A DNA stretch of 64,000 bases, from contig JACPJU010000001.1 in assembly GCA_016187385.1 (NCBI GenBank), positions 337,144-401,143 of the forward strand, written 5' to 3'. This DNA is from Candidatus Aenigmatarchaeota archaeon (GTDB lineage Archaea; Aenigmatarchaeota; Aenigmatarchaeia; CG10238-14; SCSR01). Each line of letters opens with the position of its first letter. Position 1 is the stretch's first letter. The position numbers were made by a program, and so were the translations under genes. A model generated the notes under the pieces. That model searched no databases. It was not told where the DNA came from and saw only the letters and a program-made list of their open reading frames with translations. Below are positions 1 to 64,000 of the stretch, in pieces.

Positions 1-1483
1 ACACCCAGTGTATTTTTTGTATGTCGTACTTCACATCTTTCGATGTCATTTCGGAATTTCTTTTCAGCTTGATGGAAAATAGATTCATCAACCCGACTTC
101 ACTGTCATGAAAACTCTCGAAGTCATTCCTTTCGACATAAATCTTGTTCAGATTCAACGGAATCTTTTTACTGCCCCTTTCTGGGGAATCGGGATGGAGC
201 AATGCCCTTGTCGACTTGGCTTTCACATTTTTCACAGAAACCGTTACAGGATCCATAACAACAAAATACCTGTTGGCATTCTCGTCAATCAATTTCCTGT
301 TTTCAGAGTAAAGAATCTCTACAGGAACATTAACATCAGCCTGGCTCAATCCCATATTGATTACGAAATTTCTTATCGCCTTCGGCTGTATACCCCTCTT
401 TTTCAGAGACTGGAGTGTCCACGTTCGCGGGTCGTCCCAACCTTTGTAAACTTTTTTCTCAATCAATCTTCTCGATTCTGTCTTGCTCAGTTTCACGCTT
501 TCAAAATTCAAAAGCCCGTAATGCAATATTTCAGGTTTCTTCCATCCCATGACATCCCACACGAATTCTTCCATCATGTCTTCTATGACCAGGTCTTTCC
601 CTCTTAGTATGTGGGTGACTCCAAGCAGATGGTCGTCGACAGCCCATGAAAATTCAAGCATCGGCCACACTTTGTATTTCTTGCCAACCCTCGGATGTTT
701 TCTCTCTGAAATTCTAAACAATACCCTGTCCCTAAATGCTGGATTAGGATGCTGCAAACCCGTCTTCAGTCTTACAATAGCCTCACCTTCCTTGTATTTT
801 CCCTTCAGCATCTTGCTCCATTTCTTCAAATTGTCATCAACAGACTGTTCCCTATGTTTGCACGATGTTCCTGATGATCTGTTGTCTCGCAGAGTTTTTA
901 CATCGCATTCGCACACATAGGCAGCATCTTTTCTTATCATCTTCTCTCCAACGTCATAGAAAATTTTCAGCCTATCTGACTTGTAAAATGTTTTGTGATA
1001 TTTCACGCCCAGCCATTTCAGCCCTTCAACAATCATTTTGTAAGCTTCTGGGATAACGAATTTCTCTTCACTGCCGATGGTATCGTCAAAAACAAGAATC
1101 AGCTTGCCTTTGTGCCTTTTCACATATTCATCATTCAGAATAACCATTCTCGCGTTTCCTATGTGCAGTGGTCCAGATGGATAAGGAGCAAGCCGCATTA
1201 CAACTTTTCCTTTTGTGACATTAGGCAGTTCCGGAAGCCCTGCCACTTCAACCTTCTTTTCTTCTGGTTTGAAGCCGAATCTAGCTAGTGTTCTCTGCTG
1301 CTCTTCAAGACCGATAGAATTGACATCAGATACAATTTTTTTTATTTCAGGAAGAATCTCTTTTATCCTTTGTTTCGCGGTTTTGTCTTCAGCTATGACC
1401 TTTCCGAGAACAGCCTGCACATTCGCCTTGCCACCGTGTTCGACGGCATTCAACAGCGCGTGTTTGTAAATAATGTCTCTCAT
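1..1483 (-). CDS. gltX: Glutamyl-tRNA synthetase, archaeal/eukaryotic type (3' end runs off the window)
   Basis: Reverse-strand translation from the ATG at 1483 gives MRDIIYKHALLNAVEHGGKANVQ...PYPSGPLHIGNAR...VWPMLEFSWAVDDHLLGVTHILRGKD. It has the class I HIGH motif and the GluRS/GlnRS catalytic core, with no stop before the window edge. It is absent from the ORF track because it is incomplete. Confidence 0.85.
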   Translation of the reverse strand, partial: MRDIIYKHALLNAVEHGGKANVQAVLGKVIAEDKTAKQRIKEILPEIKKIVSDVNSIGLEEQQRTLARFGFKPEEKKVEVAGLPELPNVTKGKVVMRLAPYPSGPLHIGNARMVILNDEYVKRHKGKLILVFDDTIGSEEKFVIPEAYKMIVEGLKWLGVKYHKTFYKSDRLKIFYDVGEKMIRKDAAYVCECDVKTLRDNRSSGTSCKHREQSVDDNLKKWSKMLKGKYKEGEAIVRLKTGLQHPNPAFRDRVLFRISERKHPRVGKKYKVWPMLEFSWAVDDHLLGVTHILRGKDLVIEDMMEEFVWDVMGWKKPEILHYGLLNFESVKLSKTESRRLIEKKVYKGWDDPRTWTLQSLKKRGIQPKAIRNFVINMGLSQADVNVPVEILYSENRKLIDENANRYFVVMDPVTVSVKNVKAKSTRALLHPDSPERGSKKIPLNLNKIYVERNDFESFHDSEVGLMNLFSIKLKRNSEMTSKDVKYDIQKIHWV

Positions 1484-1505
1484 ATTGAATTAGAGAATTT
1501 TCAAC

Positions 1506-2366
1506 CTAATAAAATATAATCGAAGCATATCCTGTCGTAGTCGGTAGTGTCTCTCCTAAATCTGATGACGTGCCATATTTTAGCAATTTCGCCTTCTTCG
1601 CTCCAGCTTCTTTCGCGGCAAAAATCGTTGCTGCAATCGTCCCATAACCGCATACATTCGCATTTAGTTCATTCAGCCTGTTGAAAAATCCTTTTGGATC
1701 CAGTTTGAGAATGGGCTTCACAAGCTTGCTGTCTGTATTCGCTACATCCTTGATGTTCTGCGAAAAGTCGGAAGTCCCTATTATCATCCAGTTCTTTTCC
1801 CTCTTGACGAGCTTCCCTATCGCACTCCCGACCATCTTGCAATGTTCAAGCAGTATCTGGTCGGGGAGGTAGTTGTTGACTAGGATTGGTAATATCTTTA
1901 TGTCCCTGAACTTGTGCAGGATAAATGGCAACTGGACTTCTATCGAAAACTCATTTTCATGCGGCAGGACGTCAAACTCTATAAGATTGCACTCCTTCAA
2001 CAGTCTGTTGGCGAGGAATTCATCGACAATTGCATCTCCTGTCGGAACCTTCCACATCCCGGTTTTCATCAGCGCGAAATTAGAGCCGATTCTTGAATGA
2101 TTCGTGCCAAGGATGACGAAATTGGATTTGTCTATGTTCGCGTATGCGTATGCAGCCACTTGACCAGAATAGGAATAGTACGAATGTGGCACTATTGCCG
2201 CTACGATGTTTCTTTTCCTGTCTTTTGCATCAGCATTTCTGAAAAAAATATCGACCTGTTTCCTGAGCATCTCAGAATTTATATCGTAAAATGTACCGGC
2301 GGCATTGGGGGGCCTAAGTATGACGACCATAAAATAGATTTTGTTTCTATGAAGATTAATCTTCAA
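1506..2366 (-). CDS. MEMO1 / AmmeMemoRadiSam system protein B family protein
   Basis: 286 aa. HSYYSYSGQVAAYAYANID...LGTNH matches the His-rich metal-binding signature of Memo-like proteins. Confidence 0.7.
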   Translation of the reverse strand: MKINLHRNKIYFMVVILRPPNAAGTFYDINSEMLRKQVDIFFRNADAKDRKRNIVAAIVPHSYYSYSGQVAAYAYANIDKSNFVILGTNHSRIGSNFALMKTGMWKVPTGDAIVDEFLANRLLKECNLIEFDVLPHENEFSIEVQLPFILHKFRDIKILPILVNNYLPDQILLEHCKMVGSAIGKLVKREKNWMIIGTSDFSQNIKDVANTDSKLVKPILKLDPKGFFNRLNELNANVCGYGTIAATIFAAKEAGAKKAKLLKYGTSSDLGETLPTTTGYASIIFY

Positions 2367-2451
2367 GCCGACTGTACAAAATATGTATTTTTAAATGAAT
2401 GAACAAGTATAAATATAGTTCATTTCACAAATTAAATGAAGTGGGGATAAT

Positions 2452-2742
2452 TTGACTGTCAAACAAAAACTTAGTGCGAAACTATTTTTCAGAATAAAAC
2501 CAGTCAAGATGCTAACTGCGCTAAAGTCCGGCCCCAAATACGCGACAATAATCGCGAAAGAGACCGACTGTACTTATTCTCATACCGTAAAGTTGCTGGA
2601 CCTTTTCGAGGAATTTGATTTGGTCGATTTCGAGAAGAAAGGGAGGATAAAACTGGTGAAGCTTACCGAATTTGGGGATGAAATTGCCAAGACTATGGAC
2701 GTTCTCCTCATGAGACTGAGCAACCCAAAAGAAAAAGTTTAA
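2452..2742 (+). CDS. Small winged-helix transcriptional regulator
   Basis: 96 aa with a predicted wHTH (TIIAKETDCTYSHTVKLLDLFEEFDLVDFEKKGR). An AT-rich promoter-like region lies upstream. Confidence 0.5.
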   Translation: MTVKQKLSAKLFFRIKPVKMLTALKSGPKYATIIAKETDCTYSHTVKLLDLFEEFDLVDFEKKGRIKLVKLTEFGDEIAKTMDVLLMRLSNPKEKV

Positions 2743-2767
2743 ATCTTTTTCTCTCAAGTGGTATACT

Positions 2768-3010
2768 ATGGACGAAAACAAAGCCAAGCTTGTAAAAAAA
2801 TACGAGGAAATGCTGAAGAATCCAGACAAGTACAGCGAAGAAGATTTTCAGGAAATAGAGCATCAACTGAGCGAAGATGTCCACGAAGTCTCTGAAGGCT
2901 TGGACATAGAAAGCGAAGAATCCAAGGGCGAGGAAGCGTACCCAGAAATAGAGAAAGAACTGGAGCACGAAGACAACCCGGAGAAGGAAGACGAAGAAGA
3001 GGAAGACTAG
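2768..3010 (+). CDS. Highly acidic hypothetical protein
   Basis: 80 aa, Glu/Asp-rich, ending in DEEEED. The ORF abuts the recombinase stop. Confidence 0.35.
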   Translation: MDENKAKLVKKYEEMLKNPDKYSEEDFQEIEHQLSEDVHEVSEGLDIESEESKGEEAYPEIEKELEHEDNPEKEDEEEED

Positions 3011-3933
3011 TTCATTAGCTCAAGATTTTTCATACCTTTCAAATACCACTCTTTCAACTGTTCTTCCGTATAAAGCTCATACTCTTGCGACATATACCTC
3101 GAATGCCCTGTCAGCCTGTCCACTATGGGCCCCGGAACACCGGCCGCTATCAGCTGGGTCTTGAAGAATTTTCTCAGGGAATGCGGGTGGATCTCATATC
3201 GCTTGCCTTCCTTCTTGCTTATTTTTTTGAAAATATTGTTCATGATGAACTGCAAATTCTGATAGCTCATCTTGGTTCCACTGTTTGTTGTAAAAAGAGC
3301 CGATTCTGGAGTTAGCTGATGACCATTGTTTTTTCTCGTGTTGATATATGATTGTAAAGCTTCCTTGGCTTCGTTTGAAATAAATGTAATCCTCGATTTT
3401 CTCTCCTTTGCAGTAATTCCCTTTATTCTTACCTTCGCCGGCACCGATTCCAAGTCAACATCTTCCACTTTCAATTCTCTCAATTCCCCTATTCTCAGAC
3501 CCGATGAAGACATCAGAAGGATTATAGTTTTTGTTCTTAGGTTGCAGATTTTCAAGATGTTTTTCAATTCTTCTCTCGATGGAAGCTTGTCTTCATGAAC
3601 ATTGTACATCTTCACTGGTATAGTATGCTTCAGTTCTATCCCGTTGGCTGAAAAAAACTTTTTGACGGAAGCGCTCCATGCCCCAACAGTTTTAGGCGCG
3701 AAGTTTTTGTTAGCCAGGTTCAGGACAAAATTTTTGTATATTTCGCTCGAGTCTGTCGAGCCATTCTTTATATTTGAAACGAGCTCGTCCAAGTTTGTTA
3801 TGTTCATTGTATTGACAAATGAAACCAGTCCTTTCAGATACGTCTTTTCCGTATTTGAGCTTCTGGTCAATAGCTTCAGTTCACCCAGCATATTTTTTGT
3901 CGAGTTGAAATTAACTATGTCTTTTACTTCCAT
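3007..3933 (-). CDS. Tyrosine site-specific recombinase (XerA/XerCD/phage-integrase family)
   Basis: 308 aa. The C-terminal catalytic region HPHSLRKFFKT...GHSRYMSQEY gives the R..HxxR..Y tyrosine-recombinase signature. Confidence 0.8.
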   Translation of the reverse strand: MEVKDIVNFNSTKNMLGELKLLTRSSNTEKTYLKGLVSFVNTMNITNLDELVSNIKNGSTDSSEIYKNFVLNLANKNFAPKTVGAWSASVKKFFSANGIELKHTIPVKMYNVHEDKLPSREELKNILKICNLRTKTIILLMSSSGLRIGELRELKVEDVDLESVPAKVRIKGITAKERKSRITFISNEAKEALQSYINTRKNNGHQLTPESALFTTNSGTKMSYQNLQFIMNNIFKKISKKEGKRYEIHPHSLRKFFKTQLIAAGVPGPIVDRLTGHSRYMSQEYELYTEEQLKEWYLKGMKNLELMN

Positions 3934-3966
3934 CTAATCACATTTCGTTAAACGAGATAATTAATA

Positions 3967-4596
3967 TTACTTTTCATTTCTGTCGCATTTCGCACGATAT
4001 TCGCACATGTTGCACATCCATACTGTCTCTTTTGATTGCTTGGCTTCATCTATTGGAAGCACGTCCTTGTTCAACAGTTCGTGCAAGTTCTTGAATCTCT
4101 TCAAAATATCCAGACTGTGTTTTTCATCGTATGAGATTTCAAACGATTTCGTCTTGAGGTTCGTCTTGTCCACGTACAGAATAATACCATTGTGTATGCC
4201 GATGGCGTGCATGTAAAGCTGCAACTGCATGACATGGGTCTTGTTCGGCTTGTCAGTCATTCTTATGTCCTTGACAGATTTGATTTCTATTATAGCCTTC
4301 TTATTGCCCTCCTTCACGACAACAACATCGTCCAGTCTCCCGGAAATCACGAAATCCTTCTGGTTCATTTTAAATGGCAGTTCTGAATTGATGAAATCAA
4401 TCGCATCGTTGTTTTTTTCGTTCTTGAAAACTTCTATTATGAACCTGTGAAGTATATTGCCGATTTCAAATATCTTCAGTTTGTCCACGTCTGATTCAAT
4501 TGGGTACTTGTAGGAGTACCATACCTTTCTTATGCAGCTTCCTATTTCGGACGGATAATATCTTCCTATTTCCTTGTTTTTCCTTTCCCTCTTCAA
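3967..4596 (-). CDS. Cas4-like / RecB-family PD-(D/E)xK nuclease with 4-Cys cluster (DUF83)
   Basis: 209 aa. An N-terminal Cys (YYPSEIGSC), D...EIKS and QLQLY nuclease motifs, and a C-terminal CNMCEYRAKC triad match the Cas4 Fe-S nuclease architecture. No CRISPR array or other cas genes are present in the window. Confidence 0.75.
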   Translation of the reverse strand: MKRERKNKEIGRYYPSEIGSCIRKVWYSYKYPIESDVDKLKIFEIGNILHRFIIEVFKNEKNNDAIDFINSELPFKMNQKDFVISGRLDDVVVVKEGNKKAIIEIKSVKDIRMTDKPNKTHVMQLQLYMHAIGIHNGIILYVDKTNLKTKSFEISYDEKHSLDILKRFKNLHELLNKDVLPIDEAKQSKETVWMCNMCEYRAKCDRNEK

Positions 4597-4700
4597 GTGA
4601 GTCTCGATGAGCTTGTCGAAATCCAGAATAAAATCGCCTACTATACTTAGCGTGTGTATAAATAAATTCGATACACATAATTAAAATCAAGTGATGATAA

Positions 4701-4910
4701 ATGTTTTACCCTTTCACACCGTTCTTTTTCGGAATGATTTTGCTATTCGTCATTTGGGAAGTTATCTGGAAAGGAATCGGGTTGTGGAAATCAGCGAGAA
4801 ATGGACAGAAAACATGGTTCATTTCAATTCTTGTTTTTAACACATTAGGCATTCTGCCGATTGTGTACATAACCTTCTTCAGCAAGACTAGAAAGAAAAG
4901 ACGAAGATAA
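4701..4910 (+). CDS. Small 2-TM membrane protein, PLDc_N-like
   Basis: 69 aa, two hydrophobic helices, a W-rich motif (VIWEVIWKGIGLWK) and a basic tail. Confidence 0.45.
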   Translation: MFYPFTPFFFGMILLFVIWEVIWKGIGLWKSARNGQKTWFISILVFNTLGILPIVYITFFSKTRKKRRR

Positions 4911-5147
4911 ATAAAAAATTGTCCCCGGCCGAGGGACAAAATTCCTTGACTTGCAAGGAATCAAACGGCTTCATTATCGCTTTCTGCTAGAAGCCTTTTT
5001 AGCTTTTCTTTTGGCCATTTTACTTTTCACCTCTTAAATACCAGAAATATAGTTTGTAACACTACACTCCCAGTATATTTATATCACTATATAGTAGTTA
5101 AACTTTAAATAATTATCGGTACCAGCTTATAACCCTTTCCGCATAAC

Positions 5148-5414
5148 CTAAAGTATTTCCAGAATCTTTTTCCTGCTTTTGTGGCCTTTGACAATCGTCA
5201 CGGAAGATTTTGGCACACTAAAGTAATCGGATATAACTTCAACCAATCGTGAATTGGCCTTCCCTTCCACCGCAGGAGCATTCAGTTTTATCCTGTAGAT
5301 GTTTTCACCCGTCTTTGTTATCTCGAGCTTCTTTGAGTTGGGGATAACCTTCACCGCAATGATCATACAAAACTTATAAATTGATTGCAATTTAAAATAA
5401 GGTAATGGAAGCAT
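5148..5414 (-). CDS. DUF167 (YggU/UPF0235) family protein
   Basis: KVIPNSKK...VKGHKSRKKILEI is typical of DUF167. The likely true start is the internal Met at 5366 (MIIAVKV). Confidence 0.6.
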   Translation of the reverse strand: MLPLPYFKLQSIYKFCMIIAVKVIPNSKKLEITKTGENIYRIKLNAPAVEGKANSRLVEVISDYFSVPKSSVTIVKGHKSRKKILEIL

Positions 5415-5545
5415 ACTGTTTGAAATGCAAGCAGCAAAGAGAAGTAAAAAATGCTGAAGAGGTAATGACTGATAAAGGATTGAGACGACTTAAGGGTCAA
5501 TGCAGCGTCTGTAATACAAACGTTTCTAAGATGCTAGGTAAATAA
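5405..5545 (+). CDS. Small zinc-ribbon protein (DUF5679-like)
   Basis: Not in the ORF track (46 aa). Translation is MEAYCLKCKQQREVKNAEEVMTDKGLRRLKGQCSVCNTNVSKMLGK, with CxxC...CxxC. Confidence 0.45.
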   Translation: MEAYCLKCKQQREVKNAEEVMTDKGLRRLKGQCSVCNTNVSKMLGK

Positions 5546-5650
5546 CTCTATCCTTTTGTCATGTACTCACAAAATACTGTGAGAACATCAGCTATACAAA
5601 GCCGATAGCTAAAGCTATCGATTTTTAGAAATACTAGAAATCAAACTAAT

Positions 5651-5797
5651 CTAATATTTTCTATGCTTTTGGTAGCAGTCTCTGCAATAAACAGGCTTTC
5701 CTTCTGTTGGTTTGAAGGGAACTGTAGTTTCGACACCACAGTCGGCGCAAGTTGCTTTGTGCATTTCTCGCGGACCGAAACCTCTTCCGAATGCCAT
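5651..5797 (-). CDS. Small CxxC-x17-CxxC zinc-ribbon protein
   Basis: Reverse-strand ORF, 48 aa: MAFGRGFGPREMHKATCADCGVETTVPFKPTEGKPVYCRDCYQKHRKY. Confidence 0.45.
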   Translation of the reverse strand: MAFGRGFGPREMHKATCADCGVETTVPFKPTEGKPVYCRDCYQKHRKY

Positions 5798-5916
5798 TTT
5801 ATTTTTCACTCCTTTATATTTTATGAATAATCAATTGGTTAGAAGACTATTTAAATGCATCTTACTCTCAAAAAATACTTAAATATAACATCTTTATCAT
5901 AGAATAGGTTGATCGG

Positions 5917-6330
5917 ATGGGAGGACATGTATCTGGAAGTCACTATAGTGAGGATAATAGAGGGCTTTATAGAATTGTTGACGGACAAATTTTTCGACCT
6001 TTAGACCTCCAAGAGGGGCGTGTTGTAGTTGATAATTCAAAGTTGATTGCAACCAGAACATCAAGTCAACACAGAAAAGTAGAAGAAACCACTGATGTGA
6101 CAGACACTGTGCTTTATGAAAATTATTTAAAACTTGTAATGGCGATTCTAGACAGCACCATTAATCCTGATTATTTAAGAACTCCGTGCGGAATAGCATG
6201 GGCCGAGAGTATCGGCGTTGATCCTAAACAACGATTTGAGTTGAAAGCAATAGGCACTAGACTGGAATATAAATTATATGCGCCTTACAAGACGTGCTCT
6301 GAATGTGAAAGAAAATATTCACGACACTAA
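5917..6330 (+). CDS. Hypothetical protein
   Basis: 137-aa ORF, first of a co-oriented run of hypothetical genes. Confidence 0.35.
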   Translation: MGGHVSGSHYSEDNRGLYRIVDGQIFRPLDLQEGRVVVDNSKLIATRTSSQHRKVEETTDVTDTVLYENYLKLVMAILDSTINPDYLRTPCGIAWAESIGVDPKQRFELKAIGTRLEYKLYAPYKTCSECERKYSRH

Positions 6331-6375
6331 TCATACGAAAAGACTTTTTATAAGATAACACCCATTAATATCATA

Positions 6376-6762
6376 ATGGTAATTACACCACCTGTAATTG
6401 CCGATGAGCATAAGGTTTCGGCAATAGAGCAAGACGGACATTCACCCGAGTTTTATGAACAGCTTCAGAAAGGCAGGATCGCAAAAATTAGGCAATATGA
6501 ATTAAAACTTGTTGGCATTCGAACGAAAGACACCAAAGACCATGTTACATTTTTATATAGTGTAAGCGACAGCGGGATACTGACAATTGAGAATTGGGAT
6601 ATTGATTATGTAAAGTTCAATAAAAAACGTGAACTACCTTTGAGTGATGTGGTGTCCATTTACAATGAAAACGGAGAAACTTTGTACTCAGACGATCAAA
6701 ACACGCACGAGTCCCAAAGATTGAATTTCAAACGCGGCTTGCGCGAACGCTACCATTTTTAA
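6376..6762 (+). CDS. Hypothetical protein
   Basis: 128-aa ORF in the same co-oriented run. Confidence 0.35.
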   Translation: MVITPPVIADEHKVSAIEQDGHSPEFYEQLQKGRIAKIRQYELKLVGIRTKDTKDHVTFLYSVSDSGILTIENWDIDYVKFNKKRELPLSDVVSIYNENGETLYSDDQNTHESQRLNFKRGLRERYHF

Positions 6763-6897
6763 AACTAGGATTAATATTTGTCCTGCAAATAAATGTTAAA
6801 GTCTGACAAAAATCATAACTACTGATGCTTCAAAATTATCTGGGCTAAACGAAGTGAAACACTAAATGATTTAAGTTTTGGCTTATTACTTGTTCTT

Positions 6898-7215
6898 ATG
6901 AAGAGGATTATACAGCCCGCAATAAATATCGTAGGAGATATTCTTGGTTATGGTAGGTGCCCTATTACCAATGACACCCTCCTATTTTTAGAAAAAATAA
7001 CCATACCGTATTCATCGCAGGACTATATGATAATTTCTCGAAGGGCTTTGCGAGAGATGCCTGAAGAAATTCTAGCAGGAAAGATTTCAAATTTATTAAG
7101 AAATACTGGTTTAGAAAGTGGAACCTATTCTGAAAATGAAATAAGAGAAAATGTCCGACGGGCTTCGGATAAACTCTACACACCGAATACAACCTTTCAC
7201 GAAAGGACAGTATAG
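6898..7215 (+). CDS. Hypothetical protein
   Basis: 105-aa ORF. It overlaps the next gene's upstream extension. Confidence 0.3.
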   Translation: MKRIIQPAINIVGDILGYGRCPITNDTLLFLEKITIPYSSQDYMIISRRALREMPEEILAGKISNLLRNTGLESGTYSENEIRENVRRASDKLYTPNTTFHERTV

Positions 7216-8446
7216 ATTATTAATGCCAACAAAATACAAAAACTCTATAATGAGACCTTTGTTGTTTTTGATATTATTCGTGCTTCTCAGCGGTTGCGTA
7301 GTTGCGATTGACGAAAACATAACCGACAATGAAACAAGTGTGCACGAAAACGAAACCGAAATTATGGAACAACCACAAGAGCAACCTGCAATCGAAACAC
7401 CGCGCGAATCTCTGAGCACGTTCAGAAATAGTCCCGAAACACCTTCCGAATACGAAAAGAGCCAGTTGTCTGAATGTGGCGATGTGTCGTATTCCACTTT
7501 GCCTGTTGATTTAAACAAAGTAACCGAAATTACGCCATTAGGAAGTCTTGGACCGCCAGGACACACATTTCCAACAGAGCATACATTCATTCATTTCAGT
7601 GCAGGCGGCACCACAACTGAGACCCACCCACTGTACGCACCAGGAGATATCAATATACTTTTAATATCATTCTCCTATGGTGCTACACAGGATCCGATAG
7701 ATTATACAATTTATTTTGCATCATGCAAGAATGTCATGGGATACTACAATCATGTGAAAGAATTGTCTCCCGAATTGCAGAATCTGGTTGACGATGGGAA
7801 ATGTGAATTCCAAGGAGAAACAAAGACGACAAGATGCAACATACAAACATTTGAGCCTGTCAAATCAGGTGCTTTGGTCGGCCGTGTCGGAAGGCTTCAA
7901 GGCAATTTCGATTTCGGAACTTTTGATTTGATGAAGAATCTTACGTTCGCCAATCCTTCCCGCTACGGAATAAGATCCCTGCATATACAATGCCCGTTCG
8001 ATTATTACGATTCAAGTATGAAGGAGAAGTTTTTCAATTTGATAGCGAGAAATGACGCAGACCAATGTGGTGCAGTTGCTCAGGACATTCCAGGAACATT
8101 GAAAGGTAACTGGTTCTATGGAAATTCACGCGCAGACATGGGGACAGACTGGGACAAGTATCTTGCTTTTGTGAATGACAACAAAAACCCTTCAACACAG
8201 GTGATATCCATAGGCGGTGTTTTCACAGACGCGGGCAAGCTTGAATTCACTCCTAAAACATCAGGCTTTGTCAACCGAGAGTTCAGTCATGTTGTTCCCG
8301 GCGGGAATGTCTATTGCTATGAAGGCATCTCTATGAGCGGAAGAGTAATAGTTCAGATGACAAGCGAGACAGAATTGAAGATCGAGCATCAGACTGGAAA
8401 CTGCGGAAGCTTCTCGTTTACCAACCCAACAATTTACAAAAGATAA
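7151..8446 (+). CDS. Secreted/lipoprotein-like hypothetical protein
   Basis: The likely true start is 7223 (MPTKYKNSIMRPLLF) or 7250 (MRPLLF...). A signal peptide with an SGC lipobox-like site follows, then a Cys-containing extracellular domain. Confidence 0.5.
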   Translation: MSDGLRINSTHRIQPFTKGQYRLLMPTKYKNSIMRPLLFLILFVLLSGCVVAIDENITDNETSVHENETEIMEQPQEQPAIETPRESLSTFRNSPETPSEYEKSQLSECGDVSYSTLPVDLNKVTEITPLGSLGPPGHTFPTEHTFIHFSAGGTTTETHPLYAPGDINILLISFSYGATQDPIDYTIYFASCKNVMGYYNHVKELSPELQNLVDDGKCEFQGETKTTRCNIQTFEPVKSGALVGRVGRLQGNFDFGTFDLMKNLTFANPSRYGIRSLHIQCPFDYYDSSMKEKFFNLIARNDADQCGAVAQDIPGTLKGNWFYGNSRADMGTDWDKYLAFVNDNKNPSTQVISIGGVFTDAGKLEFTPKTSGFVNREFSHVVPGGNVYCYEGISMSGRVIVQMTSETELKIEHQTGNCGSFSFTNPTIYKR

Positions 8447-8904
8447 TTAATGAACACTATTGTAAAGTTCAATACGGCAGCAAAGCTCACCCATATTATG
8501 TATGGTATTAGAAGATAAGCCGCTGTCTTGGAGAATTTCCTGAACTCCATTATCGTCAGCAGAATGACCACCCACAATATTATTATTTCGGCCGACGCTA
8601 ACAGCGGATTCCTCAGACCGAAGAACAGCAATGACCAGAGAAGATTCAATGACAACTGTACGCCGAAGAGATACAACGCCTTCTTGGTGTTTTTCTTGCG
8701 GATATCCCATACGAGATACAGTGATACACCCATCATAATGAACAGTATTGTCCATACAGGAGCGAACATCCAGTTGGGCGGACTGAATGAAGGCTTGTTC
8801 AATGCGGCATACCACGTGTCTATCGACGGAGTTGTGAACACAGAACCGAGAAACCCTACGCCCAAGCAGATCAGAATGGATATTGCAAGTTTTGATATGT
8901 TCAT
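8434..8904 (-). CDS. tspO: TspO/MBR tryptophan-rich sensory protein
   Basis: 156 aa, 5 TM, W-rich conserved blocks (WYAALNKPSFSPPNWMFAPVWTILFIMMGVSLYLVW). Confidence 0.85.
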   Translation of the reverse strand: MNISKLAISILICLGVGFLGSVFTTPSIDTWYAALNKPSFSPPNWMFAPVWTILFIMMGVSLYLVWDIRKKNTKKALYLFGVQLSLNLLWSLLFFGLRNPLLASAEIIILWVVILLTIMEFRKFSKTAAYLLIPYIIWVSFAAVLNFTIVFINYLL

Positions 8905-8975
8905 TATAATAATTCATATCCCATTGTTAAAAATGTTTTTACCGCCATTTTTGAATGTAAAGTATAAGATGTTTA

Positions 8976-10229
8976 GTGGGTTGCATGTGGCTGTTTAACA
9001 TATTTTCCAATAACAAGAAGGCAGAGTCTTCTGAATCTCTCCACAACAAGGAATCTCTCAGAAAAATGCTGGCGTCCAAGAGAGCAGGTATGGAAAAGTC
9101 TTTTGTGGAGGTTGCTCTGTCAAGATACAACGAAATCATAATCATCACGAACGATATGGAAAAGAAACTCGATGCATTCGACAATTCGGATACAGGAAGC
9201 GACAGGATAGACCCGCATCTCCTGCAGGTTCTGATAGGGAACAAGAAAACACTTTCGAAAAAACTGCACGATATATGCGACATATTGAAGGGACCCATGG
9301 GAGACAACAAGAATTCCGTCATCAATTATTTCAACAGTTCTTATTCAATCCTCACGGATGCTGTATCGAGTTCTATAATGAACTACAGGAAGATAGAGGA
9401 CCACTTTGACAAGATTGTGGGTCCCATTGTCAAGGACGTCAATTCGATAATTCCGATCATGGCGTCCTTCAAGAAAGAGGTGGACAATTTTCAAACGAAG
9501 ATAGCCGAGATTGATTCGGTCGAAAATATTCTTGACGAACTCGATTCTCAGGCCTCAAGAAAAGCAGACTTGCAAAATGAGAAATTATCTGCTGGTGGGG
9601 AATTGAGAGAATTGGAAAATGAAAAGTCATCCCTTGAAACCAAATTGGAGAATGCGATTAGTTCAGAAATATACAAAAGATATACCAAACTTATAGATGA
9701 AAAGGAACAGGCAGAAAGAAAACTGGAAGAAAACAAATCCAAGCTCATCAATTTCATATCTCCGCTCGACAAGCCGATGAGAAAATTTCTGAAACTTGCC
9801 GAGGGCGATATCCATCTTAAAAGGATAAAAGACCTCGAAAAATTTATTGAAGACCATGACCTAACGAAAGATAACATCGCATTAATCAAAGAGATTGTAT
9901 ACAAAATGAAACCGGTTGTACATAAATTGGAATTGAAGGAAAACACTGTGAAAAAGGTTGTCAGGAGATTGGAAGAAGGCAATCTCTTGGATGATATCTA
10001 CCAAGAGAAGACGGAAATAATTGAATCTTTGAGATCGATAGAAATGGAAATTTCCGCCAGCACTCCGCGTGAGAAAATCGAGATTGAAGACAGCATAAGC
10101 AGACTGGAGTCTTCCATGAATTCGATTGAAAAAGAATTAAGGACGATTGAAAATGAGATGTCATTGACTGAGAACAGGATAGTTCGGCAAATGCGGATGC
10201 TGGAACCCGCGTTCAAATCTCTTGGTTGA
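8976..10229 (+). CDS. Coiled-coil hypothetical protein
   Basis: 417 aa with long heptad-like Glu/Lys/Leu-rich segments. Confidence 0.45.
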   Translation: MGCMWLFNIFSNNKKAESSESLHNKESLRKMLASKRAGMEKSFVEVALSRYNEIIIITNDMEKKLDAFDNSDTGSDRIDPHLLQVLIGNKKTLSKKLHDICDILKGPMGDNKNSVINYFNSSYSILTDAVSSSIMNYRKIEDHFDKIVGPIVKDVNSIIPIMASFKKEVDNFQTKIAEIDSVENILDELDSQASRKADLQNEKLSAGGELRELENEKSSLETKLENAISSEIYKRYTKLIDEKEQAERKLEENKSKLINFISPLDKPMRKFLKLAEGDIHLKRIKDLEKFIEDHDLTKDNIALIKEIVYKMKPVVHKLELKENTVKKVVRRLEEGNLLDDIYQEKTEIIESLRSIEMEISASTPREKIEIEDSISRLESSMNSIEKELRTIENEMSLTENRIVRQMRMLEPAFKSLG

Positions 10230-10482
10230 GATGTTAGAAAAGGATTTAAATGTTAATTTGTTATCATTTGATAGGTGTAGTGAAATGAAAAGAGTTCTTG
10301 TAGGCAAGTTCAAATTGGAAGATCCTAAAGGCATGCTGGGTGTCAGTAATGTCTATGGGGAAAGTGAAAGAACAGTAATAAACGGTTATGCCGATTCTGG
10401 TATCCGTTTAATATGGGAGAAGGACGGTGAATATGCAAACGTCTACTATAAAAAAGGACACTCCCTCCAGAGATGGGACTAG
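10222..10482 (+). CDS. Hypothetical protein
   Basis: 86-aa ORF whose start overlaps the upstream gene's stop. Confidence 0.3.
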   Translation: MVEMLEKDLNVNLLSFDRCSEMKRVLVGKFKLEDPKGMLGVSNVYGESERTVINGYADSGIRLIWEKDGEYANVYYKKGHSLQRWD

Positions 10483-10495
10483 GTTTAAGGATTGA

Positions 10496-10741
10496 TTGCA
10501 GACTGATTTTATGCCGTATGCAAAATCCCCGGTAGAGCATGCTACAAGACAGTATGGAACATTGAAAGGTATGGATCCCGGCAATCCTTTGCTGGAGTGG
10601 ATGACTCTTTCCAGAAACGGTATAATGATATATCCACCAGACGATTTCCTCAAAAGATTCCATAGTGGTGACTATTACAGGGCGGTTGCGAATTGTGCGC
10701 GTGAGATGGGACGCGAAATAAGAAGGCTCGAAAGGATTTAA
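10496..10741 (+). CDS. Hypothetical protein
   Basis: 81-aa ORF, co-oriented. Confidence 0.3.
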   Translation: MQTDFMPYAKSPVEHATRQYGTLKGMDPGNPLLEWMTLSRNGIMIYPPDDFLKRFHSGDYYRAVANCAREMGREIRRLERI

Positions 10742-10764
10742 AGATTAATACCGATAAAAAATCT

Positions 10765-11196
10765 ATGCTAGTCTATCATAGGATACATGAAGATTTGAAA
10801 GACCTTCCGGAAGGCAATAAAGACACATTGGAAATTTTTGTGCCGGCTCTGGACCTAGCTCTTTATGTCGAATATCCGTACTCTTCAGGGGTCAACTTGT
10901 ACATTGGCAGTGCTCCTGTGCCATTCGCACTCAAAAAACATTCATATGAAGCTGCCAATCATAAGGGATTTTTAACGCCAGAAGGATATGAAGTATCGGG
11001 CAATGTGTCCCATGTGAATTCAGACACGTATTTTTTTGAACATTTGGAAGGAACTGATTATATAAGAGGATTGGTAGATAGGGTTGCCGGTTCCATTGAT
11101 GTCATGTATTCTGATGTGCGGTTGGATGAACTGGCTAGAAATGCACTCGGTGAAAGTTTGAACAAGCATGCCTACCGTGAACTAAGAGCAGTCTAG
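10765..11196 (+). CDS. Hypothetical protein
   Basis: 143-aa ORF, co-oriented. Confidence 0.35.
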   Translation: MLVYHRIHEDLKDLPEGNKDTLEIFVPALDLALYVEYPYSSGVNLYIGSAPVPFALKKHSYEAANHKGFLTPEGYEVSGNVSHVNSDTYFFEHLEGTDYIRGLVDRVAGSIDVMYSDVRLDELARNALGESLNKHAYRELRAV

Positions 11197-11235
11197 CATA
11201 TCGAATCTGAGATTTACAGAGAAGACACTTAAAAA

Positions 11236-12024
11236 TTGAATCCAATTAAAGTTGATTATATGGACAGAGCCAACCTGCATGGGAAATTAAAAACCAGATA
11301 TTGGTCATGGCTTGGTGAAAACTGGCAGAGAATAGACGACTATAGAAGGGCGGGAAACACTGGAATGTCAATGCATCCCGCATACGGAATTGGCACAACC
11401 CGCTTTACAGATCCTACACAATTTACAAAGGAATTTGAAAGATACCTTAATACACCAGATGCGATACGGAATTCCGCCAAGGCCATTGCCGAGCTGGAAA
11501 AAATAAAACCAGACGATTATCTGGTCCTTAGCCTTGTAGCAACAGGGCATTCAAGCGATATGATAGGAGAGGAACTTATCAAAATAGGATTTGGTAAAAG
11601 CAATTCAAATGTGCAGAAGAGGAAAAAAAGAGTATTTGAATATCTGTTTTCCCGTCTTCCAAACGGGTTTACATGGTCATTAGAAAACGCTGGTATCATA
11701 GACTCGGATAGTAGACGTGTATATGATGAACGCAGAGGACGCCTCCATACCGAGAACACCAACAATCCGACAAGAGATACAAAAGAACTGAAAAGAGAAA
11801 TGCTTGATCTTTATAGACCAGAATACCTTTCATGGATATTGCGTCTGGACAATATGCCTGACAAGGGCGATACACCTGATAAGGAAATTTTTGAGAGAAG
11901 GTGGCCGAGAGGCACACCAGAAGGCGATGCTTTCAGACACTTTGGGTATCTGGCCGGCAAATATAAGAAACGCATGAAAATCGGCTCTTATGATGAAATG
12001 GCACGGTATCTAGGACTTCGCTAA
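11236..12024 (+). CDS. Hypothetical protein with a sigma-70 region-4/LuxR-like HTH segment
   Basis: 262 aa. DYLVLSLVATGHSSDMIGEELIKIGFGKSNSNVQKRKKRVFEYLFSRL resembles an ECF-sigma region 4 HTH. Confidence 0.35.
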   Translation: MNPIKVDYMDRANLHGKLKTRYWSWLGENWQRIDDYRRAGNTGMSMHPAYGIGTTRFTDPTQFTKEFERYLNTPDAIRNSAKAIAELEKIKPDDYLVLSLVATGHSSDMIGEELIKIGFGKSNSNVQKRKKRVFEYLFSRLPNGFTWSLENAGIIDSDSRRVYDERRGRLHTENTNNPTRDTKELKREMLDLYRPEYLSWILRLDNMPDKGDTPDKEIFERRWPRGTPEGDAFRHFGYLAGKYKKRMKIGSYDEMARYLGLR

Positions 12025-12220
12025 TGATATTCTCTGTTTTAGAATTACTGATAATGTCTATCTCTGAGGAATTAACGGCGTGCCATCACTTTTTTGGCCA
12101 TCTTCCACGCGATAGATTTAAATATGTGCTACATAATACATATTAGCGAGTAAGTCCTCCCGAAAGGATGATGGCACCTTGAGGTGTATGGGAGCGAGTA
12201 GGGAAGGGTTCGCATTATTC

Positions 12221-12841
12221 TTATTTAAACAATTCTTTGATTGTTTTGATTTTAGGTTCGATAATTGCATAATATCTATCGTCATTTCTCTCATATTTAT
12301 TGAAAATTGCGCCTGCAATAAAATCAACGGCTTGTAGGCATCTTTCAGACACCGAATCTTTATGTTCAACTTCTATCTTTACAGTTTTCTTGATAAACTC
12401 GCTTAATTTTCCTTTGATATACTGGTTGTAATCTTCTCTGCTTTCCTTTGAAAGAAACTTGTCCAAAATGACTACTAATTGTCGCTCTTCCGGAGATGTT
12501 ACTATTTTATCCATTAAGAATCCAGTGATGTAATTGTAAATTTTGTTTCTATGATCCTTTAGGTAGTCATACACGCGGTGTTTTTTCAATATTATTCCGT
12601 GAATTTCTATGTCCTTTGAACTGATGCACCCCAAGAGATACTTTCTGACGGCATCATCTGATTTGTTGAACTTCAGTTCCGGCACGTCCCTGAGTTTTCT
12701 TTTCAATTTAGTATTTCTCGTACGTTTGACACAGTTTTCTATTTGCTTTTCGTTTTTCGCTATGAGTAAGCCTATAACAAAGTATTTGGAACTCTTTTGT
12801 GTAAACCCAAGATCCCCAGATTCATCTAAAAATATCCTCAT
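12221..12841 (-). CDS. DUF3800 domain protein
   Basis: The N-terminus MRIFLDESGDLG matches the DUF3800 start signature. It lies in a defence-like neighbourhood. Confidence 0.65.
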   Translation of the reverse strand: MRIFLDESGDLGFTQKSSKYFVIGLLIAKNEKQIENCVKRTRNTKLKRKLRDVPELKFNKSDDAVRKYLLGCISSKDIEIHGIILKKHRVYDYLKDHRNKIYNYITGFLMDKIVTSPEERQLVVILDKFLSKESREDYNQYIKGKLSEFIKKTVKIEVEHKDSVSERCLQAVDFIAGAIFNKYERNDDRYYAIIEPKIKTIKELFK

Positions 12842-13107
12842 AATTTTATATAGACTGGTTAATTATTCTCTTTTTAAGGTGGTTTGTACCGATTGCGGAT
12901 TCTGCACATCCTTGTTCTTCTCCATCATCTCCCTTATCGCAACCAGCTCCGAGTGTATCAAAGCCAGTGACTGGAGGATGTCGTAGAAATAATCGGTCTG
13001 TGTGTTGGTTTCCATGATCAGATCGATCGTTTGGGAGGATATAAAGGTTGATGGTCTTAGTCTCACAAGAGTTTGATTAATTTTAAGGTTATCTAGCCAA
13101 GTATATT

Positions 13108-15750
13108 TTGATGCATCTTACGAAAGAAGAAGCCAAACTTAAAATCAGAGACCTTGTTCAGAATTATTACAATAACAAGGACAAATTGAGTAAAGACAGT
13201 GAAACCGATACAAGAGTAAAATTTATTGACAGGATGTTTGAAGCTTTGGGATGGGATGTTTTTGGTAGCACTGTATCAGACGAGGTTTTACGTGAAGTAG
13301 GAATACAAGAGAAAGAAGGCAGAAAGAAAAAGGCCGACTACACCTTCAAGATAAACGGCATATCAAGATTCGTAGTAGAAGCAAAGAGCATGGGTGAAAG
13401 TGTTTTCGATCCAGTGTTCATTGTTCAGGCTATTAATTATGCATACAACAAGGCATGCTCTTGGGCCGTGTTGACTAACTTTCACAAACTTGCGATTTAT
13501 TATATTGACAGAAATGTGAACACACCATTTTACAAAATCGATTTTGGCGATATGTCAGCCTTTGATCAGAATTTCGAAATACTATGGTATCTCTCGAAAG
13601 AAAATGTAATTAATAATCTCCTCGAAACAGAAGCGAAAAGAAGAGGACTGAAGAGCGACAAAGTTCCGATAGACAAACAACTTCTGAATGACTTAAAGAT
13701 ATGGAGAGGGCTTTTGTCAAATGACATCAGAAAAAGGTACAAAGATTATGAATCCTACGTGATTGACGAGATAGTCCAGAGGATAATTGATAGGTTAATT
13801 TTCATCAGAAAAACTGAAGACGGGAAGCTGGAAGAACCAAAGCTCGACCAGATAATCAGAAGGCACAATGACAACACCTACGGTGAGATAAAGAAACTTT
13901 TTGCCGAATATAGGGATAAATACGACAGCAAATTATTCGAAGAAGATAGAAAAACACTTCATGAATCCGATAAGATTGAGATATCAAATGATGCCATTGA
14001 AAGTGTGGTTCGTGGCATGTATAGAACAAGAAATATTGACATAGAATACGATTTCTCTGCAATAGATTCGGATATACTTGGAAATATCTACGAACAGTAT
14101 CTCGCTTACGTGCTTTCGCAGACCGAGAAAAAAGTTAAATTGAAAGGCGGTATTTCACATAGGAAGGAACAAGGGATATATTACACACCGACTTACATTG
14201 TAGACTACATCGTGAAAAATACTTTGGGTGAAACCCTTAAGAAAATGAAATTGAAGGATGTAAATAAATTAAGAGTGTTGGATCCGGCATGCGGTTCCGG
14301 TAGTTTCCTAATCAAAGCTTTCGATGTTTTGAACGATTATTATGCAAGAAGTGATGAGAACTATCAGCAGACGAAATTGGATTTGTCTAATGGAACAACA
14401 TTCAGCAAAAAGGTGGATATTATAACAAATAATATTTTCGGTGTTGATTTAGACCCAAAGGCGGTTGAAATCTCACAACTGAACTTATTGTTGAAGATTG
14501 CTGAAAGAGGACAGCGATTGCCAGTATTACAGAAGAATATCAAATGTGGCAACAGTTTAATTGATGATGAATCATTGGCTGGAGACAGAGCATTCAAATG
14601 GGGCATAGAGTTTTCGGATATAACCAAGAATGGTGGATTCGATGTTATTATAGGTAATCCACCTTACGGAGCTGAGCTTAGCGAAGAAGAACAAAATTAT
14701 TTAGATAAATTCTATGACATAGGGTCCACGGATACATCTATTCTTTTCATTAAAAGATCGTTCGAACTTTTAAGAGAAAATGGTAAATTAGCATTTATCG
14801 TTCCGAAAGCGTTATGCTTTGCATCTAATTATGAGGACATTAGAAATTTTATTTGGAATAATTTAGAAACAATAGTAGATTGTGGTAAGGTATGGAAAGA
14901 AGTAAAGTTAGAACAAGTCATATTCATACTTTCTAAAGGTAAAAAATTAGAACAGTATAATTCTTGCCGATTAAGAAATAGTAAAATAGAATATATTGGT
15001 AAAATCAACAAAAGTGATTCAAAACAGTTTGAATTTTTCTTGAATGGTGTTTCATCAAATGATGTAGAATTAGCTAAGAAAATCAAGTCAAAATCTATTA
15101 TGCTCAATGATATCTCAACTAATCAAAGGGGTGCTATGTTACAAAAATTTGTTTCTAAAAAAGGAAGTTTAGAAGTTATCGGCGGTGCACAAATACAAAG
15201 ATTCGGGGTTGTTGGAGTAAAAGGAAAGATAGAACCATCACGCATAGATTCCGAGCAAGCTTATGTAAAAAGCAATTCATTGTTGGTACAGAATATAGTA
15301 GCCCATATAGAAAATCCTACAGACCATATTAAAATAATAGCGTACATTCCTCAAAAGAATTATGTAATTTTAGATACTATCAATCAATTATCTATAAATA
15401 AGGAATACTCACAGAAACTTATTTGGTGCTTCCTAAATTCCAAGCTAATAAATTGGTATGCGTATAGATTTATTTTCGGCAAGGCAATAAGGACGATGCA
15501 TTTTGATAATTCGGTTACATCTCGTTTACCTATTCCTAAAGAAACCAACAGAAAAGTATTGGACGAAATTATCAGCCTATCCAACAAAATACTTTTGTTA
15601 AGCAAACGTTTGAATGAAATTAATACAAAAACAGACGAAATCCAAAAATTGGAAGAGAGCATATGCAAAATACAAAAGAATATAGATTACAAAATTTACG
15701 AACTTTATGGCTTGACTAAAGAAGAAATTGAAATTGTAGAAAACTCTTAA
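13108..15750 (+). CDS. Type IIG restriction-modification enzyme (MmeI-like: N-terminal PD-(D/E)xK endonuclease + gamma-class N6-adenine methyltransferase + TRD)
   Basis: 880 aa. An N-terminal Mrr/HsdR_N-like nuclease (D...VVEAKS) is followed by MTase motifs GIYYTPTYIVDYI, VLDPACGSGSFL (motif I) and VIIGNPPYG (motif IV, NPPY), then a C-terminal target-recognition region. Confidence 0.8.
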   Translation: MMHLTKEEAKLKIRDLVQNYYNNKDKLSKDSETDTRVKFIDRMFEALGWDVFGSTVSDEVLREVGIQEKEGRKKKADYTFKINGISRFVVEAKSMGESVFDPVFIVQAINYAYNKACSWAVLTNFHKLAIYYIDRNVNTPFYKIDFGDMSAFDQNFEILWYLSKENVINNLLETEAKRRGLKSDKVPIDKQLLNDLKIWRGLLSNDIRKRYKDYESYVIDEIVQRIIDRLIFIRKTEDGKLEEPKLDQIIRRHNDNTYGEIKKLFAEYRDKYDSKLFEEDRKTLHESDKIEISNDAIESVVRGMYRTRNIDIEYDFSAIDSDILGNIYEQYLAYVLSQTEKKVKLKGGISHRKEQGIYYTPTYIVDYIVKNTLGETLKKMKLKDVNKLRVLDPACGSGSFLIKAFDVLNDYYARSDENYQQTKLDLSNGTTFSKKVDIITNNIFGVDLDPKAVEISQLNLLLKIAERGQRLPVLQKNIKCGNSLIDDESLAGDRAFKWGIEFSDITKNGGFDVIIGNPPYGAELSEEEQNYLDKFYDIGSTDTSILFIKRSFELLRENGKLAFIVPKALCFASNYEDIRNFIWNNLETIVDCGKVWKEVKLEQVIFILSKGKKLEQYNSCRLRNSKIEYIGKINKSDSKQFEFFLNGVSSNDVELAKKIKSKSIMLNDISTNQRGAMLQKFVSKKGSLEVIGGAQIQRFGVVGVKGKIEPSRIDSEQAYVKSNSLLVQNIVAHIENPTDHIKIIAYIPQKNYVILDTINQLSINKEYSQKLIWCFLNSKLINWYAYRFIFGKAIRTMHFDNSVTSRLPIPKETNRKVLDEIISLSNKILLLSKRLNEINTKTDEIQKLEESICKIQKNIDYKIYELYGLTKEEIEIVENS

Positions 15751-15814
15751 ATATTTTATCACAAAATGGGCAACTTAGTTCTTCGTATTGACCCGACATT
15801 TTTATCAAATAATC

Positions 15815-16429
15815 TCATATTATATAAAGTTTAGTAGAAAAGTCAGCTTCAAAGGTTTCTAAAACACGTTTTTCATTATCTGTTATATTACATTGTTCAC
15901 TTGACTCTTGAAAGAAAAACAGTATAGATTTCTGAAATATTCCAAGTAAAACAGAAAAACTAGCCTTTGTGAGTGCATTTCTTATTTGACTTCCCTTATA
16001 CCCATGATCAAGTTCTATAGCCACTTTAAGCTTATCATCAAAAATAAAAGCAGCATCAGGATTCATAGGCGATTTGAAAAACTGTATACTCCTGAAACTT
16101 TCGGGTATTCGGTTGATACCCTCAACAAAAATATAGTTTCTAGCTATATCTTCTTTAACCCGAAAATCCTCACAGAACCATTTTATAACAAATTTAAAGA
16201 ATCTGTTTCTCAGTTCTGTGTCCCAAGCACCATTTTTAACACCGTCTTTCATAAGATTATCTATTGATTTTATTCTGTCTGGAATAGAATTAATGAAATT
16301 TTCAAACTGTTCATATGAAATAGAATTGTTTTCTTCGGGTTCATATTGATCTGGCATAGTACTATTTATGTAAATCATTATAAAAAAATGGATTATGGCA
16401 AAACAAAGATTGCATGTAAGAACAAGCAA
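15815..16429 (-). CDS. Hypothetical protein
   Basis: 204-aa ORF. The true start is probably the internal Met (MIYINSTMPDQ). Confidence 0.4.
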   Translation of the reverse strand: MLVLTCNLCFAIIHFFIMIYINSTMPDQYEPEENNSISYEQFENFINSIPDRIKSIDNLMKDGVKNGAWDTELRNRFFKFVIKWFCEDFRVKEDIARNYIFVEGINRIPESFRSIQFFKSPMNPDAAFIFDDKLKVAIELDHGYKGSQIRNALTKASFSVLLGIFQKSILFFFQESSEQCNITDNEKRVLETFEADFSTKLYII

Positions 16430-16706
16430 ATATGGAATAAGATTTTATGCGGGTGGGAGAAGGATAGGATTGAAAGTTAAAAATAGAAACTCATTTTTAC
16501 AAGCTGGTTTTGGTCGATATGGACCTTATGCGGCTATGGGAGTAAGACATAAAGGTACATTTGCTGGTGGAAGTGTAGGCACTCTCGGAAAAAAAGTTTG
16601 GGTCGGTCATTATGGCAATAAGTTTAGTGGTTCTATTAATCATAATCTTTCTTCAGGGAGAACTGGTGGAAGACTAAGGGTTAAAAAATTGAAATTTAGG
16701 TTTTGA
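16395..16706 (+). CDS. Glycine-rich basic hypothetical protein
   Basis: 103 aa, rich in Gly/Arg/Lys (GGRRIGLKVKNR...GGSVGTLGKK). Confidence 0.3.
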   Translation: MAKQRLHVRTSKYGIRFYAGGRRIGLKVKNRNSFLQAGFGRYGPYAAMGVRHKGTFAGGSVGTLGKKVWVGHYGNKFSGSINHNLSSGRTGGRLRVKKLKFRF

Positions 16707-16805
16707 CTAACTCTCAAACTTCTTTCTGAAACATTTCAAAATGAAGAAACAGATTTATATCTGTAAAGTACATGTCTTAGTATCCGGAAGTAATCGAATT
16801 ATGAA

Positions 16806-17054
16806 GTGACTTCAATGAAAATTGCTAAAACAGCTCCAGATGCACTAAAGGTTTTATGGGAAGATAAGTTTTTTGTCACTTATAGAAGCCAAAAAGAAAC
16901 AGAGGGTGAATTAACCAAAAGAGAATATAACTTTGGGGATGCCTTACGCAAAGCTTTAGTAGGATCCAAATTTTTATTAGTAACCGGGTCTAAAGGCGAG
17001 AGAAGGTTTATACAAAAATATCCCTATGTAATCGAGGAGAAGCCAGATGAATGA
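16806..17054 (+). CDS. Hypothetical protein (gene 1 of a 3-gene overlapping cassette)
   Basis: 82-aa ORF whose stop overlaps the next start (ATGA, translational coupling). Confidence 0.4.
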   Translation: MTSMKIAKTAPDALKVLWEDKFFVTYRSQKETEGELTKREYNFGDALRKALVGSKFLLVTGSKGERRFIQKYPYVIEEKPDE

Positions 17055-17499
17055 AAAAATACAAAAATCAATAGAAAAAGCAAAAGAAGTAGTTGAGGGG
17101 ATGAAGCTTGAAGAACCCTATAAATCTCTAACTTATTCCAAACTCCTAGAAAAATTCCTTATGGAGGAAGACACATTAATAAAACATCCAAATGTTTCTC
17201 AAGCAGGTCAGATATCATTTGTACAACTTGTTAATAAAATTAAACCTAAAAATAATCATGAAAAAGTTATTTCTATAGGGTATCATTTAATAAAAAATGA
17301 AGGACGAAATTTTTCATATGAAGATATAGATAAATTTTATATGAAAGTTGCTTGGAAACGTCATGTAAATCCAAGTGAGCTTATTCGACAATTAAAACAA
17401 AAAGGTTTTGTAGAAGAATCCGAAAATAAAGAAACCGGTAAAAAAGAATTTAGAATCTTAGAGGACAGTATAAATTTAGTTGAAGAAAGATTAGAATGA
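17047..17499 (+). CDS. Hypothetical protein (gene 2 of the cassette), possible C-terminal wHTH
   Basis: 150 aa. Start and stop overlap both neighbours. Confidence 0.45.
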   Translation: MNEKIQKSIEKAKEVVEGMKLEEPYKSLTYSKLLEKFLMEEDTLIKHPNVSQAGQISFVQLVNKIKPKNNHEKVISIGYHLIKNEGRNFSYEDIDKFYMKVAWKRHVNPSELIRQLKQKGFVEESENKETGKKEFRILEDSINLVEERLE

Positions 17500-18233
17500 A
17501 AACATATTCAGAACTATTAAGAACAGATTTGGAAAATTTAAGAAACATTTTAAAGCAACGTAAAAAATATCCATCGAATAGCTCGTACAAGGAAAGAGAG
17601 CGTAGTGTTAAGTTAGAATTGGATAAAGATACAAAGTCTCTATTGAAATTCTTGAATACCAATTATTCTAGACAATTCTTGGAAGAAAAAAGTAAATTAA
17701 CTGACACGCTCAATAATTTATTGAGCAGTGGGGATATAGATGAGAGATTCGGCAAAATAGATGAAACATTTTCATTATTGAACAGTCTTGATGTAGAAGT
17801 AGGGCCGTTAATAACCGAATCAAGTTTTGAAATACCAGAAATTCCTAATATAGAAGTAAAGCTCGATGTAGAAGAAGCCAAAATGAATCTCAATAATAAT
17901 TCGTTTGTATCTAGTTTAGTAATGTCCAGGAGAGCATATGAAGGAGCTTTATTAGAACTATTTAAAAAAATCGAAGGAAGAGATCCTATAGAACTCAAAT
18001 GTGAAAAATGTGGCAGAGGAGGTTATATGGGTATTATTAAGCTACACAATTGGGCACTTGAAAAAAGGTTTGTTAATGAGAAACTTAAATCTCTAGGATA
18101 TTTAATAAGCGATTTAGGAGCAGGTGGTGCACATCCACCGTTACAAGATTTTCCACGCGATAAGGGCATAGCAAGAGCATCGTTAGCAGCTTTGCTTGCA
18201 GTCCTAGACTTTATATATAAAAAATCCGAATGA
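17496..18233 (+). CDS. Hypothetical protein (gene 3 of the cassette) with CxxC and a Gly-rich C-terminal motif
   Basis: 245 aa, containing KCEKCGRGG and LISDLGAGGAHPP. No confident family assignment. Confidence 0.45.
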   Translation: MKTYSELLRTDLENLRNILKQRKKYPSNSSYKERERSVKLELDKDTKSLLKFLNTNYSRQFLEEKSKLTDTLNNLLSSGDIDERFGKIDETFSLLNSLDVEVGPLITESSFEIPEIPNIEVKLDVEEAKMNLNNNSFVSSLVMSRRAYEGALLELFKKIEGRDPIELKCEKCGRGGYMGIIKLHNWALEKRFVNEKLKSLGYLISDLGAGGAHPPLQDFPRDKGIARASLAALLAVLDFIYKKSE

Positions 18234-18544
18234 GACACAAGAGATAACTAATATTTTCTCTAATGCGGTCACACGATTTAGGCGACTACATTTCATAATG
18301 TTTGTGGTCACCTTAGGAAGTTTCTCAATTCTCTATATTCTTTCATAATTAGAGTAATCATAGGTCGTATGTTTCTATTGTTTTGGTATGATTTCAAAGC
18401 TTTGTAATAGCTTCTTCTACGCTTGAATTCTATGTTAACCGGCGGTAATTTGTGTTTAGTCAGTACATTGTTAAACCATATCATCAGTAAGTACTTAGGT
18501 ACTTAAGTACAAAAGTATTTAAGTGCACTTTCTCAAATAGAATT

Positions 18545-18853
18545 ATGGCAATCTTAAAAGTCAACATTTCCAGCGAACTGGAGAAAAGGTTCAGGGAGAC
18601 TGCTATGAAAAAATACGGTTATGTCAGAGGTGCATTGAGTTTAGCCGCGCAAAAAGCGTTAGAACATTGGACATATGAAGAATTCAGCAGGGAAAAGGCC
18701 AAAGAAATTGCTAAAAAACACACCAAGGATCCTGTAGATGAGATAGAGGGTTTATTATCACACGTAAAAGGCAAGACTTCAGTGGAATTACAGCATGAGG
18801 CTGGTAGGTACAGAACAGAAATGGCATTAAGCTATTTGAAAAAAAGAAAATAG
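18545..18853 (+). CDS. VapB-like antitoxin
   Basis: 102 aa, immediately upstream of and abutting a PIN gene. It is homologous to the 19910..20155 product (ELEKRFRETAMKKYGYVRGALS vs VEERFRKLAGATYGRHKGYLG). Confidence 0.55.
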   Translation: MAILKVNISSELEKRFRETAMKKYGYVRGALSLAAQKALEHWTYEEFSREKAKEIAKKHTKDPVDEIEGLLSHVKGKTSVELQHEAGRYRTEMALSYLKKRK

Positions 18854-19282
18854 GTGACAATCTTGTACTTTATAGATACAAACATTTTTCTAGAAGTGGA
18901 ATTAAAACAAAAAAGAGTCGAAGAAAGCAAAGAATTTCTAAGGAAGGTATTAACCGGGGATATAAAAGCTTTTACAAGCGATTTTAATTTGGACTCTGTA
19001 GCTATTGTCATGAATGCAAAGAAATGCAGGCCTCAAGACATAATTAATTTTTTGTTAAAAATAATGAGTTACGAAGGTTTAACCATTTACTCATTAAATA
19101 TGCTTGATAGATTAGTGGCTGCCAAATATATGCGAGATTACAAGTTAACATTTGACGATGCAGTGACTTATTTCGTTACAAAAAGTCTTGGTATTAATGA
19201 ACTGGTATCTTTCGATTCGAAAGATTTCAAAGGACTGCCAGGAATAAAAACACTGGATCCTATCGATGTTTTGAAGAGGTGA
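18854..19282 (+). CDS. vapC: PIN-domain ribonuclease toxin (VapC)
   Basis: 142 aa with the N-terminal YFIDTNIFLE PIN signature and conserved acidic residues. Confidence 0.75.
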   Translation: MTILYFIDTNIFLEVELKQKRVEESKEFLRKVLTGDIKAFTSDFNLDSVAIVMNAKKCRPQDIINFLLKIMSYEGLTIYSLNMLDRLVAAKYMRDYKLTFDDAVTYFVTKSLGINELVSFDSKDFKGLPGIKTLDPIDVLKR

Positions 19283-19286
19283 GTGA

Positions 19287-19418
19287 ATGAAAAGAAGATT
19301 AACAAAAGAAGAGGTTAGAAAGGAAATCGAGAAGGTAGAAAGAATAGCGAAGATGGTCGGCAAGAAAATGCCTAAAGGAAAGACTTCAGTAGATGTAATC
19401 AGAGAGCAGAGAAGATAG
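19287..19418 (+). CDS. Small basic protein (43 aa)
   Basis: Not in the ORF track. The strong SD GAGGTGA sits 4 nt upstream of the ATG, which overlaps the vapC stop. Translation is MKRRLTKEEVRKEIEKVERIAKMVGKKMPKGKTSVDVIREQRR. Confidence 0.3.
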   Translation: MKRRLTKEEVRKEIEKVERIAKMVGKKMPKGKTSVDVIREQRR

Positions 19419-19479
19419 AAAGTGAGAGTTCAGGAACGACTATCATTCATTTTCTTCATCTTTATTATTTCCCGGTTTT

Positions 19480-19920
19480 TTAGAATTTTTCTTTAAAAGG
19501 ATTCACAACTTTTATTCCAGGAATTTTCTTAAAGTCCTTCTCATTCTCTGTGTATATAGTTTCTATGCCATTTTCTTTCATAGTTTCGGCTATCAAAGAA
19601 TCCCAAAATTCAGTTTTGTTTACTTTTGAAGTAGACATTGCAGACTTTACTGTACCTTCCGTATAGTTTATTCTGATCCAGTTAGAAGATTCTACAAATT
19701 TATCAACCAGGCTTTCAGCAACTTCTTTCGAAAGAGGTATTTTCATTTTAGTAGTAAGCACAGAAAATAATTCAGCCAAAACTTGGTTAGATATAACACC
19801 TTTAGATTCACCACTAAAAACATTTTCAACTAGTGATTTGCATATGTTTCCCTTTTCTGTTTCAGATTCGTCGTAAGCATAGACAAGAATTGTGGTGTCG
19901 TAGAATAGTTCATCGTTCAT
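19480..19920 (-). CDS. vapC: PIN-domain ribonuclease toxin (VapC)
   Basis: 146 aa with the N-terminal YDTTILVYAYD PIN signature. Confidence 0.75.
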   Translation of the reverse strand: MNDELFYDTTILVYAYDESETEKGNICKSLVENVFSGESKGVISNQVLAELFSVLTTKMKIPLSKEVAESLVDKFVESSNWIRINYTEGTVKSAMSTSKVNKTEFWDSLIAETMKENGIETIYTENEKDFKKIPGIKVVNPFKEKF

Positions 19921-20155
19921 GCCATTCGCTTCTGTTCTTAGTTAACAATTTCCCCATTTTGAATCCTTTTCTCAACATTTCCAAAGCCCTCGCATTTACA
20001 TCAGTCGTTTTTTTCTTTTTCTCCCATTCTATCATGGCTTCTGTCACAGCTTTGCCCAAGTATCCCTTGTGTCTGCCGTAAGTCGCGCCAGCCAGTTTCC
20101 TGAATCTTTCTTCTACATCTTCTTGAACGCTTATCGTGATGACTTTGGTTTTCAT
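19910..20155 (-). CDS. VapB-like antitoxin
   Basis: 81 aa. Its stop overlaps the downstream PIN gene start, and it is a homologue of the 18545 antitoxin. Confidence 0.55.
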   Translation of the reverse strand: MKTKVITISVQEDVEERFRKLAGATYGRHKGYLGKAVTEAMIEWEKKKKTTDVNARALEMLRKGFKMGKLLTKNRSEWHER

Positions 20156-20230
20156 AATATCTATTTACATCTTCGAGTATTTAAATATATCATTATCTAT
20201 TTAGATTTGTCACACGTGTGACACGAAACA

Positions 20231-20260
20231 GAAAGCGAGAGTTAGAAAGAGATTTAAAAT
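20231..20260 (+). promoter_or_regulatory. Conserved promoter cassette copy 1 (GCGAGAGTTAGAAAGAGATTTAAAA; BRE/TATA 'AGATTTAAA')
   Basis: The TATA-like TTTAAA at 20253-20258 lies exactly 23 nt upstream of the ATG at 20281. The same arrangement recurs at three more genes. Confidence 0.55.
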
Positions 20261-20280
20261 CAACTAGCATACTATTTAAA

Positions 20281-20964
20281 ATGGCCGAATACATACGAGG
20301 AAACTGGAAAACTAATGAAGTTACGATAGATGGCAAACGATTACCACTACAAGAAAGTCTGATGTTTGTAAATATCAGTCCTGCAGGATTTAGTTGGGGT
20401 TATGGTGGAGCCGGTCCAAGCCAATTAGCTTTTGCAATACTCGCCAGATACACAAGTCATGAATTGGCTGGGGCGTATTATAGTGATTTTAAAAATGATG
20501 TAATAGCTAAACTCCCAAAATCAGATTTTGAATTACCAGTAGATGAAGTTAGAAGATGGTTAGATAGTAGAACAGATGAACAGAGAATAAATGCGAATAG
20601 ACGTGCCAAAAATCTGTCTTATGGAATTTCACTTATGCCCAACGATTTGGACGGGCTTTATCATTATGATGCTCATTGGAACGAAAGAGGTGCACTTGTA
20701 TTCTTAGATGTGCCGATTGTGGTAGATGCAGAAAGAAGTGATGAAAGAATAATAATTACTGCGGATGCAGAGTTGAGAACTTATTTAGGTAGACTAAAGG
20801 GGACTGGGGCAAGATTACCGATGCCTAAAAGAAGGAAAGGGCTTCGGGATTTCATTTCTTTTCCTGTAAACCCTAGAAATCTCAGACCGTTGCGGCCTGA
20901 AGAATCTTATTCAGAAGATCCGCATGCAGAATATGTCTGTATGGATAAAGAAGATGAAGTTTAG
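20281..20964 (+). CDS. Hypothetical protein
   Basis: The track ORF 20218..20964 contains the promoter cassette. The start is re-assigned to the ATG at 20281 (MAEYIRGNWK...), which is 23 nt after the TATA, implying a leaderless mRNA. Confidence 0.5.
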   Translation: MAEYIRGNWKTNEVTIDGKRLPLQESLMFVNISPAGFSWGYGGAGPSQLAFAILARYTSHELAGAYYSDFKNDVIAKLPKSDFELPVDEVRRWLDSRTDEQRINANRRAKNLSYGISLMPNDLDGLYHYDAHWNERGALVFLDVPIVVDAERSDERIIITADAELRTYLGRLKGTGARLPMPKRRKGLRDFISFPVNPRNLRPLRPEESYSEDPHAEYVCMDKEDEV

Positions 20965-20978
20965 AAAGAGATTTAAAG
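20961..20978 (+). promoter_or_regulatory. Conserved promoter cassette copy 2 (TTAGAAAGAGATTTAAAG)
   Basis: TTTAAA at 20972-20977 lies 23 nt upstream of the ATG at 21000. Confidence 0.55.
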
Positions 20979-20999
20979 ATTATCGTCTTCTAATGGATT

Positions 21000-21203
21000 A
21001 TGCTCAATTGGCTTTATAGACTTTATGGAGATTTTGGCCGGTTTTCCCCCTACAAAATATTGCGAAATCCTCGTTATGCATACATTTACAACCGAGGCTT
21101 TCGAGATAGGCACGTACCTTACAAACAAGACGGCATCGGGAGTAACTATTTGCCCTCTTACCAATACAAAAAACAGACAATGGATAACTATACGCAGAAA
21201 TAA
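21000..21203 (+). CDS. Small hypothetical protein (67 aa)
   Basis: Supported by its own copy of the conserved promoter plus the conserved TAATGRATTATG start context. Confidence 0.4.
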   Translation: MLNWLYRLYGDFGRFSPYKILRNPRYAYIYNRGFRDRHVPYKQDGIGSNYLPSYQYKKQTMDNYTQK

Positions 21204-21214
21204 CCCAAACGAAA

Positions 21215-21233
21215 TTTAGAAGAGATTTAAAGG
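21215..21233 (+). promoter_or_regulatory. Conserved promoter cassette copy 3 (TTTAGAAGAGATTTAAAGG)
   Basis: TTTAAA at 21226-21231 lies 23 nt upstream of the ATG at 21254. Confidence 0.55.
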
Positions 21234-21253
21234 TTACTTTCCTTTAATGAATT

Positions 21254-21865
21254 ATGATGTCTAATGGACGAGACCGCGGACAATCAATTGACGAAATAAT
21301 GGAAAGAATGAGAGAGGATATGTACTCCGTAGTTGACAAATACGTGGAAGAATTAAGAGAAAGAGCGTTATCCTCATTACCGACTACAACGGATGTCCGT
21401 GAAAAGAGATTAAAAGAATTAAAAGTGAAGACGCCCGAAAGTCCCTCTGAAAAAAGTCAAAAAGTCTTAGACATAGTCGAAAGATATAATATTGGGGATA
21501 GATTTACTACTAGTGAATTTAGCGACAAGTTTTTCGCTCAGTACGGTTCCATCTCTGGCTTATTACCAGTTCTTTCTTCCCATAAAAATGAATTTGGACT
21601 CGAGTACGATTCACAAACAAAGTTATGGACAAAAGTCAGAAAATATCAAAAACCTAAAATGATGAGTGAAGACCTAGATTCGGACCGTAAAGTCCTTTTC
21701 GCTATTTCAGAGTATCCTGTGGGAGCTGTCTTTAGCGTCGATGAATTATCAGAAGCTACTGGATATGGAACGAAAAGTATCAGAGCTTATTTAAGGCGAC
21801 CGAAGGAAAGAATGGAAATTTTAGGAATTAAAGAAGAAGGAGACAGATACGCAAAAGTCAATTAA
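21254..21865 (+). CDS. Hypothetical protein
   Basis: 203-aa ORF with the conserved promoter upstream. Confidence 0.5.
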   Translation: MMSNGRDRGQSIDEIMERMREDMYSVVDKYVEELRERALSSLPTTTDVREKRLKELKVKTPESPSEKSQKVLDIVERYNIGDRFTTSEFSDKFFAQYGSISGLLPVLSSHKNEFGLEYDSQTKLWTKVRKYQKPKMMSEDLDSDRKVLFAISEYPVGAVFSVDELSEATGYGTKSIRAYLRRPKERMEILGIKEEGDRYAKVN

Positions 21866-21929
21866 AGGTTTTTGTAGTGACGAAACATGTGGGCTTGGAA
21901 AGCTTATGATTTCTTGTTTCAATTTAATT

Positions 21930-21963
21930 TTAGAAAGTGAGAGTTTTTGGAATAGATTTAAAG
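21930..21963 (+). promoter_or_regulatory. Conserved promoter cassette copy 4, long form (TTAGAAAGTGAGAGTTTTTGGAATAGATTTAAAG)
   Basis: TTTAAA at 21957-21962 lies 23 nt upstream of the ATG at 21985. It also carries the GAAAGTGAGAGTT box, which recurs at 19417 and in the 22.9-23.3 kb array. Confidence 0.55.
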
Positions 21964-21984
21964 ATTAACGGTTAGTTAAGATTT

Positions 21985-22485
21985 ATGTCTGATAAATTCT
22001 ATGTACCTTACAGGAGTGTCGATGGACAACTGCAGCCATCACAAATAACAACTGATATTTCTTTGGTGGAAGAACTTCTTCAATCAGGACAAACAGACGG
22101 CTACATTATTGGATATCAAGTACCAAAAAAGGTGACCAATATTTTCAATGCATCCATATATGATCTCCCATGGGCTGAAGTAAATCCTAAACACCCACAC
22201 CAGACCTATCGTGCAGCCCACGCTTTCACGCGATTTTTACGTAATCTAAAGTCTCCAGATAGAATCACTACGAATATGATGAGGAACGGTCGCAAGCATG
22301 GTGTAACAGTCGGAGAAGTATGGGAATTATTTACTTATCATGCGGGAGGAGATGAAGAATTAAACATACGAAATTATAATAAAGGTAGTCTTGAGATGAC
22401 ATACAATGCCTTTCGCCAGGCGGGTTTGGAGTTACCCGAAGTTAAGCTTGCAAAAGGTGAAATTAAATGGCGACAATATACATAA
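21985..22485 (+). CDS. Hypothetical protein
   Basis: 166-aa ORF with the conserved promoter upstream. Confidence 0.5.
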   Translation: MSDKFYVPYRSVDGQLQPSQITTDISLVEELLQSGQTDGYIIGYQVPKKVTNIFNASIYDLPWAEVNPKHPHQTYRAAHAFTRFLRNLKSPDRITTNMMRNGRKHGVTVGEVWELFTYHAGGDEELNIRNYNKGSLEMTYNAFRQAGLELPEVKLAKGEIKWRQYT

Positions 22486-22870
22486 AAACAACCTAAAACA
22501 CTTTGATATAATAGTATTTATCTCCGATGTTGTGCTGGGGAATATATGTTGGAGTGGATTATTGCCTTGTAAGCAGATCTATGGCGTTTATTATCGCAAG
22601 TGCAGAAGCAGGTACCGTTACTAAACTGCTGTAAAATTGCCATTCTTGGTATCTGATCAGTTTTATGAACTCTCGAGGCGAAGTAATGGGATTTTCGCGA
22701 TTCCTTCTTTCAAACGTATAAGCTCCAATAACAGGTACGTAATCTATCAAGTAATAATCCGCCATAAGTAATATTAACCGTTAAAATATTTAAATTACAT
22801 ATTAATCATATTCTTCATTATATATGTCCGTGAGTATAAATAACCTCAATTTCATATTATCTATCACTTT

Positions 22871-23295
22871 CGAAAGTGAGATTTTACGCTTTTAATACCT
22901 GAAATATACCTTATTTAGCCCTTTTAATACAAGAACGAAACATGTGATATATTATATATGTAAGAGTGATTTGATTTTTACCAAAAGTGAGGAATTTCTA
23001 TTATATACTACAAAATATAATTCATGAAATAACTGTTGGTGAGTCTTAATAGCAGAGTGAGAGTTAATATGATAAACAAGAAATATGGTTTATATAATAT
23101 AGAATAAAAAGAAAGTGAGCATTAATATATTTAAGAGTACTTATGAGATACGTATCTCATCAGCAATCAGAAATTTATCTCTATAACAGAAGAGTGAGAG
23201 TTAAACAGAAGATTCGCAAAAAATAGAATAGTGAGAAATCAGCTTCTAGAAATATTGTGAGTATTGATCGAAAAGTTTATTTGTGAGAAATACCA
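22871..23295. repeat. Iteron-like array: about 8 imperfect direct repeats of (A)GTGAG(A)(GTTAA) in an AT-rich non-coding stretch
   Basis: Copies lie near 22878, 22986, 23058 (AGAGTGAGAGTTAAT), 23116, 23195 (AGAGTGAGAGTTAAA), 23231, 23258 and 23283, irregularly spaced at roughly 25-110 bp. No ORF is present. Confidence 0.5.
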
Positions 23296-23304
23296 ATAGT
23301 AAGT

Positions 23305-23985
23305 ATGGTTTTAGACTGGTTCAAGCGCTTGATTAAAAAACAAACAAGCGGACAAGCGCTTGATTCAATCAATCAAACAAACAAACAAGCGGACAAACAA
23401 ACAAACACGCAAACATCGGAATACTCGTCACTTGAGTTTGACAAGGAATCTGTCCAATTAGGGCTGGCTGCCGGGTATACAGGTCGTTCAATCCACGACA
23501 TAAACACCACTCTAAACCGAATAGAAACCTTAATGCCATCTAAAGACTGGCTACTTATTCAATTCGAAGAACATTTCCATCGCCATGAAGAAAACGAGCA
23601 GAGGCGTCTTGAAATCGTCTTAAAAGCCTTAAATTCGCTCCATTTGCTTTCTTCTCAAGCACCTGAGCCTTTAAAGACTAAAATGTTAGACCAGATTAAA
23701 GTCGTAGAAACAAATCTTGAATTATCTAGAAGAATGACCGAATTAGTCCAGCTCGTGAAATACTCAGGTGAGGCCACCTACAAGGATCTTGCTGCCAAGA
23801 TGGGTATAACACCATCTGCTTTCAGAAGTATGTTATCTCTAGCGATGCAAAGAACAAACGAACTTGAGAAAATAATTAGAGGTAATAAGAAATATCTTAA
23901 ATACAGGAATTCAAGCACCGCTTCAAGCGTTCAAACGGACACTAACAACGAACAAAATCAATCAAACGAACAAGCAAGCACCTAA
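23305..23985 (+). CDS. Hypothetical protein with Q/N/T-rich low-complexity ends and a C-terminal wHTH-like segment
   Basis: 226 aa with KQADKQTNTQT repeats and a segment (YKDLAAKMGITPSAFRSMLSLAMQRTNELEKI) resembling a DNA-binding HTH. It lies immediately downstream of the iteron-like array. Confidence 0.45.
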   Translation: MVLDWFKRLIKKQTSGQALDSINQTNKQADKQTNTQTSEYSSLEFDKESVQLGLAAGYTGRSIHDINTTLNRIETLMPSKDWLLIQFEEHFHRHEENEQRRLEIVLKALNSLHLLSSQAPEPLKTKMLDQIKVVETNLELSRRMTELVQLVKYSGEATYKDLAAKMGITPSAFRSMLSLAMQRTNELEKIIRGNKKYLKYRNSSTASSVQTDTNNEQNQSNEQAST

Positions 23986-24041
23986 AATACCCAAAAAGTA
24001 TACCTATATCCCAGAGAAAGAAAAGAAGAACGAAGCGGAAC

Positions 24042-24170
24042 TTAGTTGCTCCACTTCAATCTGCAATGAGGGCAAACCTCAATTTTTTCGAAAACGCCAG
24101 CTCTAACGAACGTATGGCATTTTCTACAAGGTACGTTGACCTTGCCAATGAACGGACTAAACTTTGACAT
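24042..24170 (-). CDS. Small 4-Cys zinc-ribbon protein (42 aa)
   Basis: Not in the track. Translation is MSKFSPFIGKVNVPCRKCHTFVRAGVFEKIEVCPHCRLKWSN. The SD-like GGGGTGA sits 4 nt upstream of the ATG. Confidence 0.35.
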   Translation of the reverse strand: MSKFSPFIGKVNVPCRKCHTFVRAGVFEKIEVCPHCRLKWSN

Positions 24171-24281
24171 ATTTCACCCCTTGGAGGATTACCGATCGAT
24201 AACCGAAGTATATTATATAGCTTTGCTAGTATATAAACATTTACAATTTTGGAGATAATTTCTAAACCAATCATGACTTTA

Positions 24282-24590
24282 TTATCTGGAGCTTCTAACG
24301 GATTCAATCTTTCTCTTTATTTCCATGTATCTCAAGATGCTGTTCACGTTAACGCCCGGCTTTATTCGCACCATTTTTATTTTCAGGAACGGTTCGACGC
24401 CTTCCTGTTCTATAATCGATTCTCTCAGATACTTGTCGATAAGTCTGGAAACGGTCTTATGGTTCAAATTGCATCTCCTGCCGATTTCTCTATACCATAA
24501 CCAGCTAGTTCTCGACTCTTCGAGGCATTTAACGACTCTGATTACGTTTTCCAGCTCGTCCTTGCGTATTTTATCTCCCGTTTTGGCCAT
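24282..24590 (-). CDS. Winged-helix transcriptional regulator
   Basis: 102 aa with a wHTH (WYREIGRRCNLNHKTVSRLIDKYLRESIIEQEG). Confidence 0.5.
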   Translation of the reverse strand: MAKTGDKIRKDELENVIRVVKCLEESRTSWLWYREIGRRCNLNHKTVSRLIDKYLRESIIEQEGVEPFLKIKMVRIKPGVNVNSILRYMEIKRKIESVRSSR

Positions 24591-24708
24591 ATATCTTTCA
24601 CCCGCGAATTCTCACGTCCCAGTTGGAGCATTTCTCACTCCTAATTGGTAAGATTGACACATAAACCTTAAAACCTGTATAAATTTTTAGTTACTTATTA
24701 TAATCGTT

Positions 24709-25329
24709 ATGACAAAGCTAGAAAAGAACGAGACAACACGATTCTACAGCAATCTGATGGAGATAGCTAGAAAGCCAAATACACAACAACGGTATAATTT
24801 GCTTGTTCAACTCCATCAGGAGACTCTTGATTTCTACGTTCCTACTATTCGTGCAATTACATCAAAAGCAGCATATACGCCAAGCAGTGATGGCAGACCA
24901 CTTTCGCTTGTCGTTGCTCATATAATGGGTTGGGAAGAATGGCAAATACAAGTGTTCAGCGATTCAAACAGAGAAGAACGATTACGAAAACAAATGAAAC
25001 TTCAAGGATATTATGACACTGATACAGAACAAATGACAGATTTCAAAAATGTAGATGATTTCAATGCTTATAATGCCCGCAGATACGGCAATCAATCATG
25101 GAATAAACTCCAGCAACAAGCAATCGATACGGCATTACATCTTCAGTCATTTTTTCCTCCAATCCCATATCATGACTGGATCGACTTCTTGGAGAATACG
25201 CCTATGCATAATTGGAGAATATTACCAAACAATGTTCTTGCTGTTCCTTATGGTTGGTATTTGTGGATGGTTTCTCTTGAGCATGAAGCAGTGGAACACA
25301 GAAAAGATTTAGAACAAACTAAACCCTAG
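24709..25329 (+). CDS. Possible ClbS/DfsB-like (DUF1706) four-helix-bundle protein
   Basis: 206 aa. LSLVVAHIMGWEEW resembles the AHLxxWxE motif of ClbS/DfsB. Weak assignment. Confidence 0.3.
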   Translation: MTKLEKNETTRFYSNLMEIARKPNTQQRYNLLVQLHQETLDFYVPTIRAITSKAAYTPSSDGRPLSLVVAHIMGWEEWQIQVFSDSNREERLRKQMKLQGYYDTDTEQMTDFKNVDDFNAYNARRYGNQSWNKLQQQAIDTALHLQSFFPPIPYHDWIDFLENTPMHNWRILPNNVLAVPYGWYLWMVSLEHEAVEHRKDLEQTKP

Positions 25330-25365
25330 AATAATCAAACTGTCTTAACAGATAAATGCATAATC

Positions 25366-25860
25366 TTAAAATTTGTATTCTTCCAGCTTGTAAACTTTTG
25401 AAACAACGACCTCTTTCCAGTCGCCTATGATGCTTCCAAATTTCTGTCTCAGTTCCATCTTCATCTCGTCCATCTCATAAGTGTCCTTGGCCAGAAACAC
25501 GACATACAGATCATAATCGCCTATCATGCCCATCAGATCTATAACCCTCGGATTTCTCATCAAGTCTTCAATAAGCGCGTTGTACTTTTCTCTGGTCATG
25601 TCCTTGAGTTTCACGTATATGTGGACGCCCAGCGGCAGTCCCATCTTGTCCACGTCAACCTGTATCGTATACCTGGATACAACTTTATCATTCTCCAATC
25701 TCTGCAGCCTCTTCTTTGTGGAATCCACTGAAAGACCTATCTCTTTGGCTAGACCGGTCAGTTTAATTCTCGCATTTTTAACCATGATATTTATGATTTT
25801 GCGGTCAATGTCGTCCGGCTCTCTTAATTTATAGTGTCTTTTACCTATTTTTGCTTCCAT
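25366..25860 (-). CDS. Lrp/AsnC family transcriptional regulator
   Basis: 164 aa with an N-terminal HTH (DDIDRKIINIMVKNARIKLTGLAKEIGLSVDSTKKRLQRLE) and a C-terminal RAM domain. Confidence 0.8.
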   Translation of the reverse strand: MEAKIGKRHYKLREPDDIDRKIINIMVKNARIKLTGLAKEIGLSVDSTKKRLQRLENDKVVSRYTIQVDVDKMGLPLGVHIYVKLKDMTREKYNALIEDLMRNPRVIDLMGMIGDYDLYVVFLAKDTYEMDEMKMELRQKFGSIIGDWKEVVVSKVYKLEEYKF

Positions 25861-26200
25861 TACTCTTAATTAATAAGATAAAAATTTAAATCTATCGTAT
25901 TTTTAAGCCATTTTCTGTTAAAACTATTAGTACTTCTATGACTACTAGATAGTAACAAGTGATGCAAATGAAAAAAGAATGCGATGTGTGCAGAACATAC
26001 ATCTTTGATGAGCAGCTTAGAAATCCAGCCCCAAGTGCAGCAAAAGGACATGCGTATACTGCAACAGGATGTGCGACATTTGTCTGAAGATGTTTTGTTT
26101 CGAAGACGTCCAAGTCAGGAAAGCCGCTATGCCAATGGGCGGCATTCAACTGATGAAACTCTGTGAGTTCTGCAAGGACCAGTTCAAGACGTGATGAAAA

Positions 26201-26662
26201 ATGGCTTTAGACGATGCGACAGATTTTTATCAAGCAGTCAGATCCTATTTCATGGAAGGTGGAACACATTCGAGTCAAATGGTAAGATACCAATTTTTTA
26301 CGAAACTGTTTTTAGACAGGCTTCCACAATTGCGAGCAAGTGAGGCGTACTATAATATTCATATATCATATCCATGGGGAAAACCACGAGAGTCAAGAAG
26401 GAAAATGAGAGACATAACACCAGAAGAACTGAGGGCTGTTTATTCAGTCGGTGCTGATAGATTCAATAAATCGGCTTCAATTGTTGGTACAAACGTGTCT
26501 AAAGGATTTCAGGTTCCAGTAACTCTTGACGATGCACTCTATGTATTATGCGATGCAATCCCAGAGGCATTCAGAAGAGTTCATGGTGACACCCCAATGG
26601 ATAGATATCAAGGCTCCATTAAAGCTGATTATGGCGGATTTGAAACAGGAAAAAGACGTTAA
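26201..26662 (+). CDS. Hypothetical protein
   Basis: 153-aa ORF. Confidence 0.35.
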   Translation: MALDDATDFYQAVRSYFMEGGTHSSQMVRYQFFTKLFLDRLPQLRASEAYYNIHISYPWGKPRESRRKMRDITPEELRAVYSVGADRFNKSASIVGTNVSKGFQVPVTLDDALYVLCDAIPEAFRRVHGDTPMDRYQGSIKADYGGFETGKRR

Positions 26663-26669
26663 CATTTAG

Positions 26670-27080
26670 ATGATTGCTATGTACGAGACTAAACCGTATC
26701 AATTTGGCGAAGAGAAGGCAGATGAGTTTAGAAAGCGGATATCGGCAGGACGCATACAATATTACGATGATATTAGCGTGTTAGGAGACGGTACAATCTT
26801 AGGCCATTCAGGTACAGGTGTATATATTTTGGGTGAAGATGGTCATCCGGTTTCAGCACGATTTTATGAAATCGCTCCGACGAGAAAGGGTTACATGGCC
26901 CGAATAGGTGGAACCAAGGTTTATCTTGATGGATATGGTACAATAAGAAGAGTTGAATTATCAGAAGGATTAAAGAGACTATGGTCAGAATCTCGTCAGA
27001 TGGAGGAAATGCATCGGTTTCTTCACGGAAAAAGTCTCAGAAGTTCCGCCAAGTATATATGGAAAAAATATCAAGTCTAG
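26670..27080 (+). CDS. Hypothetical protein
   Basis: 136-aa ORF, co-oriented and adjacent to the previous gene. Confidence 0.35.
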   Translation: MIAMYETKPYQFGEEKADEFRKRISAGRIQYYDDISVLGDGTILGHSGTGVYILGEDGHPVSARFYEIAPTRKGYMARIGGTKVYLDGYGTIRRVELSEGLKRLWSESRQMEEMHRFLHGKSLRSSAKYIWKKYQV

Positions 27081-27171
27081 TAAAGTCAGCGTGGAAGAAA
27101 ATGGTGGAAGGAAAGAACAAGGGTCATATGCAGATCATGAAACTGTGTAATAATTGCAATGATGCCAAGAT

Positions 27172-27912
27172 GTGGGTACAATGAACGATGTTGTTCTTTG
27201 GAAACCGCTTTACTACACAAGCATTGCGATGTTCGTTCTTTCTTTGGTTCTTTTTCCTTTCAGTTCGCAGTGGTCGATAATAGTCATTTTGGCTCTGGTT
27301 ACATTATGGAGCAGAATTCCAGGATTCGTTCATTTTATTTTCAACAAGTTGGCGTTGAATGATCTTTTTACTTTGATTATTGCCGTCCATGCCGGTCCAT
27401 TGGTTGGTGGTTTATTTGGCGTATTTGGGATAATGTTTGCGAGAATATTCGGACCAAACGAATGGCTGCCTTACAGCATAAGAGCAAGTGTCGCTGTATT
27501 TGTTGCCGGTATCAGCGTGCCTTTGATTACAAGTTTTACAGGAGGACTTGATGTGACAGCCTTGTATGCGTTTGAAGGCGTTCTTTACTTCACATATTAT
27601 GCACTTGTTTTGTTATTTTGGAAAGAAGAGATAGGACTGGAGATAGCGCTTTTGCCAGCTGTCATATTTTTTGACTTTTTCATGAACGCATTTCTGATAA
27701 GCGTTTTCGGCGAAACACTCTCCAACATGATGACTATTGGATTGAGTTCAGGATGGCCATTCTTGATATTCAGCGGAGTGATTCTGGCTTATGTCATGCT
27801 GGCGAGAAACGGGAAAAGGATTGCCGGTCTCTTGGAAAGATTGTGGAGCAAATTCGGAAGCGGTGAAAAGAAAGAACGGGATGAAAATTTGGCATATAGA
27901 ATTGGAATATAG
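27172..27912 (+). CDS. Polytopic membrane protein, hypothetical
   Basis: 246 aa with at least 6 predicted TM helices. Confidence 0.45.
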   Translation: MGTMNDVVLWKPLYYTSIAMFVLSLVLFPFSSQWSIIVILALVTLWSRIPGFVHFIFNKLALNDLFTLIIAVHAGPLVGGLFGVFGIMFARIFGPNEWLPYSIRASVAVFVAGISVPLITSFTGGLDVTALYAFEGVLYFTYYALVLLFWKEEIGLEIALLPAVIFFDFFMNAFLISVFGETLSNMMTIGLSSGWPFLIFSGVILAYVMLARNGKRIAGLLERLWSKFGSGEKKERDENLAYRIGI

Positions 27913-27920
27913 ATTTATCA

Positions 27921-28046
27921 TTATCTGCTTCTCTTGCGTTTCTTCCTGCAATCCTTGCACAGCCACAGGTAACCGGTCTTGAATAGTTTACCGACAGTTT
28001 TGACATTGCCCTTGCAACCATCACAGTTAATGTGAATAATACCCAC
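27921..28046 (-). CDS. Possible small zinc-ribbon protein (41 aa, GTG start)
   Basis: Translation is (M)GIIHINCDGCKGNVKTVGKLFKTGYLWLCKDCRKKRKRSR. It overlaps the 3' end of the LAGLIDADG gene. Low confidence. Confidence 0.2.
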   Translation of the reverse strand: MGIIHINCDGCKGNVKTVGKLFKTGYLWLCKDCRKKRKRSR

Positions 28047-28836
28047 CCTCTATAAATTTCATGAGTTCCAAAAGTCTGTCCTGTTTCCTTTTTATCGAAA
28101 ACCCTAAATTAACAAAGAAGTTTGTCAGACTTTCTGCTTTAATATACAAATTATAGTATGTACCATTCGGATTGAATGAAGACCCCCCAACTTTATATTT
28201 ATTAGCTTTAATTCCAAACTCTTCCAAAAGTCGTTTACACACATCTATTAATTGTTCATTTTTGTTAATAATCTTTATTTGATGACCATTGCAATTTTTA
28301 CGTTTTGTTATAGTACCTTCACTATCAAAAATACCCATCAGAAAACCACGCTTCATATCTTTACTCATTTTAAGTGCTTCTGTTGTGGGAAAATTTTTAA
28401 GGAATATATGCAAACTTTTTGAGTGAACAGTTGCGTTATAAAATCCTCTTTTGTCAAAAAAAGTTGTGCAATGACCACCTATTAAATTAATATGTTTTTC
28501 AAAAAATTCTACAAAATCTTTATCTTTAGCCTTTAATCTTACATAAAAATGTTCTGCACCATTTCTTTCTTTCCAAGAAGATAGATTTCCATCACCAAAA
28601 ACAACCCCAATAGTATAACCTAGCGAAAACGAAGGTTCCAGATTAATAAATTTCAAATCTTTAAAGGGTTTTTTAATTTTCAATCTAACAGCTTTAGTTC
28701 TTATGCCGCTTAATGTTCTTTGAGAAAATAAATCCTTCAAATCTCCAAAGCGATAAGATGGATATGCTTGTTTTAATCTCATTATTTCATTTGTGGTCCA
28801 TCTAGAAATTTTATCTTTCACAAATACTAATTTCAA
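28027..28836 (-). CDS. Free-standing LAGLIDADG homing endonuclease (double-motif)
   Basis: 269 aa with two LAGLIDADG motifs: IGVVFGDGNL and LMGIFDSEGTI. Confidence 0.75.
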   Translation of the reverse strand: MKLVFVKDKISRWTTNEIMRLKQAYPSYRFGDLKDLFSQRTLSGIRTKAVRLKIKKPFKDLKFINLEPSFSLGYTIGVVFGDGNLSSWKERNGAEHFYVRLKAKDKDFVEFFEKHINLIGGHCTTFFDKRGFYNATVHSKSLHIFLKNFPTTEALKMSKDMKRGFLMGIFDSEGTITKRKNCNGHQIKIINKNEQLIDVCKRLLEEFGIKANKYKVGGSSFNPNGTYYNLYIKAESLTNFFVNLGFSIKRKQDRLLELMKFIEGGYYSH

Positions 28837-28858
28837 TTGTAAGAATATAAATCTAAAA

Positions 28859-29728
28859 TTATTTTACAATCACACTTTTCTCAGCTACAGCCACCAAAGC
28901 ATTGCTCTCTTCCTTCAAAGGCGGATATTCTGCTATAGCTCCAACTTCAATCAATTGCCTCAGAGCCATGTCCATCTTCAAAGGCGACACTCCAGTGATC
29001 CATCTCTGCGTGAAGGGCAATTTCTCAAAATCATTCACAGCCATTTCCAAGACTTTCCTCGCCTCCCACAACCTCACAGGCGAATCTTTCCTGTATTGGA
29101 AAATTCTTGACGGGGAAGAGTCAACAACAAACCCGCTGCCGTCTGTCACAAACACTTCAACAGCATAGACATTCCCGCTTTCTATTTCGTCCTGCATCGA
29201 ATTCTTAATATTCGGTATTGAAGGATGCGCGTGCTGTTCGTGTCTTTCCAGCCTGTGACCGGTCAAATTCCTGATGACTTTGAATCCGGCGTCATTTACT
29301 GTATTTTCAATAACTTCGGAGACTTCAGAAACTTTCGTGCCATGCTTGAACATCTTCAACGCGTTCTCCAGTGCCTTCTCGGAAGCTTCTATCATAGGAT
29401 GCGACTTTTTTCCTATGCAGATTGTAAAAGCCCTGTCGCATATGTATCCGTTCACATGAACACCAATATCAATCTTCACCATATCGCCTTCCTCCAGCGC
29501 GTTATCGTCATTGATTGAAGGTGTGGCGTGCGCAGCTATCTCATTGACAGAAATGTTGACAGGCCATGCCGGCTTGCCTCCCAGTTCAATGACCCTTTTT
29601 TCTATAGTATCAGCTATATCCAGTATCCTGGCATTTTCCTTCACAAGTCTTTCTGCAAAACCGACAGCATCGCCCGCAATCAGAAAAGCCTTTTCATAAG
29701 CCTGCGCTTGTTCCTTTTCCATGTTCAT
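28859..29728 (-). CDS. map: Methionine aminopeptidase, type 2 (archaeal MAP2)
   Basis: 289 aa with the pita-bread fold metal ligands (D, D, H, E, E) in MAP2-like spacing (GHRLERHEQHAHPSIPN...YAVEVFVTDGSG). Confidence 0.85.
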   Translation of the reverse strand: MNMEKEQAQAYEKAFLIAGDAVGFAERLVKENARILDIADTIEKRVIELGGKPAWPVNISVNEIAAHATPSINDDNALEEGDMVKIDIGVHVNGYICDRAFTICIGKKSHPMIEASEKALENALKMFKHGTKVSEVSEVIENTVNDAGFKVIRNLTGHRLERHEQHAHPSIPNIKNSMQDEIESGNVYAVEVFVTDGSGFVVDSSPSRIFQYRKDSPVRLWEARKVLEMAVNDFEKLPFTQRWITGVSPLKMDMALRQLIEVGAIAEYPPLKEESNALVAVAEKSVIVK

Positions 29729-29761
29729 CTTTTAAATGAATGAAGTTTATGTATTTATTCT

Positions 29762-30373
29762 ATGAACTTAAAGTTAAATTGGACACTAACATTCCTCGCA
29801 GTATGCGTAGTTGTTTTCCTTTTTCAAATGATGGGCCTAGTCGATATCTTGACATTCGGCTTCACCCCCGCGCTCGCCATTCAACAGCCGTGGACATTCG
29901 TAACATCCATGTTCATGCACGGCGACATAACCCATCTGTTTTTCAACATGTTCGCACTTGCAATGTTCGGACTGATCCTAGAGAGCAAGATAGGATCAAG
30001 AAATTTTTTCATCGTCTATTTTCTTTCCGGGATAGCCGGAAGCATAGGATACATTATAACAACTTCCAACCCAAACATACCGGCGATCGGCGCAAGCGGT
30101 GCTGTGTATGGCATTATGGGGACTCTTGCTGTTTTGATGCCAGCCGCGACAGTCTGGTTTGGAGGGTTCGTTCCGATGCCGATGGCGTTTGCTGTCGTTT
30201 TCTGGACACTGTCGGAATTCTTCGGTTTGTTCGCTCCGAGCGGAATAGCGCACGGTGCTCACCTCTTCGGTTTGTTCATAGGGCTGGGTTATGGCTTCCT
30301 TCTCAGAAAACAAGAGCATAGAACAATGCACCGGAGAATAAAACTAGATGGATATGCCGACTGGGAAACCTAA
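29762..30373 (+). CDS. Rhomboid family intramembrane serine protease
   Basis: 203 aa, 6 TM. GASGAVYG (GxSG catalytic Ser) and AHGAHLFG (catalytic His) are present. Confidence 0.85.
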   Translation: MNLKLNWTLTFLAVCVVVFLFQMMGLVDILTFGFTPALAIQQPWTFVTSMFMHGDITHLFFNMFALAMFGLILESKIGSRNFFIVYFLSGIAGSIGYIITTSNPNIPAIGASGAVYGIMGTLAVLMPAATVWFGGFVPMPMAFAVVFWTLSEFFGLFAPSGIAHGAHLFGLFIGLGYGFLLRKQEHRTMHRRIKLDGYADWET

Positions 30374-30379
30374 AAGCTT

Positions 30380-30620
30380 TTAACACCAAAAACCAAATAA
30401 CACTTAGTTCAGATGTCATCCCGAACCTTAGCGCATCAAGTATGTGTACTAGTTTTGTCTAAGGTAAACTACACAGGAATTAAATGCTGATTCGGGATGA
30501 GTCCGCTTAAATTCTTCGGATGACCTAACACTTGTTCTGAATTGATTGGGAAAGGACGGCAGGTTATCCCCTTGGAGGCTATTCGATTTCTTTGTCGTCC
30601 CTCAATGATTGCTATGATTA
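30380..30620. ncRNA. Candidate structured non-coding RNA (unassigned; possible SRP-RNA-like element)
   Basis: The intergenic stretch is about 330 bp and relatively GC-rich, with long-range complementarity (GTCATCCCGAA / TTCGGGATG). It contains a GGGAAAGGACGGCAGG segment reminiscent of the SRP RNA helix-8 GGAA...AGCAG region and a hairpin whose loop carries CCCCTTGGAGG. Unverified. Confidence 0.2.
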
Positions 30621-30705
30621 AAAGATGGATAAGATTGGTATTGACGAAATACAGAAACAGGAAAAACAATGTTTAGTTGTTACTACCATCTTATTCGATG
30701 CATTC

Positions 30706-31947
30706 TTATTTTACGCTTTCTATAAATGGTCCAAAATCCGGATCAGAACGAAGTGCTTCTTTAACATCGTTTTCTTCAAGATCGCGTCGTGTATCAGGCT
30801 TAGAATAAGCACCTAGAACTAATTGGATCCTTCCATCAAAATCAATACCATTTTCATTGTAAATGTACTCAGGTTTCAAAACATTTGTGTATGCTATTAT
30901 AGTTGCTCCTAATTTTTTACCAATCTCTTCCCTTCTTCTAACTCCTCTTCTAAATCCTGTGTAAACCCCATCATAAGGATGATCACTGTCGATTATCTGA
31001 TAATTCCTGTAGAATAATGGCTTTGTCGCCTTTATTCCTATTAACGATCTTGTTTTCAACATCTTTACTCCCTGTATCTCTTCATCTGTTCTTGCCACCT
31101 CGGAGAGTCTCTTAACCCATATCTCGTCGTTGTCTGCATAAAGCCTTCTGCCGTTTTCATCAAGTTTTCTCATCAAAGATAAAAGTACAGTTTCGTAATA
31201 AGCTCCTGTAAGGTTTCTACTATATGCGTTTAAAACATTCGTTCTGGCTCTTTCTATACTTTCCCTATTTTTATGTTCATAACTTGGAAATTCGCCATCA
31301 TCAGATACTTCGTCATCATCAAGTACTACATAATTTGGAGGTACCACTCCTTCTCTTGAAAGTATTAATCCTCCCCTTTCAAGATCTATTTCCGCTTTTC
31401 TTAGAATCCTTTCCAAATATCTGCGTTCTGAAGTTGACATTGCGTCTAATGCTATATGAGAAGAATTTTCAAAACTTTGTGCGATTTTGTTGTATCTACC
31501 ATTTCCCTTTATTTCACCGGCAATTATTTCAGGGTCGCCAAAATTTTCTCGGATCCACATCGGCAGTTGTGAGCCTGTAAAATATCCTTGTCCTGTTAAT
31601 GCGTTAATATTAATTTGTTCTGTATCAAAAACCTCATCGCAATGTGGAACTGCAGCAGTTGTATTTGAATCATGCATTGCAAGTATCCCCATTATTATGC
31701 CTGTCTCAGTCGGACTTATTTCATCAGTCCTTAATAATATGGACCCTCCTATCCTCATCGCGTGCTCAATGTGATAAAATCTAGATAATCTCGATTGTAT
31801 TCCTTTGCTAGCTCTATAAGTCGAGAATGTAGGTCCCCATAAATTAACTCCTTTAAGTCTTTCTATTTCCCGAGGATAAGGTCTAGGTAAACTGGTGACA
31901 GATTCTCTTCTCGTGACTAATCTTGAACCTAATGTTATTTCATTCAT
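30706..31947 (-). CDS. Hypothetical protein, co-operonic partner of the NrdD-like gene
   Basis: 413 aa. Its start overlaps the stop of the upstream gene (ATGA). No recognisable motifs: no Walker A, no radical-SAM CxxxCxxC, no glycyl-radical motif. Confidence 0.5.
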   Translation of the reverse strand: MNEITLGSRLVTRRESVTSLPRPYPREIERLKGVNLWGPTFSTYRASKGIQSRLSRFYHIEHAMRIGGSILLRTDEISPTETGIIMGILAMHDSNTTAAVPHCDEVFDTEQININALTGQGYFTGSQLPMWIRENFGDPEIIAGEIKGNGRYNKIAQSFENSSHIALDAMSTSERRYLERILRKAEIDLERGGLILSREGVVPPNYVVLDDDEVSDDGEFPSYEHKNRESIERARTNVLNAYSRNLTGAYYETVLLSLMRKLDENGRRLYADNDEIWVKRLSEVARTDEEIQGVKMLKTRSLIGIKATKPLFYRNYQIIDSDHPYDGVYTGFRRGVRRREEIGKKLGATIIAYTNVLKPEYIYNENGIDFDGRIQLVLGAYSKPDTRRDLEENDVKEALRSDPDFGPFIESVK

Positions 31948-33869
31948 GTTAACACAAAATACCCTATGTCGGATTTACTAACTAGCTTTAAAATCTCTCC
32001 CAATTCCCTATCCTTTTTGATAATACTTTGATGACCAAAATCGTGTAATGCATGGAATTTTTTTTCTATCCGAATCTTTTCTTTAAGATCTATTCCAGAA
32101 TTTTCAGCAACTGATGACCCAGATGTATAGCATGGATTTTCCTTATCGCCACTGTAAATGACTTTGTCACCGAAGTCGTGTATATCTTTTTGGGCAAATC
32201 TTTCAAGTACAGGTTTGAATATGTGTTCACATACCCCAACTTTAAATGGCATCTTCTCATGTTCTACAGATTTTTTCATATGGTTCAGAACTTTCAAAGT
32301 AAAGTCTACAGATTCTTCATTTTCGTGCAATTGATATCCTACTAATTTTTTAGCAACTTCATTCAAGCCAGCCGTGCATACAACATAAGTTGACTTGTCC
32401 AAATCATAATATCTTTCACCACCGAATTTTGAGAAAATGAAAGATGGTGATGTATGTGATTTACCACCTATATATTCAGCCGATGCTGTTAGCACATCTA
32501 AACAAGCACCAATGCTTTTATCAAGGCTTTCAAAAAATTCAGATTCTCCTTTTGTTTGCCACGCTATGCGTGGTAGATTGATAGTAGTTGTTTGACAATT
32601 ACCTTTTCCAAACGAATTATCACTAATTGGATTGTCTATTCTTATTACTTCATGAAAATATGATGCATCTTTTTGCCAGGACGGCACTAGGTTAGCAAAT
32701 AAGGGTCTTGTTAACTTGTCTAGATTTTTTTCTATAGATTCTGTTGCTTCAGTTTTATCCCATCCTTTATACATGTTAAAAACTAGGCGCGGCTGTTTTA
32801 GCTTTTCTATCGCTTCCAAGAATGCTTTAGTTATAGATTGAGATTCCGATTCAAAATCACCGTAAGTACCAACGACTTTTCCTTTAGGTCCTATGGCTGG
32901 TTGTTTTTGTAAAGAGCTTGGAATTGCCAAGTCGAAACAGTAATAAAGTGCTGTACCTTGCATTGTCGATGAAATGTGGGTGTAGATATTCGCCAGATTT
33001 TCCATCATTTCTTTTAATTGAATAACATTTAGTCCAGAAATGAACGGTGCAAGGAAAACATTTAGATGATTAAACGCTTGCGGGCCAGCAATGTCTTTTT
33101 TTGACATCTCTAGTATGGTTCTCAGATAATTTAAGACATCGTAAAGATTCTTTGGAGGTTGTTGTTCAGATAACCCATTCTTTAAGATTGGTCTTAAATC
33201 ATGTAATATAGAAACTGGTTTAGGTATGCCAATATTATAAATGTCTATTCCCCCCTCGTTGTACATTTTTATCGACGATTCTAATTTTTTCTCTTTCATA
33301 ATATTTTGCAATGAATAGTCTCCAAAAATTCTCGTGGAAGATAATTTTTCTACTGATGAATCGAATATTTTTTTCTCTTCAAGTAAGATTCGTAAAATTA
33401 AAGACTCTAGACTACTAATGCTAATCCCCCCATAAACTTCATTTGAAATTTTTGATAAAACAGATTCTACAAGCCAAACTGGTATTCCTATGTCCATGAG
33501 TTTTTGGCGTAATTGGCTAGTTTTGAATTCTTCTGGCAATCCTTCCGCATTAACAATATGAAATGACGAATCTCCAATACTATCTTGTTTTGAAACAGAA
33601 CTAAGAACATCAAAATTTATTTTAAAATTTTTTAATACGTAAAGTTTTTTTTGCCTACCGTTGTCTATTTTAACGTCAGATTTTAGTATGTCTGCCTTTT
33701 CAAGCTCGTTCAGGTATTTGTGTGCTGTGGAAAAACTAAGTTTAAGCTTGTTTCTAACATCTGTAATGGAGTTTTCCCCTTCTTTTGCGATTAACTCGAC
33801 TATTTTGAATTTTCCTTCGCTATCTAAAGCCTTGAATTTTGAAATTGCATCCCGATTATTCTCTGTCAT
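31944..33869 (-). CDS. Class III ribonucleotide reductase (NrdD)-like protein lacking the glycyl-radical / Zn-ribbon C-terminal region, with an N-terminal winged HTH
   Basis: 641 aa. An N-terminal wHTH (ITDVRNKLKLSFSTAHKYLNELEKADIL) is followed by segments that I recall aligning with E. coli NrdD: LAPFISGLN vs LAPFV, and GNCQTTTINLPRIAWQTKGESEFFESL vs GVISLNLPRIALEAKGDEATFWKLL. No RVxGY glycyl-radical motif and no CxxC...CxxC zinc site are present. Confidence 0.5.
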   Translation of the reverse strand: MTENNRDAISKFKALDSEGKFKIVELIAKEGENSITDVRNKLKLSFSTAHKYLNELEKADILKSDVKIDNGRQKKLYVLKNFKINFDVLSSVSKQDSIGDSSFHIVNAEGLPEEFKTSQLRQKLMDIGIPVWLVESVLSKISNEVYGGISISSLESLILRILLEEKKIFDSSVEKLSSTRIFGDYSLQNIMKEKKLESSIKMYNEGGIDIYNIGIPKPVSILHDLRPILKNGLSEQQPPKNLYDVLNYLRTILEMSKKDIAGPQAFNHLNVFLAPFISGLNVIQLKEMMENLANIYTHISSTMQGTALYYCFDLAIPSSLQKQPAIGPKGKVVGTYGDFESESQSITKAFLEAIEKLKQPRLVFNMYKGWDKTEATESIEKNLDKLTRPLFANLVPSWQKDASYFHEVIRIDNPISDNSFGKGNCQTTTINLPRIAWQTKGESEFFESLDKSIGACLDVLTASAEYIGGKSHTSPSFIFSKFGGERYYDLDKSTYVVCTAGLNEVAKKLVGYQLHENEESVDFTLKVLNHMKKSVEHEKMPFKVGVCEHIFKPVLERFAQKDIHDFGDKVIYSGDKENPCYTSGSSVAENSGIDLKEKIRIEKKFHALHDFGHQSIIKKDRELGEILKLVSKSDIGYFVLT

Positions 33870-33966
33870 AATATCCTATTAAGTTTATGTTGAATGCTAA
33901 TATTTAAAAATGTGATATCAAGGATTTAAATGTATCATAATTTGTGATATATGTCAATAATTAATC

Positions 33967-35106
33967 CTATTTAAAATTTCTAAAAGCGGTTCGACTTTTT
34001 GTTACCGTGTATACATGAGGCAGTCTATTTTGAATGTGAACATCATCAGGTATAAATCTGGTCATGCCGGCAGAACCTAGTTTTGGCTTTTGGCTTAAAT
34101 AGTCATAAACTACAGTCATACCAAGTTCTAATCCTTTAATTATAGTTGACGGATCGATTATAGGCTGTTGTTCTAGATACCATAATAGTGTTCCACCCAA
34201 AACATCACCACATCCTATTGTACTTAATTCGCCAGTTCTGATATAAGGTAAACCAGAACAAACCGTTCTTACCACATCCTGACCTTCTTTGTGGTATATG
34301 CTTATTTCAGTTGCTCTTGTGGTGATTATTGCCATGAGATTCTTGTGTGACGCCATTAACCGTTGTGGACCAGTGTGTATATTTCCTGTTAGTAAGTAAG
34401 TTTCGTCTTGGTTGCTTCTTAGTATGTCGATTTTCGATAGCTGACTCTCTACAAGTTTTGGGTTTTTACGCATATCAGGACCAGGATCGTAATATATAAT
34501 AGTGTTTTCACCCCCCTGTTTGTAACTTCTTATAGCATTAATGATTGTAGGTTGTGCTTCGACAAACCCCCCAGTTACGCTGATTATTCCTAAGTAGCCG
34601 ATGTTAGCAAGTCTATTAAGAAGGGAAACTACAACTTTCGGATCTCTAAAGTCATAATATGCTCTGCCTTCTCCAGTGTTTTCATAAAGTGATTCTAACC
34701 GATGATGTCTAGCTTCGATACGGTCTCGTACTCTCTTGTTGGATATAGATGATATATCTTCTATCGGTGCTGGAACTTTAAATGAGGTGGTTGGTGTATC
34801 AGATTTGTGTAACACAGGGGTCGTGTATCTTAATGATCCGAGAATATCGTGACTACTGTGTCCTTGAAATTCAGCTTCGGTTCTATTTTTATAGAAATCA
34901 GGACCTACAGATGATACTAAATAAGCTCCTCCTCCTTTTCCATATGCCCTACAAAGTCTGTCAATAGTAAGGGCTTGGTTAAGGCCACATCCTCCCCATT
35001 TTGGTGTAAATCCAATTTCTTGAGCGCTTTCATCAAAAAACAAGTCGAATGCTATCGGACCGAAAACAGCTATATGTCTGTGTGGTTCATAGTCTGTTTT
35101 TGACAT
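33967..35106 (-). CDS. PfkB-family carbohydrate/nucleoside kinase
   Basis: 379 aa with an N-terminal GG motif (KWGGCGLNQA) and a C-terminal anion-hole motif (STIGCGDVLGG ~ DTxGAGD). Confidence 0.55.
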   Translation of the reverse strand: MSKTDYEPHRHIAVFGPIAFDLFFDESAQEIGFTPKWGGCGLNQALTIDRLCRAYGKGGGAYLVSSVGPDFYKNRTEAEFQGHSSHDILGSLRYTTPVLHKSDTPTTSFKVPAPIEDISSISNKRVRDRIEARHHRLESLYENTGEGRAYYDFRDPKVVVSLLNRLANIGYLGIISVTGGFVEAQPTIINAIRSYKQGGENTIIYYDPGPDMRKNPKLVESQLSKIDILRSNQDETYLLTGNIHTGPQRLMASHKNLMAIITTRATEISIYHKEGQDVVRTVCSGLPYIRTGELSTIGCGDVLGGTLLWYLEQQPIIDPSTIIKGLELGMTVVYDYLSQKPKLGSAGMTRFIPDDVHIQNRLPHVYTVTKSRTAFRNFK

Positions 35107-35379
35107 GGAATTATATTAAATACTAACATTTAAAAATCTGTAGCTTAGGTATCATAACTCTCGATATATCATAATTTATGATATTCTATATCAAGAAGAG
35201 AGATATATAAATACTCCTGAGAAATTATCTGTTAGGTGATGAATGATGTTAGAAAACTTGCAACAAACTGATTTCACACTTGTAAACTCAAGGTGTGAAG
35301 GAGGGGAATAAATATGATGAATATAGTCTTTGACTAATGCGTATTATAGTAGTTTCTTTCTCCTTTTGGCCGATCAACC

Positions 35380-35437
35380 GAAGTCGGAGAACCACCCCCT
35401 TGGAGGATCCGTTACTATAAACATGTTCTCCGACTTC
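35380..35437 (+). other. Perfect 13-bp inverted repeat hairpin (GAAGTCGGAGAAC...GTTCTCCGACTTC) with the CCCCTTGGAGG motif in its loop
   Basis: Read directly from the sequence. It sits in a 530-bp intergenic region between the kinase and ogg genes. Confidence 0.5.
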
Positions 35438-35636
35438 AATTATTTTTATGGTGCTAATATGAGCGACAAAACATGGGCAAAATTAGTGTTAACAAAATAT
35501 AGAAATAGTAAAGGCAGTAAGAAGTGATTACTGTCGGCGCCTTCTCTCCCGCTTTCTTCTTCTCATTCTCTGTTTTCTGGTTTTCTTCCTGCGCCTTCTT
35601 TTCTCCCCGGCTGCCATTTACATCACTTGAATTTTC

Positions 35637-36272
35637 CTATTTAAAAATGAATCCAGTCTCCTTCGACCATAACAACAAGTCCAATTCATCCAGTGGAATT
35701 TCCATCTTGCCCGCGAATCGTTTCATCTTCTCTTCTATATCAAGATACAAATTTTTTGTTAGAGATTTCGGCACCTGTTCGATTACATCAAATTTTTCCA
35801 GATTTCTCAGTATATGAGTGTCCAATATCGCCAACTGATTTTCGCTTAGTCCTATGTTTCTTATGAAATGAGACGACTCCTTCATGCCTATGCCTTTCAC
35901 ATTCTCAACTATCCAGCCTCGCAAGGAAATAGGGTCTTTGAACTGCGATAACTTTTTCTTAATTACAATTCTTCCGTTTTCTGTAAAGAATTTTCTCGCT
36001 CCAATCAGATACCCTGTTTTATTGTTTCCAAATCTCACAGCATTCAGGAACGGTCTTATCTCATCATAATCGCCCGTAAAGAGCAGACTGTTCTTTTCCA
36101 AGGACTTTATAACATTCCAGCATATCGTGGCTTTCGACTGCGGAGTCAGAATACAGAAAGCAAGTTCTGCAAACAGTTTTTCATCCGTCTGGTCTGATAC
36201 GGATTTAAATTCATCCAATCTTTTCCTGATATCCGTCTTTTTGCCTTCGTACAATTTTCTTATTTCTTCCAT
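35637..36272 (-). CDS. ogg: N-glycosylase/DNA lyase (archaeal Ogg2-type 8-oxoguanine DNA glycosylase, HhH-GPD)
   Basis: 211 aa. AELAFCILTPQSKA and the HhH block GIGMKESSHFIRNIGL...LDTHILR are present. Confidence 0.7.
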   Translation of the reverse strand: MEEIRKLYEGKKTDIRKRLDEFKSVSDQTDEKLFAELAFCILTPQSKATICWNVIKSLEKNSLLFTGDYDEIRPFLNAVRFGNNKTGYLIGARKFFTENGRIVIKKKLSQFKDPISLRGWIVENVKGIGMKESSHFIRNIGLSENQLAILDTHILRNLEKFDVIEQVPKSLTKNLYLDIEEKMKRFAGKMEIPLDELDLLLWSKETGFIFK

Positions 36273-36763
36273 GTCATCGCATTTTTAATTCTATTGACAG
36301 CATTCCAGAATTTCTCCCTGAACACCAAAAGTTTTGTTCTGTAGCCGAAAGTTAAAAGCAACAACAACGCACCTACGACTTCCATCGATATCTCATACAA
36401 TCCGGGCTGGACTGCAAATCCGCATGTATGCAGCCACGGATAATCAATGAAAGGATAGAGCACAGGAACATTTCCATTCACGTCTTCTATGAGATGGAAT
36501 GCAACACCCAGCATCACAGCGATAGTAAATTTTTTGTTTCTGGTAATTGCATACGCAATCATGCCGGGTATCGGAATAAAGAGAAACGTGTGCGCCAAGA
36601 ACCTCGCGCATGAGAAAGTTCCCGGAGCTATCAAGTTTCCGAACACGAACAGTCCTTTGTCTATCACATCAGGCAACAGTGCACCTATGACGGCGCCTAA
36701 TGCGGGCAAGTACAATAATGATGCAACAAACGCTGTAACACCGGCGTGTCCTAGTATGTACAT
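36260..36763 (-). CDS. Membrane-bound metal-dependent hydrolase-like protein (DUF457/YdjM-like)
   Basis: 167 aa, 4 TM, with LPDVIDK and HLIEDV motifs. Confidence 0.4.
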   Translation of the reverse strand: MYILGHAGVTAFVASLLYLPALGAVIGALLPDVIDKGLFVFGNLIAPGTFSCARFLAHTFLFIPIPGMIAYAITRNKKFTIAVMLGVAFHLIEDVNGNVPVLYPFIDYPWLHTCGFAVQPGLYEISMEVVGALLLLLTFGYRTKLLVFREKFWNAVNRIKNAMTWKK

Positions 36764-36764
36764 A

Positions 36765-37349
36765 TCAATTCCTTAAATTAGAACCTTTCTCCTTAATAAA
36801 TTTCAAAATTTTGTTTACAACTTGGTCCACTGTCAGATAAGAAGTATCTATGACCAAGTCAGCTTCCCTTTTCTGGTCAAGATAATCGAATCCATACAAT
36901 TTCTTGAATAGATGCCTTTCCATGTTCTCCCTTTCTCCCACTTTTTTCAGGGCATCCTCCACAGAAATTCCGTCCCTTCTGGATGTTCTTTCAGCACGTT
37001 TTTCCAATGATGCACCAATCCATATCTTACAGTCGGATAATTCTTTTAAAAAATGAATGGACAGTGTCCCTTCCAACACTATATTTCCCTTTTCGGCTTT
37101 TTCTATCTGCAATTTGTCGATATGTTCATGCAATGTTTTGCTTGCGCCTTCTTTTGTCTTCAAATATGACAGAGCAGCCTTTGTTTCATTCCCTTTCTTA
37201 CCCGACAATTTCTTGAAGTATTCGCCGGGAGAAAAATATTTTATTTTGAGTTTTTTAGCCAGTACTTTTGCGATAGTTGATCCGCCAGAACCTGGCGGGC
37301 TTGACACCACAACTACTAATTTTTTCATATTATGAATTGTCGCATTCAA
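36765..37349 (-). CDS. cmk: Archaeal-type cytidylate (CMP) kinase
   Basis: 194 aa with the P-loop VVVSSPPGSGGSTIAKVLAKKL. It sits in the conserved position next to rps10/tuf. Confidence 0.6.
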   Translation of the reverse strand: MNATIHNMKKLVVVVSSPPGSGGSTIAKVLAKKLKIKYFSPGEYFKKLSGKKGNETKAALSYLKTKEGASKTLHEHIDKLQIEKAEKGNIVLEGTLSIHFLKELSDCKIWIGASLEKRAERTSRRDGISVEDALKKVGERENMERHLFKKLYGFDYLDQKREADLVIDTSYLTVDQVVNKILKFIKEKGSNLRN

Positions 37350-37358
37350 TAAAAATAC

Positions 37359-37679
37359 CTAGTTCAAAAGCTTTATCTCAATCCTGACATCTTGCGGGAT
37401 GTTGACCCTCATTATCTGTCTCAATGCTCTGTCGTCAGCTTGTACATCCAGAACCCTTTTGTGTATTCTCATCTCGAATTTGCTCCAAGTCGCGTTACCG
37501 TGACCTGTACCGTCACCAGAAGGAGTCTTCAAAACAGTCAGTTTCATCTTTTTTGTCGGCAATGGAATAGGACCGTGATAATCGATGCCGAATTTTCTAG
37601 CAATTTCTCTGATCTCATTGCAAATAGAATCCAGTTCCTGTATGTTCCTTCCGCTTAGTTTTATTCTTGCAGTTTGCAT
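37359..37679 (-). CDS. rps10: 30S ribosomal protein S10 (uS10)
   Basis: 106 aa, conserved uS10 sequence, downstream of tuf as in archaeal str operons. Confidence 0.9.
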   Translation of the reverse strand: MQTARIKLSGRNIQELDSICNEIREIARKFGIDYHGPIPLPTKKMKLTVLKTPSGDGTGHGNATWSKFEMRIHKRVLDVQADDRALRQIMRVNIPQDVRIEIKLLN

Positions 37680-37760
37680 ACTCTTTTAATTGGATGATTA
37701 ATTTAAAAAGGTTTATTACAAACAGAAATTCCCGACGAATATAGATTCCAGAATAATAAT

Positions 37761-39038
37761 TTACTTCGCCTTAACCACATCTATACAAACGCCAGCTGCA
37801 ACTGTCATTCCCATGTCCCTGATAGCGAATCTTGCCATCTGCGGGAATTCCGACTGTTTTTCAATGACCAAAGGCTTCAACGGCTTTACCTTGATTCTTG
37901 CCGCGTCTCCTGTCTTGATGAAATCAGGCTTTTCCTGAACGACCTGTCCCGTCTTCGGATCTATCTTCGCGATTATTTCCTCTATCGTGCATGCTACCGC
38001 TGCTGTATGTGCATGGAATACTGGAGTGTATCCTGCTGTTATGACAGTAGGATGCTGCAAAACAACAATCTGAGCTGTGAATTCCTTGGCTACAGTAGGT
38101 GGACTGTCAGGATGACCTACAACATCGCCTTTCTTTATCTGCGACTTGTCAACGCCCCTGACATTAAAGCCAACATTGTCTCCAGGAACGGCTTGCGGCA
38201 ATTGCTGGTGATGGATTTCAACCGACTTGACCTCGCCCACAACACCTTCAGGTTCGAAAACAATCTTATCATTGATCTTCATAACGCCTGTTTCAACCCT
38301 GCCGACTGGGACAGTTCCCACACCTGTGATTGAATAGACATCCTGTACAGGTAGCCTCAACGGCTTGGTAAGAAGCTTTTCTGGTTCCTTTATTTTTTGA
38401 TCCAGTGTTTCCAATAGAGTAGGTCCATTGTACCATGGCATCTTGTCTGATTTCTTTGCAATATTCTCTCCTTGGTAGCCTGAGATAGGAATAAATGCTA
38501 TTTCGTCAGTTTTGTATCCGACTCCCTGCAAAAGCTTTGTCGCCTCTGTCTTTATTTCTTCGAATCTCTTCTGGTCGTAATTGGCGGCATCCATCTTGTT
38601 AACGGCAACCATGAGCTGGTTGATACCCAAGACTTTCATGAGCCAGACGTGCTCCTTTGTCTGTTCCTGTATTCCTTCGCCCGGCTTCCCAGAGATAACT
38701 AGAATGGCGGCATCTGCCTGCGACGCGCCTGTGATCATGTTCTTGACAAAGTCCCTGTGACCCGGCGCATCTATAATTGTAAAGTACCATTTCTGCGTTT
38801 CGAAAGGTCTGTGCATGATGTCAATCGTAACGCCTCTTTCTCTTTCTTCCTTGAGCTTGTCCATTACAAAAGCGAATTCAAATGTTTCTTTCTTGACTTC
38901 AGTAGCTATTTCCTTCAATTTCCTCATTTCTTCTTCCCTGATGGCGCCTGTATCGAACAAGAGCCTACCGACTAGTGTAGACTTGCCTGCGTCTACGTGC
39001 CCTGCTGTCATTATGTTTATGTGCGGTTTTTGTGCCAT
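37761..39038 (-). CDS. tuf: Elongation factor 1-alpha (aEF-1A)
   Basis: 425 aa with the G-domain motifs [14 protein letters not shown] and NKMD. Confidence 0.95.
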
Positions 39039-39089
39039 TCATTCACCGAATTTGCTTAATCTATTTCATCAGTTAGATTTAAATAATTT

Positions 39090-42000
39090 TTAAACTTCAG
39101 GTTGCGGTATATCCTCAGGCAATCCTTTCCTCTTCCTGATAGCTCTGACAACAGATTCAAACAAGTCCTTTGGCACCCTCTCGAATGAGGTCTCTATAAG
39201 CGAGTAGAATCCTCTTCCGCTTGTCGCTGATTTCAATGACGCATCAAACCCAAACATATCGCTGACAGGAAGCTTTGCCGTGATGACAGAAGCGCCCCTT
39301 TCATCTTTCATGTCAATTATCTGTCCTCTCCTATTCTCGACTTCTCTTATGGCCTCTCCAATCAGTTCGCTTGGAATATCTATTCTGATAATCTGTTTCG
39401 GCTCGAGCATTTGTGCATTGGCGACAAGCATAGCTTGCCTGATCCCCCACCTGACAGCAGGCCTTATCTGTCCTTCGCCGCGATGGACAGGATCCTCGTG
39501 CAATTCCGCGTCGAACAATTTTATTTTCAATTTCGTGCACGGATCCCTCGCCAAAGGTCCGTCATCCATCACATCCACAAATGCATCCTTGACCATTTCA
39601 ATGACTTCATTCAGAAACTGAACACCTTTTGTCATGTCGATAAATACATTCTTGTTGTGCATGAAAACAATATTCCTCGCCTCGTCATAATCCATTCCAC
39701 TGTCCCTGAATTTCTGGAACAATTCGATGTTCTTCTTTTTGATCGTCCCATCGCTCGGCAACTCCCCATTCATCATGGCCTGATACACGCCTTCCTCCAA
39801 AGGCTCGACCTTGATGGCAAACTTGTTGTGTTTGTTCGGCGACTTGCCTTCTATCTCAGGCGAAGGTTCGAAAATAGTCTCACGATAAACAACGATAGGC
39901 TTGGACATCTCCACATCTATTCCCAAATCCTGCAGCTTGTGCTCGACTTTGATTTCAAGATGCAACTCTCCAAGACCAGAGACAAGATATTCGCCTGTTT
40001 CCTGATTTATTTTGATTGCTAGTGTGGGATCCTCCCTTCCCAATCTTTTCAATGCATCGACAAGCTTCGGCAAATCCATTGGATTCTTCGGCTCGATTGA
40101 TTTCGTTACAACAGGCTCGAACAAATGTTTTATTTCCTCGAACGGCTCTATAGTCTTGCCTGCGTCAGTCACAGTCTCTCCTGTAAACGCATCCTGCATT
40201 CCGACAAGCCCTACAATATTTCCCGCAGGGATTTCTTCCACAGGAATTCTTTGTATCCCCTTGTACACTGCAACTTGCTGTATCTTCTCCTGTTTTTTCG
40301 CTGTCAAGAGCTGTGCATCTTTTCCTCTGAAGACTCTCCCCGAGAAAACCCTCCCCGTCGCAACAAATCCAACATGCGGATCAGGAACCATTTTTGTGAT
40401 AATCATCGCAAGTTGACCGTCAGGATTGCACGCGAGCATGTCCTTTCCGACCTGTGAATCCAAATCACCCTTCCATATTTTTGGCAGCCTGTATTTTTGA
40501 GAATCTATAGGATTCGGCAGATGCCTGACAATAGTGTCCAAAACAACCTGATGCATCGGCGCTCTTCTCACCAATTCATCTTCATTCTCAGCAAGAGTCA
40601 ACTCGATTATATCCTTGAATGTGATTCCTGTCTTTTTCATATAAGGGATCGATATTGCCCATTTCCTGAAAGCAGACCCCATGACAACAGAACCATCAAT
40701 GACATTCACCAGCCATTTCTGCTTGTATTCCTCAGGTGCATATTTCTGAATGTACATGTTAACATCACGTATGACTTCCTCGAATCTTCTCTGCATCTGC
40801 TCGGGCGTCAGCTTCAATTCGCGAATGAATCTGTCAACTTTGTTGATGAACAGCACCGGCTTTACATATTCCCTCAATGCCTGACGAAGAACAGTTTCTG
40901 TCTGAGGCATTATACCTTCAACAGGATCTATCAGTACTATTGTTCCGTCGACAGCCCTCATAGCTTTTGTAACATCACCGCCAAAATCGACGTGACCTGG
41001 TGTGTCAACCAAGTTAATGAGATAGTCTTGTCCTTCGAATTCATGGACCATTGAAACATTCGCACCATAAACGGTCAACTGCCTCTTTCTTTCTTCGGGA
41101 TCAAACCATGTGACCATAGCCTTGCCAGACATTTCCTCGGCAATCATTCCCGCACCAGCCATAAGATTGTCCGTAAGAGTTGTATTGTGGATGATCAAAC
41201 CTTCTGCGACGAAGTTTTTATTATCTGGAACGGAAAAATCATAAACAAACTCTATGTTGTAAACTTTTCTAATTTCTTTAATTCTATTGGTATAAAACTT
41301 ATTATCAACAAATCTTTTAAGTAAATTTAGTTTTTCTTGAAGCTGAATAGTCGCGTTTTGACTATTTGTTTCTATTATATTATGAATCGTATCTAAAGAA
41401 TAACCAAGTTCTTTATCTGTGTATATTCTATTTCCGTTTGGATTCTCTAATTTTGAGAAATTATCTATGTTCAAATAATCGAATTTTTTATTGTTTTCAG
41501 ACTCAAATAGAAGTTTATCAAATTTATTTTGCTTATGAGGTAATTCAAATCCTATTTGAGAGTATGCGTATAGTGCTTTACCAGAAATATAAAGTACCCA
41601 TGCTTCAAATAACCTGTTATTTAATTTCACTTCTTTTTTATTTATCCAACTTGTGCACCCAAACTTTAATAGATTTAAGCTTAAACTATGTAAAAAGCCT
41701 TTACTGACTGATGTAGCCGATACAGAAGTTTGTTCTACTGTACCATCAGCATCCATGTAACCTCTTATAAAACTTGCAAGTAATTTTTTGCTAACAATTT
41801 CTAATATTTCTGGTATCTTTATATTGTGGCTTTTGTCAATTCTCGGATATTCAAAAAGAATTTCGAAGATCTTTTCAAGAGTAAAACCACCATTCAAATA
41901 GATTCTAGGACATTTTTTACCGTATACTTTAATAGAAGGGGATATCTGTAATATTTCTTTGCATATTTTAATGACTTCCTTGTGTATGTAAGAATCTTTG

Positions 42001-42869
42001 TTATCTAAAGTTAAATTTACACTACCGTCACCAAACATCAAACCAACTAAATAGAAAAATTTTCCCCATTCATATTCAGTTTTAGGAAGACGTAATTTTA
42101 CCGATGCCCTAGAGCCGAATCTTTTTAGACCTTTTCTGTATGAAAGGAACTTTATGTGCTCATATATATGGTCCTCTTTTACCCCAAATCTCTTAATAAT
42201 TTTCAATAAATCCTTCAATCTATACCTTCCTCTCCAAACTCCATGATAGAAGGAAAGTAATTTTAAAGGCGATCCTATTTCCTTCCAAACTAACTCTCTA
42301 TTATTTTCGACTATCCTTTTGTGTAGATGGTTTTTATATTCGTCATCAAGGTATACGTAAAATCCGATATCATCAGATAATTTTGTTAAGAAAATACGTT
42401 TTACCTCATCGATAGATACATGATAATAATCTAATTTTCTAGGGCATAGTACAGCATCACCGATTTTTAATTCATTAGAAGGTTTTTCTGTAATTTCGCA
42501 AGATTTGTCAAATAAAATAAACTTGTGTTCTGGAGTCACCTTGATACTTTTCCCATCTGCTAAAACAACTTCCAACAAACTTTCTGTTGATTTTAGTCTC
42601 CAAATATGTGTTACTTTTTTATTTTCTATTTTTAGCGCATCTTTGTTGAATGAAGGCACTGTAAAATCAAGATGGGAAATATCAATTATTTTTTCATCTC
42701 TGTTTTCTCTGACTAATTTAGAATTATGTTCAAATTCTTTGAAAATTGTTTCGGCTTCAACGAACTTGCCATTGGATAAAGCTATCCGAGTATCAGGAGA
42801 TACACATTTGCCATGATGAACAAACTCGTAGATATAGCAATTACTAAATCTATTGCGAGGACGTGGCAA
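39090..42869 (-). CDS. fusA: Elongation factor 2 (aEF-2) interrupted by a large LAGLIDADG-containing intein in the P-loop
   Basis: The 1259-aa ORF has a TTG start in the track. The exteins are EF-2: ...HHGK | TTLTDNLMAGAGMIAEEM...DTPGHVDF...NKVDR..., plus the full domains II-V. The insert CVSPDTRIALSNGK ... GLIIHN carries intein block A and LAGLIDADG motifs LVGLMFGDGSV and IRGYMDADGTV. Confidence 0.9.
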   Translation of the reverse strand: MPRPRNRFSNCYIYEFVHHGKCVSPDTRIALSNGKFVEAETIFKEFEHNSKLVRENRDEKIIDISHLDFTVPSFNKDALKIENKKVTHIWRLKSTESLLEVVLADGKSIKVTPEHKFILFDKSCEITEKPSNELKIGDAVLCPRKLDYYHVSIDEVKRIFLTKLSDDIGFYVYLDDEYKNHLHKRIVENNRELVWKEIGSPLKLLSFYHGVWRGRYRLKDLLKIIKRFGVKEDHIYEHIKFLSYRKGLKRFGSRASVKLRLPKTEYEWGKFFYLVGLMFGDGSVNLTLDNKDSYIHKEVIKICKEILQISPSIKVYGKKCPRIYLNGGFTLEKIFEILFEYPRIDKSHNIKIPEILEIVSKKLLASFIRGYMDADGTVEQTSVSATSVSKGFLHSLSLNLLKFGCTSWINKKEVKLNNRLFEAWVLYISGKALYAYSQIGFELPHKQNKFDKLLFESENNKKFDYLNIDNFSKLENPNGNRIYTDKELGYSLDTIHNIIETNSQNATIQLQEKLNLLKRFVDNKFYTNRIKEIRKVYNIEFVYDFSVPDNKNFVAEGLIIHNTTLTDNLMAGAGMIAEEMSGKAMVTWFDPEERKRQLTVYGANVSMVHEFEGQDYLINLVDTPGHVDFGGDVTKAMRAVDGTIVLIDPVEGIMPQTETVLRQALREYVKPVLFINKVDRFIRELKLTPEQMQRRFEEVIRDVNMYIQKYAPEEYKQKWLVNVIDGSVVMGSAFRKWAISIPYMKKTGITFKDIIELTLAENEDELVRRAPMHQVVLDTIVRHLPNPIDSQKYRLPKIWKGDLDSQVGKDMLACNPDGQLAMIITKMVPDPHVGFVATGRVFSGRVFRGKDAQLLTAKKQEKIQQVAVYKGIQRIPVEEIPAGNIVGLVGMQDAFTGETVTDAGKTIEPFEEIKHLFEPVVTKSIEPKNPMDLPKLVDALKRLGREDPTLAIKINQETGEYLVSGLGELHLEIKVEHKLQDLGIDVEMSKPIVVYRETIFEPSPEIEGKSPNKHNKFAIKVEPLEEGVYQAMMNGELPSDGTIKKKNIELFQKFRDSGMDYDEARNIVFMHNKNVFIDMTKGVQFLNEVIEMVKDAFVDVMDDGPLARDPCTKLKIKLFDAELHEDPVHRGEGQIRPAVRWGIRQAMLVANAQMLEPKQIIRIDIPSELIGEAIREVENRRGQIIDMKDERGASVITAKLPVSDMFGFDASLKSATSGRGFYSLIETSFERVPKDLFESVVRAIRKRKGLPEDIPQPEV
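41184..42806 (-). mobile_element. Intein (about 541 aa) with a LAGLIDADG homing-endonuclease domain, inserted in the EF-2 P-loop (GK|TT)
   Basis: Cys1 at protein residue 22, C-terminal His-Asn at residues 561-562, +1 Thr. It has intein block A and two LAGLIDADG motifs. Confidence 0.8.
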
Positions 42870-43007
42870 TATTTCTAATTCTCGTAGGATCCTTCATTAC
42901 CTCTACAATCCTTTCTGTCATTTCTTTCTTAGCCGTTTTTAGTCACCCCCATTAATTTATTTTAGATTATGACTTAAAATCCAAAATTTATAAAGACCAC
43001 TTGATTC

Positions 43008-43229
43008 TTATCTCCTCTTCAATCTTACTACCTTTATCATATCCCCTTTAACATCCGGATAAGTATCTTCAATTTCACCTTGCATATGCTTTGCTAAATA
43101 TATTGAGACTGTTGATCTATCTAGTCCAGTTCTTCTTGATATTTCTCTTATCCATAGACCTTTTGGATTTTTCTTCAACACTTTTCTAATCAATTCAATT
43201 TTATCTATATCAGGACCTTTCTTAGACAT
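43008..43229 (-). CDS. Small winged-helix DNA-binding protein
   Basis: 73 aa (LWIREISRRTGLDRSTVSIYLAKHMQGE). Confidence 0.45.
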   Translation of the reverse strand: MSKKGPDIDKIELIRKVLKKNPKGLWIREISRRTGLDRSTVSIYLAKHMQGEIEDTYPDVKGDMIKVVRLKRR

Positions 43230-43343
43230 AAGTTATTATTAGACACGTGTCTAATTAAAGATTTCTGTAATCTGAGACACACACCTCAAATTGTCTTGTA
43301 AAAAGCTATTAAGCTTTATCATCAATCAATATGTTAAGATTTC

Positions 43344-44051
43344 ATGTTAAACATAGAAAATTTTGTAGCTTACAAAATATCTCTTAAAACATTAGTAGGA
43401 TATAACCCAATAACGGGTGAGGTAAATCCTAATGTAGCAAATATTATCCAAAGACAAGCAGAAGAATTAAAGCTCAGAAGTCGCATACATCCAAGTCTTG
43501 TAGGATATGCAGAAAATAGACTTAGGAGAAAACTAACGACTGAAGACTATGTAAGTGCTGCTTATCATCAGTCCCTTAAAAGAGATATCCTAACACATGC
43601 ATATAGAAATGGAATTGCTATTACAGGTGCCCGTACATATATGGAACTTAGTCCTCCGATGGAAGCATTAATTGCTCCAAAACAAGATGCTCAGAAACGT
43701 TTGGTGACATTCTTTAACGAATTGGATGTAATGTCGCAAACTAAATATAATCACCAAATACCAAAGCTACCCAATGAAACAGAATTCAATCCAGATAATC
43801 TAACTCATCCAGTTGCCGCAAGAATAGATTTATCTAAATTAGACGATTTTCAAAAGTGGTATCAAGAAGCTTTAGAGCGACAAAAAATTTCTGAAATAAG
43901 TTGGCCAAGGGAGTACCGAGAATTTTACGAGTTCCACGATAGTCATGAACCAAAGGGAGAACTGCAGATTCTTGAGGAAAAGCTATTCGGAAAAATCGAT
44001 ATACCTTCACAGGCAGAAGAAATAGAATTAGTTGGAAAGACTTGTCTTTAA
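43344..44051 (+). CDS. Hypothetical protein
   Basis: 235-aa ORF, divergent from the small wHTH gene. It is inserted between rps7 and fusA. Confidence 0.4.
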   Translation: MLNIENFVAYKISLKTLVGYNPITGEVNPNVANIIQRQAEELKLRSRIHPSLVGYAENRLRRKLTTEDYVSAAYHQSLKRDILTHAYRNGIAITGARTYMELSPPMEALIAPKQDAQKRLVTFFNELDVMSQTKYNHQIPKLPNETEFNPDNLTHPVAARIDLSKLDDFQKWYQEALERQKISEISWPREYREFYEFHDSHEPKGELQILEEKLFGKIDIPSQAEEIELVGKTCL

Positions 44052-44063
44052 TTTAATGTGTTT

Positions 44064-44666
44064 TTATCTCGCGCCTTCAGATTCCTTTTCTACTCTTTCC
44101 TTCTCCTTTATCGCTTCGCTCTTTGAAGCATCATTGTTGTATGTTGCTATAATCTCGTCAACAAGAGCATCAACCATATTCAATTTCTTACCGAAAGCTT
44201 TCTTGTATACAGATTGTGTAATCCCTCTCAGTGCAAGATCGACTCTTCTCTGCGGTGATGTGATTACAGCCCTGCGTACAATTATTCCTCCAACCTGATA
44301 ACCTGCAATCTCTTCCCTGAGCGCGGCATTCTCCACAGCCCTCACTAGAACTTCCACAGGATTCTTCTTTGTCCTTTCATGAATCTTGTCAAACGCCTTC
44401 TTTACTATATTATATGTCGTTATGTACCTTCCAACTACTCTCCCGGAAGTCATGAAATGTTTCCTGCTTTTATGCCCAGGCACCATCATCTTTGTTATCA
44501 GCCTTTCAATAATGTCCATCTTTGACTTGTGAAACTGGTGCTGAGAAAATCTACCAGAGGTTTTTGGCGTCATTCTAGGCTTCAGATTGATGTGAGCCTT
44601 TAGTCCTGCGTCATTCACCTGAACTTCGCTTACATCCCATTTGTTGAAAAGTTTCAATTCGCTCAT
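44064..44666 (-). CDS. rps7: 30S ribosomal protein S7 (uS7)
   Basis: 200 aa with the conserved uS7 core (VRRAVITSPQRRVDLALRGI). Confidence 0.85.
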   Translation of the reverse strand: MSELKLFNKWDVSEVQVNDAGLKAHINLKPRMTPKTSGRFSQHQFHKSKMDIIERLITKMMVPGHKSRKHFMTSGRVVGRYITTYNIVKKAFDKIHERTKKNPVEVLVRAVENAALREEIAGYQVGGIIVRRAVITSPQRRVDLALRGITQSVYKKAFGKKLNMVDALVDEIIATYNNDASKSEAIKEKERVEKESEGAR

Positions 44667-44947
44667 CTTTTCACCTTATGATAAATAAAAAATAAAAGTA
44701 TAGATGCTAGATACCAGAAAATTATATCGGATAGTAAAAACATAATACTAAACTCGTCAAACATACCCTCTCCTATAAGAATAAAGGAAAATGGAAAACC
44801 AAAATAACTCCCGCAAATACCTGGTTTATCCACATAATCTATACAAACAGCTTTAGAAAGGAATACACCTGAAATTAAAAATAAGGGTGCAAACAAAATA
44901 ACGATTTTCCAATTGAATAATGAGTTCCATTCAAGTTTCATAATCAT
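44663..44947 (-). CDS. Small hydrophobic hypothetical protein between rps12 and rps7
   Basis: 94 aa, 3 predicted TM. ATGA overlaps with both neighbours suggest co-translation within the str operon. Confidence 0.35.
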   Translation of the reverse strand: MIMKLEWNSLFNWKIVILFAPLFLISGVFLSKAVCIDYVDKPGICGSYFGFPFSFILIGEGMFDEFSIMFLLSDIIFWYLASILLFFIYHKVKR

Positions 44948-45366
44948 CTCGCCGGTTTCTGCTTCTTTCCAGATAAAATCTGCTCAAGATTAACGCCATT
45001 GACTGATACAACCTTGTATTTTAATCCAGCCATGCTACCAACCGAGCCTCCCTGAGAACCGCCCATTCCAACTATCAAAACTTCATCATGTTCATTTATG
45101 TTATTGGTGGCTTTATTGCCAGGGACAAAAGCAGTCACTTGTATGTTGTTTTTTATCAACTGTACTCTAACAGCTTTTATCAGACCTGAAGAAGGCTGCT
45201 TTTGTTCGACATTCCTCTTGCTTATCACAAGTCCGCGTGCCTGCGGAGCCCCGCCCAATGGACCATCTTTCCATAATTTTTTCTTCTTTTGCACGTAATC
45301 TATCTTCTTCCACCTAAAATGACCTCTAATCTTTTCCAATCTTCTTGCAGCAAATTCTCCTGGCAT
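44944..45366 (-). CDS. rps12: 30S ribosomal protein S12 (uS12)
   Basis: 140 aa with conserved uS12 blocks (PSSGLIKAVRVQLIKN...VLIVGMGGSQGG). Confidence 0.85.
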   Translation of the reverse strand: MPGEFAARRLEKIRGHFRWKKIDYVQKKKKLWKDGPLGGAPQARGLVISKRNVEQKQPSSGLIKAVRVQLIKNNIQVTAFVPGNKATNNINEHDEVLIVGMGGSQGGSVGSMAGLKYKVVSVNGVNLEQILSGKKQKPAR

Positions 45367-45367
45367 A

Positions 45368-45790
45368 TTATCTCACTACCACATCAGATATATCGTGGTT
45401 TCTTTGCAATAATTCTTTAAATATCTTTAAATTTCTTCCTTCTCTACCTATCACGACGGCTTTGTCCTTCTTATCAAGCCATATTTCGACCGAATTGTTA
45501 CCATCATCTTGTTTGAATTTCAATGAATTTACCTGCGGTATCAAGTTTTTCACAAACCTTTCAATGTCATTCGAGAACTCAAAAATCCTGATGTCCTTCT
45601 TTATCATGTTCTCGGTGTTTCTTACGCTCGCGCCATTCTTTCCAATGGCCTTTCCAATCTCACCCTCGTCTATAATCAGATAGACCGTATTGTTGTCGTT
45701 GTCAATCAAACAGTCCTTCACATTGGTGTGAGTCAAATTTTCGAAAAGTGTTATCAGTCTTATCGTTTCTGTGTCGAATGTCACTGGCAT
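45368..45790 (-). CDS. nusA: Archaeal NusA (KH-domain transcription termination factor)
   Basis: 140 aa with two KH-like segments (IGKAIGKNGASVRN..., VVIGREGRNLK). Confidence 0.75.
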   Translation of the reverse strand: MPVTFDTETIRLITLFENLTHTNVKDCLIDNDNNTVYLIIDEGEIGKAIGKNGASVRNTENMIKKDIRIFEFSNDIERFVKNLIPQVNSLKFKQDDGNNSVEIWLDKKDKAVVIGREGRNLKIFKELLQRNHDISDVVVR

Positions 45791-45793
45791 GTT

Positions 45794-46057
45794 TCATCCT
45801 TTTATTACTATGGCGGATACCGGATAAGGTTTGCCGCAAATAACACCCAGCTCCCTGCTGGTACCATCAAACACTTCCAATTTTATTTTTCCAACCTTTG
45901 CATTATGTTCAATCTCTTTCCTGCTACTAACCGGAAGATTGTTCGCTACGACAACTAATTTCGGTTTCCCTGTCTTTATGAATGTGATTGACTCGTTATA
46001 TCCGATAATTGTCTTGTTCGATTTTATAGAAGACTGTATTTCTTCAACTACTGTCAT
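45794..46057 (-). CDS. rpl30e: 50S ribosomal protein L30e
   Basis: 87 aa (KLVVVANNLP...GKPYPVSAIVIK), in the conserved position after rpoA''. Confidence 0.8.
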   Translation of the reverse strand: MTVVEEIQSSIKSNKTIIGYNESITFIKTGKPKLVVVANNLPVSSRKEIEHNAKVGKIKLEVFDGTSRELGVICGKPYPVSAIVIKG

Positions 46058-46112
46058 TAATCCCCACTCAAGAATTAATTGTAATAATGATTTAAATAGT
46101 TAACAAATAAAT

Positions 46113-47234
46113 TTACTCTTCCTCGCTTCTCACAATCAAATCAAACATTCCAGTTCCTGCGGGAACAACCTGTCCGACCATAACATTCTCAAACACCCCC
46201 TGCAGTTTGTCGACTTCATTTCTTATGGAAGCTTTCACTAAATGCTTTATGGTTTCTTCGAATGCAGCTCTCGCAAGAACAGATGTCTTTGCACCAGCGA
46301 CACCGTATCTTCCAATGGAGCTGATCTCGCCATCAAAAGTCATTATGTCAGCCACCAGCATAACATATCTAGCATCAATGTCCAGCGCCTGTTCCTGCAT
46401 TGTCTTCAATGCTTCCCTGACGATAACACTTCTGGCAGCTTCAAGTCCCAGTGCACTTGCGGTTTCATAAATGTCATTCGTATAAGTCTTCTTTTCGTCA
46501 ACTTCCTTAATCTTCAGCACAGTGCTCAGGTTCGTTCCTATTGTATTGATTATCCAGTCGTCGCCCTCCTTTCTGACAAGCGCATTCCTGATTTCCTCAA
46601 CTCCACCAACTCTCAACACAAGAATCTTTTCCTTTACCTTCTGAAGTTCTTTCACATCTTCCGTCTTCACAGTGACAACAACTTTCTCCCCTTTCATCTT
46701 GACGGTTTGATTCTTCAAGTTGTCCATCAAACTTTTGAATACAGAATCTGTTCTTCTTTTGTCGACGACCTCAATCTCAATAGAATTCTCGTTCAGGTTT
46801 AAAGATATCCTCTTTACTATGTTCATTATGTCCTTTTCAACAAGAGCTTCTGCCAATTTCGCAGCTTCGGCCGCATTGTTGTATTCGCTTTTGAGATAAA
46901 TCGTCATCATCGGAGTCTCTGGTTCCTTTTTCGCGTCGAAAATTTCTATAAGTCTAGGCAGACCATAAGTAACTCTTATGCCGGCGATACCTGCAAAATG
47001 ATATGTACGCATTGTCATCTGTGTGGCGGGTTCAGAAATGCTTTGCGCCGCGATAATCCCTATGCTTTCTCCCGGCTCGAAACTTTCTTTTTCATATTCT
47101 TTTTTAATCTGCTCTATCAATTTGTCTTTCTTTTCCTTGCTCAGTCCCATCTTTCGGCTGACCTCGTCTACTTCCTCAATCAGCCTGACCGGCAATTCAG
47201 CTTTTGAATAATCTGTTTGCGATTTCTCCGACAT
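46113..47234 (-). CDS. rpoA2: DNA-directed RNA polymerase subunit A''
   Basis: 373 aa, the C-terminal portion of the largest subunit (GESIGIIAAQSISEPATQMTMRTYHFAG). Confidence 0.9.
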   Translation of the reverse strand: MSEKSQTDYSKAELPVRLIEEVDEVSRKMGLSKEKKDKLIEQIKKEYEKESFEPGESIGIIAAQSISEPATQMTMRTYHFAGIAGIRVTYGLPRLIEIFDAKKEPETPMMTIYLKSEYNNAAEAAKLAEALVEKDIMNIVKRISLNLNENSIEIEVVDKRRTDSVFKSLMDNLKNQTVKMKGEKVVVTVKTEDVKELQKVKEKILVLRVGGVEEIRNALVRKEGDDWIINTIGTNLSTVLKIKEVDEKKTYTNDIYETASALGLEAARSVIVREALKTMQEQALDIDARYVMLVADIMTFDGEISSIGRYGVAGAKTSVLARAAFEETIKHLVKASIRNEVDKLQGVFENVMVGQVVPAGTGMFDLIVRSEEE

Positions 47235-49689
47235 TTATACCACCTCTTTGAACCTTAGACGGGTCCATACCGTCGTCTCCCGGCAAGAATTGCACAATTC
47301 TATTAGCACTATCCCTAACAGTTCCGTCATACTCAACCTTCAAATCTTGCAAAGCTCCAACCAATCTACGTTCCATATATCCTGAATGCCTTGTCTTCAG
47401 CGATTTGTCCATCAGCGATTCCCTGCTGTTTATTGCATCAAAGAAAAATTCAAATGGTGTTATCCCATCCTTGAATCCTCTGCTAACAAACCCTGTAGCC
47501 TCCAAGCTGATTGTTCCTGGCTTGAAATGCGGAAATGTTCTTTGGTAGTATCCCTTCTCAATCCTTTCACCCATAACCATTTCCTGCCCGACCATAGCTG
47601 CCGTCTGTACAATATTCACAAGAGAACCTCTTGCACCGCTCTTCACCATATCAAGAGTGAAGTTATCTTTGATTTCCTTCTCAAGAACCTTCTGCGTTTC
47701 ATTCAAGCCGTTTCTCAGAATAGTCTTTACTGTGTGGTCTAGACTTTCCTTCGGCGTCCTGCCAACAAGAACTTTCAATTCACCCTTTTCAAACTGTTCA
47801 TTTGTATCATCAACTTCTTTTCTTATCTTCTCGATTATTTCCTTGATATCCCTTCTGGCTTTGTCAGTCAAGTCTTGGTCAGATATGCTTACGGAAAATC
47901 CTGCAGTAGTCAAAACTGCAATTGCAAGTCTTGTCACATTATAAATGAATTTCTTGGCGAATTCGGACCCATAAAATTTTTCAACCTTGTCCAGCAACTT
48001 GCCAGTTTCTGAACCAACAGAAGCTTTGTCAATCACACCCTTCACCAGTTTCCCACGTTCGATAACAACCAGTTCTCCCGAATTTGATTTGAATTCCATT
48101 GACAGATCTTTGGGCAGGAACAGGCTGAAAATTTCTTTTCCGGTCAGACTTTCCTTGTCTGGCAATTCTACATCCTTGTCAACAGACCTGACCAATTGCG
48201 TGAATTCTTTTCTCGAGAATTTCCTTTCGCCTTTTGTCAGCACATATATACCAGTGATATGGTCACGAATAGCGCCGATGATAGGACCTGAGAATCTCGG
48301 GCTTCGGATGTTCTTGGGGACCATCGTTAGATTTTCTATCTCGACCCTAGCCTCTTCTGTCTGGGGAACATGAAGATTCATTTCATCTCCGTCGAAATCA
48401 GCATTATACGGCGTTGTTGTGCTCAAGTTCAGCCTGAATGTCTTGAACGGCATGACCTTGACCCTGTGACCCATCAAACTCATTCTGTGCAAGCTCGGCT
48501 GACGATTGAAAAGAACAATATCATCATTTTTCAAATGCCTTTCAACAATGTACCCCGGGACAATCTCATTCGATATTTCTTCCTTGTTCAATTCGCTGAT
48601 CTTCTTCCTTCTCCCATCAGGCCTTATGACGTAATTGGCACCAGGCCAAATATCGGAACCATTCAGCACGGTCTTTTTGAGTTCTTCCATGTTTTTCTCA
48701 TTTACTCTTGCAGGTATTGTAAGCTCCTTTGCGATTGTTTCAGGCACACCGACGTCGTCTATTTGAATCATAGGATCAGGCGAGATGACTGTTCTTGCTG
48801 AAAAATTAACTCTCTTGCCCGCGAGATTCCCTCTAAATCTCCCTTCCTTTGTTTTCAACCTTTGCGACAGCGTCTTCAATATTCTTCCTGATCTGTGCCT
48901 CGCGGGAGGAACTCCGGACAATTCGTTGTCGAAATAAGTTGATATGTGATATTGAAGCAATTCCCACAGATCTTCAATAATGAAATCCGGTGCGCCCAAG
49001 TCAATATTCTCCTTCAACCTGTCATTAATCCTGACAATGTCAACAAGCTTGTGCGTCAAATCATCCTCGCTTCTCTCGCCTGTTTCCAGAGTGATTGAAG
49101 GCCTGACAGTTACTGGCGGTATAGGCAAAAGCGTGAGAATAAGCCATTCTGGTCTGGTGGACAATCCGACTATTTTCAGATCTTCAATGAGTATTTTCTC
49201 AAATCTTTCCCTGACTTGCACAGCATTCAAAGTGTCGGCTCCCTCAACGAAAGTATAAGGCTTGATAAATTTCAATTTTTTAACTTCTGTGTTGCAGTGC
49301 GGGCATTTCTTTTTCGATAGCGTGACAATCTCTTTGAATCCCAGTCTTTTGCTTTTCACTGCTTCCATGTTTTTCTCTTCAACCAGAATCCTGCTGCATT
49401 TTCTGCAGAATATCTTCAAAAGCGCGAAAATAATTTTCGAATAATGAACATGTATGATGGGTCTTGTCAATTCCAGATAGCCAAAATGTCCGTGGCACTC
49501 TCCAACAGTCCCGCCGCAAGTTCTGCATCTGACACCAGGATCGATAACACCCAGTCTAGGATCCATCAAACCCCCTTCGATAGGATAACCTTCATGATCG
49601 TAAAGCTCCGTCTTTGTAATCTTGGCTGCAGATATGTTCTTTATCATTTCAGACGATACTATGCCGAATTCAATCTTGTCAACTTTCAT
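47197..49689 (-). CDS. rpoA1: DNA-directed RNA polymerase subunit A'
   Basis: 830 aa with the Zn-binding N-terminus (CRTCGGTVGECHGHFG) and the NADFDGDEMNLHVPQ catalytic loop. Confidence 0.9.
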   Translation of the reverse strand: MKVDKIEFGIVSSEMIKNISAAKITKTELYDHEGYPIEGGLMDPRLGVIDPGVRCRTCGGTVGECHGHFGYLELTRPIIHVHYSKIIFALLKIFCRKCSRILVEEKNMEAVKSKRLGFKEIVTLSKKKCPHCNTEVKKLKFIKPYTFVEGADTLNAVQVRERFEKILIEDLKIVGLSTRPEWLILTLLPIPPVTVRPSITLETGERSEDDLTHKLVDIVRINDRLKENIDLGAPDFIIEDLWELLQYHISTYFDNELSGVPPARHRSGRILKTLSQRLKTKEGRFRGNLAGKRVNFSARTVISPDPMIQIDDVGVPETIAKELTIPARVNEKNMEELKKTVLNGSDIWPGANYVIRPDGRRKKISELNKEEISNEIVPGYIVERHLKNDDIVLFNRQPSLHRMSLMGHRVKVMPFKTFRLNLSTTTPYNADFDGDEMNLHVPQTEEARVEIENLTMVPKNIRSPRFSGPIIGAIRDHITGIYVLTKGERKFSRKEFTQLVRSVDKDVELPDKESLTGKEIFSLFLPKDLSMEFKSNSGELVVIERGKLVKGVIDKASVGSETGKLLDKVEKFYGSEFAKKFIYNVTRLAIAVLTTAGFSVSISDQDLTDKARRDIKEIIEKIRKEVDDTNEQFEKGELKVLVGRTPKESLDHTVKTILRNGLNETQKVLEKEIKDNFTLDMVKSGARGSLVNIVQTAAMVGQEMVMGERIEKGYYQRTFPHFKPGTISLEATGFVSRGFKDGITPFEFFFDAINSRESLMDKSLKTRHSGYMERRLVGALQDLKVEYDGTVRDSANRIVQFLPGDDGMDPSKVQRGGINVGEIANRLFKS

Positions 49690-51485
49690 TACTCTTCACC
49701 CAGCACAACCTTCGGATAAATCAACATGCTCTTCAATTCATCCAGCATGAGCTTGAACGCATAGCTCATCTCAACATCAATTATCTTCGACTCGCCGTCA
49801 ATAGGACAGATTTTCTTGTTTTTAATATGGTCTTGAATTGCAACAAGTCCGCATTCAGTGCATATAGGTATTGTTGCTTTGTCGGAATCAAATCTCTCCT
49901 TCAACGCCAGCGAAGCACCGTGTGCAATCAGACAGTCCTTTTCCATCTCGCCAAGTCTCAGACCGCCTTCCTTGCTCCTTCCTTCTGTAGGCTGTTTTGT
50001 CAGCAATGTGACAGGTCCTCTTGATCTCGCATGTATTTTGTTCGAAACAAGATGATCCAATTTCTGATAGAACGCATTCCCGATGAAAATCTGGCTTTCA
50101 TATCTTTTTCCGGTCCTTCCGTCGTACATTATCTCTTTCCCGTCATTCCTAAAACCATTTTTGACAAGCATGTCCCTAATCTCTTTTTCTGGTTTTGACC
50201 TGAAAGCTGTTGCGTTTGTATGCTCTCCTGTCAATGCAGACAGCTTCCCTGCTATAATCTCCAACAACTGGCCCATTGTCATTCTTGATGGAATACCGTG
50301 GGGGTTGAAAATTATGTCGGGAACAACGCCGCTCTCAGTGAACGGCATGTCTTCGGGGGGAACTATCAATGCTATTACACCTTTCTGTCCGTGTCTTGAT
50401 GCGAGCTTGTCTCCGATTTCTGGAATCTTCAAATCCCTCACAACAACTTTAATCAATTTAGTTCCGTCTGTCGTTTCTGTGATAAAAATTCTGTCTGTTA
50501 TTCCCTTGTCGCCGTGTCTCAGCCTTACAGAAGTTTCTCTCATGTTCTCCAATCCTGTGACAAATCTGTCCATTGTCCCCAGGAATCTCAACGGCGATGT
50601 CCTGCCGATAATTACTTTGTCGGAATCCAAATCCGTTTCCGGATTCGCTATCCCGTCTTCTGGAATGTGTTTGTACGCATCCTCTCCAGCATATCCTCTC
50701 ACTCCAGCTTCTGGTACGGCTACTATATCTTCTTGACCACCAAGATACCTTTTCTGTTCCGCTTCGTACGATCTGTACATGTAGGACCATAGCAATCCTT
50801 TCTGTATGGACCCGGCATTGATTATCAGACTGTCTTCCATGTTGTATCCGTCAAGAGTTGCAATAGCAACCACGACATTATTCCCGTTAGGATGCTTGTC
50901 ATACGACACCACTTTATGCGCATGAGTCTGAACCATAGGCATCTGAGGATAAGTCATCACATTGGATTTTGTGTCAACCCGAGAAAGAAAGTTCGTGGCA
51001 AAAATACCAATGGACTGCCCGACCATTTTCGCTCCGTAATTGACCCTGTCCCCCCTGTTGAATTCAGGATATGGTATGAAGTATGCAGACAGTCCCAGGA
51101 TGACAGAAGGATCCAGTTCAAGATGAGTGTGTTCTGGCGTAAGATCTTCTTCTGTAAGAGCGATTAATGTTTCTTCCTCTTCTTCACTGTCCAAATATTC
51201 TATAACACCACTCTTAACCAGATCGCCCCATTTCATCTCCCCTTTCTTCACTTTTTCCACATGTTCCTTCGTCAATCTCGGAACACCATTCTCAACAATA
51301 ATCAAAGGTCTTCTCACTCTACCAGAATCGCTCAATATGCGAACTTCATTCAAATGTTTGTGATAAGCGGCATTGACCTGATACGGGATCTCGCCAGACC
51401 TTCGCTTGTTCTTGATTTCACTGACAAGCTTCTCTGGTTCCTTTGCATCGCCTACGAATTTCCCGTCGAAAAATATAGCAACCAT
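49689..51485 (-). CDS. rpoB1: DNA-directed RNA polymerase subunit B' (C-terminal half of B)
   Basis: 598 aa (GDKLASRHGQKGV..., C-terminal Zn ribbon CTECGLVA...CPIDG). Confidence 0.9.
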   Translation of the reverse strand: MVAIFFDGKFVGDAKEPEKLVSEIKNKRRSGEIPYQVNAAYHKHLNEVRILSDSGRVRRPLIIVENGVPRLTKEHVEKVKKGEMKWGDLVKSGVIEYLDSEEEEETLIALTEEDLTPEHTHLELDPSVILGLSAYFIPYPEFNRGDRVNYGAKMVGQSIGIFATNFLSRVDTKSNVMTYPQMPMVQTHAHKVVSYDKHPNGNNVVVAIATLDGYNMEDSLIINAGSIQKGLLWSYMYRSYEAEQKRYLGGQEDIVAVPEAGVRGYAGEDAYKHIPEDGIANPETDLDSDKVIIGRTSPLRFLGTMDRFVTGLENMRETSVRLRHGDKGITDRIFITETTDGTKLIKVVVRDLKIPEIGDKLASRHGQKGVIALIVPPEDMPFTESGVVPDIIFNPHGIPSRMTMGQLLEIIAGKLSALTGEHTNATAFRSKPEKEIRDMLVKNGFRNDGKEIMYDGRTGKRYESQIFIGNAFYQKLDHLVSNKIHARSRGPVTLLTKQPTEGRSKEGGLRLGEMEKDCLIAHGASLALKERFDSDKATIPICTECGLVAIQDHIKNKKICPIDGESKIIDVEMSYAFKLMLDELKSMLIYPKVVLGEE

Positions 51486-51489
51486 AATC

Positions 51490-52965
51490 TCACCTTTTTA
51501 TCATGTCCAGAACAGGTTTCAATTCCTTTTCCTGGACACCCCTTGTAACTTCGGCCATGATACCGAGATATTTTCTAAGTCCTATTGTAGCACCTTCCGG
51601 AGTTTCTGACGTGCAGAGTTTTCCGAAATGTGTAGGGTGAAGTTCTCTTGCTTCGAAATGCTCTTGCGTGGATGTCAACGGCGACAGAACATTTCTCATG
51701 TGCGAAAGCGTCTTGATGTAGCTACCCCTTTCCAATCTCTGGCTGACACCAGTCCTGCCCCCGACCCACGAGCCTATCGCCAATGCAGACACGAGCTGGT
51801 TGCTCAAGACATTCGATTCAACAATCGACTGCAGCGGCGGGAGCCTTCCTCTTTTCGTCAATTTCTGATAATTATATGTGAGTCTTGTAATCAGTCCCCA
51901 CTTGCCTAAAAGTATAGAGCGCAGCAATATTTCCAAAAGATCCCCGGACAGCCTGAGCCTTTTGTTCGAATAATGGTCCAGATCATCCTCGTCTACTTTT
52001 CCCAAATGAAGCTTGAGAACCTTTTCAATCGCCTTTGCAAGGAACAAAGCTTTCTCAAGTCTGTTCGACGTATCTTGTCCCAGATGCGGCATCAAATAGC
52101 TGTCGGCGATTTTGTTTGCACGGTCGATTCTGTATTCTTTCTGCGGTATCTTCAAGTGCTTCCCGATTTCGTCCAGCGCGTCCTCTTTGTTCACAGCGCT
52201 TGTTTCAAAGAGATTAATGTAAAATTCCTCTTGGACTTCCTCATCAGAGGAAATGGTTGTGACAATGTTCCTGTCGTTTTCAATGCCCAATGCCTTCAAT
52301 AAAATTCCCAGAGGCAATCGCGTGATGTTCGCAAAGCTTATAGTCAGTGTGCCGTCCATCTTCCTTTCTATCAGATGCCTCTGGACATAACCGTCCTTTT
52401 CAGAATGTATCCTAGCTATCTCGGTTATGTTCGTCCCGTCAACTTTGGTTGCGATAATTCGATTCGATGCAATCTCTTCGACCAAAACCAGAATCCTTTC
52501 TGTGCCATTGACAATGAAATACCCTCCAGGATCGTCCGGATCTTCCCCCGCTTCTATCAGCTGTTGCCTTGACATTTGCGCCAAAGGGCAAATCCTCGAC
52601 TTTGTCATTACAGGCATGTCACCAAAATTAACAATGACAGGCTCTCCTTCCTGCTTGTTTATCGTTGGTATGATTTCAACATACATAGGTGCAGAATAAG
52701 TGAGATTTCTCATCCTTGCTTCCGACGGCAAAATACCCCTCACGCTTCCGTCAGCTTCCTTGACAGAGGGTTCGCCGATCTTAAAATCACCAAACTTTAA
52801 TTTTATACTCCCTATGTCAGGGACATCCGGTTTTATCGTTCCGATCTCGCTCAGCACTTTCGGTATTCTACGGGTTATGAAATCGTTGTACGAATCAATT
52901 TGGAAATTTATAAATCCCTTGTCTTCCAAAAAGCTTCCCAATAAATTCTCAAATCCGTTTTTCAT
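51490..52965 (-). CDS. rpoB2: DNA-directed RNA polymerase subunit B'' (N-terminal half of B)
   Basis: 491 aa. The N-terminal B-subunit blocks (DSYNDFI...) indicate a split rpoB. Confidence 0.9.
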   Translation of the reverse strand: MKNGFENLLGSFLEDKGFINFQIDSYNDFITRRIPKVLSEIGTIKPDVPDIGSIKLKFGDFKIGEPSVKEADGSVRGILPSEARMRNLTYSAPMYVEIIPTINKQEGEPVIVNFGDMPVMTKSRICPLAQMSRQQLIEAGEDPDDPGGYFIVNGTERILVLVEEIASNRIIATKVDGTNITEIARIHSEKDGYVQRHLIERKMDGTLTISFANITRLPLGILLKALGIENDRNIVTTISSDEEVQEEFYINLFETSAVNKEDALDEIGKHLKIPQKEYRIDRANKIADSYLMPHLGQDTSNRLEKALFLAKAIEKVLKLHLGKVDEDDLDHYSNKRLRLSGDLLEILLRSILLGKWGLITRLTYNYQKLTKRGRLPPLQSIVESNVLSNQLVSALAIGSWVGGRTGVSQRLERGSYIKTLSHMRNVLSPLTSTQEHFEARELHPTHFGKLCTSETPEGATIGLRKYLGIMAEVTRGVQEKELKPVLDMIKR

Positions 52966-52967
52966 GC

Positions 52968-53207
52968 TTATCCTCTGATCACAACCCTGTAATATACAGA
53001 TTCGCCGACAACAGGCGACTTTCTGACAATCTTTACGACATCCCCGATTTTTCCGCCAAGACTCTCTACAACAGAATCATTCATTTTGATTCTCGGCAAT
53101 TGCCTCAATGCGATTTTATAGCGATTCATGAGTTCTTCTTTCTCGCTGTCATTCAGAATAGTATGTTTGGGTACCAACTCGTTTTTGGTTATGTCTATTT
53201 CTTTCAT
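52968..53207 (-). CDS. rpoH: DNA-directed RNA polymerase subunit H (Rpb5 homologue)
   Basis: 79 aa, in the conserved position upstream of rpoB''. Confidence 0.8.
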   Translation of the reverse strand: MKEIDITKNELVPKHTILNDSEKEELMNRYKIALRQLPRIKMNDSVVESLGGKIGDVVKIVRKSPVVGESVYYRVVIRG

Positions 53208-53347
53208 GTCACCACAAGACTATCGGCCAGAAAAAGATACGAGATACGCTCTCAAGTGTAGAACAGCAATTTCACTCAACAAATCCCCACGAGGCCGATT
53301 TTGAATAAGGTATATAATATTTACAAGCTTTTAAGATTTTCGGTTTT

Positions 53348-53457
53348 GTTAAATTAGCGCCCTGGGCGGGATTTGAACCCGCGTTTTCTGATGAGGTTCA
53401 CTCATTCGCAGCCGTGACAGGGCTTTGCACATTAGTATTGTATGCTAGGCCGCTACA
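53348..53457 (-). tRNA. tRNA-Asp (GTC) with a roughly 21-37 nt non-canonical insert/intron in the 3' half (near position 45/46)
   Basis: Reverse complement: GCTCTGG-TG-GTGT-AGCGGCCTAGC-ATAC ... GCC-CTGTCAC-GGC (anticodon loop with GTC) ... GCGGG-TTCAAAT-CCCGC-CCAGGGC-G. The acceptor, D and T arms fold canonically. The total length is 110 nt, and the extra GAATGAG-TGAAC-CTCATCAG hairpin lies between the anticodon arm and the T arm. Confidence 0.6.
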
Positions 53458-53608
53458 CCACCAGAGCTTGAAGAATAATAAGAAATGCTTGTTTATAAAT
53501 TTGTGAAAAGTATAGTAAAGAAAGCAAACTAAAGAATTTCTAGTCATTATCAGCTATAGTTTTGCTTGTAATACTTTAATCTGGTTTAGATTCTCTTCTT
53601 CCTAAAAC

Positions 53609-54346
53609 ATGTGGGAAATGAACCCCTTCGAAAGTCAGATATGGATAATCCCACAAATTTCAACATTTGTGATGAAAATGGAAAAAGAAATAAAAATAGA
53701 ACCTTCAGAAGAATTAGCCTATTGGACAGGAATTGCACAAAGTGATGGCTGGCTTTATCATGAAAAAAGAAGAGAAAGATCATCGTTTGAAGTGGGTTTA
53801 CGAGTAGGGAGGCGTTCCTTACCTATGATGCTAAAATTTCAACGACTGTCAAAGACCTTGTTCTTGAGAGACGCTAAAATAACCAAAGTGAAATACAGGG
53901 AAGCGTGGGATTTTGCAATAGGCGCTAAAAATTTATTACATTTATTTGAAAAATGGGATATTCGTTTTGGCGATCCGCCTAAACCACCTATTTGGTGTTT
54001 ATATGAACCTAGATTTTTTGGTTCTTATTTGGCAGGAATAATTGATGGCGATGGAGATATTCGAATAAAAAGACCTAAATATCCTCAATGTATAATCAGA
54101 ATACATAGTGGAAGAAAACAAGAAGATTTGTCTAAGGCTATTACAGAACTATTAAGGTGTTCGGTATACATAACTCCCAGAAGACGTATTGTAGAATTTA
54201 AAGGAAGAATTATTAGAGGTCTTTGTTTTGATCTAGAGTTTTGTGTTTCTTCTAAAAGTAGCGAATTCGTAAGAACTTACATTTTACCAAAGATGACTTT
54301 ACAACACAAATCACAGAAACTATCAGAATTTTTATCCAATAATTAA
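53609..54346 (+). CDS. Free-standing LAGLIDADG homing endonuclease
   Basis: The motifs LAYWTGIAQSDGWL and LAGIIDGDGDI are present. The likely true start is the internal Met at about 53672 (MKMEKEIK). Confidence 0.7.
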   Translation: MWEMNPFESQIWIIPQISTFVMKMEKEIKIEPSEELAYWTGIAQSDGWLYHEKRRERSSFEVGLRVGRRSLPMMLKFQRLSKTLFLRDAKITKVKYREAWDFAIGAKNLLHLFEKWDIRFGDPPKPPIWCLYEPRFFGSYLAGIIDGDGDIRIKRPKYPQCIIRIHSGRKQEDLSKAITELLRCSVYITPRRRIVEFKGRIIRGLCFDLEFCVSSKSSEFVRTYILPKMTLQHKSQKLSEFLSNN

Positions 54347-54496
54347 AAATAAATGACGACGCAGTGGAATTCCCGTGGTTTCCCACAGTACAACCCACTA
54401 CGCTGGACCGTTTCACTTCTGTGTTCAAATGGGAACAGGTGGTACCAGTCCGCTTTGGTCGTCAATAAAATTAAGTGTCATCTAATGTTTTTAAAG

Positions 54497-55150
54497 TTAA
54501 TGCTTAAAGAGGCTAATCAGATCGTTAAGCTTCTTCTTTTTGGTTTCTGACTCGAATCCTATAGTATCTCTAAACTTTGTTAAATTTTCTTTACCCCTTA
54601 TAATTAGTCCAAATACATTTCTTTTCAACCCATAACCAATCTTCATTTTCGTTTCAATACCAAATTCTTTTAGTAGTTCTGCTAACTGACCAAGCCCGAC
54701 TTCATTTATGGAATAAATTCTAACTTCTCGATCACCAATCAAAATACTTCCTTCGTCTTCAGCAAATATTCTTAGGAATTCTATCTTAATTTCTCTAGAA
54801 CTTTCTTTAATTCGGACTGGTACTCTCCAATTCTCTGAATAGAACGGACCATATTTTTGCATGTCATCAAAAGCCAACTTCGACCTTACGTAAACATGCT
54901 TTAATATTCTACTAGGATTTTTACCAGATCTTTTAAATTCTTCCTTAGTTTTTAGTCCGTATACTTCTTCAATATCTCTAGAAAACTCATCTAATATTTG
55001 TTGATTTTTAGAGTCGAATTTTAACCAATAATTAGTACCGTAACTAAAAGTAGAACCATCAGCCTTTAATCTAGCGATTAGTCTAGCCTTCGCAGGTGTT
55101 ATCTCGGCTGGTTGATCTCTAATTTTATTAAATCTCATGTACGTTACCAT
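54497..55150 (-). CDS. Free-standing LAGLIDADG homing endonuclease
   Basis: 217 aa with the motifs LIARLKADGS and LRIFAEDEGSI. Confidence 0.7.
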   Translation of the reverse strand: MVTYMRFNKIRDQPAEITPAKARLIARLKADGSTFSYGTNYWLKFDSKNQQILDEFSRDIEEVYGLKTKEEFKRSGKNPSRILKHVYVRSKLAFDDMQKYGPFYSENWRVPVRIKESSREIKIEFLRIFAEDEGSILIGDREVRIYSINEVGLGQLAELLKEFGIETKMKIGYGLKRNVFGLIIRGKENLTKFRDTIGFESETKKKKLNDLISLFKH

Positions 55151-55207
55151 TTTAGTGTCTATATATTATCGTAGAACTAGTATATAAAGCTATCGAAGGT
55201 TCATTTG

Positions 55208-55324
55208 TCCCCGTTGAGAGATTCGAACTCTCGACCTATCGCTTTCTATATGAGCAGTTCCTGGCTGATAAGCACATTTAGTACTCAACTACAGGCGACC
55301 GCTCTACCGCTGAGCTAAACGGGG
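55208..55324 (-). tRNA. tRNA-Tyr (GTA) with a canonical 45-nt intron after position 37
   Basis: Reverse complement: CCCCGTT-TA-GCTC-AGCGGTA-GAGC-G-GTCGC-CTGTAG | intron TTGAGTACTAAATGTGCTTATCAGCCAGGAACTGCTCATATAGAA | A-GCGAT-AGGTC-GAGAG-TTCGAAT-CTCTC-AACGGGG-A. All stems pair. Confidence 0.8.
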
Positions 55325-55361
55325 TTAATAGAATAAGTAAATCGCTAATATAAAAACGTTG

Positions 55362-56819
55362 CTAAACCTTGGCCAAAACTTCCTTGGAAACAATACCTCT
55401 TCTAATCTTGTGCCTGTCCACATAAGTCATCTGAGCCTGCGGCAGGTTGAGAAACCCTTCTATGTCCACAACAGGCACTACCTTGTATGTCAACACCCTC
55501 TCTTCCCTCGGTCTCATCGAATCAATAGCCCATCTCAGTTCTATCCCGCCCGGCAATTTCCTCCCTTTCGGTCTCAGCGTGTCAAACTTGTCCAACACCT
55601 TGAGTATCTTCGGTACAACATCGACAACTTCAACATCCTTAATTTCATGGAATGACCTGTTTTTGACTTCAACCAAAACAATGACTTCCTTTCCCCTCTT
55701 CAGCTCACCCGAATGCCTAACACCCTTTACAACTTTTGGCGTGGCCAACCATTTGTACAGTCCATAAGTGACACCGCTGATTATGCCAATAACAAGCCAG
55801 ATTCTCCATATCGCAAAATTGTAAGTTACAGTGTATTGCTCGCCTGGTGCCAATGATTGTACTTGCCAACTGTAAACCATCCTGCCGTTGCTATCCTCAG
55901 TTTTTCCAGGTTCAATCAAAGGACTGAATAAAGACTGCGCGAATTTTGGTACAGATTCCGTTACAGTAAATGCAGGCAGTGCAACATTTCCTTCGTTCTT
56001 GGTTTTGATTGTTGTCGTCGTAACAGCCACGCTGTATACAGTCGACCTTTCAACATATTCTGTCGGCGGTTGCGTTACCGTGTTGACATTGAAATTGATC
56101 GATTTCGCATACTTGAGATTGTTCGACAAGTCCACCAACTGCGTTTCTATCACATAAGGTCCGGGCGAAGCGTAATTGTCCAGCTGGAAGCTTTTTTCAA
56201 CAGAAAATTCAGATTTTGCACCTATCGAATCTATGGACTCGTGGAAACTTTTTACAGTATCCCTGCCTTTCAGCACGTTTATTTTAAGGAAATACTTTGC
56301 GGAAGTTGTTTCTTCCAGATTTACTAATTTCACCTTGAACTCGACATTCTCGCTTGGATTGAACGCATATTTCTCCAGTGCAACATCGCGGATATAAACA
56401 GGAGACTTTCTCTGTATGGTCAATATCACATTCTCTGTGTTGGAGATTGACGAATCTGTAGTTGACTTTGCCGTCACAGAAAACACAGGGGATATGATAT
56501 CAGAGTCGATAGCCACTGTGAAGTACAATTTTATTGTCTTTTCCGAATTGGGCTCGATAGTCACCAGAAAACTTTCCATGCTGGGGCTCACCTTTTCAAA
56601 TTGCGAAGGGAATAACGACAGTGAAAACGTGTCTGCTACGGATTGCTTGTTTTTAATAGTTATATCCACACTCTGCGTCTCACCCGAAGTCGCAACCAAG
56701 CTACTCGGAGAAATTGTAACATCAACGCTCTGTGCGACCACGCCAGTGGCAATAAGCACCAACACTATAAAACTGGTTATAAAGAGGCGTTTCATACGAT
56801 TCACTATATAGTATTTCAT
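55362..56819 (-). CDS. Cell-surface / secreted protein with an N-terminal signal-anchor and a C-terminal TM segment
   Basis: 485 aa. An N-terminal hydrophobic segment is followed by a Ser/Thr/Val-rich beta-rich ectodomain and a C-terminal TM (IWLVIGIISGVTYGLY) with a basic tail. This is S-layer/adhesin-like. Confidence 0.5.
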   Translation of the reverse strand: MKYYIVNRMKRLFITSFIVLVLIATGVVAQSVDVTISPSSLVATSGETQSVDITIKNKQSVADTFSLSLFPSQFEKVSPSMESFLVTIEPNSEKTIKLYFTVAIDSDIISPVFSVTAKSTTDSSISNTENVILTIQRKSPVYIRDVALEKYAFNPSENVEFKVKLVNLEETTSAKYFLKINVLKGRDTVKSFHESIDSIGAKSEFSVEKSFQLDNYASPGPYVIETQLVDLSNNLKYAKSINFNVNTVTQPPTEYVERSTVYSVAVTTTTIKTKNEGNVALPAFTVTESVPKFAQSLFSPLIEPGKTEDSNGRMVYSWQVQSLAPGEQYTVTYNFAIWRIWLVIGIISGVTYGLYKWLATPKVVKGVRHSGELKRGKEVIVLVEVKNRSFHEIKDVEVVDVVPKILKVLDKFDTLRPKGRKLPGGIELRWAIDSMRPREERVLTYKVVPVVDIEGFLNLPQAQMTYVDRHKIRRGIVSKEVLAKV

Positions 56820-56839
56820 TTAGATGTATTTTAAACTAA

Positions 56840-57472
56840 TCATTTGCCTTTTTTCTTTATTTTGTCTATAATCTGGTTTCCGATGGGTTTAAACCCTTCT
56901 TCCCACTTGACAGCACCATGCTGGAACATGTACGATAATGGATATTTGCTTTTGTAATTGTCCAGCCAGGCCAGATTTTCATATTCCGTTTTCCTTTTGG
57001 TCTCAACCTTGATTGTAGGATAGCCTACTGTCAAAATACCAACAGGTCTTATATCAGGGGGAAGCGATAAAATCTGTTTCACTTTGTCTTCGTCGAAAGC
57101 TCTCACCCAGTTTGTCCCAAGTCCAAGAATCTCAGCAGTTATCATCATGACAGTTATGGCGCTTGCTGTGTCTTGAATCGAATAGAGATACTCGCCTCTT
57201 TCATGATATTTCATGCTGAATTTCCGGAGATCAGCGCAAACAACAATATCAACAGGGGCATTCTTGACGACATCCAGCTTTAACGCCGCTTCATACAATT
57301 TCTTCTTGACATCTTCATTTTTAACGACAACAAATTCCCATGCCTGCAAATCGCCTGCAGACTCTGCTTGGTTGGCCATGTAAAGCATTACGCCGATGAA
57401 CTTGTCGTCTACCTTCTTGTCTTCATATTTCTTGACCGGTTTCCTTGATGTCACGGCATCGAAAAAGTTCAA
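56840..57472 (-). CDS. Nitroreductase family protein
   Basis: 210 aa with the nitroreductase fold signature (RKPVKKY...AESAGDLQAWEFVVV). Confidence 0.7.
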   Translation of the reverse strand: MNFFDAVTSRKPVKKYEDKKVDDKFIGVMLYMANQAESAGDLQAWEFVVVKNEDVKKKLYEAALKLDVVKNAPVDIVVCADLRKFSMKYHERGEYLYSIQDTASAITVMMITAEILGLGTNWVRAFDEDKVKQILSLPPDIRPVGILTVGYPTIKVETKRKTEYENLAWLDNYKSKYPLSYMFQHGAVKWEEGFKPIGNQIIDKIKKKGK

Positions 57473-57578
57473 TTGATCACTTTAATAAATTTGTTCAGTT
57501 AGATGTAAATAGTTTTCAGATGGTAGGATGTTGGTGTAGTCAACGTATTTATATATTAATAATAAACCATCATCAATT

Positions 57579-57953
57579 ATGTTATTTTTGCCGTTCAGAC
57601 ATGAAAAAGAATACCAACTTCCATTATTTGATGTCAGCAAATATAGAGGACGGTATACAGGTAACTTTGGAGAAAAATTGCAGAGAAGATACGAAACTGA
57701 GAGAAGAATAGTCTCCTACAGAGAGCTTGCTATTGTTGGAGCAAGCATGGGAACTTTTGTAACATTAATCGGATTAATACCAAGTGAGCTTAGAGAAGGA
57801 TTGTTAAAGCAACCTTATATTGTAGGAATGAATATTTTTGGATTGGCGATTGCATTTCCCGCATTAGCATATTTAGTGGATGAAATAACCGATTTTTATC
57901 ATTTGGGGTCACAAAAATTAAGTTCATTAAGACAACACTCAAAGACAGAATAA
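57579..57953 (+). CDS. Hypothetical membrane protein
   Basis: 124 aa with 2 TM helices. Confidence 0.3.
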   Translation: MLFLPFRHEKEYQLPLFDVSKYRGRYTGNFGEKLQRRYETERRIVSYRELAIVGASMGTFVTLIGLIPSELREGLLKQPYIVGMNIFGLAIAFPALAYLVDEITDFYHLGSQKLSSLRQHSKTE

Positions 57954-57978
57954 TATAAAACGAGTATAAAAATATTCT

Positions 57979-58140
57979 TCATAGATTTCTGGTAGTCCCG
58001 CATTTCGTGCAGACATAAAGAATGTCGAATTTCGTCTCGTCATTAGGAGACACAACCTGCCTCAGAACAACATCTTCCTTTTTGTGTGCATTCCTCAGGC
58101 AAATACCGCAGGCCGGATACGTCCAATCAAGGTCAACCAT
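57979..58140 (-). CDS. Small zinc-ribbon protein (53 aa), weakly eL40-like
   Basis: Not in the track. Translation is MVDLDWTYPACGICLRNAHKKEDVVLRQVVSPNDETKFDILYVCTKCGTTRNL. The C-terminal CxKCGxTxNL resembles the archaeal L40e terminus, but the Cys spacing is longer. Confidence 0.3.
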   Translation of the reverse strand: MVDLDWTYPACGICLRNAHKKEDVVLRQVVSPNDETKFDILYVCTKCGTTRNL

Positions 58141-58188
58141 CTTAAATCTGTAATTAATTTATAATTTGTTCATAATTAAATCTAATAT

Positions 58189-59892
58189 ATGGACTATTCT
58201 GTTCTTACCGAACTGTATGAAAAATTGGAGAATGTACCATCCAAACTGACCAAAACAGCAATACTTGTGGAATTCTTAAGAAAAGTTCCCACAAGTGAAC
58301 TGCAGAAAGTAGTTTTACTTGTGCAGGGAAGGGTTTATCCCAGTTATTCCGAACAGGAACTTGGCATAGCATCGCAGATGATGATGAAGGCGATATCAAA
58401 AGCAACCGGATTGACTGTATCTCATGTGGAAGACAAATTAAAAAGGACAGGCGATCTTGGTCTGTCAGCAGAAGAATCTGTGAAATCAAAAAAACAATCT
58501 ACACTTCTTAAAAGGAAACTAACTGTGGATTATGTATTTGAGAACTTGAGAAAACTTTCTACAGTAACAGGTTCTGGGTCACAGGATAAAAAACTAAACA
58601 TAATATCGGAATTAGTCGTATCTGCAAAACCGAACGAAGCTAGGTATATAGTCAGAACAATTCTTGGCGATTTGAGGGTCGGTACAGCAGAAGGAATAAT
58701 AAGAGACGCTATTGCAGGTGCATTTCTAATTGATGAGAAATCTAGCAAAGAAGAAAAAGAAAATGCTGTTAATGCAGTCGAAAATGCGTGGAGTCTGTTG
58801 AATAATTACGGCGAAGTTGCTGAATTGGCTAAAATGAAGGGAATCAAAGGACTGCAGAAAGTCGGTATTCAACTTGGCAAGCCATTGCAGGTGATGTTGG
58901 GAATTGCGGCTGAAAATATAGAAACCGTTGTAAAAGATTTCGGTGAAATTCTAGCTGAATTCAAGTACGATGGTATGCGTATCGTGATTCAGAAAAAAGG
59001 AGATAAATTCTGGTTGTTCACAAGAAGACAGGAAGATGTAACCAAACAATTTCCAGATATAGTCGAGTTCGCCAGAAAATCCTTGAAGGCTAAAGAATGC
59101 GTTGTTGAAGGCGAGGCTTTAGGCATAGACCTGAAAACAGGATATCCACTACCATTCCAAATACTGAGCCAGCGCGCCCACAGGAAATACGACATAGAAA
59201 AAATGGCGAAAGAAATTCCTGTCCAAGTGAATCTTTTTGATATAATGTACGTCAACGGAAAATCCTTGTTCAATGAACCTTTGAAAGAAAGAAGGAAGGA
59301 ACTGAAAAAAATCGTGAATCCAATCAATGGAAAGTTCCAGCTTGCAAAATTCATCATAACAAACGATGTAAAGAAGATTGAAGAATTTTATGAAGATGCT
59401 ATAAGCAACAAGCAAGAGGGATTGATGTTGAAAGTTCTGGATTCGCCGTATGTTTTCGGTAGGCATGTCGAGACGATGTATAAGATCAAACCCGTAATGG
59501 AGAATCTTGACCTTGCTATAATCGGTGCAACATGGGGCGAAGGCGGCAGGGTAAGATGGTTGACAAGCTATATACTCGGTTGTAAAGATCCTGACACAGG
59601 AAATTTATTGGAAGTAGGGATGATGAGCACAGGCTTGTCGGAAGATCAATATGATGATATGACAAAAAAATTGAAACCCTTGATTATAAACGAAAAAGGA
59701 AGAACCGTTTATGTAAAACCAAAAATTATTGTCGAAGTCGGCTACCAGGAAATACAAAAGTCACCGAATTACAATTCCGGTTACGCATTGCGCTTTCCTA
59801 GATTCATTCGTGAAAGGTCTTTAGACAAATCAGAGCCAGATACATTAAACAGGGTCGTGTCTCTTTTCAGATCACAAGGAAGATTAGGATAA
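58189..59892 (+). CDS. lig: ATP-dependent DNA ligase
   Basis: 567 aa with the adenylation motif I EFKYDGMR and OB-fold motifs. Confidence 0.9.
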   Translation: MDYSVLTELYEKLENVPSKLTKTAILVEFLRKVPTSELQKVVLLVQGRVYPSYSEQELGIASQMMMKAISKATGLTVSHVEDKLKRTGDLGLSAEESVKSKKQSTLLKRKLTVDYVFENLRKLSTVTGSGSQDKKLNIISELVVSAKPNEARYIVRTILGDLRVGTAEGIIRDAIAGAFLIDEKSSKEEKENAVNAVENAWSLLNNYGEVAELAKMKGIKGLQKVGIQLGKPLQVMLGIAAENIETVVKDFGEILAEFKYDGMRIVIQKKGDKFWLFTRRQEDVTKQFPDIVEFARKSLKAKECVVEGEALGIDLKTGYPLPFQILSQRAHRKYDIEKMAKEIPVQVNLFDIMYVNGKSLFNEPLKERRKELKKIVNPINGKFQLAKFIITNDVKKIEEFYEDAISNKQEGLMLKVLDSPYVFGRHVETMYKIKPVMENLDLAIIGATWGEGGRVRWLTSYILGCKDPDTGNLLEVGMMSTGLSEDQYDDMTKKLKPLIINEKGRTVYVKPKIIVEVGYQEIQKSPNYNSGYALRFPRFIRERSLDKSEPDTLNRVVSLFRSQGRLG

Positions 59893-59981
59893 CCTTTTAT
59901 ACCTTTCATTGTGAATTATTATTACTAAGTAACAATAATCTTTAAAAGCTTGGAATTCAAACGTAAATTACAAGTGAGAAA

Positions 59982-60800
59982 ATGGTATTAGGTTCGCATA
60001 AGGTATTGGACGCTTTGAAGGGAATCGGTTTGAACCTTTACGAGAGAAAATTATGGGTAGCTCTTCTCGCAAAAGGAACTTCTACTGCTGGCGAGCTGTC
60101 GGAAATCGCAAATGTTCCCAGATCAAGAAGCTATGACATTCTTCAGAGCCTGGCTGAAAAGGGATTTGTTATTGTCCAGCCTGCGAAGCCATTGAAATAC
60201 GTTGCAATTCAGCCGTCAGAGGCTATAGACAGGGCTAAAAATAAACTGGAAGAAAATATGCAGTTGACAATCCAAAGGATGGAAGAATTAAAATCGTCGC
60301 CTGCAATGAAAGAATTGAATGAAATCCACAACAAGGGATTGGATATAATCACGCCAGAAGAAATGACTGGTGCCCTGAAAGGTAAAACTTCCGTTTCCCA
60401 GCAATTAAGTTCAATGTTCAAAGTTGCGAACAAAAGAATCAGCATTGTCACGACGCAAGAAGGTTTGAACGAAATATACAGCAGTCATTTCAATGATTTG
60501 AAGAAGGCTGTCGATAGGGGTGTTAAAGTGCAGATAGCAACTTCAGGAATAGATAAATCCATGGAAGCTGTAAGGGGGTTGGACGGTATTGCTGAAGTGA
60601 GACAATTGAATCAAAAAGTTGTGCCGATTGCCGGCCGGTTTGCTGTTGTCGACAGCAAGGAAATGGTTCTGTCATTGACAGACCACAAAGTTCATGACAC
60701 GCAGCATATGGCATTATGGAGCAAAAGCGAGCATGCAACCGCCAATTTGATGGAACCTTTATTCAGAATGGTGTGGGACAATTCCAAGCGTGTAGGTTAA
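59982..60800 (+). CDS. TrmB-family transcriptional regulator
   Basis: 272 aa. The N-terminal wHTH (LYERKLWVALLAKGTSTAGELSEIANVPRSRSYDILQSLAEKGFV) is typical of TrmB. Confidence 0.6.
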   Translation: MVLGSHKVLDALKGIGLNLYERKLWVALLAKGTSTAGELSEIANVPRSRSYDILQSLAEKGFVIVQPAKPLKYVAIQPSEAIDRAKNKLEENMQLTIQRMEELKSSPAMKELNEIHNKGLDIITPEEMTGALKGKTSVSQQLSSMFKVANKRISIVTTQEGLNEIYSSHFNDLKKAVDRGVKVQIATSGIDKSMEAVRGLDGIAEVRQLNQKVVPIAGRFAVVDSKEMVLSLTDHKVHDTQHMALWSKSEHATANLMEPLFRMVWDNSKRVG

Positions 60801-60802
60801 AT

Positions 60803-62473
60803 TTATTTTAAATTCTCGATTTCTTTTTTCACGTCTTTAACAAAAGTTTCTAATTTCACACCGTACTTGACTTTACCATCGTTTGTTCTAACAGCTATTG
60901 TTTTATTTTGTTCTTCCTTTTTACCGATTACAATTGCGAACGGGATCTTTTGTAATTGTGAATTTCTTATCTTGTATTGAATCGTGCGAGATTCATAATC
61001 GGCAACGACTCTGATTCCGTTCTCGGCTAATTTCTTTTCAACAGATTTTGCATACCTGACATTATCTTCTGAAATGGACAGTACACCAACTTGAACAGGC
61101 GCCAACCAGACAGGGAATTTTCCTTGATAATGCTCTACAAGAATTCCGATGAATCTTTCTATGCTACCATAAATAACTCTGTGAATAATTATTGGTCTGT
61201 GATCCTTTCCATCTTCACCCACGTAATTCAGATCGAATCTTTCAGGCATCATAAAGTCGACTTGGACTGTTGCGCATTGCCATGTCCTGCCTAAGGAATC
61301 TTTGATGTGAAAATCTATCTTCGGTCCGTAGAATGCACCGTCGCCCGGGTTCACTTTAAATTTCAACTTTTTCTTTTCCAGGGCCTTCTTTAATGCAGAT
61401 TCAGCATCTCTCCAAACTTCTTCTGAACCCATCGCCTTTTCTGGTCTTGTCGACAGTTCTACGTGATATTCAAAACCGAATGTTCTGTAGAAGTAGTCTA
61501 TCAAGTCGACAACATTATCAATCTCATCAATCAACTGGTCTTGTGTTACAAATATATGTGCATCATCCTGCGTGAATGTCCTAAGTCTGAACAATCCTGA
61601 GAGGACACCGCTTAATTCATTCCTATTCACTGTTCCAAGCTCTGCTAGCCTTAGCGGAAGATCCTTGTAACTCCTGGAAGTGTTTTTGAAAACCAGGATA
61701 GCACCAGGACAATTCATAGGCTTCAGTGCAAAATCCCTGTCCTCCAAATGCGTGAAAAACATATTCTCCCTGAAATGATCCCAATGTCCGCTGATTTCCC
61801 ACAATGTCTTGTCCAATACGATGGGTGTGTTAATTTCCTGATAATCTCTTCTCTGCTGTTCTTTTCTCCACAAGTCTATTAAAGCATTTCTTATTGTCAT
61901 TCCCTTATTGTGCCAAAAAACCATTCCAGGCCCGACCTCATGAAAACTATACAAGTCCAACTGTTTGCCGATTATTCTATGGTCATTTTCACTTAGAGTT
62001 TCTTCTTTCACTTTAGGAAGTTTTGTTTTCCTCAGAACAGGTTTAACCTCGGTTTTAGAATCTTCAGCCGTGTAAATCTTTGCGGTTTCAGCCAGAGGGT
62101 GCCCTTTGATTTTTATATGCAGTGCCTTCGTCCACCCAAATGGCGCGCGATAAGTTTCTATCTTTAATTTTTTGGCGTGAGCTTCCATTTCCTTGATGAT
62201 TCCCAGCGCTGCATTCGGTTTCGCCAGATTCCTGCTCAAGTGTGCAAATGGGTAGATGACTATTCTTTTTCCTTTGACTTTATCTAAGAAACCTTTGACA
62301 TCATCTATGGCTTTCTTGGCTAAATCTTCATTGTCGCCGTCTTCAACAGAAACAAACAAAACAACTATATTTTCATATCTGTATTTTTTCTTTTCCGCCT
62401 GTTCTGCCGAGGTGATTTCCTTTTCTGTAGGCTCGAATTCTATGAAATCAGCATGGGACTGTAGTATTCTCAT
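60803..62473 (-). CDS. thrS: Threonyl-tRNA synthetase
   Basis: 556 aa. The class II core aligns with ThrRS (DHRIIGKQLDLYSFHEVGPGMVFWHNKG...QEINTPIVLDKTLWEISGHWDHFRENMFFT). Confidence 0.9.
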   Translation of the reverse strand: MRILQSHADFIEFEPTEKEITSAEQAEKKKYRYENIVVLFVSVEDGDNEDLAKKAIDDVKGFLDKVKGKRIVIYPFAHLSRNLAKPNAALGIIKEMEAHAKKLKIETYRAPFGWTKALHIKIKGHPLAETAKIYTAEDSKTEVKPVLRKTKLPKVKEETLSENDHRIIGKQLDLYSFHEVGPGMVFWHNKGMTIRNALIDLWRKEQQRRDYQEINTPIVLDKTLWEISGHWDHFRENMFFTHLEDRDFALKPMNCPGAILVFKNTSRSYKDLPLRLAELGTVNRNELSGVLSGLFRLRTFTQDDAHIFVTQDQLIDEIDNVVDLIDYFYRTFGFEYHVELSTRPEKAMGSEEVWRDAESALKKALEKKKLKFKVNPGDGAFYGPKIDFHIKDSLGRTWQCATVQVDFMMPERFDLNYVGEDGKDHRPIIIHRVIYGSIERFIGILVEHYQGKFPVWLAPVQVGVLSISEDNVRYAKSVEKKLAENGIRVVADYESRTIQYKIRNSQLQKIPFAIVIGKKEEQNKTIAVRTNDGKVKYGVKLETFVKDVKKEIENLK

Positions 62474-62994
62474 ATAGCGCCACTTATATCATATATATCT
62501 GGATTACAAAGTCTAATTATATCTTCGATTTTTAATTCTATTAGTTTATCTGGAAATCCACTACCTGTTAAGACTGTCTTAAACTCCATTAACTTTCTGT
62601 CAAGCATGTGTGTATGTATATCACGATGGTTTATAGGAGGAACAGATCCGACAGGATAACCACTATATTCTAAAACTTCTACTGGAGTAGCAGGTCTTAT
62701 ATCATCACTAATATAACTACTGTGTCCGCAAGGAGCATGATAATTGACATAACCTTTTAAACGTTCTCTAACTTTTTTATAATCAAGTTTTCTATTCGAT
62801 GGAATTATTGTCAATAATCCTTTTTCACTACCTGAATATTTTCCACAAACAAGCACCAGTGATTTTGCAACTCTACCTAACGGTAAACCAAGATTAACGA
62901 TATCGTGTTCATTTTCTATTTTCTTACCATCAACAACTACATCATACCAAATATTATTCTTATCTAAATAACCGAATAAGTCTGGATAATTCAT
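62470..62994 (-). CDS. YbaK/ProX-like aminoacyl-tRNA deacylase (editing-domain protein)
   Basis: 174 aa (LGLPLGRVAKSLVLVCGK...). Its start overlaps the thrS stop (translational coupling). Confidence 0.4.
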   Translation of the reverse strand: MNYPDLFGYLDKNNIWYDVVVDGKKIENEHDIVNLGLPLGRVAKSLVLVCGKYSGSEKGLLTIIPSNRKLDYKKVRERLKGYVNYHAPCGHSSYISDDIRPATPVEVLEYSGYPVGSVPPINHRDIHTHMLDRKLMEFKTVLTGSGFPDKLIELKIEDIIRLCNPDIYDISGAI

Positions 62995-63269
62995 AGGACC
63001 ACCAATTTATGTAGTAAGTTCGGTCTGCCAGAAGCAGATTTTGAATATTCTATCTCAATTCCCTTCTCAGCTATGTAAGAAACAAGCTTGTCATTCAATC
63101 TTTTAGAAGCAGAATTAGAAACAGATATCCTCTTTAGTTCAGGACAGTGTAATAAAAGATTTTTCAATAAGTTCTTACTAATAAATTTCCTAAAATGGAC
63201 TTTTCTGATGTTGGGTGATATTCTAGATAAATCAGAATAGGATGATACTACAATCTGTTTGTCGTTCAC
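62991..63269 (-). CDS. Hypothetical protein
   Basis: 92-aa ORF whose start overlaps the deacylase-like gene. Confidence 0.3.
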   Translation of the reverse strand: MNDKQIVVSSYSDLSRISPNIRKVHFRKFISKNLLKNLLLHCPELKRISVSNSASKRLNDKLVSYIAEKGIEIEYSKSASGRPNLLHKLVVL

Positions 63270-63412
63270 CGGCTAATTTCTCACCCATCTTTAACACCGT
63301 AACAGAGTAATTGAGTTTGATATTTAAATGAATGCCGAAATGTCACAAAATAGAAGAATAAAGTATCAAAAGATAATTAGTTTTTATAAGTTTATCAAAA
63401 TATTTAATCAGT

Positions 63413-63513
63413 AGCCCCGTAGTGTAGTGGTCACTGATAGCCATATAAGCACACGAGACTCTGGATATCATAGGAGAACTCTCGGGACTGCGGTTCGAAT
63501 CCGCACGGGGCTA
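63413..63513 (+). tRNA. tRNA-Gln (CTG) with two short inserts (about 14 nt in the D-loop and about 14 nt after anticodon position 37)
   Basis: AGCCCCG-TA-GTGT-AGTGGTCA[CTGATAGCCATATA]A-GCAC-A-CGAGA-CTCTGG[ATATCATAGGAGAA]C-TCTCG-GGAC-TGCGG-TTCGAAT-CCGCA-CGGGGCT-A. All four stems pair when the two inserts are removed. Total length is 101 nt. Confidence 0.55.
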
Positions 63514-63972
63514 TTATTTTCTAGTTGAGTCTATATACAAGACTTTCTCGTATTCTTTAGGATCCAACTGAAAGAGTTGTGACATCCAAAGGAAAAATGA
63601 TTCATCACTTGGCGGGACATTTGCATTAATTTCTATAAAACCTTGTTTCGGATTGAACCTGCCAATGCAATGATCAACATTACCTTTTTTCTCATAAACA
63701 TTAAAAGTCTGATTTGGGTTGCAACTTTTTTTTGGGCTAACATAATATGTCTCTTCAAGTCCGTTTAAAACAGTTAAAAGGTCTCTTATTCCAATATTTG
63801 GAAAATATCTTGGTTTGAATACTACACTTTTCAAACCCCTGTTTATTACTGTAATCACATTCATGTCATATTTTTCTGCTATTCGTTGTGCCGTTTCAGA
63901 AACACCATGATCACGAGCTTCATACACTACAACCCTACTTTGACCACGAATACCAGTATAAGGTACTATCAT
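63514..63972 (-). CDS. Hypothetical protein
   Basis: 152-aa ORF at the window edge. Confidence 0.3.
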   Translation of the reverse strand: MIVPYTGIRGQSRVVVYEARDHGVSETAQRIAEKYDMNVITVINRGLKSVVFKPRYFPNIGIRDLLTVLNGLEETYYVSPKKSCNPNQTFNVYEKKGNVDHCIGRFNPKQGFIEINANVPPSDESFFLWMSQLFQLDPKEYEKVLYIDSTRK

Positions 63973-64000
63973 TTTATCTACCGTTTGTTCTCTTTACCTG

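Follow-up and report, generated by a model that had tools for sequence, protein, structure and literature searches.

The window analysed in this work, a stretch of 64,000 nucleotides from an Aenigmarchaeota (DPANN) genome, contains three exact copies of an 11-nt motif (motif M, CCCCTTGGAGG; RNA form CCCCUUGGAGG), all matching on the plus strand (24177-24187, 30568-30578 and 35396-35406) and all located in modules of small genes. Copy 1 lies in the 5'UTR of zn42, a zinc-ribbon gene encoded on the opposite strand, and copies 2 and 3 occupy the loops of two hairpins, designated type B and type A, respectively, with a three-gene operon between them. The features of the locus are as follows.

24042..24170, minus strand: zn42, a 42-aa zinc-ribbon gene (MSKFSPFIGKVNVPCRKCHTFVRAGVFEKIEVCPHCRLKWSN); homolog P0069, syntenic loci L019/L020
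24177..24187, minus strand: motif M copy 1, reading CCUCCAAGGGG (DNA CCTCCAAGGGG) in the zn42 5'UTR
24192..24209, plus strand: X-like box CCGATCGATAACCGAAGT after M at copy 1, read from the sequence and compared with type A box X
24230..24237, minus strand: zn42 TATA box TTTATATA, conserved between the window and L019/L020
30413..30544, plus strand: conserved type B left flank, non-coding or a 25-aa micro-ORF, aligning with L019 upstream of the L019 type B hairpin
30545..30606, plus strand: type B hairpin (outer stem, 3-nt bulge, 8-bp inner stem), without box X
30568..30578, plus strand: motif M copy 2, in the type B loop
30614..30676, plus strand: micro-ORF MIKRWIRLVLTKYRNRKNNV, paralog of 35459-35527, with an in-frame ATG also at 30605
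30706..35106, minus strand: three-gene operon between copies 2 and 3 (Pfam and NCBIfam)
35236..35311, plus strand: decayed remnant of the zinc-ribbon gene Zn52, whose promoter/operator and N-terminal codons align with the intact L006 gene
35362..35379, plus strand: box X (CCTTTTGGCCGATCAACC), the single-stranded 5' part of type A, single copy in the window
35380..35437, plus strand: type A hairpin, perfect 13-bp stem (35380-35392 / 35425-35437) and 32-nt loop
35396..35406, plus strand: motif M copy 3, beginning 3 nt into the type A loop
35440..35449, plus strand: T-rich tract TTATTTTTAT after the type A hairpin, read from the sequence
35459..35527, plus strand: micro-ORF MSDKTWAKLVLTKYRNSKGSKK, downstream of the type A hairpin

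The operon encodes a weak PfkB-like protein of 379 aa, a wHTH-NrdD-like protein of 641 aa and an unknown protein of 413 aa; a search of genome contigs with the NrdD-like protein as query returned one irrelevant Atribacterota match. The two window micro-ORFs differ from each other at third codon positions, and their pattern, MxxKTWx(K/R)LVx(T/A)K(Y/F)(K/R), is kept in 8 lineages. In related genomes the hairpin element lies 3' of Zn52, a gene of ~52 aa on the same strand, usually directly at its stop codon, and in most loci it also precedes another same-strand gene. The Zn52 remnant of the window aligns to the L006 gene with a local score of 96 (shuffle maximum, 52) and carries an in-frame stop after 11 codons. 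Since the window element has been kept despite the decay of Zn52, and since in L027 it precedes a convergent gene, the element does not merely serve a neighbouring gene.

Copies of motif M
No exact match to M is expected by shuffling (0.00; 0.43 with one mismatch allowed), so that the proposal of three identical 11-mers beyond chance was borne out by the three copies found. The original prediction had placed copies 1 and 3 correctly (24177 and 35396), and the start of the middle copy, given as 30558, is corrected here to 30568. A hairpin had been claimed around every copy; this holds for 30568 and 35396 but fails at 24177, where the best flanking stem scores 6.5, a value reached by 17.5% of random window positions. 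A CGAT/CGTT-containing segment follows M in the window as described, but it is absent as a conserved feature in relatives and is not part of the motif.

A further M copy was not found in the 5.8 kb of genome beyond the window, and a literature search on the motif returned mammalian primers only. The reading of M as coding sequence was discarded, as the frames differ between copies 2 and 3 and the X-to-M spacing varies by 1 nt among homologs; likewise, a minus-strand ORF across the region (FLYFVNTN...) was ruled out by the missing start codon at copy 3.

The type A element
Type A copies share a common plan, consisting of a single-stranded box X, a stem of 13-14 bp, a loop of ~30-36 nt and a T- or pyrimidine-rich tail. 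Around the motif, a perfect inverted repeat of 13 bp had been described; it was recovered in the window, with 35380-35392 pairing with 35425-35437 and M in the loop; this hairpin has a fold energy of -23.3 kcal/mol (z = -2.8) and a covariance-model score of 93.9 bits. In type A loops M sits 2-3 nt 3' of the 5' arm and, more generally, it is unpaired in every hairpin and close to the 5' side of the loop. Across ~17 copies, comprising type A, type B and the zn42 site, M shows no substitution. Besides M, box X (TTTTGGCCGATCAACC) is essentially unchanged in type A, the main type: its TTTTGGCCGATCAAC is identical in all 13 distinct type A sequences of the alignment, with the following base differing in one.

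While these boxes stay fixed, the stems drift. Among the 13 distinct sequences, 7 of the 14 stem pairs display compensatory double changes and 96% of the cells are paired, with no one-sided changes other than at a marginal loop-proximal pair. None of 500 shuffles performed as well, slid controls were 32-54% paired, and RNAalifold returned the same helix. The type A hairpin thus carries compensatory base changes in independent sequences, which points to a structured RNA.

In all type A copies the stem is followed by a T- or pyrimidine-rich tail, with runs of at least 5 T in about half; in the window, the tract at 35440..35449 is a possible archaeal termination signal. A TATA-like box is present 22-29 nt 5' of X in most type A copies. 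Given this box and the position after Zn52, the RNA would belong to the Zn52 transcript as its 3'UTR or else form an independently started transcript of ~95 nt. When the type A covariance model was applied, copy 1 scored only 11 bits, type B was not detected, and no further copies were found over 251 kb.

The type B element
A second hairpin had been predicted at the middle copy; it is present, and larger than claimed. Its inner stem, formed by GGACGGCA (30554-30561) and TGTCGTCC (30593-30600) with one G-U pair, is extended beyond a 3-nt bulge by an outer stem of ATTGGG (30545-30550) and CTCAAT (30601-30606). The fold is more stable on the plus strand (-18.9 vs -11.2 kcal/mol on the minus strand), where both non-Watson-Crick pairs of the hairpin are G-U. 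The ortholog in L019/L020 displays the same architecture with a different stem sequence, neighbouring proteins being only 29-87% identical between the window and these loci. Type B copies have no T-run.

Copy 1 and the zn42 gene
The zn42 protein is 79% identical to its homolog P0069 and of the same length, and the genes on both sides of copy 1 are conserved. From the TATA box at 24230..24237, a zn42 5'UTR of ~40 nt containing M is expected, the transcription start being placed by the usual archaeal TATA-to-start distance. On the minus strand, copy 1 overlaps the first four G of the zn42 Shine-Dalgarno sequence GGGGUGA (DNA GGGGTGA), which confirms the described overlap of the motif with the Shine-Dalgarno of a tiny zinc-ribbon ORF (24170..24042), within CCTCCAAGGGGTGAAATATG of the minus strand. 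The complement of M, the Shine-Dalgarno and the ATG form a perfectly conserved island in the zn42 5'UTR of the window and L019/L020, while the remaining UTR has diverged and the flanking proteins share only 29-79% identity; the X-like box of copy 1 is missing in the L019 ortholog. The further suggestion of a Shine-Dalgarno-sequestering element stands in part: the link to a Shine-Dalgarno applies to copy 24177 only, and this copy resembles a target for the hairpin loops more than a sequestering hairpin complete in itself.

When 386 ORF starts were ranked as predicted duplex partners of the window loops, zn42 came first for each loop (-30.2 and -29.4 kcal/mol, with z about -5.7); the ranking was obtained with loop-only scoring, as full-length duplex scoring did not discriminate. 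The perfect complement to the loops extends over 11-13 nt and overlaps the zn42 Shine-Dalgarno. The element therefore has an unpaired region complementary to the initiation region of an mRNA from another locus, as do antisense sRNAs. A zn42 gene with the complement of M was found in only two lineages, and both genomes carrying this site also carry hairpin copies. Seed and target are co-conserved in the one other lineage (L019/L020 with L021-23) where both were visible; moreover, the contig listed for Zn52 protein P0078 has a length of 288,177 bp, the same as the L020 contig with its type B hairpin and zn42 site.

Distribution and classes considered
The element is found in many Aenigmarchaeota contigs, with at least 13 distinct sequences from related genomes, in agreement with the expectation that the motif would not be limited to the window. 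Its position is orthologous across genomes; the 64-kb window has three copies of the motif, and most related loci have one per 9-20 kb. We regard M as the signature of a structured RNA element confined to an Aenigmarchaeota clade, in whose loop it stays unpaired and invariant. Membership of a small RNA family, one of the options originally listed, is favoured by the conserved hairpin, covarying stem and invariant loop shared by copies 30568 and 35396; the hairpin element is previously undescribed and a candidate new RNA family.

A scan of the whole window at the Rfam 15 gathering threshold gave no match at the three sites, and at permissive E-values nothing above noise (at most 20 bits, E of at least 1.9) appeared in 35107-35640 and 30374-30710. 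Viral contigs scanned with the X..M pattern gave no match. A bacterial-style promoter/terminator scan flagged none of the three sites, a result uninformative for an archaeon.

Several known classes were considered and rejected. The boxes of a box C/D sRNA (RUGAUGA C box, CUGA D box, with 10-12 nt guides) are missing in the type A alignment; GGAUGA/CUGA strings in the type B left flank are not kept in L019, and the Rfam C/D matches were noise. The defining boxes of H/ACA, K-turn, SECIS and tRNA-like elements are missing too. A replication origin (ORB) was discarded given copies in direct orientation, kilobases apart and without Orc1/Cdc6 context, and a dispersed repeat of the MITE/REP type (many copies, terminal inverted repeats, target duplications) given few copies at orthologous positions. 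For an integron attC site, the R''/R' boxes (RYYYAAC...GTTRRRY) are missing at the stem base, which reads GAAGT.../...ACTTC; AAC/GTT occur in the type A stem only at its loop end. By inspection, pseudoknots of M with X or with the tail are not conserved across lineages, and neither is the pairing by which the CCCC of M would sequester in cis the Shine-Dalgarno of the downstream gene.

Discussion
Our preferred explanation, held tentatively and with more doubt than conviction, is that the hairpin RNA may expose M as an antisense seed that pairs with the zn42 ribosome-binding site. Copy 1 is an exact complement placed on that site, which suggests an RNA-against-RNA switch. The hairpin RNAs would display the C-rich M as an accessible seed, this seed would pair over 11-13 bp with the zn42 ribosome-binding region, and the pairing would control zn42 translation or stability. 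The explanation starts from what was observed: the repeats, a hairpin whose stem covaries, the lack of change in M and X, the genes around the copies, and the complementarity together with its conservation in a second genome. It presumes that the hairpins are transcribed from the plus strand, that the two RNAs meet, and that the effect has a given direction. The strand assignment is based on the location 3' of Zn52, the presence of a downstream same-strand gene in most loci, the T-rich tail and the G-U pairs of type B.

Several points speak against antisense pairing, apart from the finding of the zn42 site in two lineages only. First, M has not undergone even a transition that G-U pairing would tolerate, which fits recognition by a protein at least as well as pairing. 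Second, pairing with zn42 offers no explanation for box X, which varies as little as M; a complement to X occurs only in the zn42 UTR of the window, in an order that precludes one continuous duplex. Third, common descent could have left this complementarity behind, if copy 1 is a decayed copy of the element.

The main rival, possible though rather doubtful, is that M and box X are sequence-specific protein-binding sites, an option already listed in the original prediction and kept alive by the absolute invariance of both boxes, which lack wobble-type changes. In its RNA version, an RNA-binding protein would read M and X on the hairpin, leading to autoregulation or RNP formation; Zn52 would be a candidate, and type A elements go strictly together with a Zn52 gene. 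Similarity is seen between the left half of X (CCUUUUGGCCGAUC) and M with its flank (CCCCUUGGAGGAUC), which have CCYYUUGGNNGAUY in common at 10 of 14 positions; this hints at two sites for one binding factor. However, one RNA-binding protein cannot read both CCCCUUGGAGG and its complement, so that copy 1 would be unexplained unless it is also transcribed antisense. Further, the window retains the element though its Zn52 has decayed, and no family or fold of known nucleic-acid binding could be assigned to Zn52: Pfam gave sub-threshold zinc-ribbon matches only (including Elf1-like at E = 0.002), and with an AlphaFold model of pLDDT 72, Foldseek found nothing in the PDB below E = 0.4. In its DNA version, a regulator would read the double-stranded 11-mer in either orientation, which would account for the orientation of copy 1 opposite to transcription and for its location where a repressor would classically bind, with the zn42 TATA box on one side and the ATG on the other, but not for the covarying stem and the fixed place of M in the loop.

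Less probable is that the hairpin mainly constitutes a 3'-end structure of Zn52 (terminator or stabiliser) or an intercistronic processing signal, with M as a processing or recognition signal and copy 1 as an unrelated relic; we consider it unlikely. The location of the element after Zn52, usually at its stop codon, and the tails of type A agree with such a role, as does the equivalent zinc-ribbon gene of the relative L009, which ends in a plain poly-T tract without a hairpin. Nevertheless, oligo-T alone suffices for archaeal termination, which therefore requires neither the invariant 11-mer nor the invariant 16-mer; type B copies lack the T-run; and the exact complement kept in the zn42 5'UTR of two genomes is unexplained. 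The originally proposed terminator function is plausible as a secondary role in the main type and cannot explain the invariant 11-mer.

Pairing with 16S rRNA was considered as well, with X directed to its 5' end and the GGAGG(AUCC) of M to its 3' end (anti-Shine-Dalgarno), in a pre-rRNA- or 30S-binding RNA; we hold this to be very improbable. The constancy of M and X would be accounted for by a partner that itself never changes. Fibrillarin and Nop5 genes neighbour most type A loci, and M with its flank (GGAGGAUCC) is similar to the complement of the 16S 3' end (GGAUCACCUCC). Nine nucleotides of the universal 5' end of archaeal 16S rRNA, which is targeted by primer TTCCGGTTGATCCYGCCGGA (PMC3157894), recur in the complement of X (CGGUUGAUC). 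Yet this 9-mer match was found post hoc, with an estimated chance of roughly 0.2-0.4 of arising somewhere; moreover, the model gives no account of the CCCCUU half of M, mature subunits bury the 16S 5' end, and the element has no C/D boxes. It is equally improbable that the ~95-nt hairpin RNA would bridge or cap the (pre-)16S rRNA ends, as a U3-like assembly chaperone or a ribosome-silencing RNA, in the reduced cell of a DPANN archaeon, with the zn42 site mimicking the rRNA 3' end.

Least credible of all is that insertion of gene blocks left the repeats behind, as recombination sites or scars resembling att cores, attC sites or MITEs. The three window copies share one orientation, copies 2 and 3 are direct repeats around a 4.8-kb operon missing from the same locus in L019/L020, where the left flank of copy 2 and the right flank of copy 3 meet at a single element, and in L006 the same operon lies between two 103-nt element copies 100% identical to each other. 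Against it, integrase, transposase and HUH genes were not found between or beside the copies, the segment from copy 1 to copy 2 includes the housekeeping methionine aminopeptidase gene, synteny does not break at copy 1, whose flanking genes are conserved on both sides, the element holds its place after Zn52 in many genomes without the operon, attC core boxes are missing at the stem base, an invariant loop on covarying stems, maintained over long divergence, is a sign of selection rather than of scars, and two old paralogous modules of small genes, together with gene conversion, account for the L006 pattern.

Aenigmarchaeota have very small genomes and, to our knowledge, no cultured genetic system, and our literature search brought up nothing on regulatory RNAs in them or in other DPANN archaea. 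The element offers a concrete candidate that can be tested: a structured RNA spread across the clade, in which two single-stranded boxes never vary, and a perfectly complementary ribosome-binding site in zn42. If the pairing is true, sRNA-type translational control would operate in reduced archaea and would link a network of unannotated micro-proteins (zinc ribbons and a basic peptide of ~20 aa); if a protein reads the motif instead, the element would define a new RNA-protein module. Under either reading, it is useful as an annotation marker for these genomes.

Compared with known systems, the element resembles integron attC sites and HUH substrates (REP, IS200/IS605 ends, rolling-circle origins) in its variable stem with an invariant short motif and in the direct repeats flanking a gene block, but it differs from them in having no nearby integrase or HUH enzyme, R''/R' boxes, terminal repeats or target duplications, and in its few copies at fixed, non-dispersed chromosomal places. 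With 3'UTR or intercistronic stem-loops (terminator or stabiliser hairpins) and 3'UTR-derived sRNAs it shares the location after a gene, usually at the stop codon, and the stable stem followed by a U-rich tract, as well as a possible internal promoter in the end of the upstream gene; in contrast to such stem-loops, in which normally only structure is conserved, it has two invariant boxes, and one copy outlasts its upstream gene.

C-rich loop seeds are found in bacterial sRNAs such as the staphylococcal RsaE and RNAIII. The element has no sequence or Rfam relationship to known sRNAs and, unlike trans-acting sRNAs that mask ribosome-binding sites, it follows on from the 3' end of a zinc-ribbon gene or precedes a micro-ORF, its seed is fully invariant over deep divergence, and its loop is unusually large. 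Like those sRNAs, it displays in its hairpin loop a C-rich motif with exact complementarity to the G-rich Shine-Dalgarno region of an mRNA from another locus. The element likewise conforms to the short structured RNAs with conserved single-stranded regions of this class, such as sRNA162 of Methanosarcina mazei, for which two conserved unpaired domains have been described (PMC3510493), as are X and M in the element reported here.

Motif copies in the window

The 11-nt motif M, CCCCTTGGAGG, is found in three exact copies, all on the + strand, and the repetition is real and above chance as originally predicted, the expectation in dinucleotide-preserving shuffles of the window being 0.00 exact matches, or 0.43 with one mismatch allowed. 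From M rightwards, copies 2 and 3 share ~130 nt of paralogous sequence, a micro-ORF included, and they flank a three-gene operon on the - strand:

24177, + strand: copy 1 of M
30568, + strand: copy 2 of M
30614-30676, + strand: micro-ORF MIKRWIRLVLTKYRNRKNNV, paralog of 35459-35527
between copies 2 and 3, - strand: operon gene, weak PfkB/ribokinase-like protein, 379 aa
between copies 2 and 3, - strand: operon gene, wHTH-NrdD-like protein, 641 aa
between copies 2 and 3, - strand: operon gene, unknown protein, 413 aa
35396, + strand: copy 3 of M
35459-35527, + strand: micro-ORF MSDKTWAKLVLTKYRNSKGSKK, paralog of 30614-30676

The original prediction placed copy 2 at 30558, a coordinate corrected here, and put every copy in a potential hairpin, which holds for copies 2 and 3 and not for copy 1. 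The perfect 13-bp inverted repeat around copy 3 was recovered (35380-35392 pairs with 35425-35437), and the stem around copy 2 consists of an 8-bp inner stem with one G-U pair and a 6-bp outer stem past a 3-nt bulge (30545-30606). Copy 1 lacks a meaningful hairpin, its best flanking stem being matched at 17.5% of random window positions; its proposed overlap with the Shine-Dalgarno sequence of a zinc-ribbon ORF (24170..24042), the 42-aa gene zn42, is correct, since CCTCCAAGGGGTGAAATATG on the - strand continues into the Shine-Dalgarno sequence and the start codon of that ORF. Copies 2 and 3 belong to an undescribed, clade-specific family of hairpin RNAs with an invariant loop motif, and copy 1, which overlaps the ribosome-binding site of a conserved gene for a micro-protein, is the exact complement of this motif.

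A covarying hairpin in related genomes

In a relative with the same operon (locus L006), M occurs twice within a 103-nt direct repeat, 100% identical, that flanks the operon; one repeat copy begins directly after the stop codon of Zn52, a zinc-ribbon gene of ~52 aa, and the other ~60 nt beyond its Zn52 gene. More copies were collected by scanning metagenomes for the pattern CCGATCAACCGA..M, by a profile search with the Zn52 family and by look-ups of the encoding contigs. The resulting set, termed type A, comprises 13 distinct sequences with one common plan: Zn52 upstream on the same strand, its stop codon usually abutting the element; the single-stranded box X, (C/T)TTTTGGCCGATCAACC, essentially invariant (TTTTGGCCGATCAAC is identical in 13/13 copies, one of which differs at the following base); a 13-14 bp stem with a loop of ~30-36 nt, M beginning 2-3 nt past the 5' arm; and a T- or pyrimidine-rich tail after the 3' arm. 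Most loci continue on the same strand with another small zinc-ribbon gene; in L027 a convergent gene takes its place. Copy 3 is a type A element, and the Zn52 gene beside it is a remnant, with a promoter/operator and first codons that align with L006 and a stop after 11 codons.

The 14-pair helix has 96% of its cells paired across the 13 sequences, with double-sided (compensatory) changes in 7/14 pairs and a one-sided change in none except the marginal loop-proximal pair; 0/500 shuffles were as good, and slid controls reached at most 32-54% pairing. RNAalifold returned the same single helix, leaving M unpaired. The suggestion of a small RNA family, for which a covariance model had been proposed as a check, is upheld: the type A stem covaries, and type A copies were the only matches, in the 251 kb searched, of a model built from type A, while no Rfam family matched the element. 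M shows zero substitutions in any copy, in contrast to the drifting stem. A conserved, selected, structured RNA element is highly likely, a claim much firmer than that of an antisense or a protein-site mechanism.

Two paralogous tiny zinc-ribbon modules recur at these and similar loci (L016 660-2011; L017 9355-10900; L021 10001-11122), in a conserved neighborhood with a 312-aa HTH gene, an AsnC-type regulator, fibrillarin and Nop5. The first runs from Zn52 through the hairpin to a 42-aa gene beginning MK(T/L)CRICKLEYS, and the second has a Zn51 gene overlapping a 48-aa gene, then the micro-ORF; no family match was found for any module gene.

The type B element and the zn42 site

The zn42 protein has one database homolog (79% identical), whose loci (L019/L020) are syntenic with the window (EF-1alpha, S10, Cmk, YdjM and Ogg; 29-87% protein identity) and contain M twice. 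The first occurrence is a hairpin orthologous to copy 2 and without box X, here called type B. Its left flank is homologous to that of copy 2 over ~130 nt, and its architecture (outer stem, bulge, inner stem) is that of copy 2, the stem sequence itself being different; the micro-ORF and a convergent L41e-like gene follow. The second lies directly upstream of zn42, as CCTCCAAGGGGTGAAACATG. Between the two species, the alignment conserves the zn42 TATA box TTTATATA, and the ~40-nt 5'UTR has diverged outside a perfectly conserved island formed by M (- strand), Shine-Dalgarno sequence and ATG. A type A element is apparently present in the L019/L020 organism too, judging from the Zn52 protein P0078; as this protein seems to come from the L020 organism, the zn42 site would be accompanied by type A and type B elements in both genomes in which zn42 was seen.

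The conserved type B left flank holds a 25-aa ORF (window 30413-30490, +, MSSRTLAHQVCVLVLSKVNYTGIKC; L019 5997-5920, -, MPSNTLACMNKVSLIFAKVIYTSKC) with a conserved TATA-like AAG(C/T)TTTTAA box upstream, which may be coding or part of a longer RNA. Upstream of zn42, a 102-aa gene (24282-24590, -) has a paralog at ~43017-43229 (-; 36% identical over 80 aa) and an ortholog beside zn42 in L019 (42% identical).

Strand and transcription

The genes that flank or precede the element are on the M (+) strand, as is its T-rich tail. In the window type B hairpin, both non-Watson-Crick pairs are G-U on the + strand, with a fold energy of -18.9 kcal/mol versus -11.2 on the - strand. Copy 1, being in the zn42 5'UTR, is transcribed from the - strand; transcripts from the hairpins and from zn42 would therefore carry M in complementary forms. 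Most type A copies have a TATA-like box 22-29 nt upstream of X, so the element may have its own transcription start. In most copies the box is part of the Zn52 codons for N-I-(R/K)-C; in the window and one L006 element, both detached from Zn52, it lies in non-coding DNA (farther off in the latter, at ~-37).

The operon, micro-ORFs and other features

The NrdD-like operon is absent from the corresponding locus in L019/L020, and the window accordingly resembles the L019/L020 arrangement with a 4.8-kb block added, bordered on both sides by the duplicated M-to-micro-ORF stretch. The NrdD-like protein itself matches, at 100% identity, a protein annotated in a Candidatus Aenigmarchaeota MAG. The operon (30706-35106) is an insertion relative to L019 (5200-6400)/L020, and the adjoining gene pair for methionine aminopeptidase and rhomboid lies in opposite orientation in the window and these loci. 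A conserved palindromic box, ATATCA(C/T)AAAT(T/C)ATGATA, is found both in the promoter region shared by the divergent NrdD-like operon and Zn52 and ahead of the NrdD-like gene (window 33930-33952 and 35149-35186; L006 8714-8740 and 13603-13629; L009 about 8700-8740); it is likely an operator, perhaps bound by the wHTH domain that the NrdD-like protein carries.

The micro-ORF is a real micro-gene, since eight lineages encode the same basic peptide of 19-26 aa, MxxKTWx(K/R)LVx(T/A)K(Y/F)(K/R) (loci in the window, L013, L016, L017, L018, L019 and L025; absent from gene calls in the loci examined); the window pair differs at third codon positions, in a synonymous-type manner. It follows the hairpin in the window and L019, and a zinc-ribbon gene pair elsewhere. 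Convergent with it is a 29-aa, extremely basic ORF (35528-35617, -, MAAGEKRRRRKKTRKQRMRRRKRERRRRQ) resembling ribosomal protein L41e and conserved in L019 (MAAGEKRRRRRKTKKQRMRRRKRMRKRQH).

Other features of the window were the following:

12144-12215, + strand: DUF3800-X RNA motif, strong Rfam match (75.8 bits; gathering score 38.2)
28027-28836, - strand: free-standing LAGLIDADG_3 homing-endonuclease-like gene beside the methionine aminopeptidase gene, not in syntenic L019
53358-53467, - strand: tRNA gene (110 nt), found by Rfam and missed by ARAGORN, probably intron-bearing
54351-54466, - strand: stand-alone 5S rRNA gene, between the two tRNA genes
55208-55324, - strand: tRNA gene (117 nt), found by Rfam and missed by ARAGORN, probably intron-bearing

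Candidate functions

We tentatively propose an antisense action on zn42, which would account for most of the facts. The hairpin RNAs would expose CCCCUUGGAGG as an accessible, C-rich seed, whose partner at the ribosome-binding site of zn42 would be CCUCCAAGGGG; the duplex would span 11 bp, extended to 13 bp for the copy-3 loop. When the loops alone were scored against 386 ORF starts, zn42 ranked first for both window loops (duplexes of -30.2 and -29.4 kcal/mol; z about -5.7), a rank that follows from the exact match and shows the match to be unique.

This proposal leaves box X unaccounted for, and M lacks even wobble-compatible changes, a total invariance that fits recognition by a protein equally well. 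M and X as a sequence-specific protein site, at the RNA or DNA level, is an alternative only slightly less probable than the antisense action. It is also favored by the similarity between the left part of X (CCUUUUGGCCGAUC) and M with its flanking bases (CCCCUUGGAGGAUC), a hint that a single factor may bind at both. A function purely in termination or processing is improbable, as it would not need the invariant boxes and fails for type B. Pairing with 16S rRNA, of X with the 5' end and of the M region with the 3' end, is speculative and very improbable: GGAGGAUCC, M plus flank, resembles the complement of the 16S 3' end, and the complement of X, CUUCGGUUGAUCGGCC (35362-35379), has nine contiguous bases, CGGUUGAUC, in common with the 5' end of 16S rRNA that is universal in archaea (primer in PMC3157894). 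A recombination site, suggested by direct repeats around the operon in two genomes, is hardly credible given the covarying stem, the orthologous element position in genomes without the operon, the synteny on both sides of copy 1 and the lack of a recombinase gene between or beside the copies; a better explanation of the L006 repeats is that gene conversion has homogenised two old, paralogous modules of zinc-ribbon genes.

The element would be typed as a structured regulatory RNA, perhaps antisense-acting. The proposed arrangement of hairpins and zn42 resembles that of small RNAs that mask ribosome-binding sites, such as archaeal sRNA162 (PMC3510493).

Follow-up and report, generated by a model that had tools for sequence, protein, structure and literature searches.

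A winged-helix homologue of class III ribonucleotide reductase that lacks catalytic residues is a putative transcription factor in a Candidatus Aenigmatarchaeota gene cluster

The 64,000-nucleotide window analysed here, from a Candidatus Aenigmatarchaeota archaeon, encodes a 641-aa protein that resembles a class III ribonucleotide reductase (RNR; NrdD) and begins with a winged helix (wHTH), and the question is what such a protein can do if the parts needed for catalysis are missing. Its gene (31944–33869, minus strand) encodes, in this order, the wHTH, an ATP-cone-like segment and a dead NrdD barrel, and the product is proposed here to be a transcription factor. The stop codon of this gene shares ATGA with the start of a 413-aa open reading frame (ORF) on the same strand (30706–31947). 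The initial annotation had given both ORFs and their overlap exactly, and had described a two-gene unit next to an unrelated core gene for a kinase. Synteny and a fusion with the 413-aa family (see below) place that kinase gene (33967–35106, minus strand, 379 aa) in the same conserved cluster, as the first of three genes.

A class III reductase homologue without catalytic residues

The similarity of the 641-aa protein to NrdD is real. Its core matched PF13597 (NRDD) with an E value of 7e-40 over profile positions 33–504 of 562, and TIGR02487 over positions 22–522 of 581, in the latter case with 151.9 bits, below the NrdD equivalog cutoff of 326.35. A Foldseek search with an AF2 model of the protein (pLDDT 89.2) retrieved the NrdDs of P. 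copri, S. thermophilus, T4 and T. maritima, with E values of 1e-22 to 1e-15; the class III RNR entries matched were 8p2c, 9dca, 1h78 and 4col. Thus, according to both Pfam and Foldseek, the protein contains a 10-stranded α/β barrel homologous to that of class III RNR, and the resemblance first noticed from the motifs LAPF (residues 273–276) and INLPRIA (within TINLPRIA, residues 429–436) is not coincidental. The ORF extends about 205 aa beyond the second motif rather than the ~130 aa originally counted. As in class III NrdD, the barrel (31947–33317, minus strand; motif definitions from PMC11226230) retains the scaffold motifs NxFxAP, YGDFExE, NLPR, RFAxxD and GGH and is preceded by an ATP-cone-like module, and the protein is presumed to be a dimer. 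In contrast to NrdD, it has an extra wHTH at the N-terminus, and its catalytic parts are gone.

The roles of the NrdD motifs and residues were taken from PMC11226230, according to which the radical cysteines of PcNrdD are the thiyl-radical C416 on the finger loop and a second one, C171, on β1. In the 641-aa protein, the finger-loop cysteine expected of a barrel of this kind is replaced by E407 and the β1 cysteine by S220, and DIYN (residues 209–212) stands in place of HxHD. Throughout the family of short NrdD-like proteins to which it belongs, the finger-loop position is occupied by E, D or G and the β1 position by S, T, A, N or K. As for the substrate-binding motifs, the NxN flap columns hold E or S, and the PAE loop, which binds phosphate, is replaced by D/T-F-K. 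In the allosteric specificity site, loop 2 (RGGQ..F) is deleted and the β-hairpin region is shortened, and two polar positions of the s-site helix are kept (E287 and E290 of the query), their mapping to PcNrdD 'Glu290' being ambiguous. The absence of a glycyl-radical motif (RxxGY) and of a CxxC...CxxC zinc ribbon, reported earlier for the 641-aa protein, proved to be a property of the whole family; the protein stops at ...IGYFVLT, the very point where the Zn ribbon starts in true NrdDs. Altogether, both cysteines, HxHD, the NxN flap, the PAE loop, loop 2, the Zn ribbon and the glycyl-radical domain have been lost in all 10–15 short-family members, whereas 22/22 true NrdDs in that alignment retain them.

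The overall NrdD barrel has nevertheless been kept under selection, as if the protein could still be an active reductase, with partner proteins as the source of its radical or its reducing power. The residue losses effectively refute this, and we give it next to no credence: there is neither a thiyl cysteine nor a second one, nothing of HxHD, the NxN flap or the PAE loop is left for the NTP, the glycyl-radical domain is absent, and neither partner, one an HD hydrolase and the other a ribokinase-like kinase, is a radical generator. No nrdG activase was recognised beside the gene, and no second RNR was found within the 64-kb window. That the source is a metagenome-assembled genome could suggest, on the other hand, a truncated or frameshifted nrdD pseudogene. 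Such an artefact is refuted by the conservation of the C-terminal end, which is the same, at lengths of 595–656 aa, in at least 15 independent assemblies with 23–63% identity, and can be dismissed with near certainty; moreover, no frame of the window encodes a glycyl-radical tail that a frameshift might have cut off, and the gene that overlaps the 3' end is itself conserved. As the catalytic losses are common to at least 15 DPANN relatives, an assembly error does not account for them, and the protein, although a genuine homologue of NrdD, cannot be a working reductase.

The winged helix and the operator-like palindromes

The predicted DNA-binding domain comprises residues 1–85 (33615–33869, minus strand) and has FSTAHKYL as its recognition helix. 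The winged helix noted earlier was corroborated by a match of Pfam HTH_24 to residues 21–63 (E 6e-6); Foldseek matched the domain to CzrA, SrnR, CadC and Phr, and PADLOC to the wHTH of Csa3/CasR. It is ArsR-like. Residues F46, S47, T48, K51, Y52 and L53 are invariant in 15 family members, and no part of the family is better conserved than the recognition helix, which is the same in Aenigmarchaeota, Woesearchaeota and Nanobdellati. Contrary to what had been assumed, the wHTH does not stand in place of an ATP-cone but precedes a degenerate ATP-cone-like segment (residues about 100–180; 33330–33572, minus strand), which appears in the AF2 model as a β-hairpin followed by three helices and is devoid of the K/R residues that bind phosphate. 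PF03477 (ATP-cone) gave weak matches (E 0.003–0.09) to 4/10 family segments and none to the segment of the window's own protein.

A 17-bp palindrome, TATCAYAAATTATGATA (TATCA-N7-TGATA), occurs in the 64 kb twice, as compared to 0.11 expected occurrences, once in each cluster promoter and at matching distances from the start codons. One operator-like copy, TATCACAAATTATGATA (33933–33949), lies 64 to 80 bases upstream of the NrdD-like ATG, in a promoter that also contains extra TGATA/TATCA half-sites at 33913–33920. The other, TATCATAAATTATGATA (35167–35183), lies 61 to 77 bases upstream of the PfkB-like ATG and is accompanied by extra TGATA half-sites starting at 35193 and 35154, whose 12/17-nt spacing repeats that of the NrdD-like promoter; an additional half-site is located 17 nt downstream of TATCAYAAATTATGATA. 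Neither palindrome is assigned to a strand. Each promoter has the TATA-like box TTTTTAAAT on the minus strand (33902–33910 and 35128–35136, respectively), recognised by sequence only. The palindrome is AT-rich, as is the genome, and shuffling controls argue against chance.

An identical palindrome is present upstream of the orthologous cluster in locus L001, and degenerate copies are present in L003, whereas clusters without an NrdD-like gene (L009, L010 and L006) do not have it; L006 contains a TrmB gene and has a different palindrome in common with L009. In 12 family promoters, sites with at least 9/10 matching positions occur at 10 per kb versus 0.2 per kb in the background, and 9 of the 12 promoters have at least one. 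The palindrome is thus enriched about 50-fold and recurs in promoters of orthologous and distant family members. No shared operator was found in the Bathyarchaeia-type loci described below. From these sequence patterns we infer that the palindrome is probably the specific operator to which the NrdD-like protein binds.

Partner proteins and gene neighbourhoods

The 413-aa partner has a single Cys and no radical-SAM CxxxCxxC, and so, as recognised from the start, it is no NrdG. The sequence itself had no match in Pfam, NCBIfam or the PDB; PF01966 (HD) did not match the single sequence or the family up to E 10, and a PDB profile search with the family found no sequence match. The partner had been thought to have no recognisable domain, but a domain became apparent once the protein was modelled: it adopts a SAMHD1-type HD-domain fold with C-terminal lobes typical of dNTPases. 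Residues H59, H92-D93 and D168 (H...HD...D), as well as R45, H102 and E160, are invariant in eight family members, and the order and spacing of the former, rather than a residue-level superposition, suggest that they correspond to the SAMHD1 metal ligands. The model thus points to a homologue of SAMHD1/EF1143-type HD-domain (d)NTP triphosphohydrolases with predicted activity of that kind. It differs from SAMHD1, EF1143 and dGTPase in having no detectable sequence similarity to them even with a profile, and in the tiny size of its family, which has six relatives, patchily distributed, among 1.84 billion representatives. That the partner should contribute some new radical or redox chemistry is therefore not supported, for it is a hydrolase homologue, and in the NrdD-like protein no cysteine is left to carry a thiyl radical.

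The 379-aa product of the first gene matched PF00294 (PfkB) below the cutoff (21.4 bits versus a gathering threshold of 25.8; E 1.7e-4). It carries GGCGLNQA at residue 38 and GCGD at residue 298, in agreement with the GG-x-G-x-NQA and DT-x-GAGD motifs of the PfkB/ribokinase family, and a search of the PDB with the profile of its own family found adenosine kinases and ribokinases (E 4.5e-4 to 0.01), the two motifs being aligned. By these motifs and matches, it is a divergent PfkB/ribokinase-like kinase.

The NrdD-like gene is followed by an HD family gene in the window and in L001, L003, L008, L025 and L027, and it is preceded by the PfkB-like gene wherever sequence is available (the window, L001, L003 and L025). 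The kinase adjoins the HD family in eight relatives and is fused to it in one (P0126). Such a fusion makes the formation of a complex plausible, and, as the stop/start overlap suggests co-translation and stoichiometric production, and SAMHD1 itself binds nucleic acids (title of PDB entry 8d9j), the dead NrdD might be part of a kinase/HD enzyme complex, as a subunit with a structural or allosteric role, the wHTH then being a module for protein interaction or nucleic-acid tethering and not a sequence-specific regulator. However, the kinase/HD pair exists without an NrdD-like gene in L006, L009 and L010, so that the NrdD-like protein is dispensable for their chemistry, and in L006 it is the gene for a TrmB regulator that lies directly upstream of the fused kinase/HD gene. 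Conversely, distant members (L005 and L012–L019), which are not beside PfkB-like or HD genes but mostly beside genes of unknown proteins, keep the wHTH and a promoter palindrome. A purely non-transcriptional function is, in our opinion, unlikely.

The cluster is surrounded by housekeeping genes (MetAP, ogg, CMP kinase and EF-1a). LAGLIDADG genes are located nearby in the window, as well as in L010. From its neighbours the cluster had been judged chromosomal and not island-borne. The judgement is a weak one, as the flanking genes differ in every relative examined. This variability, the tiny and patchy HD family, the LAGLIDADG genes and a CARF-HEPN Csx1-like gene (E 8e-93) that follows the PfkB/HD pair in L010 would all fit an anti-viral or conflict module, in which the SAMHD1-like dNTPase and the kinase deplete or reshape dNTP pools on infection, and the dead NrdD serves as a sensor or switch, e.g., a decoy for an RNR-targeting viral factor, its DNA binding keeping the module silent. 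Such a role, which is compatible with the identity of the protein as a transcription factor and differs in its biology, appears decidedly improbable given the housekeeping neighbours; neither an integrase or transposase nor the boundary of a repeat was seen, PADLOC had no match for the kinase-like or HD proteins, and the genes next to a sister family are plain metabolic ones.

That sister group, from Bathyarchaeia/Hecatellales, consists of proteins with DUF7347, an ATP-cone and a dead NrdD, encoded beside pyrB-pyrI in three of the four loci that were examined; in the fourth, a class II RNR gene (nrdJ) is nearby. These proteins, too, lack both cysteines and the glycine motif, and they group with the short family in a neighbour-joining tree, weakly (40% bootstrap). 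Unlike the NrdD-like protein of the window, they have a recognisable ATP-cone, a Zn ribbon, a length of 735–772 aa, another HTH (DUF7347, in proteins of the DUF7347/ArsR type) and other neighbours. Databases label dead NrdD homologues of this kind inconsistently, as 'anaerobic RNR' or 'wHTH/ArsR regulator', and those of the DUF7347 type as 'ArsR family regulator' or 'anaerobic RNR'.

A proposed regulator of nucleotide turnover

The 641-aa protein is probably an RNR-derived pseudoenzyme that acts as a one-component transcription factor and regulates a nucleotide-turnover module. A radical-free, repurposed regulator was among the initial suggestions, and the family-wide loss of motifs, the invariant recognition helix and the palindromes support it well; for nucleotide sensing, which was part of the same suggestion, the argument is circumstantial and comes from the gene neighbourhood. 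The protein would dimerise as NrdDs do and, through its two wHTH domains, occupy the palindrome immediately upstream of the TATA boxes, controlling its own transcription and that of the co-translated HD dNTPase and the PfkB-like kinase. Sensing would fall to the dead barrel, to the ATP-cone remnant or to both. A nucleotide or a nucleoside-derived metabolite is the probable effector, and expression of the (d)NTP/nucleoside module would therefore follow the state of the nucleotide pool. Residue conservation does not support a nucleotide effector, because the barrel no longer has its canonical NTP-binding elements and the cone lacks the usual basic residues.

Bacterial NrdR, a repressor of nrd operons of about 150 aa that acts at palindromic boxes in their promoters, combines a Zn ribbon with an ATP-cone. 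The NrdD-like protein follows the same concept, an allosteric piece of RNR joined to a DNA-binding module, but it is not an NrdR: it has a wHTH and a degenerate cone, below Pfam detection in the query, instead of a Zn ribbon and a functional ATP-cone, and its 641 aa still include the complete catalytic barrel (about 450 aa). Its operator is different as well, and its targets here would be a kinase and a dNTPase, not nrd genes. The M45/UL45 proteins of cytomegaloviruses are catalytically inactive homologues of the class I RNR subunit R1 that inhibit RIPK via protein-protein interaction. They, too, are RNR large subunits without catalytic residues re-used non-enzymatically; in contrast to the NrdD-like protein, they are class I, viral and free of a DNA-binding domain. 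Enzyme-derived one-component regulators include the ROK repressors Mlc/NagC, MocR/GabR, TrmB and PyrR, with which the NrdD-like protein shares an HTH joined to a (pseudo)enzyme sensor fold and, as proposed here, autoregulation through palindromic operators; to our knowledge, none of them uses the barrel of an RNR or a glycyl-radical enzyme. Likewise, we found no account in the searchable literature of any homologue of class III RNR or of a glycyl-radical enzyme that is catalytically dead and has been turned into a DNA-binding regulator.

A broader reading, which we offer tentatively as the less probable one, is that HTH-fused dead NrdDs in general are RNR-derived transcription factors of archaea, a counterpart of NrdR, which sense (d)NTP or ATP/dATP through allosteric remnants. 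The family would then comprise two types, the short one of DPANN and the DUF7347 plus ATP-cone one of Bathyarchaeia/Hecatellales, with nucleotide synthesis (pyrBI, nrdJ) and dNTP turnover (the PfkB-like kinase and the SAMHD1-like dNTPase) as targets.

Where annotation pipelines call these proteins NrdD, an anaerobic RNR will be wrongly attributed to DPANN and Bathyarchaeia genomes, and this distorts inferences on their nucleotide autonomy and host dependence. According to the structural model, the HD family forms a tiny branch of SAMHD1-like dNTPases that is orphan at the sequence level, paired with a ribokinase-like kinase and fused to it in one lineage, and this combination of enzymes has been undescribed. 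Additionally, the transcriptional control of dNTP and pyrimidine supply in archaea is poorly understood, and a predicted regulator, a candidate operator and candidate target genes have now been defined.

A class III reductase fold without its catalytic apparatus

The 641-aa protein called on the minus strand at 31944-33869 is labelled by NCBI, for the exact sequence from a Candidatus Aenigmarchaeota MAG, only as a 'winged helix-turn-helix transcriptional regulator'. Pfam placed HTH_24 at residues 21-63 and returned an NRDD match (E 7e-40) ending at profile position 504 of 562; the TIGR02487 score was 152 bits versus a cutoff of 326. The AlphaFold model (68 sequences, pLDDT 89.2) was matched by Foldseek to the class III RNRs of P. 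copri, S. thermophilus, T4 and T. maritima (E 1e-22 to 1e-15), and its N-terminus to ArsR-type repressors. The NrdD-like core proposed in the initial annotation is thus borne out by both the Pfam and the structural matches.

We aligned the protein with 22 bona fide NrdDs and read the alignment against the functional map of P. copri NrdD, on which HxHD binds the substrate triphosphate, and which includes an NxN flap, a phosphate-binding loop (577-581), loop 2 (304-311), Cys171, Cys416 and Gly711 (PMC11226230). HxHD is replaced by DIYN, S220 and E407 stand where NrdDs have two cysteines, loop 2 (RGGQ..F) is deleted, and the NxN and P-A-E loop were absent from the aligned protein. The chain stops at the last barrel strand, so that, as was noted from the sequence at the outset, it has neither a Zn ribbon nor a glycyl-radical domain. 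The scaffold motifs NxFxAP, YGDFExE, NLPR, RFAxxD and GGH are retained. The protein (hereafter, the dead NrdD) cannot be a reductase.

A sequencing error that removed a normal radical C-terminus had been raised as a possible explanation. Independent assemblies from Aenigmarchaeota, Woesearchaeota and Nanobdellati encode proteins of 595-656 aa (23-63% identity) that share these losses and stop at the same C-terminal point, and no second RNR, NrdJ or stand-alone glycyl-radical tail was found within the window. By sequence comparison, the protein is therefore a conserved pseudoenzyme and not a truncation artefact; family conservation likewise excludes a pseudogene or an assembly artefact. A weak ATP-cone-region match at 48.5-48.9 kb was spurious and corresponded to RNA polymerase subunit A'.

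The N-terminal winged helix, thought to stand in place of the usual ATP-cone, was confirmed, but a simple replacement was not: at residues about 100-180 the model contains a beta-hairpin and three helices, and the equivalent segment gave weak ATP-cone matches (E 0.003-0.09) in 4 of 10 relatives. We call this segment a predicted ATP-cone-like module, degenerate because the basic residues that hold the nucleotide are missing.

The HD-domain partner and the three-gene cluster

The start codon of the 413-aa gene downstream (30706-31947, minus strand) overlaps the preceding TGA as ATGA, and NCBI labels the product of this gene 'hypothetical'. A word-index homology search with that product returned only the protein itself, and the profile version one protein more; among 1.84 billion representatives scanned exhaustively with HMMER, only six relatives were found. 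The family profile had no match among PDB sequences or in Pfam, and a metagenome scan had none either. The early statement that the partner has no recognisable domain therefore holds for sequence methods, but not for predicted structure: a model built from seven sequences (pLDDT 82.8, pTM 0.83) resembled, along its whole length, BT4208, Aquifex O67745 and SAMHD1 (Foldseek probability 1.0, TM up to 0.58). R45, H59, H92-D93, H102, E160 and D168 are invariant in the family alignment. As modelled, the partner is a remote SAMHD1/EF1143-type HD-domain enzyme with the H..HD..D constellation intact. This fold rules out the partner as a radical or redox protein, and an active reductase with a partner-supplied radical, one of the readings first offered, is excluded by the residue losses in the dead NrdD.

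The 'kinase' upstream, previously taken for an unrelated neighbour, belongs to the same cluster. The 379-aa product of this gene (33967-35106, minus strand) is a very divergent PfkB/ribokinase-like protein (Pfam E 1.7e-4) with GGCGLNQA and GCGD motifs, and its family profile matched ribokinases and adenosine kinases (E 4.5e-4 to 0.01). The order PfkB-like, dead NrdD, HD is found in the window and at loci L001/L002, L003/L004 and L025 of other genomes, and dead NrdD is followed by HD in L008 and L027, both on truncated contigs. Moreover, the PfkB-like and HD genes are adjacent without an NrdD-like gene in L009 and L010/L011, and in L006/L007 they are fused into one 738-aa protein, directly downstream of a gene for a TrmB-family regulator; in L006, this conventional regulator gene lies beside the pair instead of an NrdD-like gene. 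The kinase/HD pair is therefore the functional core, and the NrdD-like protein an add-on. The dead NrdD could instead serve a kinase/HD complex as a subunit that does not bind DNA, but the fit is poor, since the pair and the NrdD-like protein each occur without the other.

The neighbours of the distant DPANN members were unrelated to the HD and PfkB-like profiles and mostly had no known Pfam content, the exceptions being a weak MazG match and, at three loci of Woesearchaeota/Nanobdellati, a tandem-CBS gene divergent from the dead-NrdD gene (L013 4202-4753, L014 4293-4829 and L016 134-679, all minus strand). The L013 copy matched Pfam CBS at E 7e-26, and the other two were assigned by their resemblance in sequence. 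Adenosyl compounds are common ligands of CBS pairs.

Several other features of the window were recorded. Three genes upstream of the cluster, and on its strand, there is a further gene of nucleotide metabolism, cytidylate-kinase-like (36765-37349, minus strand), whose proximity may be a coincidence. MetAP and an unannotated membrane-protein ORF flank a free-standing LAGLIDADG_3 homing-endonuclease-like gene (28027-28836, minus strand; E 1.5e-16), and a LAGLIDADG gene is also found in L010, about 600 nt upstream of the PfkB-like/HD pair. An extremely Arg/Lys-rich 29-aa ORF, MAAGEKRRRRKKTRKQRMRRRKRERRRRQ (35528-35617, minus strand), starts about 20 nt past the ogg stop codon and may represent an unannotated gene for an eL41-like ribosomal protein; between it and the first gene of the cluster lie about 420 nt that appear to be non-coding. 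Rfam matched a DUF3800-X RNA (12144-12215, plus strand; 75.8 bits), 5S rRNA (54351-54466, minus strand) and two tRNAs (55208-55324 and 53358-53467, minus strand), the latter spanning 110-117 nt and probably containing introns; ARAGORN found no tRNA in the window. The segment at 14000-18000 has a GC content of 0.32 versus about 0.38-0.45 elsewhere, and may be foreign or otherwise unusual.

A candidate operator in the cluster promoters

The palindrome TATCAYAAATTATGATA, of the form TATCA-N7-TGATA, occurs at 33933-33949, 64 to 80 bases ahead of the NrdD-like start codon, and at 35167-35183, 61 to 77 bases ahead of the PfkB-like one. Both promoters carry an extra TGATA half-site starting 17 nt past the TGATA arm of the palindrome, followed by a TATA-like box, TTTTTAAAT. 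Within the 64 kb, the motif is confined to these two promoters (0.11 expected). L001, with a protein of 56% identity, carries two copies in tandem in the orthologous promoter, one of which is identical, and L003 carries two degenerate ones. Related sites of the form TATCAC...GTGATA were also found in promoters of distant members (L005, L013-L016 and L019). Sites with 9 or more of the 10 positions matched occur at 10 per kb in 12 family promoters versus 0.2 per kb in the background, an about 50-fold enrichment, and 9 of the 12 promoters have at least one. Additionally, the recognition helix of the winged helix, FST..KYL, is invariant in 15/15 members, exceeding the barrel in conservation. Taken together, the palindromes in the cluster promoters, their enrichment in relatives and the invariant recognition helix are strong comparative evidence that the dead NrdD would be an autoregulated, dimeric, sequence-specific transcription factor, whose binding to the operator we infer.

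The motif was not found in the clusters without an NrdD-like gene (L009, L010 and L006). Upstream of such clusters, L006 (about 5188-5207) and L009 (about 77-96) share a different palindrome, GTTGT-N10-ACAAC, which in L006 precedes the TrmB-family gene just before the PfkB-like::HD fusion. The different palindrome and the TrmB gene suggest a regulator swap.

Neither the cluster nor the long spacer upstream of it contained an RNA element in tRNA and Rfam scans. In relatives, small Zn-ribbon ORFs of 45-69 aa (CPxC...C..C) flank the cluster (L001 4472-4648 and 9373-9531, L003 4297-4571 and L008 2663-2872, all minus strand), each of the two in L001 behind an operator copy; no homologue of them was found in the window. 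Stand-alone winged-helix proteins of 116-120 aa with the dead-NrdD-family recognition helix LSFSTTHKYL are encoded in Micrarchaeota and Aenigmarchaeota MAGs (L018 4986-5336 and L020 2469-2831).

Effector, sister group and standing of the family

Sensing is the weak point of the case. In the dead NrdD the s-site beta-hairpin is shortened and the canonical NTP site is gone; on the s-site helix only two polar positions are left, with an uncertain mapping. We could not place the s-site Mg ligand exactly; residue 'Glu290' of the paper is off the SEQRES register. The short DPANN family has a conserved polar set around what was the finger loop: Q399, R410, Q426 and H613 in 15/15 members, and Y404 and E548 in the nine closer members only. 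This set is compatible with a remodelled pocket.

A sister group in Bathyarchaeia/Hecatellales combines DUF7347, an ATP-cone and a dead NrdD that has kept the Zn ribbon and lost the two Cys as well as the Gly (L021 7001-10139, L022 7001-11005, L023 5001-8951 and L024 1901-7460). In L021-L023, pyrB lies tail-to-tail with the dead-NrdD gene, with pyrI after pyrB in L022 and L023, and in L024 a class II RNR gene (nrdJ-like, with TSCPD) lies about 1 kb away. In these loci we found no convincing operator shared by the promoter of the regulator and those of pyrB/pyrI or nrdJ. The DPANN and Bathyarchaeia dead forms group together in an NJ tree with 40% bootstrap, possibly through long-branch attraction, and may have a single origin. 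On context, a nucleotide-type effector may be proposed, because the regulated genes encode a dNTPase-fold enzyme and a ribokinase-like kinase, and the sister group lies beside pyrB-pyrI or near a class II RNR.

A defence role by dNTP depletion is possible. The HD family is tiny and patchy, the flanking genes vary among genomes, and in L010 a Csx1/Csm6-like CARF-HEPN gene (7309-8739, plus strand; PADLOC E 8e-93) directly follows the pair that lacks an NrdD-like gene. However, PADLOC gave no defence-system match for the kinase-like and HD proteins, and the genes associated with the sister family are plainly metabolic.

As for the regulatory reading of the dead NrdD, its nearest likenesses in role are NrdR and the one-component regulators that join an HTH to a pseudoenzyme. 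To our knowledge, cytomegalovirus M45/UL45 is the only precedent for an RNR pseudoenzyme; it is of class I and does not bind DNA. The searchable literature yielded no account of HTH-fused dead NrdDs. We regard the dead NrdD as a probable enzyme-derived transcription factor, to whose cluster a remote new branch of SAMHD1-like enzymes belongs. Although homologous to NrdD, it lacks the functional hallmarks of that family, and it should therefore be neither annotated nor filed as an RNR.
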